DNA of 63,824 nucleotides, counting the filler, from Vezdaea acicularis (taxonomy: Eukaryota): the NCBI GenBank assembly GCA_026025075.1. It is 6 parts of 6 records of this genome, joined end to end, with 100 filler letters (N's around TTAATTAATTAA, not from the genome) between each part and the next. Parts side by side here need not be neighbours in the genome. Positions count along the whole stretch, not along the records: positions 34,451 to 45,136 come from JAPEUI010000256.1; 5 more parts are not named here. One strand, 5' to 3'. A model generated the notes under the pieces. It was not told the origin of the DNA. It did not search any database and saw only the letters and a program-made list of their open reading frames with translations. Numbering within the stretch: the stretch's first letter is position 1; every line of letters begins with the position of its first letter. A program made the position numbers and the translations under genes. Of the stretch, positions 1 through 63,824 are shown piece after piece.

Positions 1-1461
1 CGTTCGTCCGACTGGTCCGGGTCGAGCAGGCCTCCACGGTACTGCCCCTTTGTGATTGCACGGTACCACGTCTGTTCGTTCCATTCACAACTATCCTTGC
101 TTTCACAAGGTACGGCTTGAAAGATTTCTGGCATAATGCCTGTGGGCATACTTTCGTAAGCCCAAATGCAGCCATCCACGAGTTTTCTTGCAGTCACAAG
201 ATCATCTGGCCGGTTGAAAATCTTAGCTGATATACCAATAACGCCACCGATGAAGCAAGTAAGATGCTGGCCTTCTGTGATGAGCTGTACACCCTCTGCC
301 TCAGACACTCTGACATTGCCACTGATCAGAACATCTTCATTGTTCTTAGTCATAGGTCGAAATAGGAGATTCTTCGTCACCGTTTTAATGGCAGCCTCGT
401 ACATCTTTCGGTATCGGTCTACCGCGCCACCTAATATCATGTGTTGCTTAGGAAGGTACTCGTAAACGCTATCGCTCATTCCCCCTAACGTGAAATACCC
501 GTCGGCAGTCAATGAGCCAGCTGCGGCATTAACGACCACAGGCCACATGCCAGGCAATTTCGTGCTGTTTTGCTGAGCTTCAAAAAGATCACTAATACGC
601 TCGACAGCATCGTAATACTTTGGATTGCCTGTCAATTGGGATAAACGTGTGAACTCTAAAGTCAGAGAACCGAGCTCGGCAACAAGTGTGGTAGCCGCTG
701 CAGTCTGGCGATCGCCTCGAACGTATCTATCAGTAATTAGCTAGAGTTCGTAATCCGTTCATTGTATAGACCTACGCTAGTAACTCCCAACGAGTGACCG
801 GCATCCTGTTAGGGGTATCGAATGCAGCATATAGGATTTCTCCTATATCCGAAGCTTTCTGTACGAGACTTGGATATTTTCCGCCACTGATATCATACGC
901 TCCCAGTAGACCTCCTAGATACCGTATGGTAGTCTCAAAGACGTTCACCATGCTATTTGCAGACATAGTAAAGTCGATTGACTCTACCGCCTTGACAGCT
1001 TCCTCAAATTCCTGGTGTAACCCCATGATCCATAACGTATCCAACGTGTCAACAAGCGTCGCTGCCCAGCCATTGAAGGTTGACATGTGTTGGCCTGATA
1101 TAGGGGTCACTTCATCCTTGAGCCAAGCATATGTCTTGTATCCCTCCCACGCGTGCTTAAAGTTTTCCCGTACGGCCTTTGTACGTTGCCCTCGCCGTAT
1201 ATTCTCGGTAGGCGTTTCGTCGTCGAAGGAACATTGGATAACGGGTAGCTTAGCGGGCACGACTGTCGGCAAAGGCTTGAATGAGGTCACCGGAAAATTC
1301 TCAGGGAGCTTGCTGAAGCGGACTGGTATCTGAGGAGGGGCTGCTGGTTCTGGATAGGACGCCGGGTACTTAAGTCGAGAGTAGTCGGCGGCATAGTAAA
1401 ATATGAATACGATACAGCCTGCAATCACCAAGAATAATTGATATCTTCGAATATAGAACAT
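1..1461 (-). CDS. Class I alpha-1,2-mannosidase (glycoside hydrolase family 47), 3'-truncated by window edge
   Basis: N-terminal TM anchor; GH47 motifs HAWEGY, GWAATLVDTLDTL, FETTIRYLGGLL. GT-AG intron 775-727 splices to AELGSLTLEFTRLSQLTG, and the frame continues through DSVYEYLPK and EGQHLTCF. Confidence 0.93.
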
Positions 1462-2069
1462 GGCGATTTACGTGCTCGATTCGAAGTGTGATAACCTAAA
1501 GTCGGATCGGTAAGGTATGGGCAGGGAAAGGAAAAAGCATATGCCGCTGATAATCTTTGCCTGGCATTAGCTAGAAATAACCTCGTAAGGTAATAGGTAG
1601 GAGCTAGCGCCCCGACAACATGGAAGGCAAAACTGTCAGATCTTCACGAAGAAGGACTTACAGAGGTGAATGGTGCCCAGCCAATAATCATCGCGCTGGA
1701 AACTTAATCACAAGTCAGGGGCTCAACTTAAGCGAGGCGGCTGTTGCGAAAGACAGATCCCTGAAACGCGCACATCTTGAGTCTACCGTCGTTATCGGTA
1801 CGATTGCTGTCATAGGTTGGGAAGGCATCAGAAAACAATTCAAGTAAAAGAATTGTCGTGAAGGAGGCACTATCTGCTTAAGCGTTTTTCTTATAGAGAT
1901 CATTAAAATTCCATTATTCCGTCAAAAAACATGCCAGGGTATCTACGAAAAGGAAGCCAAGCCTCAAGCAATGCAACCTGCATCCAGATAGCAAACTTGA
2001 CGCCCCCCCATGATTCCCAGCCTCTAACGACGTCCGTAAATCCTCCGAAAAATACCGCTAATGCAAATT

Positions 2070-4331
2070 TCAACCCTCAACAGATGCATGAATTGAGTCA
2101 TTGCCATTTTCGCCCGCCAACATGACACTCCGATCGTTGGACTTGAAGCTGTAGAGCCGAGCTTCACCATCTTCACTTCCAGTACACATTCTTGAGTCGC
2201 TAAGAGCAATGCAAGTCACAGGTCCAACGTGGCCAGTGAACGTATCACATTTACCAGTTCGGGTGTCCCAAACTTTGACAGTCCTATCTTCCGAGCCTGA
2301 AACTATGCGAAGCGTATCGGCCGCGAGTGCCCATACGCCTTCCACATGGCCAAAATAAGTTCGTAAACATTTGCCTGTCGCAGTTTCCCACAGACATATG
2401 GTATTGTCGAGGGCACCCGTGAGGAAATACTGGGGAGGCTTGGCACGATCTGCGCCCCAGGGTGTAGGATTGGCTTGTGTAGGGGAGTTGCCCCTACTGG
2501 CAGGATCGGTATTTTCAACTCCTGGAAGAACTCTAACCGCTCCATTGCCATCTTGATCCATATCCATTGCTTCGTATTCGAATTCAGGTGGTAGAGGCTG
2601 GACCTGCTGGACTTGGCCCACGTGTCCTTCAAAGACTTTGATGCATGCCCTCGAATCGAGATCCCATAACCTGGCTGTGCAGTCATCGGAAGCTGAGAAA
2701 ACTGTTCGAGATGCAGTGTCGACCTTCACTGCGTTGACCCAGTCGCTATGCCCTCTAAGCAAGAATGTCGACTTGTCGCAGAAGTTCCAAATCTTGATAG
2801 TTCCGTCAATTGAACCCGAGGCCAATATCGTTGAGTCGAAATGCAAGCTTAGCACGCCACCTGTATGGCCAGTATAGGTGGAAATACATTCTCCTGTCCG
2901 CCAGTTCCATACTTTGATGCTTCTGTCCATACTTCCACTGATGAGCTTCGTGTCATCAAATTGCAGAGCGCGCACTCCTTGCTCATGACCTCGGAGAGTA
3001 CGTATTTCCTCCCCAGTTTCGATATTCCAGATTTTGATATTATTGTCATAAGATCCAGTAGCTAACATCCGATCGTCAAATTGGAGGCACATGATACCAT
3101 TGGTGTGGCCTTTGAAGCTTTTCATAGAGTACCGGCCGTATCTCCAATTAGAGCCTACTTTGAATCTGTCCTTGTAAACATCCTTCCATGGACGGAACCG
3201 AGGTTGGAAATATGAATCGCCCTGTTCGGCCTTAGAAGGGAATGTACAGACTCTTTTGGCGTTCTCAGTAGAGGCAGTCGTTGAATCGCAAAGAGCATCC
3301 ATTCCTCTTTTACGAGCGCCAGTAAGAGCGGCAAGATCTTGCGACACCACAGCCGAATTTGGATGGTTATCAAGTAGGTTATATTCTGGCTGAGGAGTAA
3401 TATCAGGCGACCATACGTTTAGGCCCCTCCCTCTAGCTCGAAGTTGTATCTCTCGTTTCATAGCTCTCAGCCTATTCCTTTCCAACAACGGTAAACCCCA
3501 GCCACATTTTACACATTTGCGATCAATGTGCTGCTCACACATCTTGTGCCAAACGACGTCGTCATCAGCGAGCATCCTCCACCTTTGACTGACTTGGGCG
3601 GCTTTACATAGCGATGCCGTGTCGAGATAACATAAGATCTTGAAAGATATCTCAGGTGGTAGGGCTGTAAGGAAATCGATCCTGATGAGGTCTCTGACAG
3701 AAGCAGAAAGGTATGAGAGCTGAGGGAAACAGCATTGAGCGAGTATGCCTCGGAGCATCAGATTCCGATGCTTTGCAGGAGCGGCTGAGAACAAGGACCA
3801 GAGGTGTGAAATGGCCTTTTGATCGTTATTTGACAGACTTTCAAGTTCCTGTCCACGCTGTTAGAAGACAGTTGAAGGATTTGAGGCTCTAAGCCGGATA
3901 CACACTGTTTGTAATTGATCCATTGATGGCTCGTCCGCCTGTCGTCGACATTTCAAATCCGGTCTATGTCGATAACAGTACTTTGTGTTTGACTCTCCGC
4001 CCGATGGCTGCAATGATAAGCCCTGCGGAGCATACTGATCCGGTATATGTTTTGCTAGAAAAGGTGCCACAGTTTGGCCAGCTTCTTTCGAGTGCGAAGC
4101 TATACTGATATTCGCGTCCAGGTCCGATTCTCTAGTGCAGCCGGCATCATTTTCTCGTGTCTCTGAGCCATCGGCCCTGCTATCGCCAGAGTTCCCCTCC
4201 TCTGGGACCAGGCCGAGATACATGCTGGGGGCTTGTTGGCGGAGAGAAAGTCGTGGTTGCACAAGTTGGTCTGAGGTCGAAGTCTGCAACCCTACCTCTC
4301 GGTCAAAGGTTCGAGGTTGGCTGGCCGCCAT
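2070..4331 (-). CDS. sconB: F-box/WD40 SCF substrate receptor, sulfur metabolite repression control protein (SconB/SCON-2/Met30)
   Basis: Exons 4331-3906 and 3848-2070 (intron GTGTGT..CTAAC..CAG). KYCYRHRPD motif, F-box ([14 protein letters not shown]), [17 protein letters not shown], multiple GH..WD repeats. Confidence 0.95.
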
Positions 4332-4640
4332 TTTGAGGAGGACATGTGTGCCACAAAGCTTAGTGCTTAGGTTTGAAGGATGCTGCAGCCGTTGAGTTGT
4401 CGCAAGACGTGATCACAGGGAAAGGATTGTGTGATAATCGTCGGGGGCGATGGCGTGAGACAAGCGAAGGCCAGTGAAAGTCACCGAGGAGCCTATTGGA
4501 ATCCTGACCCACGCCTGCATGAGCGAATAGCAACGACTTTTGAGCTGCACTGCCCCATGAAACATTCTCTGCGGTTCCCCGGACGAAAAAAACGGGATTC
4601 CGTTTGAGCTTGCGGAGGTATAGGCCTACATAAAGTGGAG

Positions 4641-4647
4641 CACGTGA
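4641..4647 (-). promoter_or_regulatory. TCACGTG E-box (Cbf1-type) about 310 bp upstream of sconB, in the sconB/ATG17 divergent promoter
   Basis: CACGTGA on + strand; exact match to the yeast Cbf1 motif of sulfur genes. Function is inferred only. Confidence 0.3.
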
Positions 4648-5150
4648 TCTCAGACCTTTCATCTCCAACTATAGCGCCACCATCGCATTATTAGCCTTAA
4701 GAATTCACGCTATGTCATAACAAATCTTCTGGATGATGGTGGATGACAGCAACTGAGTATGGCGGTCAGGGGTCAAGGAAATCAACGGGCTCGAGGCGTC
4801 CAGCCAATGAAGCCAGCCTTCAGCCTCTTCTGCTGATCAATGCAAAGCCGCCAAACGAAGCGTGTATTGCGATTGCGAAACAGCCGAGACTGCGAGCCTG
4901 ACTAAGCGGAACGTACCAGCGGCGATAAATCGCTTCCGCAGCGCTATCGCCGTAACCCGTAAGGCTGGAGAGCTACCCCAGACTTTGCCCAGCTCTTGCA
5001 TCCAAGCACGCGGGATTGCGTCCGGCTTGTCTGATTTTTTGATGGGCGCCCCCCAACTAAGAAATGCTCACACGTACCACTTTCTATCGGAGGCCCTCTT
5101 GTGTTTGGAAGCTATGCTTTGACATTGCGTACTCTATATGATCAAATACT

Positions 5151-6665
5151 ATGTCCAGTCCTCATCGAAAAGCAGATCGGGAAGCACCAGCCACGGAATC
5201 TAGTGCAAGCCTGCCTCACGACGAGACAGAGGAACAGCCTAAAGCTCCTGCAGAACGTTTGGTGATCCATCTCTTAGCTTCGAAGCGGTCTCTCTCAGCG
5301 ATCAACGATGTCTGGCGCGCAAACGAGTTAGTAACCAATGCGCGCGAGACATTGGAAGCAAGCGTAATTCTTTCCGCACGTACTGGCTTCATAAAGAAGG
5401 GGCTCAACGAGACATATCGGATCCTACACAAGGTCAAAACGAAGATAGGGGACGTCAAACAACGAGGTCAAGATGAATACGAGGTACGAGGTGTCACTCC
5501 TATTGATTGCACATTTGCACTGACTAAGGATCTACAGGCTTGCCTGGACGAGCTGGATGACGCCGAACGTCGCCTGCAAGCTACACTCAGCTCCTTAAGA
5601 ATAACGACAGTTGAAACCTCAATAAATCGAGAGCCAGATAAGCGGAAAGTTCTGTTCGATTATGTGGATGATGATGGGATCAAAGATGTCTTGAAGGCCG
5701 CCGAAATGTGTATCGATTCAACTCAAGCTGCGCAAAGGAAATTTGAGGACTCGTTGAACTCTTTCGAGGAAGATTTGGTGTCTATTAGCGAGGAACTGCC
5801 TCCGAAGAACATACACGCATCCTCGTCCTCATCGTTTGAACAGGCGTCCCAACCAGATCTCAGGAGCCCAATTCCAAAACTGTTAAATGGCCTAGAGACT
5901 CATGCTAAGGAGATGGCTTCCCTCCTGGAATCGCTTGTACGCCATTTTGATCTTTGTGTGACTGCTTTGAAGTATACTGAGGGCTCTGACTCTTCTGCCG
6001 CTGTACAAAAAATTACCGACTCCCTTCCTCCTGGTCTCGATTTAACCCGAAACTCGAATTCGGCTGTAGAGGCGCCCCCTACCGAAGAAGAGAGGACCGA
6101 GATGATGTCTGTGCTTGAGAAAGATGCCAGCGAGGTAGAAGACGTTGTCCTCGAAATCCATGACCGACTTTCGGAAATGGAACAAGACTCGATGTTGATA
6201 TCCGAGCATCTATCACACCTTGCAGCTGTCCATGCCACAGTACTCACGATTTATCAGCGGCTAATCAACGTTGGCGCAAAACTTCAAAGCTATAGAAACG
6301 CCAGCAAGGCATTCGAAGACGCCTGGGCCGTCGAGGCGACTAAGATACGAACCCTTCTTGATGAGATGGCCTCGCTTCGTGAATTTTACACCGGGTTTAA
6401 AGGGGCCTATGATAATTTGCTAATTGAAGTTGCGCGGCGACATACTTTGCAGGGACGAATGGAAGCTACCATGAAGGAAGCACAAGCTAAAGTTTCTAGG
6501 ATGTACGATGATGATGTGAGGGCGCGCGAGGTATTCAGAATCCAACAAGGAGACTATTTGCCAGCAGATATCTGGCCTGGCTTGCTCGATCCACCGCCAA
6601 AATTCGCCGTGAAAAGGCTAAAGTCACACGACGACGTGACTAAGAAGATAGAAGAAACCATCTAG
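5151..6665 (+). CDS. ATG17: Autophagy-related protein 17 (Atg1 complex scaffold)
   Basis: ASKRSLS..VWRANELV, L.SLVRHFDLCVTALK and GDYLPADIWPGL motifs; coiled-coil. Probable in-frame 54-nt intron 5484-5537 (GTACGA..CTAAG..CAG). Confidence 0.9.
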   Translation: MSSPHRKADREAPATESSASLPHDETEEQPKAPAERLVIHLLASKRSLSAINDVWRANELVTNARETLEASVILSARTGFIKKGLNETYRILHKVKTKIGDVKQRGQDEYEVRGVTPIDCTFALTKDLQACLDELDDAERRLQATLSSLRITTVETSINREPDKRKVLFDYVDDDGIKDVLKAAEMCIDSTQAAQRKFEDSLNSFEEDLVSISEELPPKNIHASSSSSFEQASQPDLRSPIPKLLNGLETHAKEMASLLESLVRHFDLCVTALKYTEGSDSSAAVQKITDSLPPGLDLTRNSNSAVEAPPTEEERTEMMSVLEKDASEVEDVVLEIHDRLSEMEQDSMLISEHLSHLAAVHATVLTIYQRLINVGAKLQSYRNASKAFEDAWAVEATKIRTLLDEMASLREFYTGFKGAYDNLLIEVARRHTLQGRMEATMKEAQAKVSRMYDDDVRAREVFRIQQGDYLPADIWPGLLDPPPKFAVKRLKSHDDVTKKIEETI

Positions 6666-7082
6666 ATGAGTGACTTGTCAGCTTTCAGCCTTTGGAAAGA
6701 CGGTGTTACAATCTCAAAATGCGCGCTTCTTCTCTGGGCTCTCTTTATTCTGCAGCAACGCTGTTCGCGAAGTTTAGACGGCGTTCTGTAAAGTTTCACG
6801 TGTCTGAATAACCGTCGGAGGTTTCTTGCGAGACGCTTCCGCAATTTCCAGCAGCGAATTTTCGTGTTGTTCATCATCGAAGTGTGACAGATTGGACAGG
6901 AATCATAGATTGCATTTGCAGGGGGGCATACCTGGAGTTTGGGTTTGAATTGCGTAGCATCTACACCCTCGCTGGCGTTTAGATTATCAAGTTCCTTGAG
7001 GCAAAGCACAATAACATGTAGCCTTCAATCGAGAAGAAATTGGCTTGTACATAGGATATACCGATGTCTAGACAAACAATCC

Positions 7083-8817
7083 CTAGTGCTTATGCCTCAT
7101 GGTCGTAGTGACTAGCCTTTTCTTCAAGGCCTTAGGCATCTTCTTTTGGCGTCCTTCGCGCTTCTCTTCCTTGACTTGTTTTTTGTGCTCCTATTGGCTT
7201 GTGAGCCACGTGTTCCTGTAAGAAGGGATAAAGCAGACTCACCTTTTTGGCCTCTTTGTCTTCGAAGCGCTTCCCTCGGGGTGTCTTCTTATCAAAAATG
7301 CTCTCATCATCTGCCTCGCCATCCCCGTCGCTATCAACACTAGAATCACTCCCCCTATCAGAACCCAAATCCTCATCACCTCCGACCTCCTTCTCGTGTA
7401 ATTGGTTGCTAGGGAGAAGCGACTTGTACACAAGCTCATCGCCCTTACCAAGTCCAATCGTCCGAGCGTCTCTTTCAGGGTCGACAACTTGCTGTAAGTT
7501 CTGGGGTATGAACTGCTGCCTAAAGACCTCCTGCGTTGTCTCGTCCTCTTCATCCTCTTCCTTCCGATTTGCCATCAACTCGTCAACCCTCGAAGCCATA
7601 TCCTCTGTATCGAAGCTGCCTTCGGCGTCCATTATAAAATCAAAGGCTACTCTATGGCCTAGCGTAGCCACCTCCTTTCGTGCGAAGAAATCGGAGATAT
7701 TTTTGATATCCATCCTGAGGAACTCCAGCGATCGGGGATGGTCATGCTCCACACTTTGTGAGACATCAATGACCCAAGCTTTCCCTTCATGCCATAGCAA
7801 GTTGTATTCGCTCAAATCAGCGTGCACAAGCTTGCACTTCTGGAACATGAGGCGCATGTAGCTGAGGACTTGCACGTAGACCTTCCGCCAAGCAGCAACC
7901 CCTTCAAGATCTGCGTCTCGCAATCGAGGCGCAGGCCAGCCTTTCTTTGTGCCGAGAAAGCCCATCACTAGGACATGCGCTCGTAGGTATACTGGCTCTG
8001 GGCAAGGAACACCAGATCCATGTAGACGCCTCAGGTTCCGCATCTCCTTCTCAGCCCACACCTTTACCATTGCACGATTGTTACTCTTGTTATACCCGCG
8101 CCTGAAGCGATGCTCGCCCTCCACATACTGTGCTCTATCTTTGAAGACTAAAATGCTCGTTTTAAAGATCTTGACTGCTCGGTGCAGCGGTTCTGCGTGA
8201 GGGGTCTCGGGTGAAGGGCTCGAGAGGGCGTGATACACGTTTGCTTCTTTGCCCGTACTGAGACAGCCACTGATCTCGGAGATGAGCGCTCGATTCAGCA
8301 TTTGCAAGAGAATCATGCGCGTCCGAGGATCGAGCACTTGCTCACTCGTAGCCCGATCTGATTTGTCTTTGCCTCCTCGGGACGAGAACCCCTGCTCGCC
8401 TTCAAGTCGTATCTTGGACGCATGCTTGGATAGTGCTAATATGTGGTCATCTATACGAAGGCGACCACCGTTTTTAGGTGTCTGAGAATTGGTCTTTGGG
8501 AGAGTTGTTGTATCATTGGAAGCCAGGGCATTCTGTATTCGCTTTTGGCGGTTGTAGGATTTTGTCAGGTCTCCCGTACCTTCGGGGTCGAGCTCGACTT
8601 CTATCTCTTCATCAGATGAAAAGTAGGAGTCATAATCGTCTTGGTCCTGCATGTTGTTATCGGTTGTGTCTGTGGTGTCGAGTTTTGATGTAATTTCTGG
8701 CGTTTCTGTTGATTGCCCGACCAAATTTGCTGGCTTGGTAGAGCTTTTGCTTGCGGTAGAAGGATGAGACGGCTCACTGTTTGCCATCGGAATGCTCTGG
8801 GGTTTTATCTCCGTCAT
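7083..8817 (-). CDS. RIO1: Atypical Ser/Thr kinase RIO1 (SudD family)
   Basis: DRATSEQVLDPRTR, STGKEANVY, FKDR, HADLSEYNLL, IDVSQSVEHDHP. Intron 7242-7191 gives the basic C-terminus EHKKQVKEEKRE..KKRLV; stop at 7083. Confidence 0.95.
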
Positions 8818-8899
8818 TGTGACTGACTTGAAGCTATTCGTGAGTCATGGTGGAGCAGGAGGGGCAAAAGTGCATCATTGGGTCGCTTTCGGCAATTCC

Positions 8900-9110
8900 C
8901 GCGTCGCGCGCAAACCCTAGATTTTGTCCCGCTTCTGGAGAGGAACGCGTCGATTTGCGCCGGATACATCTCATCTTTGCGCCTTCAAGGGTTCCGTACC
9001 GTACACCAAAATAGCAACAAAGTAATAGACTTCTGGTCCTACGCCCAGATACCAGGATAACTAGATTGTCTATCAAGGCACCGGGTAGGCTCAGAGTCGC
9101 GCTTGACGCG
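8900..9110. promoter_or_regulatory. MCB-like elements in the 321-bp RIO1/SMC3 divergent promoter
   Basis: CGCGT at 8900, ACGCGT at 8945-8950, ACGCG at 9106-9110; cohesin genes are typical G1/S (MBF) targets in fungi. Confidence 0.5.
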
Positions 9111-9138
9111 CCGGAGCAATAGAAGCTCCGTCGCCAAG

Positions 9139-12036
<2,898 letters not shown>

Positions 12037-12136
12037 NNNNNNNNNNNNNNNNNNNNNNNNNNNNNNNNNNNNNNNNNNNNTTAATTAATTAANNNNNNNN
12101 NNNNNNNNNNNNNNNNNNNNNNNNNNNNNNNNNNNN
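12037..12136. other. Artificial contig linker (44N-TTAATTAATTAA-44N)
   Basis: Identical six-frame-stop spacer occurs five times in the window. Confidence 0.99.
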
Positions 12137-12913
12137 AATTCCATTCTCTCATTCGCATATCCCATGATCATCACGCTCCAATTGCGTCAGCATAATCATG
12201 ACAAGAAAAAGAGCAGAGAAAAAAAGAAAATCAATCCAGAAGAACTGCCCCTCCCTTCCCCGGCTCTCAAAGTGCGCTTTGCCATCCAGAAAAACAGAGC
12301 CACACCACCAAGGCGACCAGGACACAAAAGAGCCACTCCACACCCGGACTTTTGCCAACGTCTGCGCAGGCCTCCGCCCCAAAAACACAATTTCCCTAAG
12401 GGTGCCAAATTAAAGAGGTTCTAGTATCAAGTCATTGAAAACACGAAAAAAGTGGAGAAAGGGACAAAAAGGATCAACGAAGGGCTGCAAAGGAGGAAAA
12501 AGGGGTTCATCCCCCCCGTATATCCCCATGGACGCCACAAATGCTACAGAAAACCTCGCAGCCGGAAAATGCCATGGACGCGTGAAAAAGGAAAAAGACG
12601 CCCCCTCCTCCTTGCTGCTTGAGCCGGCTACGGGTGACTGCGACGGCGAGTACAAAAGACCGCCGAAAGTGCACGCATCAAAGAAACCGCCCCATTCTCG
12701 AATCTTTGTCCTTCCGATTGTGATGATGACCTTGTATATTTGGTAACAAGGTATGATGTGCCTCGAAGTTCGGTTGAGTCCAATGTTTCCAGAGACATCG
12801 GTTAAACTAATCGTACATAGCGTGATGGCTCCCCGTCAGCCTCGACGTAACGTTTGAGAGGAATTTGGAGTCGGTGTAAGTGCATCCAGAATCGTCATCT
12901 TAGTTCCGCTTTC

Positions 12914-15324
12914 CTAACCCCTAATAGCAGTTGGCGTGTGGGCTTCATTGAATGGAAACCCGGTATGCGTACCATGATGATATGGATATCCAAAAGCCAC
13001 TGCTGGGCTGACCGCCGATCCGTTCATTGAATTGGGTGACGTCGAGCGAGAGAGTCGAGGGCTGGGAGTTCTGGCAGGCATCTTCTTGTCCTGGACAGCT
13101 AGGTCTTCCACTTTTGGTGAAAGTGGAGACGGTGGGTCAGAAAGATTCCCGTTTACCGAAGCGAGGTCTAATTCAGGTGAGTCGTCAGCTCCGTCCGTCT
13201 GGGGACGAGATCCAGGCATTGCGGATGATGCTGTTGGTGGTGATGATGTCTTCGATGATCCAAACTGCAGTAAAGAATTAGCACACCAGAAGAGCGAGAT
13301 ATCCTTCAGTATCCTCGGGAACGTACGAAGCAATATTTGTCAAGAAGTTCGTGATATGACGATGACTGGAGCGGGGGCTTCTCCGGGCCAGTAGCGTTTG
13401 ACTTGGAAGTATCCGCTCTGGCATCCGCCTTTGTTTCCACGGCAAGGGCAGACGAGGGTGCAGGGGATTTGACATCTCGAGTATTGAACTCCAACGGAGG
13501 AGAAGTGTTGGGCGATGATTTTGGTGCACTCCCCATATGGTGTGTGAAATATTTAGGCTCGGGCTTCCACTCGGTCTTCTCACTCGTCCGGTCAGGGCCG
13601 GATTTACTCGCCCCACTCATGGCAGCGGACAACGACGCTTCAAAGTCATAACGATTGCCGAATGCGTGTCCTGCGGCATTCTTGCGTGTTGAGCTGGGAG
13701 TAATCTCATTGGACTTGGGCTTGAACCGGATAGTCGATGGTGACTCCCCAACAATCTTTTTCGTCGGCTGACGGAAGACGGAAAAGTCGTACTTGACATC
13801 TGTATCAAAGCCATCGGCAAAGTCATCAAAGGACACCGGCATCGAGCGTGGTCGGGTAGTGGTCGTCGGCGACTGACGGCTTCGTGGAAGAGCATTCGAA
13901 GGACGAGCTCCGTTTCCGGACATGCCATTCTTGCCATTCTGTGGAAGATATTTCTTCTTGAAATCGACTTGAAAGTTGATGTTGTTGTTGCTGTCCCAAA
14001 ACTCCTGACCATTGACGTTGTACCGCACGCAGAAGAAGAGGGTCTTATTCTCCAGGTGTGCTTGATCGGCCAACTTGATCGTGAAGTTGAAGCGGTCATA
14101 CCCATCTTCGATCGGCTTCCGTCGAACATCATTACTGAATTCCGCACCGACTTCCGACGTTGTCTTCCAGTAATCAAAGGTGAACCGAGCCACGACATAC
14201 TTCTGGAAAGCGATATTGGCGACAGCAACGTTGCCGATCAGGTTCTTGTTATCGTTAGACAGGTATACTCTCTCCACTCGGATAGGCATCGTCTTTCGCT
14301 CGAAGGTCTCCGCGGGAAAGTTCGAGGTGACTATCTCCCATTCCCAAGGCGGAGAACGGCCTTTGCCCGACTCATCGGCGAACGGGAACTCCATCTCGGT
14401 CTCAAAGGTCTCCACCGGAGAAGAGCCGGCGCTCACCGCCAGAGGCCGGTCGACCTGCAAGAAGTGACGGACGTGTTCGAGGTGTGAGTCGAAGTGTACG
14501 GCCTTGTTGTATGTCGGAGTGCCTGGCATTGACGAGGGGCGTGCTCGGCCCGTACTTGGCCGCAGAGCTGGCTTCACCAGTTCACCCGACTTTTTCCTCA
14601 ACATGGGCGGTTTCATCTGAAAGGCACTTTGTTCTTCGTCACTATCTTCCGGGGATTCGGCCACTGCTTCAGGCAGCATGATCGCTGAGTCTGTATTGGA
14701 CCTTGAGTGTGAGATCTTGCGGGCTTCGCGCGACAGCGGAGGCGTGAGTTCGGATGGAGGATCACGATGCTTCATGGCCGACTTTAAAGCTGGCATGGCC
14801 AGATCCAGAGCTGCTTGAGCTTTCCGTGCTTCGTCCATCGTACTAGTGGGGGAGCCTTGCCTATGTTGCTCGATGATTCTTATCGCTGCCTGCAGCTCGG
14901 CCAGGTTTTCCAGTTGCCGCCCCCTGCGTTTATTGAGTATCTTTTCCTCATCATCGCTAGAATTCTGGGCTGACTCCGGTGGGGAAGTTGCTTTACCGGA
15001 TGGGTTCAATGACTCATTCACGGGTAGAGGTGAAGAGTATATACCGCTGTCGGTCGCAGTTCCATTTGGCAGAGGGGCTTGTGTGCTTTGAGGGGCGTCC
15101 GCTCTACTGACTTGGGTGTCGATGACAATAGGAGCCGGTGCAAAAGAAGCCGACTTTTGAATGGAGGGAGTTCTTCGGTGCCGCGAGAGGTATGAGGTCG
15201 AGCGGGGTAGGTCTGGTCGAGGAGGGGATGTTGTGTCGACAGCGAAGGACTGGGAGCGAGTGAGGGAGGGCGTTACAGGTCTGGACGAGGCGGGAGATCG
15301 TTGCGAGGGAGGCGTGTAAGGCAT
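12914..15324 (-). CDS. PP1 glycogen-targeting regulatory subunit with CBM21 domain (Gac1-like)
   Basis: RVxF-type motif KAVHF after RKKSGELVKPAL; CBM21 (VANIAFQKYVVARFTFDYW; FFCVRYNVNGQEFWDSN). Intron 13326-13265 joins KYCF/FGSS. Confidence 0.9.
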
Positions 15325-15442
15325 CCGTGCGATCTCGAGTGAAGATGTTCCGGAGACAAAAGGCTGAACGAGAGAGTCCAGAGTAATGTCAAGCCGTGGT
15401 TGTCATGAGAAGGCTGCGGTTCCGATAGAGAGGGATACGGGA

Positions 15443-15592
15443 CTGGCGAAAAAAGCAGTGCGTCAGCGAGAGGGGTTCAGTGAATGGGCAGTTTGGTTAG
15501 GAAGGATTTAGGGTTCTGGATTTATGCTTCATGGTGTCTGAGAACAATAGGAGGGTAACGGGTTGAACAAGGTGAGGCTCCTCGCGGCTTAC
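15443..15592 (-). other. Probable 150-nt 5'UTR intron of the Gac1-like gene
   Basis: Minus strand: GTAAGC donor at 15592, GCTGAC branch at 15467-15462, T-run, then CAG ending at 15443. Confidence 0.55.
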
Positions 15593-17414
15593 AGGAAGGA
15601 CGGTGAAGTCGAAGCGTCTAGTAAAAGACGCAACGAACGGGGGAGCAGAGGATCGATCGGACTGGTTCGGCCAAGACTATTTCCAAGTCCTGACGTCTCT
15701 CGTCGACTCGAAACTTGCGTGCAGCCCGAGAATGCTGGCGGAGAGGGCGGACGGAGTCGATATCGACACTTTCGTCCTGGACCCTTCGTCTGGTTGGGGG
15801 GATTATTTGGAGCGCGGGCCGGATGAGAACGGACAAAGCAGCGCTCGCTTAAAGGAATGATATCACGAAAACAATGCCAGATGCTTGCGTCGAATCGCAA
15901 AGCTCCTCGTCGCTCTCTCGTTCGAGGGAAGGGACGGAATTGATATGGCAAGAGGCTGGCGGCGGCCTAGAGGGGTGAGGATGAGGATGTTGAGGAAGAG
16001 AAAGAGGAAGAGAAAAGGTCGAGCGTGAGGGTCGGCGAGGAGGGTGTTGAGCTACTTGCCGCCGTTCTCACTGGGCAGCGCCGTCATGCCCTGTTAGCGG
16101 AGGATGGGGCGACTTTCGCGAGTCGCTCTCGCATGCTCTACCGATTTTCGGCCGGCAGAAAAAGCTGCGAGCGGCGGGCGCAGCGCCGGCCAGGGAGGGT
16201 CGGAGAGGGAGGGTGTGGGCGGAGGGTGGGAGGGGTGGGAGAGTGGGAGGGCGGCGGTGGTGGGATGGGGCCTGCGCGGCCGGATTGGACGGGATTGGAC
16301 GGATGGACGGATTGGACGGCGCCGGCGGATGAGACGCCGCTTGTCAACAATGCTGGAGCTGCCGTATTAGCCACGGGCCTGAGGCCTTGCGCAGCAAAGA
16401 GAACGGCCGAAACGAGGGCTACTGCGCGACCCATCCGCCGAGTTGAGGATGAAGGAGATTGAGGGGCAGCGGACAGGCAGCGTTGAGGGACGAGCGATGC
16501 ATCTCCCGATGTCGTCCCCAGCGTCTATCTCGTCGTCTGCAGGGAGGGCCGACACAGGGACCGGCGGAGGGGGACCAGGGTCTCATCCAACAATTCCCCC
16601 CTCCGCTGCCTTGGCAGAACCCTCCCTCCGCCACCGACGACATCCGCCAATTTTTGATTCAGCCGCCACGACGCATCTTGGAGCACGACGACTGGCGCGG
16701 GACTATTCGATTGTCAATGGGACTCGTGTGCAGCACGATGTTATACAGCAATGCAGGCGGCCGGTCGAGAAGCCTGCGAGCGAAACAAATCCACGGCGGC
16801 GGTGGTGGTGCGGCGGAAGATTAGCCGCAGGAAGGTGGCAGCTTGTTGAGAAAAGGCCGCCGCAGTAGCGCGAGCGAAGGGGGCCGGCACCAAGTCCGTA
16901 TCTCGCCGTCGCTGCCGCGCCCTCGCCCTCGTCCTCCCGAAACGCTCCACCGTTGCGGCCGGCACCAGAAACCCTGCCCGCGGGAGATTGCGGCCACGGC
17001 CTGGTGTGTTGTGAGCGCGGCGGGCGTTGTCAATGGCATCAAAACAATCCGGGCCATGCGGGCATGGGCATTCACCGTGTCTATCGTCGGCGTCAGTAAT
17101 CCCCATCCCGCGGACGCTTTGGTCGCATCGTGGGGGACGGCACGACGGCCGCTTCATGCCAAGAGGATGACGATATCATGTCGACATTCAGCCTCTACCG
17201 CTCTTTGCTTCTCCCTCCGCCCGGAATCGCCAGATCGGTGACTATTTGAAGGGCACAAAGAACAAAAACCAATGCGATAGTCTCCATGCAGTACATTAGC
17301 AGATCGTGCTCGAGTTTCAAGATACGGCCGTGCTTTGTCTTGACGTTTGACATCTTCGCGGGACGAGACAAGCGCCGCGCCAAACATGAAGTTAATGATA
17401 CGGTAGTCCCATTG

Positions 17415-17448
17415 CTAGCTGTCTCTAGCTGTCTCTAGCTGTCTCTAG
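17415..17448. repeat. Short tandem repeat (CTAGCTGTCT)x3.4
   Basis: Read directly from the sequence. Confidence 0.9.
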
Positions 17449-20400
17449 AAGTGTTCCGTCGAGTAGCGGTCGTACTCGGCGCTCGAGCCCTCATCACCAA
17501 GCTTCATCCTGTTGTTCGCATCACATTCACAAGCGCGAGGATGCAGAGGCTACTGATATGCATTACTCGTGAGGGCGGGACAGGAGGCTGCTTACGGATG
17601 CATAATTGGTCGAGCGCCGTCTCATTCTCGATATCGAGCGATCGAAAAGTGCATGTCGGCAGAAAGGCGGTGGGCGAGCGGCGCCCAGTCCGTGCACGTC
17701 GTGCCGACCCCGGATCCGCCACGTCCTGCCGCTGGGCCAATCTCGCGTCGTCGCAGCCCACGCCGCCTTCGTCGCGAAGACGCAAGTCATCACCTCGAAC
17801 GATCCACGACCGCTCAGAGAAGCCCAACGGGGACCGCCTATCAGCGATGTGACGACGCTACTGGAGATGGAGGGGCGCCATGCCGCCGAGGAGAACAATA
17901 TTCTGATGTGCGAACAATACATTCACATTCACTTGAGGCTGGAAAACCCCCCAACAGCTTTACAAGATTTTGCCTCGAGGCCGATCGAGGCCGATCGATG
18001 GTCTTGACGGGCGGGGTGGCAGGCGCCATTATTAACAGAGTCGGCAAGGTCGGGGGAGGAGAGCAATTAGTCCCGGCCGTGCCCTTCCATTCTGAGCCAC
18101 CGACCCACATCGGACGGGCTGTTTCGCGGTCGTGGTGGGGCAGGAGGGAATTGGCGCAAAACGTTGGGGGAGGATGGTGGAGGCGATCGACGCTACGTGC
18201 AACCCTAACGCACTCCGGATTTCCATCAACAATGCACGTCAAAAAAGGCTTCCTCTTGGCTCGACCGACGGCTCCACTCGAACGCCGGGCTCGAAGCGAT
18301 GGCGGGGTTCGTCGTCGAGCTTCTCGATGGACGATGAGAGCGGGCATGGACGGGCCAATTGGCTCGCGGGCCGTCGAAAGAAACTTGGGGTCAATTCTCC
18401 ACCATGGCGGCGAGAAGCACGGCGAAGGCAACATCCCAGGGCGCCGAACGAGAGCCGGGATCGAGAAAATTCTGACAGGCTCTAGAAGATCGCACCGTGG
18501 TAAGGTCGAGATATCAACAGCATGGCGAGAGAACTCCCCCGTGGCTCGGGATTCATCCCAGTCGATAAGCATTGCGACGCGCTGGATGCTCGAGCTGTCA
18601 ATCGACCGTTTCCACCGAGGGTCGTCCGCTCATCTGGCGCAAAACGCTGATGCAGCGCGGCTATCTTCGGCGTGAGAGACTGTATCGTTCTTATACGAGT
18701 TTTCCCTGCATCACGGAGAAGTGGAAGCTTTCATTCAGCAACGTCAACTGTCCTCGCTATGCTCTGCGACCGAATACCCCATGCTCCGACCTCCCCTGCC
18801 CCCTCACGAACACACGGGATCTCACTTTCGTGCAGTATGGCTAATCTGACAGGGAGCAGCGACGCGCAATATTATATCACGGCCGCATCGAAGCCATCGA
18901 GCGGATATCTCTCGAGATGGGGAGGGTTTGGAGCATGCTTTCTGATACGACGAGCGGACCAATGGCGGGCCGGAAGCTGGACCGTGCATCGGCGGAGCAT
19001 TGCGGCTGCATGTGTCAGAGAGGCTCGAGGACCCTGATTTTCCCACCGCGACCCCTCCTGCCCCTCCCATGGCGAGCGCGGGCCAGGAGTGGTCGAGTAC
19101 GCGACTCTCGCCGTCCTCGCTACTATGAAACATGGCCAATCAGCGCACCCTTCACCGCCTATCTCCGTGTGGAAAAGACGGGCAGAATCTCGGAATCCTC
19201 CGCGCGACCCCCTCCATCCGTCCCCCCATCGCGCTTTGATAAGAACGTGAGGGTGAAACTCAAAGACGCCGCCGTCTGCAGGTTCGCTTGGCGCAAGAAC
19301 GTCGATGCAGACGCAAGCATGTGATCGTCGAGCCCAGGAAGGCGCGAAGGCAGTATGGTGGCTCTTGCCCCACCAAGCTCTCCCTCTCTCCCATTACGGG
19401 GCGTACAACAGCCGTGGATAGCAACAGCAGCACCCCGTCCCCGCACCCTACCGTCCCATCGTCCACCACGTTATCGGGCAACCTTGAATCGTATTTCCCC
19501 AGCCCTTTTTCGATGTTCGATCAGCGCTGGTGCAACAGGGGACCGGCGACGCCTCTAGTGGCCAATCAACCAGGCCACTCGCGGCTCGTGCAGATGACGG
19601 CTGCGGCGCTGCGCAATCCCTTATCAGTTCGCTCACCCTCCTCGCGGCCGCGAAACGAACCGACCGACCAACCGACCGACCGACCGATATCGCCATCGCG
19701 TCCGGCTGAAGAGGGAAAGGGCGGTCTCGCTTCTGGCCCTGATTTCAAAGGGCAAGTGCGGGTAGTGTGTCACTTTTCAGCCCCATTTGGGAGGTGGGAG
19801 GCATGTGAATCCTGTTGCGTGAGGGCACGGGATGACGTGAAGGGACGCCTCCACAAAGACGCCTCCTCTGTCTATGATTTATGGGTGGATAGGGCGATGT
19901 GGAGTGGTTCGTGGTGTAGGAGCCAATATCACACACACTCTCGGTCGTCGGCTTGCAGCTCACTTTCGCCGCGACGAGGCCTTCGTGAGATTCGGCTGCC
20001 TTGCTTTCTCGATCACCAATCCTCCAGGGACCACCCTCTTTGAGGAGGGGGGAAGACATCGCATGGCGAGCTTAGCGATCGACGACGCGCAATCTAAGGG
20101 TCTGAACACCATCTTCTGCGTCCGCCGCCGCTGCTCGCAGAGGCGGCAGCTAAAAAGGTCAAAAAGTGTAAGGTGAGCAATCTCGATCTGTCGTTACGAG
20201 CAAAAGAACGTCGCTTCTCGCCGCCCGCGTTCACAATACTAGATGGAGCAGTGGCGCATCAGACAGAGTTTCTCCTCGGCCGCCGGTGTCATCAGCGGCG
20301 TGAATCACACCATCTCTCGCACGCCTCCACTAAGCTCGCATGGGTGGTATTGGTTGGTCGTGTCGTCGAACCGAGGGCGCCGCAAGATTGCCATGCGTTC

Positions 20401-21981
20401 AGGGTCTAACGCCCACGGGAAAAGATACTTTTCGTCTCCACCATCAGCCCTTCGGCTCGCGATCGATAATTTGGCGCACGTCAAGTTTCTTGGAGGATGG
20501 AGTTCCCCGCCTCATCTACGTACGTGCACCCTTGTGGATAATCTCTCCACATTTATCCTCGTTGTGGCGAGGGAGAGACGCGTATTGCGGAGAGACTTGG
20601 GGTTAATATCCCTTGCTGTCCCATAACGTACAACGACCTCAGCACCAAAGGAGAGATCGAGCTATCTATCTGTGTACCTCCTCAAACACCACCACCACCA
20701 CACCCAGACAATGTTCAAAACTCCCTCAAAGCTGCATCAACACAAGCGAAACCGTCCCTCACCCGCCTCGATCGCACTAACTCCGCACCCTTCAGGACCT
20801 TATCGGTCCCGCAACCAGCGGACTTGCCTCCTCATTATGCAAGCCAGAAGCCGATGAAAGCTTTGACGGAGCACTTTCGACGATCTTTGTACGACCGTTC
20901 CGGCGCCTCCTCCGGTCTATTGGGTTTTGGACATATTCCTCTTTTTCCATTTACCGCCGCAATCCACCCCCACAAAACCCCCTCCCGTTTGGTGGGTTGG
21001 ATCCAGACGTGGACGTAATTCTCCGCTCGAGCTCGTCGGTAGGATCATGCTTGTGTGGGGATAAGGTTGTTTACATGCCTTTCCCCTCCCTCTTTTCCTA
21101 CTCCCCCCTCCCCTCTTCTTGCCTTCGCATACGGCTTCGCATACGGGCTCCAGAAAGAACGAATGAAAGAAGGATTTATGCCTCCTGAAGGCCTGCCAAC
21201 CAATCGACCCGGCTCGGCCCCGACCCGGCCCCGCAGCCATTCCTCCCGCCGCCATCTCCCGTTGTGAGGGAAGCTCCGTCAGGGTCCAGGCTCGGTCCGT
21301 CCGTCTGTCTGTCACAGCGGTCATCGCAATATATCAATTATGTCAGGTCTTCCGTTACCTATCCATCTATCCCTCGCTCGCTCCTTGGTCACAAGGGGAT
21401 GTCGCTATATGGGATGTGCGTACGAGTAGGAAGGGCTTGCTGGTTAAGCTGAGTTTAGAACTACCACTTCTCTCTTTTTGGGAAAGCTCCTCTTTGCAGG
21501 GTCTGTAAGCTATGCTGTCTCCGCATGCAAACGACCTGTCCGTCGCCCCTTTCTTCTCGTCCTTCTCTTCAATGACAACAAAGAACATATCCCTTCCGTT
21601 ACACCCCTTTTGTGCCCGTGCCGAGACCCTGCTGCTGCTGTAATCAGCATGATAATAAGGTATAAGACGGGGTTTGGGTCTTGCTCACCCGCATGCTCGT
21701 GTCCTTGGGTGTTCGGTCGTAGGATGTAGCGTTATGGGATCTAGTCATGTCTGGTATGAGATCAGGCTCGAATACAAGTGATACGCCCCAGCCTGACCCC
21801 GTCTGGCTGTGAGGCTGAGAACGGAGGAGTCTGGGACAGTGATTCTTATCTACCATCTCTCCCCCTTATCCTCCAAAACGACTGCGTTGCGTGATAACCC
21901 CCCCGAGAAACTCAGGGGCTCGTTCAGTACTTGCTTCTGACACTCGAATATTATTTGCTCATTTGGTGTAGTTGAAATAGA

Positions 21982-22020
21982 ATTCATTCATTCATTCATA
22001 CATGAATACATACATACATA
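21982..22020. repeat. (ATTC)n/(ATAC)n microsatellite downstream of the SMC3 stop
   Basis: attcattcattcattcatacatgaatacatacatacata. Confidence 0.85.
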
Positions 22021-22149
22021 CGCGTGGAACCTGCAACCGCTTGATCGTCCATGGCTCCATATGATACAGACCCGCACGCCCCTCTCCCTCCCTTTCCCAG
22101 CCTCCCCCTCCCCCTTGCCCCCCTCCCCTGTTTCTCCCCTCAGCCCCCA

Positions 22150-23213
22150 TCAAGGCTTCTGCCCCTCGACCACAAACTCCACCGCCTCCTCCCTGGTCAC
22201 CACATCAATACTCGAACTCTTATTGCGATACATAACGCCATAACACTTATCCGCGACGCGCAGCATCTCCGGGCGGAAAGTGGTACAGATGAACTGGCCG
22301 TTCAAGCCGTGGGTCTGCTGGCGGCTGATGTTCGAGAGCATCTGGGCGACGGCGGTGCGGTACTGGGCGTCGAGGTTGGCGTCGATTTCGTCGAAGAGGT
22401 AGAAGGGCGCGGGATCGCATTGCTGGATCGCGAAGACTAGGGAGAGTGCGCAGAGGCCTGTTTTGCATGTGCGTGAGTCAGTGGGTTGGGGGGCTGGCTG
22501 GTAGGGAGAGAGGGAAAGGGGGGAGGGAGGGAAAGGGGGGGACGTACTTTTCTGGCCACCGCTGAGTTGCTGGATGCGCTGCTGCTCGTCGTGTTTGCTG
22601 TTGAAACTGACGCTGATGCCGACGCCGGTATAATTCTCGACAGCAGCGTTGGCGCGGCGCTCGTCCTCCTCGCTATCGTCCTCCTCCTCGTCGTCGAGGC
22701 GCTCGACCCGATCCGCCTTGCGCTGAATGATCAAGCGGCCGCGACCAGCGGGGACGAGGTTCTCGAAGACATTCGCAAACTCACGACTCACCTGCTTGAA
22801 GGTGCGTTCGATAGCCTCGTCCTTGCGCTGATCCAGGACCTCGATGAGCTCTTCGATGCTGGCGCGACTCTGATCGAGCTCCTGGCGGCGCCGCGTGAGC
22901 GTCTCCTTCTGCTTTGTGAAATTGGCGTATTGCTCGAAGGCTTTCTTGTTCACGTGACTGTACTTCTTGAGGGCTTCGTGCACTTTCTTGAGTTTCTTCT
23001 CGATGGCCTCGCTTTTCGTCCGCTCGAAGCGCGCGAAGGCTTCTTCGGGGAGGACGCCCAGGTCGCGGATGTCGCGGCTGTTGGCGACTTGGCGCTCGGA
23101 GAGCAGGGCGCGGCGGCCCATGCTCTTCTCCATGCGCTTCTGGTGCCGCTCGATGGCCGCCGCGATGCCCTCCTGAGCGCGTAGGAGCTCCGCTTTGGCG
23201 CTGTGCAGCTCGG
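22150..23213 (-). CDS. SMC3: Cohesin subunit SMC3, 3' portion (on inverted contig)
   Basis: YSHVNKKAFEQY, signature LSGGQKS, Walker B/D-loop PAPFYLFDEIDANLD, QFICTTFRPE. In-frame 90-nt intron 22547-22458. Overlaps the 5' portion by 127 bp. Confidence 0.97.
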
Positions 23214-23313
23214 NNNNNNNNNNNNNNNNNNNNNNNNNNNNNNNNNNNNNNNNNNNNTTAATTAATTAANNNNNNNNNNNNNNNNNNNNNNNNNNNNNNN
23301 NNNNNNNNNNNNN
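23214..23313. other. Artificial contig linker
   Basis: 44N-TTAATTAATTAA-44N. Confidence 0.99.
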
Positions 23314-26300
23314 GGGGCGATCACGAAGGACGCTGGCCGTGTGGGAAGGGCGGTCGTGCAGGAGCCGCCGGCGAGGTTGGGTCCGAGCCGTGCTGGAGAG
23401 CAGCCGCCGTTTGCGTGCGGGGGCGTGTGGCCGGGCGAAAGGGGAGTTTCGATGATGCGCGATTGTGGGTTCGGTGATGATGAAGAGGGTGGAGGAGCTG
23501 TTGGGTGGTTATTTTTCTCTCGGGCCCCACGACGATCGGGATCGGAAGGCAGACGGAAGGGAGCGATGAAGCGACGAGCGGCCGTTGGGCTAGAGGAGAG
23601 ATGGGACCGGTTCGAAGATTGGCAGAGCGAAGGATGATGGGCAAGAGGCAGAGGCAGAGAGCAGAGGCCGAGAAGTCGTGGGCAGATCGTTTTTGTGGAG
23701 GGACCCGCCTAAGCGTCCGTGACAGGTGAGCTCACCCTCTCACCCTTCTCTCGCTGTCCAGGCCGAGCCCGCGCCCGCGCCAGATCCAGCAGCCGGCGAG
23801 CAAGAGCGTGCAAGCGTGCAAGCGCGCGTCGCTTAATGGGTCGCGGGCATGGGACTGGGGGCGTCGGATCTCGAAGGGTCTAGCGATGCAGGCAGATAGA
23901 GACGGCCACTGCAGCCCATCAATAGCTGGACGCACCGGGAGCGACTTCATTATCAATTCGGCGTGAAGGGTGCTGGTGCGCGCTGCCATCATCCCCTCCG
24001 TTCCCCCCCGCGCGCCGGCGTCAAGTAGGAGGAGAGAGTGAGAGCGAGAGAGGGAGAGAGAGGAGCAGTCCTCCGTCCACACACGCCGAGGGACGCCCCC
24101 AGCGCGCGACTAACGTGCGTGCTGAGGCATCTTTCCCCCCCCCCGTTCCTCCCGCCATGGCCGCTATTCCCTCTGGCGGACCAAACATCGTGGCCCGGAC
24201 GGGGGAAGCAGAGGATGGGGAATTCGAGCGTGGATTCAGAGTTCAGCATCAGCATTGGGGGGAATTGGGGATTCTTTCTCACGCTTGAGCTACTCGGTGG
24301 TGCTTGCTCGCGATGATGCGGGCCCCTCCTCCGCCCCTCCGCACGCCTCTCCAGCGGGCAATTGGTTAGGCGCACGCACTGCTGCATCGCGACGGCGGAT
24401 TATCACACGGAGGCGGGCGGGACGTGGCCAACCAGCGGGGGGGGGGGCGCGCGCGGCGAAAAGCCCTAGGGCTTTAGGGGAGAAGGGAACACGCCCGCCG
24501 TGCTGCAGACGGCCACAACGGCCACATCTGCCACCGGATAGATTGATAGATGCGGACGACAAAGCGGATGGAGGCGATCGGCGGCTGTCGCCAGCGGGAA
24601 ACATGCGTCATATCAGAGCACCAGCAGCAGCAGCGAGCGGCCTTTTTGGGGTTGGGGGAGCAAGTCGGCCGGCATCTGTGCCCCTCCTCTCGGCCCTCCT
24701 CTCCCACCGCCGTTGCGGTCGATGGATTTCGCGTCCGGGCCGCCGTCACGCCCTCGCGCGCCCTGCAGATACCGGAACACCCCCCCCATGCCAACGAGGC
24801 AATTGAGAGCCCAAGCGGAACTGCTGCCCGCAACGCGTGTGTCTCTCTCTCTCCATCTACCAGGTTTCCATCCGCGCCGTAACCGGGGAGGGGGCACGAC
24901 AGGGCGTGGACACGAGGCAAGAAACACCCAAAAGTCAAAAAAAGAAGTTATTGAGAGGAAGGGGATTCGAACTGTGAGATAATTATTAGTATGTGAGGTG
25001 GAAGTGCGCGAAGTGGGTGGGAGATAGAACTCACCCCCTGCAGGTTTCCCTATGAGAAAGCACACTCGTCTAGGACGAGAAAGAATCGGGATTCTTGAGC
25101 CACACGCCATAACCACTCGGCCATCCTCCCTGGAATTGAAAATCGCGCCTTAAATCAAAATATGACCCTCAACTCTGCGGCACAGTCAAACTTTGCCTAG
25201 ACAATATCCGATAACACAATAATACGATATTCGTAGGATGATGATGTGTTTTTGGTCGCCGATTTCCACGATATCCACCGGAAGACGATGGTTTTTCGGA
25301 ATAAATGATCTCGTCTTGACGGGGTTTGACTGTGTACCCCCGATTTTATCTGTACTGTGGCTTCACCGGGGCTTGTCTCACGACGTTATCGCGGAGCACG
25401 ACACGGAAGTGGCGGCGAAAAGTCCGAAGTGGAGGGGAGTGAAGGAGAAAATCAGCTACTGCACGTGCCGTGCTGGGGGATGGACGACACAATGCAACGC
25501 GTCAAGTGTGATGGGACTTGGGACTCGACTTCTCCTTCCATCATTTCGCGTCCAATCAATCGCGCCGACCAACTAAGGAGGTTATGGTAGCACCGCGAAG
25601 CCAAAAAAGCGACGGGGGGCATGGGTCCCCTCTGAGATTGCACCCGCTCACCTCGACCCTGCATCTGGTCGGGGCGTTGTCTCATCTTCAAAAATTGCCC
25701 GACGGCGGCCGCGCTCATTGGCCAGCTTTTTCTCGGGATTTCTCTCGTTCGGGGCGCGGGTTTCGGGAAAAAAGGAGGTGCCAGTGCGTGGAATTGGCGA
25801 TCGTCAGCCAACTGACGCGGATGCATTTCTCGTGATACTACACTTCCCCGACTGCCGTCGCAGCGTCGGACGTTGCTGGCCTCTGCTTGCTTGCCGTTGA
25901 ACTCTCTGTTCGCGCCTGCTCTCTCTCTCTCTCTCCATCGGACGGAGTGTCTCTGTGCGGTCTCGTTGTCTCTTGACCCTTCTTGTGAGTTGGGGGAGGG
26001 ATCAGCGCTGTCTGCGCTCCCCGGACGGGCAATCGGTGCCTGGCTCTGCATGCGCAGTTCCAACTCTATTCCCTTTTCTCCGCACCGCACCGCGCGCCGC
26101 ACCCTTTCATGGACGGCCATGTCATCAACTCATCGCACGTCACACGGCGGAGAGGGGGGCAGTCCTCATTTAAAGGGTGGCTATGCGCACGAAAAGAGCG
26201 TGGTGCAGCACCGCGCAAATTGTCGGTCCTTGTGCGACGGCCCTCCCATCTCCCATCGCTTTTCTGGCAACGTGAGAGGCCGCTTAGCGAGTTTGACGAT

Positions 26301-27630
26301 AGGCGTGCCCGGGTCGGCGGCGCCCCCCCCCCACCTCCAAGCAGCCCCCGGAGCCAATTATGCTTTGTCGGCACGGCTCTCGTCCAGGCTCTCGCGCCCC
26401 GGATCGCCGCGCTCATTGGCCGAGCCCGCCCGAAGCGAGAAGCTCGCTTGGGCGCTGCATCCGTGGTTGACGGGGGGGGAACCCGACCGCCCACCAATGC
26501 GTCGTCCGCTGGCCCCCCCAATCCCCTCCGCCCTCGCTGTCCCCTTCTCGTCTGCGTTGCCCGATCGAGTTGGTGCTGCGGCGGCGTTCCTGGACCGCGA
26601 TGGGCGACGCAGCACGCAGAACGCAGCATGGGATGGGGATTGGGAGGGGAGGAGAAGGGAGGGGGGTGGAGGAGGGAAAGGTGGACGGGGGGTTTTTTTT
26701 GCTTTCTCGCTGGGTTGCGGTAGTTGGCCTGCACATCGCGCTGCTGCTGGACTGGACTTTGCTTCATCTATTCGCCAAGAGCCGGCCCTGGTTCGAAGAC
26801 GCCCCCGTCGTGACATCCAGCGGTCGAAAAGCAGCCAGCACGCTCCCGTTCCTTTTTCACGATCTCCCCCGCGTCCGTCCTTCTGTGCCTACCCGTGAGA
26901 TCCTCCGGACGACGACGACGAACCACCTCGCTCGAGTCAGGAACATCTCCTCGCTCCGGCCCTGAAGGTTATCTCGACTGTCGACCGACCGATTGACGCC
27001 GCGTCGAGGACAGTTGAAGGACGCATCGCGGTTCCGTGACCTCGCGCGACATCCTGGTCCATCTGTCTATCCTCCTTTTCGCGATTTCTTTTCCAACGCG
27101 CATCCCTGGTGGATGGCCACAGGCAAGAGCCTTGTAAGACCGTAGACGCAGCCGCCGTTGCTTTTCCAAGGTACGCACCGCTGAATAAAGGCATCGGCCA
27201 TCCCCTGCAAACGTCGTGATACTTCCCAACCGTCGATCGGGGGCGGAGACTGTCTCGCGCGCCATTGACTTGGGGAACTCCCTGCTGACGTCGCGGTGCA
27301 GCCGATTCACCCTCGAAACGACCCAGCTTCCGTCCGATTGCCTCACGAGATTGCAATTGGCGATCATCACGAGGCAGATCACGAGCCAGACGTCTCGACC
27401 GCTGGTTTTTGTTGTCAACTAGTGCCCCGAAACCTACCAAGGGACGAGCCGTATCATCTTCCATCGACCTTCACCTTTTCTCTCTCCCCCCCTCGCAGAC
27501 TTCTTCGAACCTTCCCCGCAGGACCCGACCGTCTAGAATTCTTCAGCATCGGAACGACCGCGAGGCGATGGATCGTGGCCGTGGCTGGTAGAGTGGTACA
27601 TTGCATCAGCATCTGGATTGGGATCTCACC

Positions 27631-28046
27631 GTAAGTGGGTTTTTTTGCGGGGGTGAACCTTGATGCACGGATCCTCTCGCTGCACCGTGCACCACGAGGG
27701 AGCCTGCGCGTCGTGCATGCATCCAGACACACAGACACCAGCGGAACGCATCGCTAATCGCAAGTCTACGGCGATAGTTTTCATCACGGGTTTCAGGAAA
27801 AAAAAAGTTGCTTCTCTCGACGTCCGCAAAAAGTTGTCAATTCGAACGTTCAGCGTGTTGGCCAGCTTTGGCGCCTTCCCCCCCCTCACTAGTCAATAGT
27901 CGATAGTAGAGGTTCCCTTTCATAACGACCAGTACCTTTGCTTGGTTACGCTTGGTTCTTTCATGTCTAAGTAATAGGTCACTATCTCCCGATTGATTTT
28001 TCTCCGTCTGCCTGGAGAAGATGTACCGAACTAACATGAAACGCAG
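27631..28046 (+). other. Probable 416-nt 5'UTR intron of the PH-domain gene
   Basis: GTAAGT at 27631, CTAAC at 28031-28035, CAG ending at 28046, 11 nt before the ATG at 28058. The acceptor is more certain than the donor. Confidence 0.5.
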
Positions 28047-28057
28047 TCCGAGCTCCA

Positions 28058-31000
28058 ATGGCTTCCAACGGCCGCGAGGATGACTTTGCCTTCATGGCGC
28101 AAGCCCTCCCTACCCCCACCGATACGCCTTATAGGACACCGGCACGATCGAGGTCGAGGCATTCCTCTCACAATGGCAACGGATCGCCCATCTCCTCCTC
28201 CGCGGCACCATTGCCATCCGGTGCGGTGTCCAAAGACCCCGTGCTCGATGATATGCTCTCCTTTCGGGATCCGAGAAGATTCACGCCCACGTTACATGCC
28301 AACCTGGTCAATGCGATCTTGAATCTCCGCCGCGAGATAGAGGATAGAGATCAGATCATTGAAGACATGGAAACGAGCTTGCACAACCAACGGGCAGATT
28401 ATGAGATCCTTAGTGATGAGTTGAACAAGGATGGCAAGGAGAAGCGGTCCTTGCAACGTCAGTTGCGTTTGCTGGAAGGTGGTACCTCCTCGGCTCTCGG
28501 AGAACTGGCTCGAGAACGCGATGAGGCCGTCGATAGTCAGACTGAGATCAAACGCCGACTGGAGGCGTCGCAGAAGAAAGTGCGGTCACTGGAAGAGTCG
28601 GCGGACCGAACTCAGATGCTGTGGGAAAAGGACAAAGATAGCTGGGACAACGAACGACGGGGGATGGAACGCAAGGTCCACGCCGCGGAAAGTCGCATGA
28701 AGAAGATGCTGGAGGAGGTGACTGCTCACCATGCAGCGGTAGACGCCCGGAATCAGACCCAGATCCCTGGCGTGGACAGTGAAGCTGAAGAAGCCGCTAG
28801 GGACAGCGGGTTTGGCCATGACAGCGAGACGGGTAGTATCAAGTCCGTCAGCTTGAATAAGAAGAGGCCGCAAAGTTCGACGTCGACCGAGGGCGATTTC
28901 TCGAATGCACGAAATTCTCGCTATTCCAGTCTGAACGGCATCAACGGCTTCGGTGGAGCCAAGGCGCACGGGCTGAGTCTCGCAGATGAGTTGGATTTCG
29001 ACGAAGAGGACGAGGATCACCTCGACGAGACCGAAGAGCTGGCCACGATCGAAGAGGCGACAGTCACCAAGTACATTGACGCCGGCATCCAGTTCTCAGC
29101 ACCTCCCTCGCCGCAGCTTCGACCTTCCACACCAGCCATGGCGCGCGTCGAGAGCCACGATGAGAGGCCGAGCTCCGTCTCTGAAAACGAGCCAAACCAG
29201 AGTCGAAAGCGCGTGTCGATGGCACCAAGTGCCCTGGATCAACTGAAAGGCCTCACCAAGACGCAAGTGCCGACGCTGATGGTATCTTCATCCTCTCAGA
29301 CGCTCGAGCAGCCAGCTGCCGCCGCAAGGACATCAAGGCCGCTTTCGCCAGAGGACCTCTCCTCTCCGGTGCAGCCTCCTGTATGTATCGAAACGAAGTC
29401 GGTGTCGACGCAAACAGACGCAGCCGAGATTGCACCGCCAAAACGCGCAGCCCCACCAACCCCAATCCCGATCCCCTCCATTGCAGTATACCCCCCGACG
29501 TCCGCGCCGACCACTCCAGGGGTGCCGCTGCTGCCAGTGCGAACGCAAGATGCGGCCTGCCAGGTTTCGATGCCAGCGTCGCAAGTCCCGATGCGGTCGA
29601 CTTCCGTGCAAACGGAGGAGATCAGGGTCCCGAAGCGAATGGTGATCCTTCCGCCGAACCTCCAGCCCTCCGCCATCTCCTCCTCGCCCCCGGCTCCAGA
29701 GTCCCGGCGGTCGGGTAGCCCTACTCAGCGACGCAAGATTGCCCGAGGCAGCCGGCAACAACGCCTGTCGAATGCACCTCCATCATCACCACCGCCTCCC
29801 GCCGCTGAAACGGAGGATGCATATCCCGGCCATAACGATAACGCGTTCCCCGCAGCAGAAAAGACGTCTAGATTCAAGAGACCTTTCCGGAAGAGCAGCT
29901 TGTTCACGGCCGGATTCGATCGCTTGGAATTCCCGAGCTCGGATGAGGTCGACGAGTTTGAACCTGAAGTCAGCGACAGCGACTATCGGACACCACTCTC
30001 GGCGCCGAAGCCTCGACGACGACAGTCGAAACGGCTGTCCAGCCCGCCCAAGTCCGTCCCTGAGGATGAGGAGCCCGTGACGAAGTTCGGATCGAATGGG
30101 TCGAATGCTTCGTTCAGCTTGAAGTTCGGTGCGGCGAAGAACGATCTCCCCACCACGTCCAAGGCAGGGGCTGCATCGGCTCGACAGCAATCCAAGTCGA
30201 AGCAGCTTGAAAAGCCCGGGACCGCCACCATCATCAAGCAGCCCAACATTCGCAAGTCCGCGCTCATCTCGAGCGGAGCCGCCGCGCACTCGCAACGCGC
30301 GAGGAGTCCGAGCCTGGGAGAGATCTTTGCGAATGGTATCAACATGCCCAGTCTGAAGCAGCCGATTGCTCCGTTCCCAATCCCGACTCGATCGAGCTCG
30401 AGGAACGTCCCGTGGGGTTCGAGCGACGGCACCCATAGTCCCCAGAGCGGGAGCGCCTTTATCCTCTCTGGATATCGCAACTCCGGTCGAGACAATGGCA
30501 GAGAAGGCAGCCTTCGCAAGGTGAGGTCTGCGGCCGCTATTCCGCAGAGCGGCCGGCGCGACAGAACCAAGAGAAGCCGGTCTCCGCCACCGCTGTCCGT
30601 GTCGTCGTCACTCGCTCCCGACAGCCCGCAACTGCCGCCCATGCCCAAGGACGAGATTACGAACCCGCGGTATGCACACGGGCGACATCGGGAGGGGCAC
30701 CGGCCGCAGGCATCGACAAACACGTCGAATACTGGAGGAGCGTCTCTGAGCAGCTCGACGAACCAAGTCTCGGTCGTCGACGCGATCGCGCAGACGATGG
30801 TGGGCGAGTGGATGTACAAGTACACGCGGAGAAAGAAGTCATTTGGCGTGTCGGATTCGCCCAAGGCCAATTGGGAAGGCCAGAATGTGGAGGATGTCTC
30901 GGCGAATATCACGGGCAACGGCGTTCGTCACAAGCGGTGGGTCTGGCTTGCTCCGTACGAGCATGCGATCATGTGGAGCAGCAAGCAGCCCACGACCGGA

Positions 31001-32102
31001 CCTGCCCTGCTGGGCAAGAGTGGTCGAAAGCGTAAGTTTGAAGCAGCATCTTGTCGTTTGGCATCAAACTAACAAAAGACACCTAGTGGTCATCCAGTCT
31101 GTTCTGGACGTGAAAGACGATACCCCCGCACCAAGAGGCGCTTCCCCTCTGTTTGGTAGATCCATCCTCATCCTGACGCCTGCCCGGGCGCTCAAGTTCA
31201 CGGCGACATCCCGCGAACGCCACTACCTCTGGGTGCAAGCTCTATCCTTCCTCGCGCTCACCTCTCAAGGCCCCGCCAACGACCTCGCCACGCTGCCCCC
31301 CCTCCCCCCTCAACCCAGTTCTTCCACCCCAGACTTCGGCCCGGCCCCTCCACCCCCCCCAACCGCCAGTCTCCGCCGCAACCCCATCCGCGACAGCATC
31401 CGCATCGCCAAGGGCAAACCCCGCCCGACCCCCGCCGACCGCTTCCAGCAGCCCAGCGCCATCCAAGAAGTCGATTTCACCTACGGCGGCGGCTTCGACG
31501 ACCCCATCTCAAGCGCGGCCGAACCGCCAATCGTCCCCCGCTTCTCGTCCGCCCATCACGGCCACGGCCGCAAACGCTCCAACACCGGCCCCCGCGAGCT
31601 CCCCCGCTCCGCCTTTCGCCATCTGGCCTCCTACCCGCTCCCCTCCGCCAACACCAGCGTCGGTACCTTCACCACTTCGTCCGCCGACATGCACGTCGGT
31701 GGTGGTAGTACCAGCAATTACGGCAGTAACAACAGCACCCACGCCGCAGCCGCGAGCTATGCCACCAACCACCACGCCGGTCTCCACAGCGGCCAAAGCT
31801 CCATCTCCGGCCGACGCACCTCCGAAGCCACCAGCGGCAGCGTCATGGGTCACCCCCGCGGCATCGGTGGCGGTGGGACCGAGAATTTCTTCGACGCCGT
31901 CGGCACCGTGCGCATGGAAGCTTTCGTCAGCCGTACCGCCGCGGGGTTTGATCCGCATATCGATGAGTTTGCCCGTGATCGCACCAGAGGAGGGGGGAGG
32001 AGGGCGGTAACGGCTAGTCCCGGGGGGTTGGGACTTTTTCCTAGTGGGCCCCTGGATAGTCATCCCGCCTGGGAGAGGGAGGATCCGTTTCGTGGGTTTT
32101 GA
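28058..32102 (+). CDS. Coiled-coil plus C-terminal Mcp5/Num1-type PH domain cortical protein (Num1/ApsA-related)
   Basis: N-terminal coiled coil, long S/P-rich region, AIAQTMVGEWMYKYTRR..RHKRWVWLAPY..WS. Intron 31032-31086 leads to SILILTPARALKFTATSRERHYLW. Confidence 0.8.
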
Positions 32103-33788
32103 TGAGAGGGGGGTGGGGTGAGGCGCGTTGGGGGTGGTAAGCTGTTGGTAGAATGGAGGATTGTTAGGTGTAGGTTGTGAGATCGCTGGGCCATGGCTGT
32201 TTCATGCACTGTGTATCCGCTATAACAGACGGACGGACAGACAGGACTTCAGGGCAAAGAGCGAGAGAGCTCCGTCTTTCACTTGTACTTTATCTGTCTT
32301 CCCCCTCCCTCCCTCCACCTCGGTCCGGGAAGCTTATGTTTGTCCTGCCCACGAGGTTCGGGTTGGACCTATCAGTGAGAAGGTGGGTTGGGGCTATGTA
32401 CGCCTCCTCTGCCTCCGCTGTTGTTGTTGGTTCTTGTCTGGGAGGAGGAGGGGTTAGGTGTAGGTGTAGCTCTAGATTCACCTGTATGGATAATCGATCT
32501 AATCCACCTCGTTTGTATCATATTATTCCACTTTCGATGTGCGTCTCAAGGGGGTGGGAGTGAGTGAGTGAGTGAGTGAGATGTGAGGATATGAGAATGT
32601 AAGGATATGAGAGGATGTAGGTGTCTCTCTTGGATATGATATGTATCGTCGTCGGTCGTCGTCGTCGTCGTCGTCGTCGTCGTTACTGTTGACGATATGT
32701 AACGAGGTATCAAGTAAGTAACCTAATGGCCGCGAAGCGAAGGGAGGAAGGGAGCGTAACAAGCAAGCAAGCAAGGGTGGGTAATGAGTAACGAGTAATC
32801 CCTGATTCCATCTCCTTTTCTCGCTTTCTCCCTTTCTCCCTTTCTTCCTTTCTCCCATCCCTTCCCATTCTCTCATTTCCTTTCTCCCTTATCCCACCAA
32901 GGGACCTGAGAACCCTCCTCTCTTCTCCCCAGCCTTCTCTCCCACCACCTCATCCTCTCCCACCACCACCACCACCTCCTGCTGCTGCTGCTACTCCAAT
33001 TCTCGAAGCCCCCCCCCCGGCTTTTTCCTCCTGGGGGAAATTGGGAATTGGGAATCCGGGGGATGGATTACACGGATGGACTGTTGTTGTGGGTGGTTGA
33101 GACTTTTCTCTGGGATGGGGAGGGAGAGGGGAGGGTGAGTCTGGGGGTGGTACTGGCTGTTTGATTCATACTTCCATCCTTCGTTGACGGATGGATGGAT
33201 GGGTGGGGGTTCAGCAGATCCTCCCCCCTCCCCCCTTTTTTTCCTGAGGCGGTAGGAGAAGAGGGCTCACGCTGTACACCTCTCACACCCTCAAGATCTG
33301 CACTGTAGATAGAAGTAGACAACTCATTTCCGATAGCTTGTCTTGCCTAGTTAACTCCCTTATTCTCTGGACAACGCGTATGCTCGTCATATCTATCCCC
33401 CTAATTCTACCCCCACCCACCTCCCTACCCCCTAGCATCGGCGCTACAGCTCTCTGCTCCTCCTGTACACCGAGAGGTTACCCCGTAGATACCGCGAAGA
33501 CGGTCTCCTGGAGGAAGAACATCTCTTGATCCGCTCACTCAGAGGAAAATACTGGCCAAGAAGCCCGTCCACAGCTGTCTTCTACAGGACTGCTTAAGCT
33601 ATTGTAGGAGCTGTGGAGTGATGCCGTGGACGTGCTCGTCACAGCTCCATAAGGACCGACGTTGCCATGGAAGGCGCTTTCCCGGTCAGGCGGGGGGGGA
33701 GGGGGGCAAGGCCGGTAGCTGCCCGGCCTCGCCAAACGGAGAGGGCAGGGTGAGCCCTAATCAGACTCCCGCACGCACACACGCACAC

Positions 33789-33789
<1 letters not shown>

Positions 33790-33850
<61 letters not shown>
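33790..33850. repeat. Homopolymer C30-A-C30
   Basis: Counted directly from the sequence. Confidence 0.9.
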
Positions 33851-33853
<3 letters not shown>

Positions 33854-34350
33854 CACAACAGCGTGTGAGCAAGGCCAAATCAGTGAGAAGCTCCCACCAC
33901 TTTCCGTATAGACTGAGTTCGAGATAAAAAGCAAGCAGAGTTCTGTGTGCTTGAGAAATTAAAAGTATAATCAAAAAGGAAAGGGTCATGGAAAAGCTTA
34001 GTAGGTCACACTACTAACTGAATTAAAGGAGACAAGACGGTGCCAATCACGCGGTAACCACGTTCGATAGCGGCATCGACGAAAAAGAGTAAAGAGAAGG
34101 AGAATACTGAAAGTTTTAGTATTCGGTGGCATCATCAGAGTAAGTCTAATGAGCGTACAGTTCTTGTCACCGTGCCTGGCTCGGTGAGCTTCACTGCGCA
34201 GAACACTGGTTCCGTGATAAACTAAGTCTGCACTCCACTTATGCTCGTTTTCTCTGGAGAGGGCAGCGATATGCATCCCTCACCGAATAGAATACGTGAA
34301 AAGATATACTAACCGGCGTATACGAAACACAGAAATCAACTAGTCAAGAG

Positions 34351-34450
34351 NNNNNNNNNNNNNNNNNNNNNNNNNNNNNNNNNNNNNNNNNNNNTTAATT
34401 AATTAANNNNNNNNNNNNNNNNNNNNNNNNNNNNNNNNNNNNNNNNNNNN
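34351..34450. other. Artificial contig linker
   Basis: 44N-TTAATTAATTAA-44N. Confidence 0.99.
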
Positions 34451-35131
34451 CTCTCTTGCGCGCGCGCTGCATCCGCAACGCCCAATACGCCGCCGCGGAG
34501 GTGAAGCGAGGTGAAGTGAGGTGAAGTGAAGCACGCCGGTGCTCGTCCGTCCATCCTCGCTCTGCCCTCTGCCCTCTGCCCTCTGCTTTCTGCCCTCTTA
34601 CTCCTCACACATCTCCCCCTCTCTCTTCCACCCCCCCGGTCCGCCCGGCGTTTCCAGTCCTCCTCCCCCCCCGGCTCTGACACCCGCTTAGCTCGACTGC
34701 CCACTGGCGCCCTAAGAGAGCGAGAGACGGCTGCCCACCGCCCGCCGCCCGCCCATGCTGCTCGTATAACTTATATACCTCCCGCGCGCCCGCCACCGAG
34801 AACCGCCATCGTGTCTCCCCCCCCTCACCGTGACCGTTGCGCTGGGTTTCCCGTGAATTCGAACAGAAGAGTGCGACTTGCTCGTGTCTTTGCTGGCCCC
34901 GGCCGTTCCTGCCGCAAAAGTCGAGAAGGCCAAGTTCGTATCCGCATCACTCGCGCGACCCCTCCACCCTCCTCCAACTCCTCGAACCGCCAGACGAACA
35001 ACTTCTTCTTTCTTTCTCGTCAACACTCGACCTTCCTTCCAACCTTTCTCACCACACACCGCGACAACCACCGAACATCGACGACAACAAGCTTTGCACG
35101 GGATCAATCGTGCTCGCGACGGTCAGGAAAA

Positions 35132-37030
35132 CTGGCTTCGGACCCGAACAACGTCGCCGTCGTCGTCGTCGAGACCTCGTCCGGCCCGGGCATCTTGCCG
35201 ACTCCACGGCCTAGCCCCTCTGAATCACCGCAACAACCCCCATATATAGCCACGATAGAGGGCCCCGCAGGCAGGCCGTCCGGTGTCCGTCTGGCCGTGA
35301 CCGGTCTGAGTGACGTGAGCCGGGACCGGCCGAGCTCGACCTCCTCCGGCGACACGTCCGCCACCCCGCGCGACGCTTCCTCCGTCTCGCCCTCCGTCAC
35401 CGAGATCTCCTCCGCCGGCACCCGTCGATCCTATCAATCCATCGTCCTCACCCCGACCCCCGACCTGCCGCCGCAGCATTTCGCAAAGGGCGAGTCGATG
35501 GCCGAGAACCGCGAGGCGTCCGAAGCCAGGCCGACCGAATCCCCGGCCTCACGCTTCACCGCCGTCAACGGGCGAGAAGCGCAGACCTCCGCGCCAGCGT
35601 CGAACGGCATCTCCTCCTCCACGTCCCGCCGCACGTCGGGAGAGCAGGCGCGAGCGCGGAGCCGGCCGCAGAGCCCTCCAGCGCGCGCGTTGGATCCACC
35701 GTCGGCGACGCAAGACTGGGCTCTGCGCTCATCCAACAACAGTGACCCTCGCGGCAGCGTCTCGGGGTTGATCAACCACCCGCAGCCCAGCAGCCCCGCC
35801 AAGAGGAAATGGTCCGGCTCTCACGAGCAAGCCGGCGCCCAACCCTTTCACACCCATCAGTTACCGAGGAGTCCGAGAGGAAGCCAGTATCCCAGCGTGG
35901 ATTCGGCGATGCACGGCACCGACGACCCCAAGACGACAGGCCATACATCGTCCGAGGCCGGTCCGAAGCGTGGGGAGCATCAAGGACCGCGCCACGCGGA
36001 CGACTTGCGGCCGTCGACGTCGGCAGCAGCGACAGAGATGGACTACTACGGAAGACCCCCATATCACTCGCGGCCTTCTACTCCAGGAGGCGTCGCTCAT
36101 TCCGATGCCCAGCTTGCGGAAGCGCTCCAACGCGAATCGCAGAGCCTCGATGCGACGCAGGGAAAGCGGGACGAGAGCTTCGACGTCGAGGACGACGACG
36201 ATTCGCGCAGTTCGGCGCAGCGGGCGACGGATTACGCCAGCGAGAGGACGCCGGGCGGCGGCGCGCAGGTCGACCATAAGCGCCGGAAACGCGTCTTTAG
36301 CAACCGGACGAAGACGGGTTGTCTGACTTGCCGGCGGCGGAAGAAGAAGTGCGACGAGACGAAGCCGGAGTGTGCGTATATATCTTTTCTTGAGTGCCCG
36401 CCAATTTTTGTTTTTTTCGGTCTTTCTAACTTGTGTGTGTGTGTGTGTTTTCAGGCAACAACTGCATTCGAGGGGGTTTCGTCTGCGAGGGCTACAGCTC
36501 GCGGGTGGAGTGGCAGAAATCGGGCAGCAGCAAGCCGCCGGTGCCCCTCCAGGCCAAGGACGGCGAGGTCCAGGGAAGCCCGGCGTCGATATCGCCCAGC
36601 CAGCACGCCCAACACCTGTCGAACGGTACGCCTGCGGGCGCCTCGAAACGGGATGCCCAAGAATCGCCCGTGTTCCGTGGTCTCCAACCGGCCGGCAGCG
36701 GACACGGCGCCAGTGGACACGGCGCCAGCGGTCGACCCATCGTCGTCGACGAAGAACAACAACCACAACGAGCCGCGGCCATCGTCAGCCCGGACCGCAA
36801 ACACCAACCCGCGGCGTGGGGCAAGGCGAGCTGGCCCAGCTCCGCCAAATCGCCCTTTCCGCACGAGCAAGCGCTGCGAGCAGACTACCCGCGCGCGCCG
36901 CCGCTGCACAACATCCGCACCGACCAAGAAGGTGGCGCCGTCGCCGCCGTCGCCAGCACGCCTCAATCCGCCGTCTCGCACCGCTCCCTCCTCCACCCCT
37001 CCCACAGCGGCAGCAGTCCCCAGACGCCTC

Positions 37031-37061
<31 letters not shown>

Positions 37062-37916
37062 GCATCAAGCCCAGGCTCAGATCCAAGCGCAAGCCCAACT
37101 CGCCCTCCAACAACACCAGGCCGCCTCCTCCTCCCTCCGCGCCCGCCCCCGCACCGAAAAGGAGAAGATGCTCGAGGGCCAACTCTACTTCGCCGCCGAC
37201 GCCGTCCTCGTCGCCGAGCGCAAACGCTGCAAGGCCGCCTGCTGGCGCTTCAACAACTGCGACAACCCCAGCATGGACGTCAGCGACGAAGAGCGCGCCC
37301 GCCTCTTCCGCAAGATCCTGCAGCCCGACGATGTCGTCTCCAGTAGTAGTGGTAACAGCGGAGGCGGTAGCGGCGGGGGTAATACGCTTCGCCCGGCCTC
37401 CCCCTCCGGCCAGGTCGGCGACCACGTCGTCGTCGAGGCCCCCCTCAGCTGCGACTACGGCTACAACATCAACATCGGCGACGACGTCCTGATCAAAGAC
37501 CACTGCACCATCATCGACACCTGCACCGTCAGCATCGGCAAGCGCTGCATCCTCGGGCCCAACGTCAGTCTGTACACGGCCACGCTGCCAATCGACCCGC
37601 GTCGCCGGGCTGGTAGCCAGGGACCGAGCATGGGCCGCGGCATCACCATCGAGGATGATTGCTGGATCGGTGGGGGGGTTACCATTTTGTAAGTTTCTAC
37701 CTCCCCTCACACCTTTTGTCGTAATACCACCCCATAGAAGACTAATTTCTTGTTTTTTGCGTGGATCATAGACCAGGCCTGACCATCGGCCGCAGCTCCA
37801 CCGTCGGCGCCGGCTCGGTCGTTACGCGCGACGTCCCTCGCTTTACTGTTGTTGGCGGCAATCCGGCGCGCGTCATTAGGGGCATCTATCGGGATGCGGC
37901 TGATCAGGGGCCGTAG
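35132..37916 (+). CDS. Zn(II)2Cys6 transcription factor fused to a C-terminal maltose/galactoside O-acetyltransferase-like (LbH) domain; start is candidate CTG 35132 or first ATG 35498
   Basis: Exons ..36371, 36455-37688, 37772-37916. Zinc cluster [33 protein letters not shown]; poly[43 protein letters not shown]. The start codon is less certain than the product. Confidence 0.9.
37030..37062 (+). repeat. (CAA)10CAG coding microsatellite (polyQ11)
   Basis: Read directly, in exon 2 of the Zn2Cys6 gene. Confidence 0.9.
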
Positions 37917-38217
37917 CTTGGAGGATAAGTCATACCTCACCTCATTTGTATGTGATTGCGTGGGAGGACTGAGTCGAATGGACGGGTTCATCCCTTTTTC
38001 TCTGCATTTCTGTTTCTTGTTTATGGGTGGTAATGGCTTGACTCGGCTAGGGCTCGGATTGGGCTTGATATACCATCCTGCATGATGCACGGTGCATGGA
38101 ACATGGAAGTACGCACGCATGGAACTATCCAAACACGAAAGCTAGGCGGGTTTTGTACATGCCATTATGTCTCATCATCCTCATCCTCCTTTCCCCCCCC
38201 GGTCTGGCCGGCTCAAG

Positions 38218-39135
38218 GGGAGTGGAGTGGAGTGGAGTGGAGTTGGAAAGGGGCTGGGAGGAGTGGAATGGAGTGGAGTCCTCGTGGGTTAATGAAATGG
38301 AGTATACGATGAGAGATGAAGACTGGAGGACGAATGAAAGGGGAAGCTGGATGGAGGGGGTGGGTGGGGATAGTATATCCCATCACAGAGCATAGCATCA
38401 CAGAGCATATCATAGCATAGCATAGCGTAGCATAGCATAGCACATAGCCTTCACGCAGACCTCTGTCTGGCTGGCTGCTATAACAGCGGATAGTCAGTAA
38501 GAACCAGAACCAGAACAAGAAATAGAAATAGAAATAGAAATTAAATCACCCGTCACGAATATCATGAGCTCGTGCACCGCTGTGTAAGGCTGCGCGGAGG
38601 AAGACAAAAGCGGGGGAGGGGGGGGGGGGGGGGGGGGGGGGGGGCGGTTCGGTTTATCTGGGAGGTTTGAGTTCTCTCTCTCTCTTTCTTTGTCTGTCGT
38701 CTATTTATCTATTCGTTCATCCATCCATTCACATCGTCTCCACCCCTCTCCTCCTATCCTATCCTATCCTATCCTATCCTATCCTATCCTATCCTATCCT
38801 ATCCTATCCTATCCAGTCATATCTCACAACCATCTCTCTTCCCTCCCCCCTTCTCAACAAATCCACTTTCCCCTCTATCCCCCCGGGGCTTTAACATTTC
38901 TTCCTTCCAGTCCCCACCCATCTCCTCTCTTCCTCTCTTCCTCTCTTTCTTTCTCCGTCCTTACATCTTAGTCGGCATGTTTCTGATACCATACCTCATA
39001 CCATACCATACCTCTCTCTCTCTATACATTCTTCACGTTCCCTACTTTCACGCGCGCTGTCTCTCTCTTTACGCGCCTTAGTTTGGTCCGGTCCGGTCTG
39101 GTCTGGTCTGGTTTAGTTTCGTCCAGTCCAGTCTG
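38218..39135. repeat. Dense simple-repeat cluster between convergent genes: (GAGTG)n, (CATAG)n, (GAAATA/GAACCA)-like, G27, (CCTAT)12, (CATAC)n, (GGTCT/GTCCA)n
   Basis: For example G-run 38618-38644 and (CCTAT)12 at 38753-38812. Confidence 0.9.
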
Positions 39136-39521
39136 TTTTTCTGAACTCTTATCCCCTCTGACTCTCAGTCCATTCCATACCGCTCAGTTTTTCCGGTTCG
39201 TGCGGCGATAGGAGCTGGGCGCTCGTTTCTTCCCTTTCCCGGAATCCCGGAATACAGGAATACAGGAGGTTGCCTGTTGGTGGCTAATTCTTTGGGTTTA
39301 CTTTGGCGCTTGGGATTTGAATTGGTTTGGTTGCTTGTTCGATTTCTGGGTTTTCTTCGTCTTCTCTTTTGTCTTGTTCTTATACTCCTTCTTCTTGTTC
39401 TCGTTCTTCTGGTGAGGAAGGAGATCGCGAGAGTTGATGGGGAATTGTAGTATTCTATTCCACCACCTCCTCTCTCCGCTCCCACCAACCCCTCAATTCC
39501 CTCTCCCTTTCAAAAAACCAC

Positions 39522-40986
39522 TCACCCCTCCCCCTCATCATCACCCCACCCCTCCGTCTCCTCCAACCCCCTCAACACGCCCTCCACCTCCCGCGGATGA
39601 TCCAGACCCCAAACCCCTCCCCCCCTAAGCCCATCCGCGCCCCTCATCCCGACCTCCTTCCCCACCAGATTCCTGCCCACCTTCCCCGGTCCGAGGCCGA
39701 TCCAGCGCCTCACGCCAAACTCCTGGTCCAAGTAGCGGATAGAGTCCCACCAGCGAACGGTCTCGACCGCTTGCCGCGCGAGCAGGTCTTTCAGCTCGGA
39801 TGCACTGCTGAAGGGGCGCGCGGAGACGTTGCTGATTACTGGGAGGTGCCCGGGGAAAGTTATGATATCCCTGCGCTTCGTCCCAGTACTCACCCCACCC
39901 CCACCACCACCGTCGTCCTCGTCAACGACAACGCCATCAGCAAGCCACCCCCGCATCATCTCCCCCGCCGGCCTCATCAACGGACTATGAAACGGCGCAT
40001 CCGCAGACAGTCTCACGGCCCTTGGATCATGCCCCCCAAAACTTCTCAAATGCTCCAGTAGCTCTTTAACCCGCTTAACACTCCCACTAAGCACGATTTG
40101 ATTCTTCGCATTAACATTCGCCAGACTGACATGCGCGCTCAAGCCCGTCACGGCCTGCTCGGCATCGTCGTCGCGGCCGGGCGTGAGAGTGAGGAAGGCT
40201 TCGATCGCGGCGATGAGGCTGGAGAGATGCGCGGGCTCGACCATCAGCGCGAACATCCCGTATTCGTCCGTCCCAGCGGCCTTGTCGTGCGCCGTGCGGG
40301 AGCAGTCCGCCATCGCCAGCGCACGCTTCCGGACTAACAACAGCGAGTCCGGGTAACTCATATTCCCCGCGGCAACCAGCGCCGCGAACTCACCTAGCGA
40401 GTGGCCGAGCGTGACGTCCACGCGCTCACTTGTGCGGAAGCCGAATTCTTGTTCTAGGATGCGTAGGATGAGGATGGAGATGGCCATGATGGCTGGTTGT
40501 GCGTTGCCGGTTGCGCTGAGGGCGCTGTTGGGGCCGGAGGCGATGAGGTCTGAGAGCGGGTAGGAGAGGAGGGAATCGGTTTCTTGGAGGAAGGGGAGGG
40601 TGGTTCGTGGGAAGGCGTTTAGCCAGGGGGCGGACATGCCGACGCGTTGGACGCCTTGGCCTAGAGAAGTAGGTTAGCTTGGGGGAGTTCGGAAGTATTG
40701 AGGGGGGGACAGGGGGGGGGGCGCGTTGTAAGGGAAAGGAGAACAAAAGAGAGAGATCAATACCAGGAAAGAACAACGCCGTCTTCGCCTTCCTTTTCGC
40801 CGCCTTTGTAGAAAACCTTCTCCCATGCCCTCCACTCTTCACCAAACACCATCCCCCCGTCCTCTCCCCAGCCCGCCATGGGAGAGTGCTAGAGCTCGCC
40901 TTTATCCCCCCGCTCCACACCCGCTTCATCCCGTGTGTCCTGTGAGCGCGCGCACGTATACGTCCGTTTCTTGCTCTATCGAGCAT
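39522..40986 (-). CDS. MCT1: Malonyl-CoA:ACP transacylase (FabD/Mct1, probably mitochondrial)
   Basis: Intron 40763-40661 builds FFPGQG; AQPAI, catalytic GHSLGE, APFHS, VRW. Arg-rich N-terminus. An alternative ATG lies at 40929. Confidence 0.9.
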
Positions 40987-41503
40987 TCAGCAGCCTCCTG
41001 AGTAAATCTTTGAGGAGCGACTATTCATATTTTTGCGCGGCGTCGTCGTCTGAAGCTGTGGCTGTCTGTTAGTGGGGAGGTTCACGCGGAAGCCTCCGTC
41101 TGGAACCGAGGACAGCTTAGCTTGATTAAGCGCGGACGGGTTGTCGTGGGGTAACTGACGGCGCGCGGAGGGGGCGCTTGGCGAGACGGGTCGCTTTTCA
41201 CATGCGTTTGACGATCGAGTGACTACGTGAGGTCGAGGGTAACATGGTGTTTGGTTTGGTTGCGTTTGCTTCTCACGATGCGGTGAATTTATAATGCTAG
41301 CAACAGATATATATATATATATATAGAAGGGAAAACGCGGTATGAAGACACTGAATGAAGCCATCGCTGTATGCTTTTTTGCTTTTTTGCTGCAGCCGTG
41401 AGCAACGGAACTGTTAGGAAAGCTTCCCCTTTGAGAAAAATCGGTCGCTGGACCTTCGATGGTCCCCTGCTCTCTTCTCCAGGCCTTTTACCTCAGAATA
41501 AAA

Positions 41504-43235
<1,732 letters not shown>

Positions 43236-44293
43236 CTCTCAAGATCTTAATCAATTGATTGCGTGAAGACAGACAAATTGATGTTCGAAATCAAGTGGAA
43301 TCGTCTTGGAGCAGTTGTTGCACAGAGGTAGTAAACTCAGGTTACACTTTATCTTAGATGCACGATTTTCCGAGGAAGCTATGACGAGGGATGAAATCGC
43401 GTCGAGGTCAAAGTCGAGCTTTCACGCATGCGTCGAACAATCTTGGCAGAAAGCACTTTGCAGTGATTGTTTCTAGTTACCACTAAAGCATATTATATCA
43501 ATTCGAGAATCTCAAGTTCATGGTTAACTACAGGGTTCTAGCCAGCTACGGCTTTGACAGCGTCGTCACGTTCGAAGATCCCTTTTCCACGGGCCTGAAA
43601 AACAAAAGCTCGCTTCAAAGATTTTCCCAGTTTCCCCTTCAAGCTAGTGGCCGCTGTCGTCATCGTACCAGACGCCCATAGGCTGTGACGCACTAGCAGT
43701 CAGTTGGTCAACTTCAAGGCGAACTCCTTCATGTGAAGCTATGTGGAAAGTTACCATTGCTCAATGGATTGTTTAATTATTATGTTGAGGCCTCGTGTCC
43801 CGTGCGCGCCTGCTCTTGCCCGAATCGACAGAGCGCTGGCGACGATGGTTGACAAACATGAGAACGGGATGATGCTAGTATAACGGGATATAAGGGAAGG
43901 AAAAAGGTGCTCTCGGAGAGGGGGTAAATGGAAGTCCACGTATGAGTGACTGGGAATCAGATAGAGTCTCGACATCCATCAAGGATCGACGACATCGTCC
44001 CGTTGCTTTCGGTTAAGATGTGATCCGCGGTAGGAACCATAGACATTGTAGAGGTTTGATTGACCGACCAACACCACCACCTTCTTAATGCAACACTGAA
44101 ACAGAGAGAATTGTATCAACGAAGTATAAACTGTTCGAAACCCAGCCCGCAATTTATGACATGCATCTTATGACATGAAGCGGGCCAAACCCAAATACGG
44201 AGCCAGGTCTCATAGCAATCATTGCTCGAGACTTGCCTCGTAAGGGCGAGTCGTATCTCATTACTCGTGGTCCTCATCAAAGACCGAGGAGAA

Positions 44294-45136
44294 CTAAGAA
44301 GCCTTGTGCCCAGCACCACTTGCTGGACCTTCCGATGGACCACCCTTCAACACTTCTCGCGCTTCAGTCTTGTCCGAGGCCGCGGAAGTTGGCGACGCGA
44401 TCTTTTCAGGGGTTGCGGAAGTGTTTGCTGCTACGTCAGGGGTCATTTGCCTTTCAGAGTTCGATGTCGGTGCTGGCGTCCCTTCCCGTGCACTCCTAGC
44501 CTGTAGTTCGCTCTTCTCCTTGTCTGTATCTTTCGGCACCTGAGCTTCAAGATCTTTGTCCTCGTCTTCGGAATTGAACAAATCTGTATCAGCAGAGTCT
44601 GTAAGAACCTCTGTTCCGTCTCCCAGGAGGATAATCCGGCCTGGTCGTCCGCCCATATCGCGTGTACGCTCGTCTAAATCGTAGTTGTCATCGTCGTCAT
44701 CGTATGTGTGATGTTCGCCTGGATTTCTAAACTCCGCTGCTTGAGATATCAGTCTTGGTGATATCTTGCGGAGAGACGGAGGTTCTTCACTGACCGCATT
44801 CCGGTGGGGCACACGGACCGTCACCGTCTGCGACCCTCTTCCCGACTTCTTCGTACCACTGCTCCTTTGTTCTGTTGCCGAGTAGAGCGATTATTCCGAT
44901 GGTCATGTTATCACAACCTACTCCACCAGTCTCGCTATTTGAGGCTAGACAGTTGTTCATCATATTCTCACAAATCCGATATAGCTCCTGTTTGGCGGCG
45001 ATTCCCCGTCGTACAAACTCAACTACAGCCTGGGATGATTGACAATCCCAAATACCTATTTTGGCCTGTGAGCATGCGAGAAACCACTGACGAAGTTGTA
45101 TTTTGCAGCATGCTTACCATCACAAGCAACAACAAT
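44294..45136 (-). CDS. PTC2: Protein phosphatase 2C (Ptc2/Ptc3-like), 3' portion only
   Basis: IVVACDG/IWDC across intron 45117-45056, GVGCDNMT, intron 44794-44737, fungal tail GRIILLGDGTEVLTD. The 5' end is lost at the contig break. Confidence 0.9.
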
Positions 45137-45236
45137 NNNNNNNNNNNNNNNNNNNNNNNNNNNNNNNNNNNNNNNNNNNNTTAATTAATTAANNNNNNNN
45201 NNNNNNNNNNNNNNNNNNNNNNNNNNNNNNNNNNNN
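45137..45236. other. Artificial contig linker
   Basis: 44N-TTAATTAATTAA-44N. Confidence 0.99.
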
Positions 45237-45587
45237 ACCCTCCAGACGCAGGTAACGATGAGTGGGCGACAAGTCCCGTCCTAACGATAGGGGGTTGAAG
45301 GAGAGTTGATATGGCTATGCGGCTTAGTGTTCAGATCGATTTCAAGTAATCTAGTCAGGTGTACACCAACCATTTTGTCCAAGTTCTTGGACAGAGTTGC
45401 CTCTATTGTTCGAAGATGTGTCCAGAACACCGCCTATCGAACTTGTTGTCGAGCTCCTTCGAGTATGATATGCGCTCGGCCTCCGAACACCCTCAACCTG
45501 TGAGAGGCTAAATTGTCCTCTTTCTGAACCGACGGTTGATGAAGCTAGACTATCGACAGACTTCCGAGGAGCAGGAGGGGAGGACAT
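45237..45587 (-). CDS. VPS54: GARP complex subunit Vps54, 5' fragment
   Basis: ATG 45587; intron 45370-45315 yields GQNAISTLLQPPIVRTGL, which I recognise as the N-terminal motif of filamentous-fungal Vps54. Truncated at the linker. Confidence 0.7.
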
Positions 45588-46084
45588 GTTGTGCAACCTC
45601 AGCTCCGGCGCTGGGAGCAACGAGGGGCTCAGAAGCGTATGAGGCAGTCCTTTCCAGCTGAGCTTGCAATGACCGACATATCATGGCTCGTTGATGCTGT
45701 CTGCTAAAGCGTTTGGGTCTTAGTATGAACTTGCCTTGCAACGAGCATTGATCTGGTGCGAGCATGCGTGCAAGCTTTTATTATCCGTCCTTTCAGTTCG
45801 ATGGTACACAAAAATAAAGAATCGTCAACGGCTCGCTAAATTGCTCTTCAAAATCTCGAACGGATTAACGGCGTGAAGATTTTCCGATGAGGCTGTTAAA
45901 GAGAAATAGCTTGCGGTCATGCATGGCTACCAAATTCGCCCCAAATACTGTGGAAAAAGCCATAGAATAATAGATAAAATTCAAGAATATTTTTGAAGTT
46001 TCTTAAATTGGTCTACAAGACCGCGTTAGGAATAAGTCCCGTAGAAAGCATTGCACTAAATGCGTTAGCGCGAGAAAGGGGTAG

Positions 46085-46156
46085 TATCACGTGATAGTGA
46101 TGCTTAGCGAAAACCACTTTACGCGAAAACGCGACACGCGAAAATGGAGAACGCGT
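46085..46156. promoter_or_regulatory. MCB/SCB cluster plus palindromic E-box upstream of MCM5
   Basis: TATCACGTGATA 46085-46096; ACGCGAAA 46121 and 46136; ACGCGA 46129; ACGCGT 46151-46156. Confidence 0.7.
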
Positions 46157-46252
46157 CGCCCAAGTATCCAGACTTAATAATTCCCCTCCCAATAGTAGCC
46201 CTACTCAATTCAAATCTCGCCCACCACGCTCGTTCAATAATTCCTCTTCGAA

Positions 46253-48584
46253 ATGGACAGAGAGCAGGTTTACTCTCTGAGTGTTCTGCCGCCGGATTAT
46301 AGCGAGAATGAAGATACAAGGCAGCAAATCCTGCGAGCTTTACAAGATTTCATTCTGGAATTTCGGCTTGATAACGCTTTCATCTATAGGTAACTCCGCA
46401 TATCACACAACATGTTTAGCGCGCAAGGAACTCATTGTGGAGCAGAGATCAGATAAGAGAGAATGTCTTAATCAAGCAATACTACTGTGATGTAGATATC
46501 GCTCATCTAATCTCATTCAATGAAGAGCTTGCCCACAAGCTTACAACAGAGCCAGGAGAGATAATACCTCTCGTGAGTGATGTCTGATACCCTTTCAAGC
46601 TCTGTATCACTAATGGCATGGATAGTTCGAGGAAGCGCTCAAGAAATGCACCCACCGTATTGTCTACCCCTCCGAGAAGGGGCGGACGATACCAAATCAC
46701 CAACTCCTTCTGCATTCAACCGCCTCTCAAATCTCAATTCGAGACCTCAATTCTACAAACATATCTCATCTTGTTCGTATACCAGGTATTGTTATTGGCG
46801 CTTCGACTCTTTCCTCAAAAGCGACTAGCCTCTTCATCCAATGTCGGAGTTGCGAGCATGCAGAAACTCTGCCGGTTACAGGAGGCTTTTCAGGAATTTC
46901 ACTACCCAGGACATGTGGAAGGAGGAGAATGGAAGGCGATAATAGCGAGCAATGTCCTATGGATCCATACTTCGTTGTGCACGAAAAATGCCAATTCATC
47001 GATCAGCAAGTCTTGAAATTACAAGAGGCGCCAGATCAGGTCCCTGTTGGAGAGCTTCCACGGCACATTCTTGTCTCCGCTGATCGCTATCTAACGAACC
47101 GAGTTGTACCAGGCTCACGGTGTACGGTCATGGGAGTCTTTTCTATATACCAGTCAAAAAGCTCAAAGGGCTCTTCATCTTCATCTGCTGTTGCCATTCG
47201 GAATCCTTACGTAAGAGCTGTAGGCATTCACACGGACGTTGATCATTCAGCGAAAGGGAACGCCATATTTTCGGAGGAAGAAGAGCAGGAATTCTTGGAA
47301 CTAAGCCGACAGCCAGACCTCTACGAAGTTTTTGCGAGTTGCATTGCGCCTTCGATCTATGGGAACCAAGATATCAAGAAAGCAATTGCTTGTCTGCTGC
47401 TTGGTGGCTCAAAAAAGATCCTCCCAGATGGCATGAAACTTAGGGGAGATATCAATGTCTTGCTTCTTGGTGATCCTGGTACAGCCAAATCTCAGCTCCT
47501 TAAATTTGTTGAGAAAGTAGCACCCATCGCTATATACACCTCCGGGAAAGGTTCTTCCGCTGCAGGCCTGACAGCATCGGTTCAACGTGATACTAATACT
47601 CGAGAGTTCTACCTAGAAGGAGGAGCTATGGTACTCGCAGATGGAGGGGTAGTCTGCATCGACGAGTTTGACAAGATGAGGGACGAAGACCGGGTTGCAA
47701 TCCACGAAGCCATGGAACAACAAACGATCTCGATTGCCAAAGCCGGTATTACGACAATCTTGAATGCGCGAACCTCTGTTCTTGCAGCAGCTAATCCCAT
47801 CTTTGGGCGTTATGATGATCTTAAAACACCCGGCGAGAACATTGATTTTCAAACGACCATTCTTTCTCGATTTGATATGATCTTCATAGTTAGAGATGAG
47901 CACGAAAAGGGTCGAGATGAGCGGATCGCTCGTCACGTTATGGGCATTCACATGGGTGGACGTGGTCTAGAAGAGCAGGTCGAAGCTAAGATTTCCGTGG
48001 AGAAGATGAAGAGGTATATTAGCTACTGCAAGCAGTAAGTCTTCAACAGTCCTTGCGCTCAAGGATTGCTTGTACTAAGTGAACTTCATAGGAAATGCGC
48101 CCCGCGCCTCTCTGCTGAAGCTGCAGAGAAGCTCTCTTCTCACTTCGTGTCAATTCGTCGTCAAGTGCATGCTGCAGAGCTCTCAGCCAATGCCAGGTCT
48201 TCTATCCCGATCACCGTGCGTCAACTGGAAGCCATCACGCGTATCACCGAATCTCTTGCTAAGATTTCGCTTTCGCCAATTGCTACAGAGGCGCATGTTG
48301 ACGAGGCCATCAGGCTATTCCTTGCATCAACTATGGATGCTGTCACACAAGGCGATGGTCAAGGTAGCAAGGAATTGATGGAAGAGGTGGGTAAGGTGGA
48401 AGAAGAGCTGAGACGGCGGTTGCCGATCGGCTGGAGTACGAGCTTGGCGACGCTACGAAGAGAGTTTGTGGAAGGCCGAGGCTATAGCGAGCAAGCGCTG
48501 AATCGGGCGATTATAGTGCTCCAACGAAGGGATACCGTCCAAATTCGGTCTGGCGGCAGTCAAGTGTACCGAAGCGGGGTATGA
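46253..48584 (+). CDS. MCM5: DNA replication licensing factor MCM5
   Basis: Exons 46253-46389, 46446-46572, 46626-48034, 48092-48584. [20 protein letters not shown] arginine finger, ITVRQLE, CPMDPY. Confidence 0.96.
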
Positions 48585-49910
48585 GGGTACTAATTTATTT
48601 GCTTTTGGTGCCGGGAGGGTCCATGGCGTGCTATCAGGGTAACTTTGAGTCATATCCATGGTTCGCGTTTGGCGTTCTGAACCTTTATGCCATGTTGTTG
48701 TAACTATATATATGAAAGGGTTTAAGCAATGACAAAAGCACGACCTCAGCCGTTGACGAGTTCGAAAGTATATCTCCTATTACATCAAAGTCATGGAGCG
48801 AAAGTTAAACAACGGGCAATTGAAGCGGGGTCGCTCGAGGGTAGCAAGGACCTGCCGTGCTCAGTCGATGGAATTCTGTATGGAAAGCTAGGGTGTCCAT
48901 CCGTTCGATCCGATCAAATGGTAGGGAAGCCATGTGTCATGGCAGAGCCTACATTCGCCCCAGGTGTCCACGAACAGGCACTGAAGGCAATTACTAGCGG
49001 AGGGTCCAACCATCTAGCCCCCAGAGGTTTCTATTACGGAAACCATTTGCATCCGGACGAATCATGAAGTCGAGCTCACCCATGATGTATGTGACTGCCT
49101 CTCTGATGGGGTAGATGACCCTAGAATACGAGGCTGACGATAGTCGAAGCTAGTTGGAGGGCATGAGAAGCTAAAAAGGAAAGGTGTCGGTAGGTTCAGC
49201 CATCCTCATGTCAAATCGTGGGTCGTCCATGGTCGCTGTGTGGATGCGTCGCTCAACCATGCTCTGCCTTACCCCACATTCCGAATCCTCTAGACCTGAA
49301 GCGGCGACCCGCATAATGCCAAGGCCCGGTGCTCTACACTTTGACATCCGGCCCCCCCTCCTCGGCTTTGTTAGACAGCACCGGTGACATAGCTTTGTAA
49401 AAGAGAAGGATGAAGTCCAACCTCATTCTTCGATACATTCGCAGCGGCATTCTATTCGGGCCTGAGTCTTGAATTTCAGCCAATTGGACTACACCGTCCC
49501 TCGGCCCCAAGCGCTATTGCTGTGCCGGTCTGGACGTTGGTGTGGCTACCTGCGTCCGTGCCCCTTCCAAAACGTTTGATTTGCCTCATAACTTCAGTCG
49601 TTGGCACACTTGTCTAGACCATGAGTTGGTATGAAAATAGACATATGCAGAAGCCGTCGTGGACCTGCCTGTCACGGTACTCGCGATTGGGCCGTGACAA
49701 GGGATACCATGAGCTCCATGCTATCAGGGAGATCCTCGTTGTGCTACCTGGCTGGGAGACCTCTTCGTGGGCTTCTGCCTGAGAGCCCCAGACCGCATCC
49801 ATGGTCTCTACGCCCCATGTTGCTGTGGGTGACGACGATCACACGAGGGTGGGGTGATACTGCGTTTCCTAGCGTAGGGTACGTACTAGAAGGCTGCCCC
49901 GCCTTGCAGG

Positions 49911-49919
49911 ATATATATA
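49911..49919 (+). promoter_or_regulatory. TATA-like element of the secreted-protein gene
   Basis: ATATATATA about 130 bp upstream of ATG 50048, followed by a CT-rich leader. Confidence 0.45.
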
Positions 49920-50047
49920 GTTGATGGGTTTCCTGATCGTCTTGTTTTCACAAGGGACTCTTTCGTTGCTCCCATCTCTTTTTCAATTGCACACTCGCTG
50001 CTACATCCTCCCATAATATTTCTATCACTATACCTCTGACCATAAAG

Positions 50048-51136
50048 ATGAAGATCTTTATAGGGTTGCTTTCACTCTTTGCTGCTTCAGCCTCTGCTTT
50101 AGTCTCTCGAGCAAACCCTTGCTGCTTCGGGTTGACTGTCAATCCCGGTGGCATCGTCGGCCAGCTTGCCGATGGCCAGAATCGAATTGGTGGCGGCCTA
50201 CCAAAGGGAACATTCTGTATCGACAGCAATGGTGCTCTTACAGATGGAAAAGGGCGTAGCTGTATCCTGACCCGTAGGCGAACCCTTACTGAACAAGACC
50301 GACTACCCTAACATTGACAACAGCACCAACTACCCAATTCCAATGCGACATTGGCGCGACTCCCAATGCAGGTTTCTCAGTTGCCTGTGATGGCACTGTT
50401 TCCTATAAGGGAAGCACTACATTCTTCACATGCCCTACGGGCGAGAATGGTGAATCCAACATCTATACTGTCGCTGTCCCAAATCAGAATAAATGCGTCA
50501 AAGTCACTTTGACAGCAGATAATTGCAAAGCCAGCTGTCCTGCGCCTCCCCCACCTCCTCCACCACCGCCACCGCCGCCGCCAGCACCAGCTGTCAAGAC
50601 ATGCCCTGCAAACCTTGCTGGTACATTTGAGTTCCCACATTTGATTATCCCTGTAGACTCGACGAAGCCTACCACAGCCTTGGGAACGTCATTCTTTGGT
50701 CAAGTCTCCTCGACTATTTCTACGATCTTCAACTTTGATATTCCGGCCGCCGACTCCGGGAAGACGTGTTCACTTGTGTTCCTCTTCCCAACCCAGTCGC
50801 AGTTGACGACTTCCAGCTTCACTTTCTCTGGTAATGGCGGCATCGACTTCAGTCGGCTCTCGAAGACCGCGACAACCTCAACCACTTTCTCTAATGCTCC
50901 TGGTATTGCCACGGACTACGGAGTCACTAAAGTTGCGCCAGGAAATTCTTACACTATCGCAACTTTTGCCTGCCCGGCCAACACTGCCATATCATTTGAG
51001 GCCAAGGCTTCAGGTGACACGTCCTTGAGATTTTTCCAGGATTTCAATCCATCTCCGTACGTCCGCTTGTCCCTCGCCTGTTTGCAATTAACTGATGATC
51101 TACAATAGAATCGGTCTGTTTATCACGGTATGCTAG
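50048..51136 (+). CDS. Secreted Cys-rich cell-wall-type protein with poly-Pro linker and But2-like C-terminal domain
   Basis: Signal peptide; GQLADGQNR, GRSCILTPPTTQFQCD; Pro run; FEFPHLIIP, FFQDFNPSPIGLFITVC. Exons 50048-50273, 50324-51056, 51109-51136. Confidence 0.8.
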
Positions 51137-51550
51137 GCGACTGAAAGGAACATGGGAAGGACTGTTTATGAGCACATTAATGATGAATGGGTTATGTCGA
51201 ATTTTTAAGGTCGTTGCCAATATCTGGCATAGTAAAAACATGAAGACATTATCCGTAACTTTGGCGCCTATTTGAGGACGAGTGCATTCCGATGCATCTT
51301 CAATGGTTTATGTAATTAGCATTCCAAGGCCTGCCTCTTGAAAAGTGAATGAAACCTTTTTCCGGTGAAACTCACTTTGATTTAAAGTTTTTTTGTAGTG
51401 CTGTGAGACCCTGGCACGCAAGAGTGGTTAGGTGTTAAACATGTTTAGCCTCTTGCCGACGCTGTTTACAACAGAGGACACGACGACAAATTGTGATCAC
51501 GGACAACGGAGCTAAATTATCCTCGATGCTTGGATCATTTCGCGTACATT

Positions 51551-54378
51551 ATGGCGCAAAGCGCCAAGATAGGCTCTTTAACAGACGAACTAATTACAAC
51601 AGTCACAGGCATCTCTGCAAAGGTTGGATTGCTCAATTACCGTGTATTCGTAGTATTGACAAGCCTCAGATTAGTCCTAAAAAGTTTGCCCATTGCCGCG
51701 ACCTCATTAGCCGTCACTTTCGGCATCATATCTACGGGCGAACCGATCAATTTGATGTGAAAAGCCGTTTCGACGGCCTGGAAGAACGATTCAGCATCCT
51801 AAATCGTGACGATCTTGCAGACGCCCTCCATGATCGCCTTGAGGAGCTCTCCAGGCTCTCAAACAGATGGACTCCAGAAACTCTCTCTCTACTGCTTCAG
51901 TTGGCTGACAAGCCTGCCACCAAGTCTAGTCTCGAGAGTTTAGAATTGCTCAGGTCGACAGAGTCCCCTCTGTCCCTGACATGGAAGGAGATAATACAGG
52001 ATGACCCCCTAGACGAGACTGGCATATGGGATAGTATCGATTATGCTGCGGAGAGTGAAGACGAATCAGACTTAGATTTGACCAGAGACTTGACATTCAC
52101 TACAAATGATCACGAGATATCTAGGCTCGGAGACAAAGAGGATACAGCTGATCTAGATTCATACATCGTTCCTGTGCACACCAAGGGTCTAAGAGATCTC
52201 AAGGGGGGCCAATTCTGGACGCAACAGGTTCCAATCAGACCAAGAGTCGGCGGTGTTGATTTGAAGGGTGATGGGCCCCAAGCGTCGATTATGATCTCAG
52301 AGCTGCAGGCCGTGCGAGAGGTCTTATTTATGTTATGCGGACTTCCCACATCCTTGTTTCGCTCTGATACTACCTCCAGTATCATCAGACCCGAGAAGGC
52401 TTATGGAATGAGGCATTGTACGCAGCAATCGCTGCTGAACCTCCTCGACGCGTTCGCCGTCATTGGCAAGGAGCTGAATGAACTTCGCAAATGGGCTCAT
52501 AAAGAACAGAGCGTACCGCTTCTTCAAGTGTTCCGCGCTGCTGTCGAAGACCGGCTCAGCTTCTGCAATATGGAACTTGCCAAGCTTCAGAGCCGTTTTC
52601 TAGGGTCTGATGCAACTGTGGTAAGCTTATTGCAGGTGTATGACCAGCTACAGCCAATCGCTCGACCACTTCATCGGCTGTCCAGCATAGTGAAGGATTT
52701 AGAATACCACTCTACAGATACGTCTCAACCCTTCATATACTTGGAGCTCATCTTCAACCAAATCTGCTCCAATCAGATGACTGGGGATGACTCGACATCT
52801 GAGTTCATGGCAAAACTATTCTTTGAATGCTTTCAGGTATACCTTAGGCCCATAAGAAACTGGATGCGGCACGGCGAACTTCGGGATGATGATGATAGCT
52901 TTTTCATTGCATCCTCCGAAGGTGATGCAAAGAAGCCAGCATCTGTATGGCATGATCATTACGTGATACGACAGTCTCCCTCTGGACGAGTCCTAGCGCC
53001 AAACTTTCTTCATGCAGCATCAAAGAAGATCCTCAATACTGGGAAGAGTGTCCTTCTGTTGGACCTTCTGGGCGTACAGACTGCCAAGCGAGCTAACGAA
53101 GCCTCACATCCTCTGAATATTGCTGCCGTACTTGACGCGACCCCTTTGACGTCGCTCGTTCCCTTTTCAGAGGCGTTTGACACTGCCTTTGATGACTGGG
53201 TTGAAGTGGAGCACCAAAGTGCCTCCACGATGCTGAGGGACTCGTTGTTCACAGAATGCGGGCTCTGGAGATCTTTAGACGCTCTAGAATACATTTTCTT
53301 CTTCAGGGATGGCTCGTTGGCCGACAACTTCGGCACAACTATCTTTAATAAGATTGACCGTGGCAAAGAGGCTTGGAATGATCAGTTCCTGTTGACTGAA
53401 CACGCGCAGGGCGTCTTCGGTATTCTTGGCTGCATTGACGGAGAGAAGCTGGTGGTCCGGGCTCTACCAAGAAAGTATGGAGATATGCAGAGTAAGAGGA
53501 GGTCTGTCAAGGTCCTGGCTGATATGGTCATTGAATACACTGTAAGTTTATAACATAGCTGATCTTGATTATTGGCACAATACTGAGTTGCGAAGCTACC
53601 GTGGCCGGTTCTCAATATCATCCAACAGAAGTCTTTATCTGTGTATCAGCGTGTTGCGACCTTTCTTCTACAGATCCGACGAGCCAAGCATGTCGTCGAG
53701 CGATTCCGTCTGCTTAAAGAAGATATTGATTCTAGCGGCGATGAGGCTGAGCATGATCTCTCGTATGCCGTGCGCCATCGACTTTTGTGGCTTACTAACA
53801 GTCTTTATACTTATACGACTGAGACGGTCATTACTCTCTCTACGGAAAGCATGCGTAGGCGGCTGTCTGAGGCTCAAGATCTCGATGACATGGTTGAGGT
53901 GCATGAGAAGTACATTCAGAGGATTGAAGCACAGTGCCTCCTATCCAAGAGACTTGCTCCCATTTACCAAGCGATAATCTCACTTCTAGACCTCGCTATA
54001 CTTTTTTCAGATGCTCATTCTCTCTACGCGGGCGAGCAATCTTTTGATGTGACGAATCGCTCCTTTTCTTTGCACAACACGCAAATGTCCGCCTCGAGTT
54101 ACAAGCGGCGTCAGACTCGTGACGAAGACGCGGATATGTCTTCAACAGATGATGAGGACGAGGCTGAAGCTGGAGTAGATATGAGCTACATCTCTTTCAT
54201 TGAGAGTCCATACATGGAACGACTGAAGAAGATGCGTGCCCAGTTTGAGCAGCTTCTCGGATTTGTGACTGCCGGGCTTAGGGGGGTGGCGCGTGCTGGC
54301 GGAGAGACGAGCTGGGAGACGTTGGCGGAAAAGCTGGAGTGGGGTAGGGCTGCTGGAGCCGCTCGAGAATATGGGTGA
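51551..54378 (+). CDS. Gamma-tubulin complex component, Spc97/Spc98 family (GCP5/Mod21-like)
   Basis: Exons 51551-51622, 51670-53541, 53596-54378. ISELQAVREVLFMLCG, ILNTGKS, Y/LPWPVLNII, YQRVATFLLQIRRAK. The GCP5 subtype is inferred from the N-terminus. Confidence 0.85.
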
Positions 54379-54571
54379 TCGCATGAAGCCGGGGAGACGG
54401 AACAAATGGTTAGATTACCCGGATGTCGCTGGGCTGCCTTAGACCCTCCGATTTTGTTTATTTAGGGTGGGTGTCGTGCTAATCTGCGTATTTCTTCCCT
54501 TCTCGAGTTGTAACTGACTCTAAGGCACCAGCAAGTCTTCCACCAGACCTGGGACATTCACGCACTCCTTC

Positions 54572-54790
54572 ACTGTTCAGACTCGTGTCCAGCAGCCACT
54601 ATAAGAGCGTTGGAGAAATTCTTCCCACCAAAAGCCTCTTCAACATCCGTATCCTTTCTCTACGATAGAGACTGTTCAGACTCATCTCCGGCAGCCCCTG
54701 TAAGAATATTGGAAACCAAACTTTGTTTCTACTGAAACCCTCTTCAACATTCGTATCTCTTCCCTATACGAGGCACCCTTCAGACCGATC
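54572..54790 (+). repeat. Degenerate direct tandem duplication, unit about 99-105 bp (two copies plus the start of a third)
   Basis: ACTGTTCAGACTC at 54572 and 54671; shared GCAGCC.CT.TAAGA, TTGGA and CCTCTTCAACAT.CGTATC; TTCAGAC again near 54779. Confidence 0.8.
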
Positions 54791-54813
54791 TATTAATCAA
54801 GTCAGCAAACCAA

Positions 54814-55755
54814 ATGCCACCCGCAGAAGGAAGCCGTGACAATCAAGGGGGAGGAGACGGGGCTGGTATTCTTGACATGCTGATCAGCAAGCTCAAGATA
54901 GAGACCAGCAACGAAGCTCAAAAGAACATGGATTATGCATACAACAAAGGTATATCACTTCTTCACCTTCTAAAATAAACTGAAGTTAACAATGGTTTCA
55001 GGCATCGAAGACGCACGAGGACAGACTCGCTCCAATGACTTGCAGCAGCGCCGCCAAGCTACCGTGTACCCGACGCAGTGCTACCCATTTGGCCCAGTGA
55101 TGGCCATCGGCCTTGCTTCAGCTCCCGTTGAGCCGCGAGTCGTGCGTTTTGTTCTCCCCGGCACGCACTACATCGTACCCGGCGGGCCCCACCGCACCAT
55201 CCACAGCAGCACATACCCTCGGTTTAGAGCGCCGTGCATCATCCACAGTAGCGCATACCACCATTATGGAGCGGCCCGGAGCCGTTCTGAACCGCACCGA
55301 ATCTTGTATGGACCGCCTCGTAGCCGGTCTGAAGCGCCCCGGAGCTTCTATGGAGCGCCTCGAAGCCGGTATATCGAACAACCGCGCCAAGGAACTCGGA
55401 GCCGCGACAGAGGCCATAGCAGCCGTAGCCGGCGCCGAGAAAAACAGCCCGCCCACGACTCCGCGAGCGAGGAGCCCGACCACGCCCGCCGCACCGCTGT
55501 GCCAGAGTATAAAAATAACCCCGTCTTCAAGACGAGCGACGACTATATCCTGCAGGAGGCGAACCACTACGAAGTCCTCGGTCTAACCCGCAAAGCCACC
55601 TACGAAGAGTGAGTCCCCCCCCCCCCCTCCCCTTTTTCGTTATCCGCAGCCGCGAAGTGAAACCCACGCTTACCTCTGGTAGAATCAAAAAAGCCCACGA
55701 CCGCCTCCGCCTAGAAACGCATCCGGACCGGCACGTGCAGGCGCCAGAGGGTCTC
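54814..55755 (+). CDS. J-domain (DnaJ) protein with a long low-complexity, repeat-containing N-terminus; 3'-truncated
   Basis: Exons 54814-54949, 55002-55608, 55683-gap; NHYEVLGLTRKATYEE/IKKAHDRLRLETHPDR with the HPD motif. Confidence 0.75.
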
Positions 55756-55855
55756 NNNNNNNNNNNNNNNNNNNNNNNNNNNNNNNNNNNNNNNNNNNNT
55801 TAATTAATTAANNNNNNNNNNNNNNNNNNNNNNNNNNNNNNNNNNNNNNNNNNNN
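55756..55855. other. Artificial contig linker
   Basis: 44N-TTAATTAATTAA-44N. Confidence 0.99.
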
Positions 55856-57833
55856 GGGGGTAGATGACTTGGTCGCGGAGGGTGCCGACGCTGAGGTAGG
55901 GCCGTTGGGGGAGGAAGAGGATGCCGGCGTCGCCGATGGAGCGGGGGCGGCTGACGAGGCCGCGGTAGACGGGCCAGAGGCCGGCGATGATGCGGGCGAT
56001 GGCGGATTTGCCGACGCCGTTGGCGCCGCTGATGAGGAGGTGGTCGGTGTGGTGGAGGAGGAGGTCGAGGCGGTCGGCGAGGACGTCGCCGGGGCGGGGG
56101 AAGAGGGCGGGGGCGACGAGCGGGACGTGCTCGAGGCGGAGGCCGTCGAAGCCGCGTTGGATCGTGCCTTGGACGTCGGCGAGGGAGTAGAGCTCTGGCG
56201 CGGTGTTGCGGGGGGGGAAGTAGGCGCTGGCGTGCACGCGGTGGAGGGTGGAGATGAGGGTGTATACGCGGCTGGTGTAGCCGGCAAGCTCGGAGAGATC
56301 TTTGATGGAGTACATCATGCGCCCGCCGGCGTCGGCGAGGGAGAGCATGAGACGTTTGTTAGTGATGAATTCTTTCATTCGGCCGCGCTCGCGGCCCTCA
56401 CGGCTGGCGTCTCCGGCGGTGTCGTCGTCGGCCGTAGTGGGCGGCCCGCTGAGCTCGAGGGAGCCGCCGAGCCCGCCCCAGGCGGGGAGGAAGATCGGGA
56501 GAGAGGTGATGAGATAGCCGAATGCGGACCAGCTATATTTGAGGATGAAGTCCTCGAGCATGTTGTAGCGGATCTTGACGCTGTAGATGCCCTCCATCCA
56601 GGCCTTCAGCTCGCGGAAGCCGGCGTCGAGGAAGACCTTCTCCATGTCGGCCCCGCCGTAGAAGGCGACTTCCTCGGCGTTGGCGATCAGGCGGGCGTGC
56701 AACCCTCTGAACTCCCCTTCGCGGCGGCCCTCGACGGCCTTGAGCTTACCGAAGGGCGGCGAGAGGCGCCGCAGGAGGGTCGCGGTCGTGAAGTAGTTCG
56801 CGAGCAGCCCTGTGAGGGCGAGGGGCCCGAGGCTACGATAGAGCTGCCAGTTGAAGACGCAGATGTCGACGAAGGGCTTGCCGAGTGAGGAGTAGAGGGA
56901 TGCGGCGGAGGCGCAGAAGAGCGTCAGGTCTTGCGTTATGAATTGATCGGCGCCCGCGATGCCGCCGTCTAGGTTGGAGAGCTTGTAGTAGTTTAGGTTG
57001 TCGTTCAGGTACAGGTCGTGAATGTAGCGTGTTAGGCGTGTGCGGAAAGCAATAGATAGTTTGGATTGTAGGTATTTGATCATTGAGTTTACCTAGGAGT
57101 TGGAGTATCACGTTAGTACATGCATGTGGGGAATGAATGTTACGTTGTCTGTTGGAGGAATACTCACATAGCTAGCCACTGCTCCGAGCCCACACCATTT
57201 GCAAATGCCCCAGATGAACGCCCGTCCTTTTCCTGCCACAAGGTCTCTTACTATCTCGCCGTCCAATCGAGCTACCACGAGGGAAAGGTATGTGCGTAAT
57301 ATCAGGAATGCGCTGTGGCTGAGAAGCAGTCCCGTCTCCTTGCTATTCCATCTCGGCACCATAATGCTTAGCAGACTAAGAAACTGGTGCAGAAACGCAA
57401 GATTGAGGCCGGGCTTCGTCTGGGGCGGTGGGACGCCCGTCGATAGCTGTCCATCGCTCAGACCGGCCGCTCTAGGAGGGTTTAAGAAAAGCCGTCGATG
57501 GGCGTCGAAAGTCATCGGTTTCGTCGGGTGTATCGTCACCTTGGACGTAGAGTCCCGATAGGGCACGTATATTGTCCTCGACCCATCTTTCCCCCGCAAC
57601 CCTGAGTTCCGTCGCAACAGTCGATGTCCGCGCTCCTGCTCCGCTTTCCGCCGCTTCCACCACCTTCGGCCTCCATATCCGCTGGCGACGATTGATAGTG
57701 TGAGGGCAAGTGTTGCGAGGAGCTTGGTTGCCCTAGATGTCCGCTTCAGGCGTGATCGGATGATCGAGGCGTAGTAGTGATATAATGTTGCAATGGGGTC
57801 CTCGTGGTGGCGAAGGGTTGATTGAGCCGCCAT
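55856..57833 (-). CDS. PXA1: Peroxisomal ABCD half-transporter for long-chain acyl-CoA (Pxa1-like), 3'-truncated
   Basis: ATG 57833 (MAAQSTLR); intron 57167-57093; FRTRLTRY, EAA loop NAEEVAFYGG, LAGYTSRV, Walker A GANGVGKS, PQRPYLSVGTLRDQVIYP. Confidence 0.9.
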
Positions 57834-60010
57834 TGCGGTGGGACGTCGCGTTGCGCCTTTATCAGCCGGGAAGGGTATCACCGGTGGGAGAAGGGCGTCG
57901 TTATTGAAGTTTAGCAGCCCTACAGTGGAAGGCTAACATCAAAAAGTTCGAAGTTCGTCCCTATGCGCAATATGTACAGGATATCTTTCACGGTTGGCGT
58001 CCCGATATCTTCGTTCGCCTACATGCAAGGACGTGCCGCAGCATGTGAAATTTCCCCGGATCCGCTCCCCCACCCAGAGGTATGGACTCATCAATTATAA
58101 TCGGGAGATCTACATGTGTACACTCGTTTTGATATCTAACTCGTATGCTTTGTATTCCGAATAACAATTTCTCCATCTCCAAATCCGAATTCGGCGCGCT
58201 TAAATCGGCATGGGGCTCACCGGCAGAGGTGCGGACGCGGGGGCATTGGCGAGTCAAGGCCTCGCAAGCGCCCTCATCTACGCCGACGACAAACGCGCCA
58301 CTCAGACAGTGCGGACTCTAAAGAGTTTCCAGCGGCTACGGGCAGGAAAAGGGGCAAGACGAGGCGCTTGACTCGCATTGCGAAGTCGCACAGTGGCGCC
58401 AAAGCTTCTAGAAGGGGCAGTTTGTCTTTGATCGTGTCTCATCCGCGCCCAAGGCCCGGAAGCCCTTCACGCGACTTGAGTTGCTCGACAGCGGCGGGGC
58501 GCGGGGCCAGGAGGCAAGGCGGCATAGGCAATTGTGCATGGAGTGGTGGCGACGGAAAGGCGCGGTGGAGGTGAATTGGACGTGGTGATGGTGGGCCTCC
58601 GAACGGGTCTGGTTGGCCAGCGACCAGCATCTCGCCCACCCGCCATTCGAAATTGAGCTCGCGAGTCGGCATTATCAGAGGTCCAGCTGCAGCACCAGAT
58701 CCAAGAGGCCGGTGGAGATGCTGATAATGTGACGTGGGCGTCGCGTAGCTTCGTTCACATCAACAGATGCAAAGGAGCTGGTGCGATGGAGCTCGCGGCG
58801 GTGGACCTCATGGCTAGACCTGATGGCGATGTGGATAACGATGACGAGAGACTCCGTTCATGGATGACTAACCAGCACGATCGTCCACGCGCGCGAGCCA
58901 CGGCTTCTCCCACGGCTTCTCCACGAGGTTGGACCGCTCGTGTTGTTGGAACGGACGACGGGCAACGCAAGGGAACGGGCGTCTGCGGCGCTCTCTCTGC
59001 TTGGAATTAGCAGCAGCAGCAGCAGGGCCTCCCGCGCGGTGGCCCCGACGGCGACCGGCTGCCACACCTGGCCCTCGCGCGCTCGATGTTGATTTGCTCC
59101 CTCCGGCATGACCAGCGGAGGACGAGGCCAATGGCGAAGGAACTGAACGAGGGACAGGAAGCACAACGCCCGAACGATGGATAGATGAACAGATGAGCAC
59201 AGGAACAAACCGAGTGGCGCGATACAATCGTCTGTCGCGGGCTCCCCGACAGCTCCCCAGAAACCCAGCTCTTCCGGGGAAACCACCGGGGAAACCACCG
59301 TTCTCATCTCCCCCCCAAACCCTCTCGTCCGACGAGGGCCTCGCCATTCACCAGCACCACCAGTCGTTCATCTCATCGCTAAAGCCGTCAGCCCTTTGTG
59401 GCCGTCGCCGCCTCCTCCCCTTATCCATCACCGCGCCGACCCAGGCCGCGCACAACGCTTTTCTCTGCCCAAGCGCTCCTTGTCATCAGCCTCCGCTCCC
59501 GGGACGCGGCTGTCCATCTCCCCCCCAATCCGCCTTCCCTGCTCTCCGAGACCCGTCGCCCAATTCGGCCGGCTCTTGGCAGCGAACCTGCGCATCTCGC
59601 AAGTCGCATCCACCCCCAACTCCCCACACCCTCACAAACCACCGTCCAAGCTCTTCGACACCTGCGCCCTCCTGCATCTTGCACAATCCAAACCGATCAA
59701 CCCATCTGCGATCACTGACTGATCGTCGACCGTGGTGGTGGCCCTGCGCGCGCACAGTCCCACGCACGGATCCGCTCTCTGCGCGCCTACTTTCTTCAAT
59801 CTCGCTTGGCCCAACTCCCGGTCGCACCTGGCTCGCTCTAACTCCAACACACCCGCGCGACCTTTTTTCAGCTCTTCGAACGTTCATCTTCCCAGAGCCT
59901 CATCGACTCAATCGAGGGACTGAAAGATCTTGGCCGAGGAATCATCAGCAGACTTCGACGATCACGACGACGACGACGACGAGCGTCTGGGACTCCGGAC
60001 GATCTCTGCG

Positions 60011-61455
60011 ATGGAGACCGGGGCCTCGGCCAGTGATGCCCCCGTCAAGGTCAAGAAGCGTGGCGGCTCGCGGTTTTTATCGTTCCTCAATTGCTGTAGT
60101 GCCTCAGACAATACCGGCGATATCGATAGTCCGAATACCCGGACGAAGCCATTTGACAAGGCTCAGCACGCGCCAGGGAAAGAGCCCAGTGGTCACGATG
60201 ATAGCACCGCGAATTCGAAGGAAGAGAAGGCAAGCGGCGGGCCCAGGGACTCGGATAAGAGTACGGATGGTCTAGGGACTACAGGCAACAACGAGCCACT
60301 ATCAGAGAAGCAACATATACCCGAAACTGTGGTCGACCCAGCATCGGTCTCTTCAGAGCCCCTGGAGAGAGTTGCGCAGGATCCGCCATTGCCACCTATT
60401 CCGTCTTCATCAGAGCCGAACCCAACGTCAGAGAATACATATGCACAGGCAAACGTCGTTTCGACGGAGGCAGTCGTTATACCCAAGGCAGAAGACAAGA
60501 ACGAGGCCGAGTCGAGCAAACTGCGAGAGAAGCAAACTGCAGCTCCGTCAGCAGACACGACCATGACGGAGGCGCCGCCGATTGCCAGGAACGAATCAGA
60601 GCAAGAGTCATTAGCAAGGGAAACGCCAACTGTGCCAGCTGTAGCTGTTGTTCCTACCCCACTCCCGCCTCCTCCACCTAGAGATGGCTCGAAAGCAGGG
60701 TCCGGCGTGGCGCCCCCAGTACCAGCTCCAGTACCCAGCGACAAACACCAATGGCTCCTCCCCCCCATTCAACCTCGATTCCAAGGGAAGAAGTGCTTAG
60801 TGCTAGATCTGGATGAGACACTTGTTCATAGCAGTTTTAAAGTTGGTACCTTGATGATCTCGGCTAGAGCTGTATGCTGACTGTTACATTTAGATCTTGC
60901 ATCAAGCGGACTTTACGATTCCTGTAGAGATCGAGGGCCAGTACCACAATGTCTACGTAATCAAGCGACCAGGGGTAGATCAGTTCATGAAAAGAGTTGG
61001 TGAACTGTATGAAGTTGTGGTCTTTACGGCTTCTGTATCCAAGGTACGAAAATGATTTGCATCAGATTTCTACGACATAAATGCTAATTGGCTCAGTATG
61101 GTGATCCTCTATTAGATCAGCTGGATATACACCATGTCGTTCATCACCGTCTGTTCCGAGAGAGCTGCTATAACCATCAAGGGAACTACGTCAAAGTCGG
61201 TCATGACTCCCTAATTAATAAGCTCAAACTTACATGGTGTAGGACCTATCACAAGTAGGACGCGATCTGAAAGAAACTATAATAATTGATAATTCGCCAA
61301 CCTCGTACATTTTCCACCCTCAACACGCAGTTCCCATTAGTAGCTGGTTTTCGGATGCTCACGACAACGAGCTTCTCGACCTGATCCCAGTGCTAGAAGA
61401 TCTTGCGGGGACTCAAGTCAGGGATGTCAGTCTGGTTCTGGATGTCGCATTATAG
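60011..61455 (+). CDS. PSR1: HAD-family SCP/FCP1-like protein phosphatase Psr1
   Basis: DLDETLVHS catalytic motif, KRPGVD, FTAS, LFRESC, IIDNSP; basic stretch plus FLNCC palmitoylation-type motif. Introns 60842-60893, 61044-61096, 61196-61242. Start uncertain. Confidence 0.92.
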
Positions 61456-62413
61456 GGCTGGCCCATTGCATCCTCTTCGAGCGATCATCAGCTTCGATTC
61501 AAATCTACCATATTGCTTAATACTTTAATAAGCATGGCGAGTTCTCACTGCATTAGACGGACGGCTTCATCCCCCCCTCCCCCAAAAAAGCGACCATCAC
61601 CGCAAGCTATCTTTCTTTCGTCGAAAGCCTAGCGCTTGCTGCAAAAAGTATCGAGAATGCGTATTCCCAGGCGGGGCACTGGCGATTCATTGGGCGGCTT
61701 TGCAGCGAATTTCTTCCGTTTTGCTTCACTCTTTTGTGTCAGTCTTTTTGAGGTTTCTAGCGACCCTTCACATGCCAGTCGATTACGGCGGGGACTTTCC
61801 TTTTTGTCAAAATCCAAGCATGGCCATACTGTGGCCCTTCCCTTACATTGTATCAAATCTTGTGCCAGCCTGACCACTGAACATTCTACCCTCGTGGTCG
61901 TTACAGCATGATTGGTCTGTGGATAATTGGCGATTGTTGTCGAGCATCGTTGCCTTCGAGCCAGGTAGCAGAGGAAGTCGAGATTGAGGCTGGCGGTGGT
62001 GGTGGTGGGGGAAGCACCTGTTGATATCTACACAAGCTTCACATAGAAATGCAAAACCAAGACATACATAGGCACTAAAAATGCTAGAAACAATCTTTTC
62101 CATCCCAATAGAGGGTCAGCCAATGGTTATTTTTGCCAGAAAACGTTGGGAGCTCGCCCTGGATGACCAGCCGCAACCGGGCGAAAGGCGGTGGCGGTCT
62201 GATCCGCCTCACTATTGGACTTTTTCCGATTCTGCCATTTGCGGGTCTTTCAAGCCGCATGGACGTAGGACGACATAGCGCCTCCCGAGATTGGTATTAT
62301 TGGTCATAGGATTCTGTACTCGATCCAGAGATGAAAATATCTCAGCCTCTTCCCCCAAACTCATAACAAGCCTCCTCCATCACGATTAGCTCACTCTAGA
62401 GCCCACGACTACC

Positions 62414-63824
62414 ATGACAACTGAAAATACAGCACCAGCGGCACCCGACAGGTCCCCTAGGAACCGGGACGGCTGGGATGGCAAATTAAGAGTCGATAAG
62501 AAAGCTGTCATAGCCAATCCAAATGCTCTGTCAGATCCGGAGTCAGATGAGGATGCGCCTCCAGTCGAGCAGATTGAAGCGGACGAAGGTGCGGCAAGAT
62601 ATTGGAAGCTCCTCAACTAGACAAACCCTAACCAATCAATAGATCTACTAGATGACTATCCGCCTGACACAGATGTACGTTTTCAAGAACTATACGCCAG
62701 GATATATGCTGATTCTCTCGTCTTCAGGAGATCGACCTCGTGCACAGCAGAATATCCTCCGTACCCTCCCTACATCTCGAACGGTTCCCCAAGACCGAAG
62801 TAAGCCTTCCCAACACCCGCCAAAAGCCGTACACTAGCACTAACGCACTCCATAGAGACTTTGCCTCCGCCAAAACAGCATCCGCGAGGTCGAGGGTCTC
62901 TCCGCCCTTGGCGCCACCCTCGAAGACCTTGATCTCTACGACAACCAGATCGCGCATATAAAGGGCCTGGATGACTTGACGAAGCTCCAAAGCCTCGACT
63001 TAAGCTTCAATAAGATTAAGCATATAAAGCGCGTCAACCATCTAAAGGAGCTCAAGGATCTGTATTTTGTGCAGAATAAGATACATAAGATTGAGGAGTT
63101 GGATGGGTTGACAAAGTTGCGGAATCTGGAGTTGGCTGCTAATAGGATAAGAGTATGGTCTCGAGGCAATCCAATGCTGGGCGGGCTAATAAACTTCGTA
63201 GGAAATTGAGAACCTGGATACCCTAAAGGGGTTAGAAGAGCTATGGCTTGGCAAGAACAAGATAGCCCAAATACAGGTACGTACCAAATGTGTGATTTAT
63301 AGACTTAGCACAAGCTAACTCTAAATTAAAGAACCTTTCGCCACTCGTCAACCTCAAGATCCTCTCGATTCAGTCTAACCGAATCACAAAAATCAGCGGA
63401 CTAGAAGGTCTTGCGAGTCTCGAGGAGCTCTACATCTCGCACAACCTCCTCGAAGAAATCACCGGCTTAGAGCACACTGTAAGTCAAACTCCACCCCCCC
63501 CCCCTAAAGCTTCCCCCTCAAAATCCCACCAACACCCTCCTCCACAGCCCAACCTCCGCATCCTCGACATCTCCAACAACATCATCCCGCACCTAACAGG
63601 ACTCGCACACCTCACGCACCTCTCCGAGCTCTGGGCCTCCTCCAACGCCCTCTCCTCCTTCCAAGAAGTCGAAGAGCAGCTCCGCGACAAAGCAGAGCTC
63701 GATACCGTCTACTTCGAAGGCAATCCCCTGCAGACGCAGAATCCGGTGCTGTATCGGAATAAAGTGCGCTTGGCCCTGCCGCAGGTGCAGCAGATTGACG
63801 CAAGTGAGTTGTTGGGCTATGAGA
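62414..63824 (+). CDS. SDS22: PP1 regulatory subunit Sds22 (leucine-rich repeats); last exon lies outside the window
   Basis: Exons 62414-62588, 62643-62674, 62728-62799, 62856-63152, 63202-63276, 63332-63478, 63548-63803. LCLRQN, LDLYDN, LDLSFNKI, LWLGKNKI, YFEGNP, QIDA. Confidence 0.94.

Follow-up and report, generated by a model that had tools for sequence, protein, structure and literature searches.

The gene and its leader

The window analysed here, a 63,824-nt stretch of the Vezdaea acicularis assembly, is a chain of roughly 10.5-12-kb contigs separated by spacers (N44-TTAATTAATTAA-N44), and the contig bearing the gene begins at 34451, so that just 681 nt of real sequence lie upstream of the CTG at 35132 considered below. 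On the + strand, the annotated gene comprises exon 1 (35498..36371), exon 2 (36455..37688) and exon 3 (37772..37916, with its stop TAG at 37914-37916), separated by two introns of 83 nt each (intron 1, 36372..36454, gtgcgt...ttttcag; intron 2, 37689..37771, gtaagt...catag), and its 750-aa product, starting at ATG 35498, is 100% identical to the deposited model P0001. Exon 1 encodes a disordered region together with the N-terminal half of a central Zn2Cys6 cluster (from ~36314; Pfam Zn_clus, E = 3e-05), which is interrupted by intron 1 such that splicing restores the P0001 sequence, and exon 2 supplies the remaining cluster, the Mac_assoc linker (1.4e-10), the Mac cap (1.3e-14) and the hexapeptide repeats (Hexapep, 3.1e-05) of a left-handed beta-helix acetyltransferase domain. 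Across a 19-sequence alignment the Zn2Cys6 block is nearly all invariant, as is RFTAVNG in full within a SRFTAVNG motif near the N-terminus (35549..35572, +).

Based on this domain architecture (PMC8079791) and on homologs in Sclerotinia and other Helotiales, the gene is assigned to the ff-7/Bcin04g03490-type regulators with Zn2Cys6, Mac_assoc and maltose-acetyltransferase domains. Compared by description, it shares with Botrytis cinerea Bcin04g03490, Neurospora crassa ff-7 (NCU04001, the Neurospora ortholog in the family; PMC8079791) and Fusarium graminearum FGSG_10069 the domain order of a central Zn2Cys6, Mac_assoc and an LbH maltose/galactoside acetyltransferase, and the closest named homologs among those compared are only ~41-44% identical to it.

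A reading of the sequence made before any database search (hereafter the sequence-only reading) had described the region between a TATA-like TATATA (34772..34777, +) and the annotated start as free of + strand ATGs and open in the gene's frame throughout, and both observations hold. Across 34300-35900 the + strand ATGs are those at 34755, 35498 and 35809, and the resulting 743-nt gap is the second largest of 907 gaps between the 908 + strand ATGs of the whole window, with 0 ATGs in the 740 nt between 34755 and 35498 vs a mean of 3.8 in dinucleotide shuffles (zero in 1%). The sole upstream ATG on the contig (34755..34769, +) lies in another frame, where it starts a mini-ORF of 4 codons (ATG CTG CTC GTA TAA). 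Two ways of splicing from this ATG to an acceptor-like CAG ending at 35126 were set aside, one keeping the frame, for which no frame-keeping exon end is followed by GT, and one with a 9-nt first exon, which runs into TAG 35247. The nearest upstream in-frame stop is a TGA (34517..34519, +), from which the gene's frame is open to ATG 35498; 34520-35497 holds 0 in-frame stops in 326 codons vs 10 in one alternative frame and 6 in the other, and dinucleotide shuffles of it average 5.3 in-frame stops, with none in 0.4%. An Rfam scan of 34451-35700 returned no match at E <= 1.

Within this leader, the sequence-only reading had singled out an in-frame CTG (35132..35134, +; ggaaaaCTGgct) as a candidate CUG start in optimal context, and we recover the same translation and the same context (A at -3, G at +4, and C at +5), which is the best among the in-frame near-cognate codons. 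The weak context it had ascribed to the first ATG (35498..35500, +; gagtcgATGgcc), the annotated and family-conserved start, is likewise present, with T at -3. The candidate N-terminal extension between them (35132..35497, +) spans 122 S/P/T-rich codons, ATG-free in all frames and with no in-frame stop; the other frames have stops within 35212-35316, 5 in one and 3 in the other. Openness alone is weak evidence of coding here, since 18% of shuffles of 35132-35497 are stop-free in frame, and open frames come cheaply in this sequence, the gene's frame also running on without a stop to 37492, across intron 1 and an exon 2 that is out of frame with it.

Coding-like signal upstream of the annotated start

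By composition, the interval upstream of ATG 35498 is coding-like in the gene's frame. Its GC at the three codon positions, 0.62/0.64/0.80 over the 122 codons vs 0.62/0.61/0.77 in exon 1, bears out the earlier impression of C/G-ending codons like those of the CDS. Using a codon-frame model for which the 750 annotated codons of the gene served as training set, with dinucleotide shuffles (n=2000) as the null, 35132-35497 scored +29.0 (null -6.0 +/- 9.4) and the first 122 annotated codons +22.2, each unmatched by any of the 2000 shuffles, and the gene's frame led one alternative by +29.0 nats and the other by +41.4 (equal-length CDS pieces average 43 and 30). Two 102-codon blocks upstream (34520-35131), also C-rich, scored like their own shuffles, 1418 and 980 of 2000 being as high. 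The transition is sharp and adjoins the candidate start: the cumulative log-odds reach their minimum at 35126, placing the onset of the coding-like run at 35129, and third-position GC over 20 codons is 8/20 before CTG 35132 vs 19/20 after it (Fisher p = 4e-4), the largest contrast of the in-frame positions in 34700-35440 (tied over 35132-35138).

The signal is robust only from about 35174. Over the first 38 codons, much of the coding-like score comes from a period-3 GTC/CGT repeat (35152..35171, +; 6.7 copies); with the repeat removed, 35174-35497 still scores +21.7 (0/2000 shuffles as high), and the 38 codons from the CTG to 35245 score only +1.9 (217/2000 as high). Third-position GC then falls to 0.53 over 35195-35284, and the coding-like signal is strongest from 35285. 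No further period-3 repeats were found beyond 35152-35171.

A non-AUG extension elsewhere in the family

The sequence-only reading had proposed aligning the 5' regions of orthologs, a comparison that we made across 42 distinct metagenome loci whose selection required an ATG 8-40 codons before the F of the RFTAVNG motif. In all 42 selected loci this family ATG lies 11-31 codons before that F, and the distance from ATG to RFTAVNG, 18 codons in the window, is 15 to 27 codons in a set of 20 distinct loci. Upstream of the family ATG, 14 of the 42 loci carry a conserved in-frame peptide, TATxKSP…LVxLAREIL, in extensions that are 38-77 codons long. No extension is found in 27 of the 42; in these, in-frame stops precede the ATG by 1-81 codons, apart from one chance-open 144-codon stretch.

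Among the 11 loci anchored at this start position, conservation sets in at an ACG in 10, and the context is Kozak-like: 10/11 have C at -4, and all 11 have a purine at -3 (A in 9), G at +4 and C at +5. Differences per site are 0.26/0.22/0.60 at codon positions 1/2/3 in the 9-codon core, where 385 codon differences are synonymous and 223 non-synonymous, and 0.74/0.72/0.67 in the nine codons preceding the ACG. Adding to this pattern, the annotated Sclerotinia protein P0010 has its Met1 aligned in the ACG column. Exceptions exist within the extension-bearing group, with one locus carrying a frameshift (L037), one an in-frame TAG (L026), one ACA for ACG (L024) and one no ACG but an upstream ATG (L007). 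Together, the conserved peptide, its onset at the ACG and the Sclerotinia Met there clearly show that distant relatives in the ff-7/Bcin04g03490 family make use of a conserved N-terminal extension with a non-AUG (ACG) start.

Relationship of the window's candidate extension to its relatives

At the sequence level, no homology between the window's extension and this family extension is detectable. An HMM of the family extension gave no positive-scoring match in the window's 326 upstream codons, and in Smith-Waterman comparison with the 28-aa core, 419 of 500 shuffles reached the maximum and 75 of 500 the sum. Smith-Waterman against the full-length family extensions gave a sum above 500/500 shuffles, a result that we set aside as likely reflecting clustered S/T/P residues. 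MAFFT places window IATIEGPAG on family TATxKSPxG, a register that is not significant, and this together with 5 of 11 local alignments sets the window's ATA GCC ACG (35246..35254, +), which a TATA-like catatatag overlaps, on the family ACG-GCN start with no statistical support for homology. Searched more widely, the 122 aa gave 0 matches at E <= 0.001 by phmmer against 1.84 billion representative proteins, and in a region search, among the matches listed, the non-self ones cover at most 72% of the query, roughly the fraction that follows the ATG.

Over exon 1, identity to the window is just 31-37% for all loci with DNA available for these comparisons, and the extensions of distant loci do not align. 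Closer sequences came from four DNA runs compared over 34451-38000, 99% strain contigs among them in X1-X3; of the runs listed as containing this stretch, none is on record as RNA. In run X4, one contig of ~93% identity (record 25) gives an unbroken alignment that starts at 35104, spans the extension and enters exon 1, and a second record of that run (24) aligns upstream at 34615-34972 only, with 36 gap letters in 358 nt; we regard the unbroken alignment from 35104 as a weak hint in favor of the extension. Counted against it, a strain contig (X1, X2) aligns over 34832-35207 with 7 gap letters somewhere in that span, placing 371 contig letters on 376 window positions.

Weighing the candidate starts

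Putting these lines together, we give roughly even chances to the window gene having an extension with a non-AUG start. The larger part of that weight falls on CTG 35132, which is a possible but tentative start when taken singly, and the smaller part on a later near-cognate codon. Under this explanation, the leader upstream of ATG 35498 would be transcribed and translated in the gene's frame; with no AUG available on the leader, a scanning ribosome would need a near-cognate start, and initiation at CUG 35132, the best candidate, would add 122 residues. Ribosomes passing the CUG would meet no AUG before the one at 35498, with its weak -3 position, and would initiate there, such that a single mRNA may yield coexisting long and short protein forms. 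The CUG-started 122-aa extension of the sequence-only reading is favored by CDS-like codon structure, the change point at 35129, the best available context and the family's ACG precedent, and is weakened by the lack of detectable homology to the family extension, the 27 loci with no extension, the loss of significance in its first 38 codons once the repeat is removed and the TATA-like catatatag at ~35241 inside the interval, since transcription beginning downstream of 35132 would leave out the CTG.

The alternative that survives best, possible though well short of even, is that AUG 35498 is the sole start and that the interval is a long AUG-free 5' leader whose codon pattern is chance in C-rich sequence or an untranslated relic; in its relic version, the extension would have been translated until recently. 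The annotated ATG sits at the family-conserved position ahead of RFTAVNG, P0001 begins there, most of the selected loci do without an extension, the search with the 122 aa returned no homolog, open frames arise readily in this sequence, and the (GTC)n repeat supplies part of the signal. ATG-free leaders also occur in family loci with no extension (508 nt in L004, 458 nt in L013, 1167 nt in L073), so the ATG desert is not extension-specific. Against this sole-AUG account, the in-frame score of 35174-35497 is level with true CDS and unmatched in 2000 shuffles, the period-3 repeat is confined to 35152-35171, the 8 stops of the interval fall in the other frames vs 0 in frame, and the 204 codons upstream, C-rich too, have no such signal.

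If an extension exists, it could instead be shorter and begin at a later near-cognate codon, the candidates being ATA 35246, ACG 35252 (aligned with the family ACG), CTG 35291, GTG 35297, CTG 35306 and GTG 35315, which we consider unlikely and which is already counted within the even chances given to a non-AUG extension. The late onset of robust signal (from ~35174, with peak strength from 35285), the shared MAFFT and local-alignment register, and the length of 84 codons from ATA 35246, close to the family's 38-77, are consistent with such a start. Opposing these points, the later codons have poorer contexts (T at -3 for the ATA; A at +4 for ACG, GTG 35297, CTG 35306 and GTG 35315), homology to the family start is not significant, both the change point and the third-position GC contrast fall at CTG 35132, and on a transcript that includes the good-context CUG, a scanning ribosome would reach that codon first.

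The weakest alternative, which we hold improbable, is a coding extension with a normal ATG in a spliced-on upstream exon, off the contig or lost by assembly fault and possibly joined at the CAG ending 35126: the contig begins at 34451, this acceptor-like CAG ends 5 nt before the CTG, an exon boundary explains the sharp 35129 change equally well and the Botrytis ortholog has a 5' UTR intron and alternative 5' splice forms (PMC8079791), but ATG 34755 meets a stop after 4 codons, an off-contig exon requires an intron of at least 676 nt where both known introns measure 83 nt, neither a branch-point-like CTRAY nor a pyrimidine tract is seen before 35126, and independent metagenome contigs span 34832-35207 and 35194-36679 with no rearrangement.

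Comparison with known systems

The closest demonstrated parallel is cpc-1 of Pezizomycotina, whose near-cognate-started extensions (CUG, AUU, ACG) were established by in vitro translation, reporters and ribosome profiling and are conserved in about 100 species (Ivanov et al. 2017, mBio, PMC5487733). Like cpc-1, the window gene encodes a transcription regulator and has a long leader, a stop-free in-frame ORF upstream of the main AUG and near-cognate codons in A(-3)/G(+4) context, and we propose for it the same output of long and short forms from one mRNA. The two differ in that experiment and cross-species conservation stand behind the cpc-1 extension whereas that of the window is predicted from sequence composition, in that the window leader has just its 4-codon mini-ORF on the contig and no long AUG-started uORF, and in that the protein families are unrelated. 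The sequence-only reading had also pointed to a Neurospora gene of similar architecture as a listed non-AUG candidate; no mention of one was found in passages of PMC5487733 or PMC7049704, and in the four papers naming NCU04001, translation initiation is absent from titles and abstracts.

Within the family, N-terminal isoforms are on record for Botrytis Bcin04g03490, which is annotated with 710-aa and 754-aa forms differing by a 44-aa N-terminal extension, and whose N-terminal forms differ by 44 and 84 residues (PMC8079791). These Botrytis forms are ATG-started and arise by alternative 5' splicing, whereas the candidate in the window is non-AUG. The ACG extension of Helotiales-like and other loci shares with the window candidate the gene family, the conserved downstream ATG, the frame and the lack of an in-frame ATG, and differs from it in its motif (absent from the window by HMM and Smith-Waterman), its start codon (ACG vs candidate CTG) and its length (38-77 vs 122 codons).

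Implications for the family

A broader reading, which we offer as speculative and somewhat doubtful, is that Pezizomycotina ff-7/Bcin04g03490 regulators are two-isoform genes, with a long near-cognate-started form and a short form from the universally conserved AUG whose ratio, set through start-codon stringency, would act as a developmental switch, the window gene being a diverged and lengthened case. The long form would start at ACG in most Helotiales-like lineages, at ATG in Sclerotiniaceae and perhaps at CUG here, and would bear the short conserved amphipathic motif LVxLAREIL. The family controls sexual development in Neurospora and Fusarium, and its Botrytis member controls sporulation, sclerotia, light responses and pathogenicity (PMC8079791).

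The ACG case in the relatives is directly testable with standard reporters. If a longer, non-AUG-started protein is indeed made, current gene models would be too short, an example being the Lachnellula suecica-named P0013, which is ATG-started and whose N-terminus is that of locus L052, and first-ATG annotation of a metagenome-assembled fungal genome may truncate proteins. A conserved N-terminal motif would then have been overlooked, and the activity of these genes could be tuned via start-codon choice.

Gene structure and contig layout

The window strings together separate contigs, each about 10.5–12 kb long, and is not a single genome piece; features are not to be read across its five spacers (12037–12136, 23214–23313, 34351–34450, 45137–45236 and 55756–55855; each 44 N, TTAATTAATTAA and 44 N). 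The regulator gene lies on the + strand of the contig at 34451–45136 (10,686 nt), with exons at 35498–36371, 36455–37688 and 37772–37916 (stop TAG) and two introns of 83 nt each. Its 750-aa product carries a Zn2Cys6 cluster, a Mac_assoc linker, a Mac cap and hexapeptide repeats, the domain order reported for Botrytis Bcin04g03490, N. crassa ff-7 (NCU04001) and Fusarium FGSG_10069, three proteins that regulate development and, in both plant pathogens, virulence too (PMC8079791). A (TG)n tract in intron 1 directly before the acceptor (36421–36457) and a poly-Gln run in the Mac_assoc region of exon 2 (about 37020–37075) were passed over as repeats in our read comparison. The start of the contig (34498–34598) holds short tandem repeats (GAGGTGAAGT x3.2, CTCTGCC x5.6) within a CT-rich stretch. 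Close to where the preceding contig ends, a run of ~70 C with a single A inside (33781–33851) resembles either a homopolymer tract or an artefact of assembly.

The region upstream of the annotated start

The sequence-only reading had proposed that a CUG at 35132 opens a 122-codon extension (35132–35497), and the sequence features on which it drew were borne out: nearby + strand ATGs occur only at 34755, 35498 and 35809, the gene's frame runs without a stop from TGA 34517 on, the CTG is in frame in the context ggaaaaCTGgct, and ATG 35498 has the context claimed for it (gagtcgATGgcc). Among the 907 gaps that separate the 908 + strand ATGs of the window, the 743-nt ATG gap is second in size, and the 740 nt between its ATGs would be ATG-free in 1% of dinucleotide shuffles, which average 3.8 ATGs. 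Stops number 0 in the 326 in-frame codons vs 10 and 6 in the other two frames. Openness alone is nonetheless little evidence, since 18% of shuffles likewise leave the 122 codons without an in-frame stop and the gene's frame also crosses intron 1 and 346 out-of-frame exon-2 codons without meeting a stop.

As claimed, codons after the CTG resemble the CDS (GC1/2/3 of 0.62/0.64/0.80 for 35132–35497 vs 0.62/0.61/0.77 for exon 1), with 0.52/0.62/0.56 in the 102 codons preceding it. We trained a codon-frame model on the CDS of the gene itself and compared each score with 2000 shuffles; it gave +29.0 nats for the 122 codons (null -6.0 +/- 9.4; 0/2000 as high) and +22.2 nats for the first 122 annotated codons (0/2000), with -11.7 nats for 34520–34825 (1418/2000) and -3.6 nats for 34826–35131 (980/2000). 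The sole period-3 repeat in the candidate extension is (GTC)n at 35152–35171; with it taken out, 35174–35497 still scored +21.7 nats (0/2000), and the 30 codons from the CTG to 35245 scored +1.9 nats (217/2000). A change-point scan begins the coding-like run at 35129, and GC3 rises from 8/20 before to 19/20 after CTG 35132 (p = 4e-4), the maximum over in-frame positions 34700–35440, tied across 35132–35138. The coding character from about 35174 to ATG 35498 is thus solid, and that between the CTG and about 35174 only suggestive.

A conserved AUG start and an ACG-started extension in the family

A region-limited search of 8000 scored candidates returned 241 proteins at E <= 0.001. The database protein P0001 is identical to the gene's product and has ATG 35498 as its start; the matches that follow it are about 41–44% identical, and among the 120 matches listed no non-self match spans more than 72% of the query, approximately the share after the ATG. 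Most annotated Met starts in a 19-sequence alignment fall slightly upstream of an invariant RFTAVNG, with P0010, P0019 and P0020 annotated from ATGs farther upstream. Scanning metagenomes, we recovered 80 loci (42 distinct and usable, 14 duplicates, and 24 short, cut or without the architecture), inclusion resting on an FTAVN motif, an ATG 8–40 codons before it and a Zn cluster after it. That ATG precedes the motif's F by 11–31 codons in 42/42 loci (selection required 8–40), and in the window it precedes RFTAVNG by 18 codons, so the family's conserved start corresponds to ATG 35498.

Upstream of this ATG, 14 of the 42 loci share an in-frame peptide, TATxKSP...LVxLAREIL. Across its 9-codon core these loci differ by 0.26/0.22/0.60 per site at codon positions 1/2/3, with 385 synonymous vs 223 non-synonymous codon differences, and the nine codons immediately before the start differ by 0.74/0.72/0.67. 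Conservation sets in at a Thr codon; of the 11 loci anchored at it, 10 have ACG (L006, L012, L015, L021, L039, L042, L052, L059, L065 and L069), in an overall context C-A-N-C-ACG-G-C (position -4 is C in 10/11, position -3 is A in 9/11 and G in 2/11, and positions +4 and +5 are G and C in 11/11). In P0010, an annotated protein from Sclerotinia, Met1 aligns to the ACG column, and the Botrytis ortholog is annotated in 754-aa and 710-aa forms, 44 N-terminal residues apart (PMC8079791). P0013, named as Lachnellula suecica, starts at an ATG and matches the N-terminus of L052, whose upstream DNA has both motif and ACG. Several lines of sequence evidence thus show the peptide to be coding and place its start at the ACG.

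Some loci depart from this pattern. L024 has ACA instead, with a CTG three codons upstream; in L007 the ACG is absent, and an ATG occurs in frame 64 codons upstream of the family one; L053 is cut by a contig end. In L037 (3949–4067) a 2-nt alignment gap shifts the motif out of frame, and in L026 (1343–1473) an in-frame TAG stands directly before the motif's LV, with conservation continuing beyond it; these interruptions between ACG and ATG are either sequencing errors or real losses. The closest upstream in-frame stop in L021 and L042 is a TAG that could, by analogy with the 5' UTR intron reported in the Botrytis ortholog (PMC8079791), end such an intron, so it is no proof against translation from farther upstream.

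The motif was not found in the other 27 loci of the 42, which have in-frame stops 1–81 codons before the ATG; one of them, L073, has an open, non-coding-looking stretch of 144 codons. By best match to named proteins, extension-bearing loci are Helotiales-like, near Hyaloscypha and Hyphodiscus, with four of more remote lineages (L012, L015, L059, L065). ATG-free leaders of 458–1167 nt precede the start ATG in many loci (L065, L073, L037, L069, L021, L004, L012, L013), which are near 50% GC. The family seems to keep long leaders clear of upstream AUGs, and because loci without the extension share such leaders, the window's ATG desert is better support for a long scanned leader than for an extension as such.

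Within the literature searched, no link of the ff-7 family to non-AUG initiation was found, the titles and abstracts on NCU04001 make no mention of translation initiation, and the ACG extension seems undescribed.

Relation of the window to the family extension

Alignment of ortholog 5' regions, to which the sequence-only reading had looked for a conserved in-frame CTG, upheld the idea for the family, with an ACG, and failed to carry it to the window: an HMM of the extension core had no positive-scoring match in the window's 326 upstream codons, and Smith-Waterman scores against the 28-aa core were not above shuffles (419/500 reach the maximum, 75/500 the sum). Over exon 1, all loci with DNA share just 31–37% identity with the window. 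MAFFT and 5/11 local alignments set a 17-residue window segment, which opens with ATA 35246 and includes ACG 35252, on TATxKSPxG...LVxLA, a possible register that we treat as a lead only. Initiation at AUG alone, with the upstream signal there by chance or as a relic, would sit easily with the 27 loci that lack the motif and poorly with the codon-frame scores; we consider it less likely than not.

Four DNA metagenome runs carry contigs near-identical or roughly 93% identical to the gene region. A contig over 34832–35207 in runs X1 and X2 differs by 11 substitutions and 7 gap letters, and an X1 contig over 35194–36679 by 13 and 2. In run X4, record 25 (98 substitutions) aligns unbroken from 35104 across the candidate extension and on into exon 1; record 24, farther upstream, aligns only over 34615–34972, and 36 gap letters fall within those 358 nt. 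X2 contigs end at 35207 and restart at 35248, a break adjoining ATA 35246, and X1 contigs overlap at 35194–35207; 35208–35247 may be a polymorphic spot within the candidate extension. An upstream ATG exon would recall the Botrytis leader intron; against an assembly fault, strain contigs confirm the assembly across 34832–36679. We regard either as improbable.

A candidate near-cognate start

The most economical reading is the mechanism first proposed, in which the mRNA would carry a long AUG-free leader, some ribosomes would start at a near-cognate codon within it and the remainder would reach AUG 35498 by leaky scanning. CUG 35132 shares A(-3), G(+4) and C(+5) with the family's ACG starts, and the change point and GC3 contrast coincide with it. 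We put the existence of a non-AUG-started extension in the window at about an even chance, a start at CTG 35132 as a tentative proposal, and a start at a later near-cognate codon as unlikely.

The closest known mechanism is that of cpc-1 in Pezizomycotina, whose near-cognate-started extension is supported in vitro, by reporters and by profiling (PMC5487733); Cryptococcus tRNA synthetases, with dual starts at ACG or AUU, offer a second parallel (PMC7049704). The window's gene is a candidate addition to the near-cognate-started extensions.
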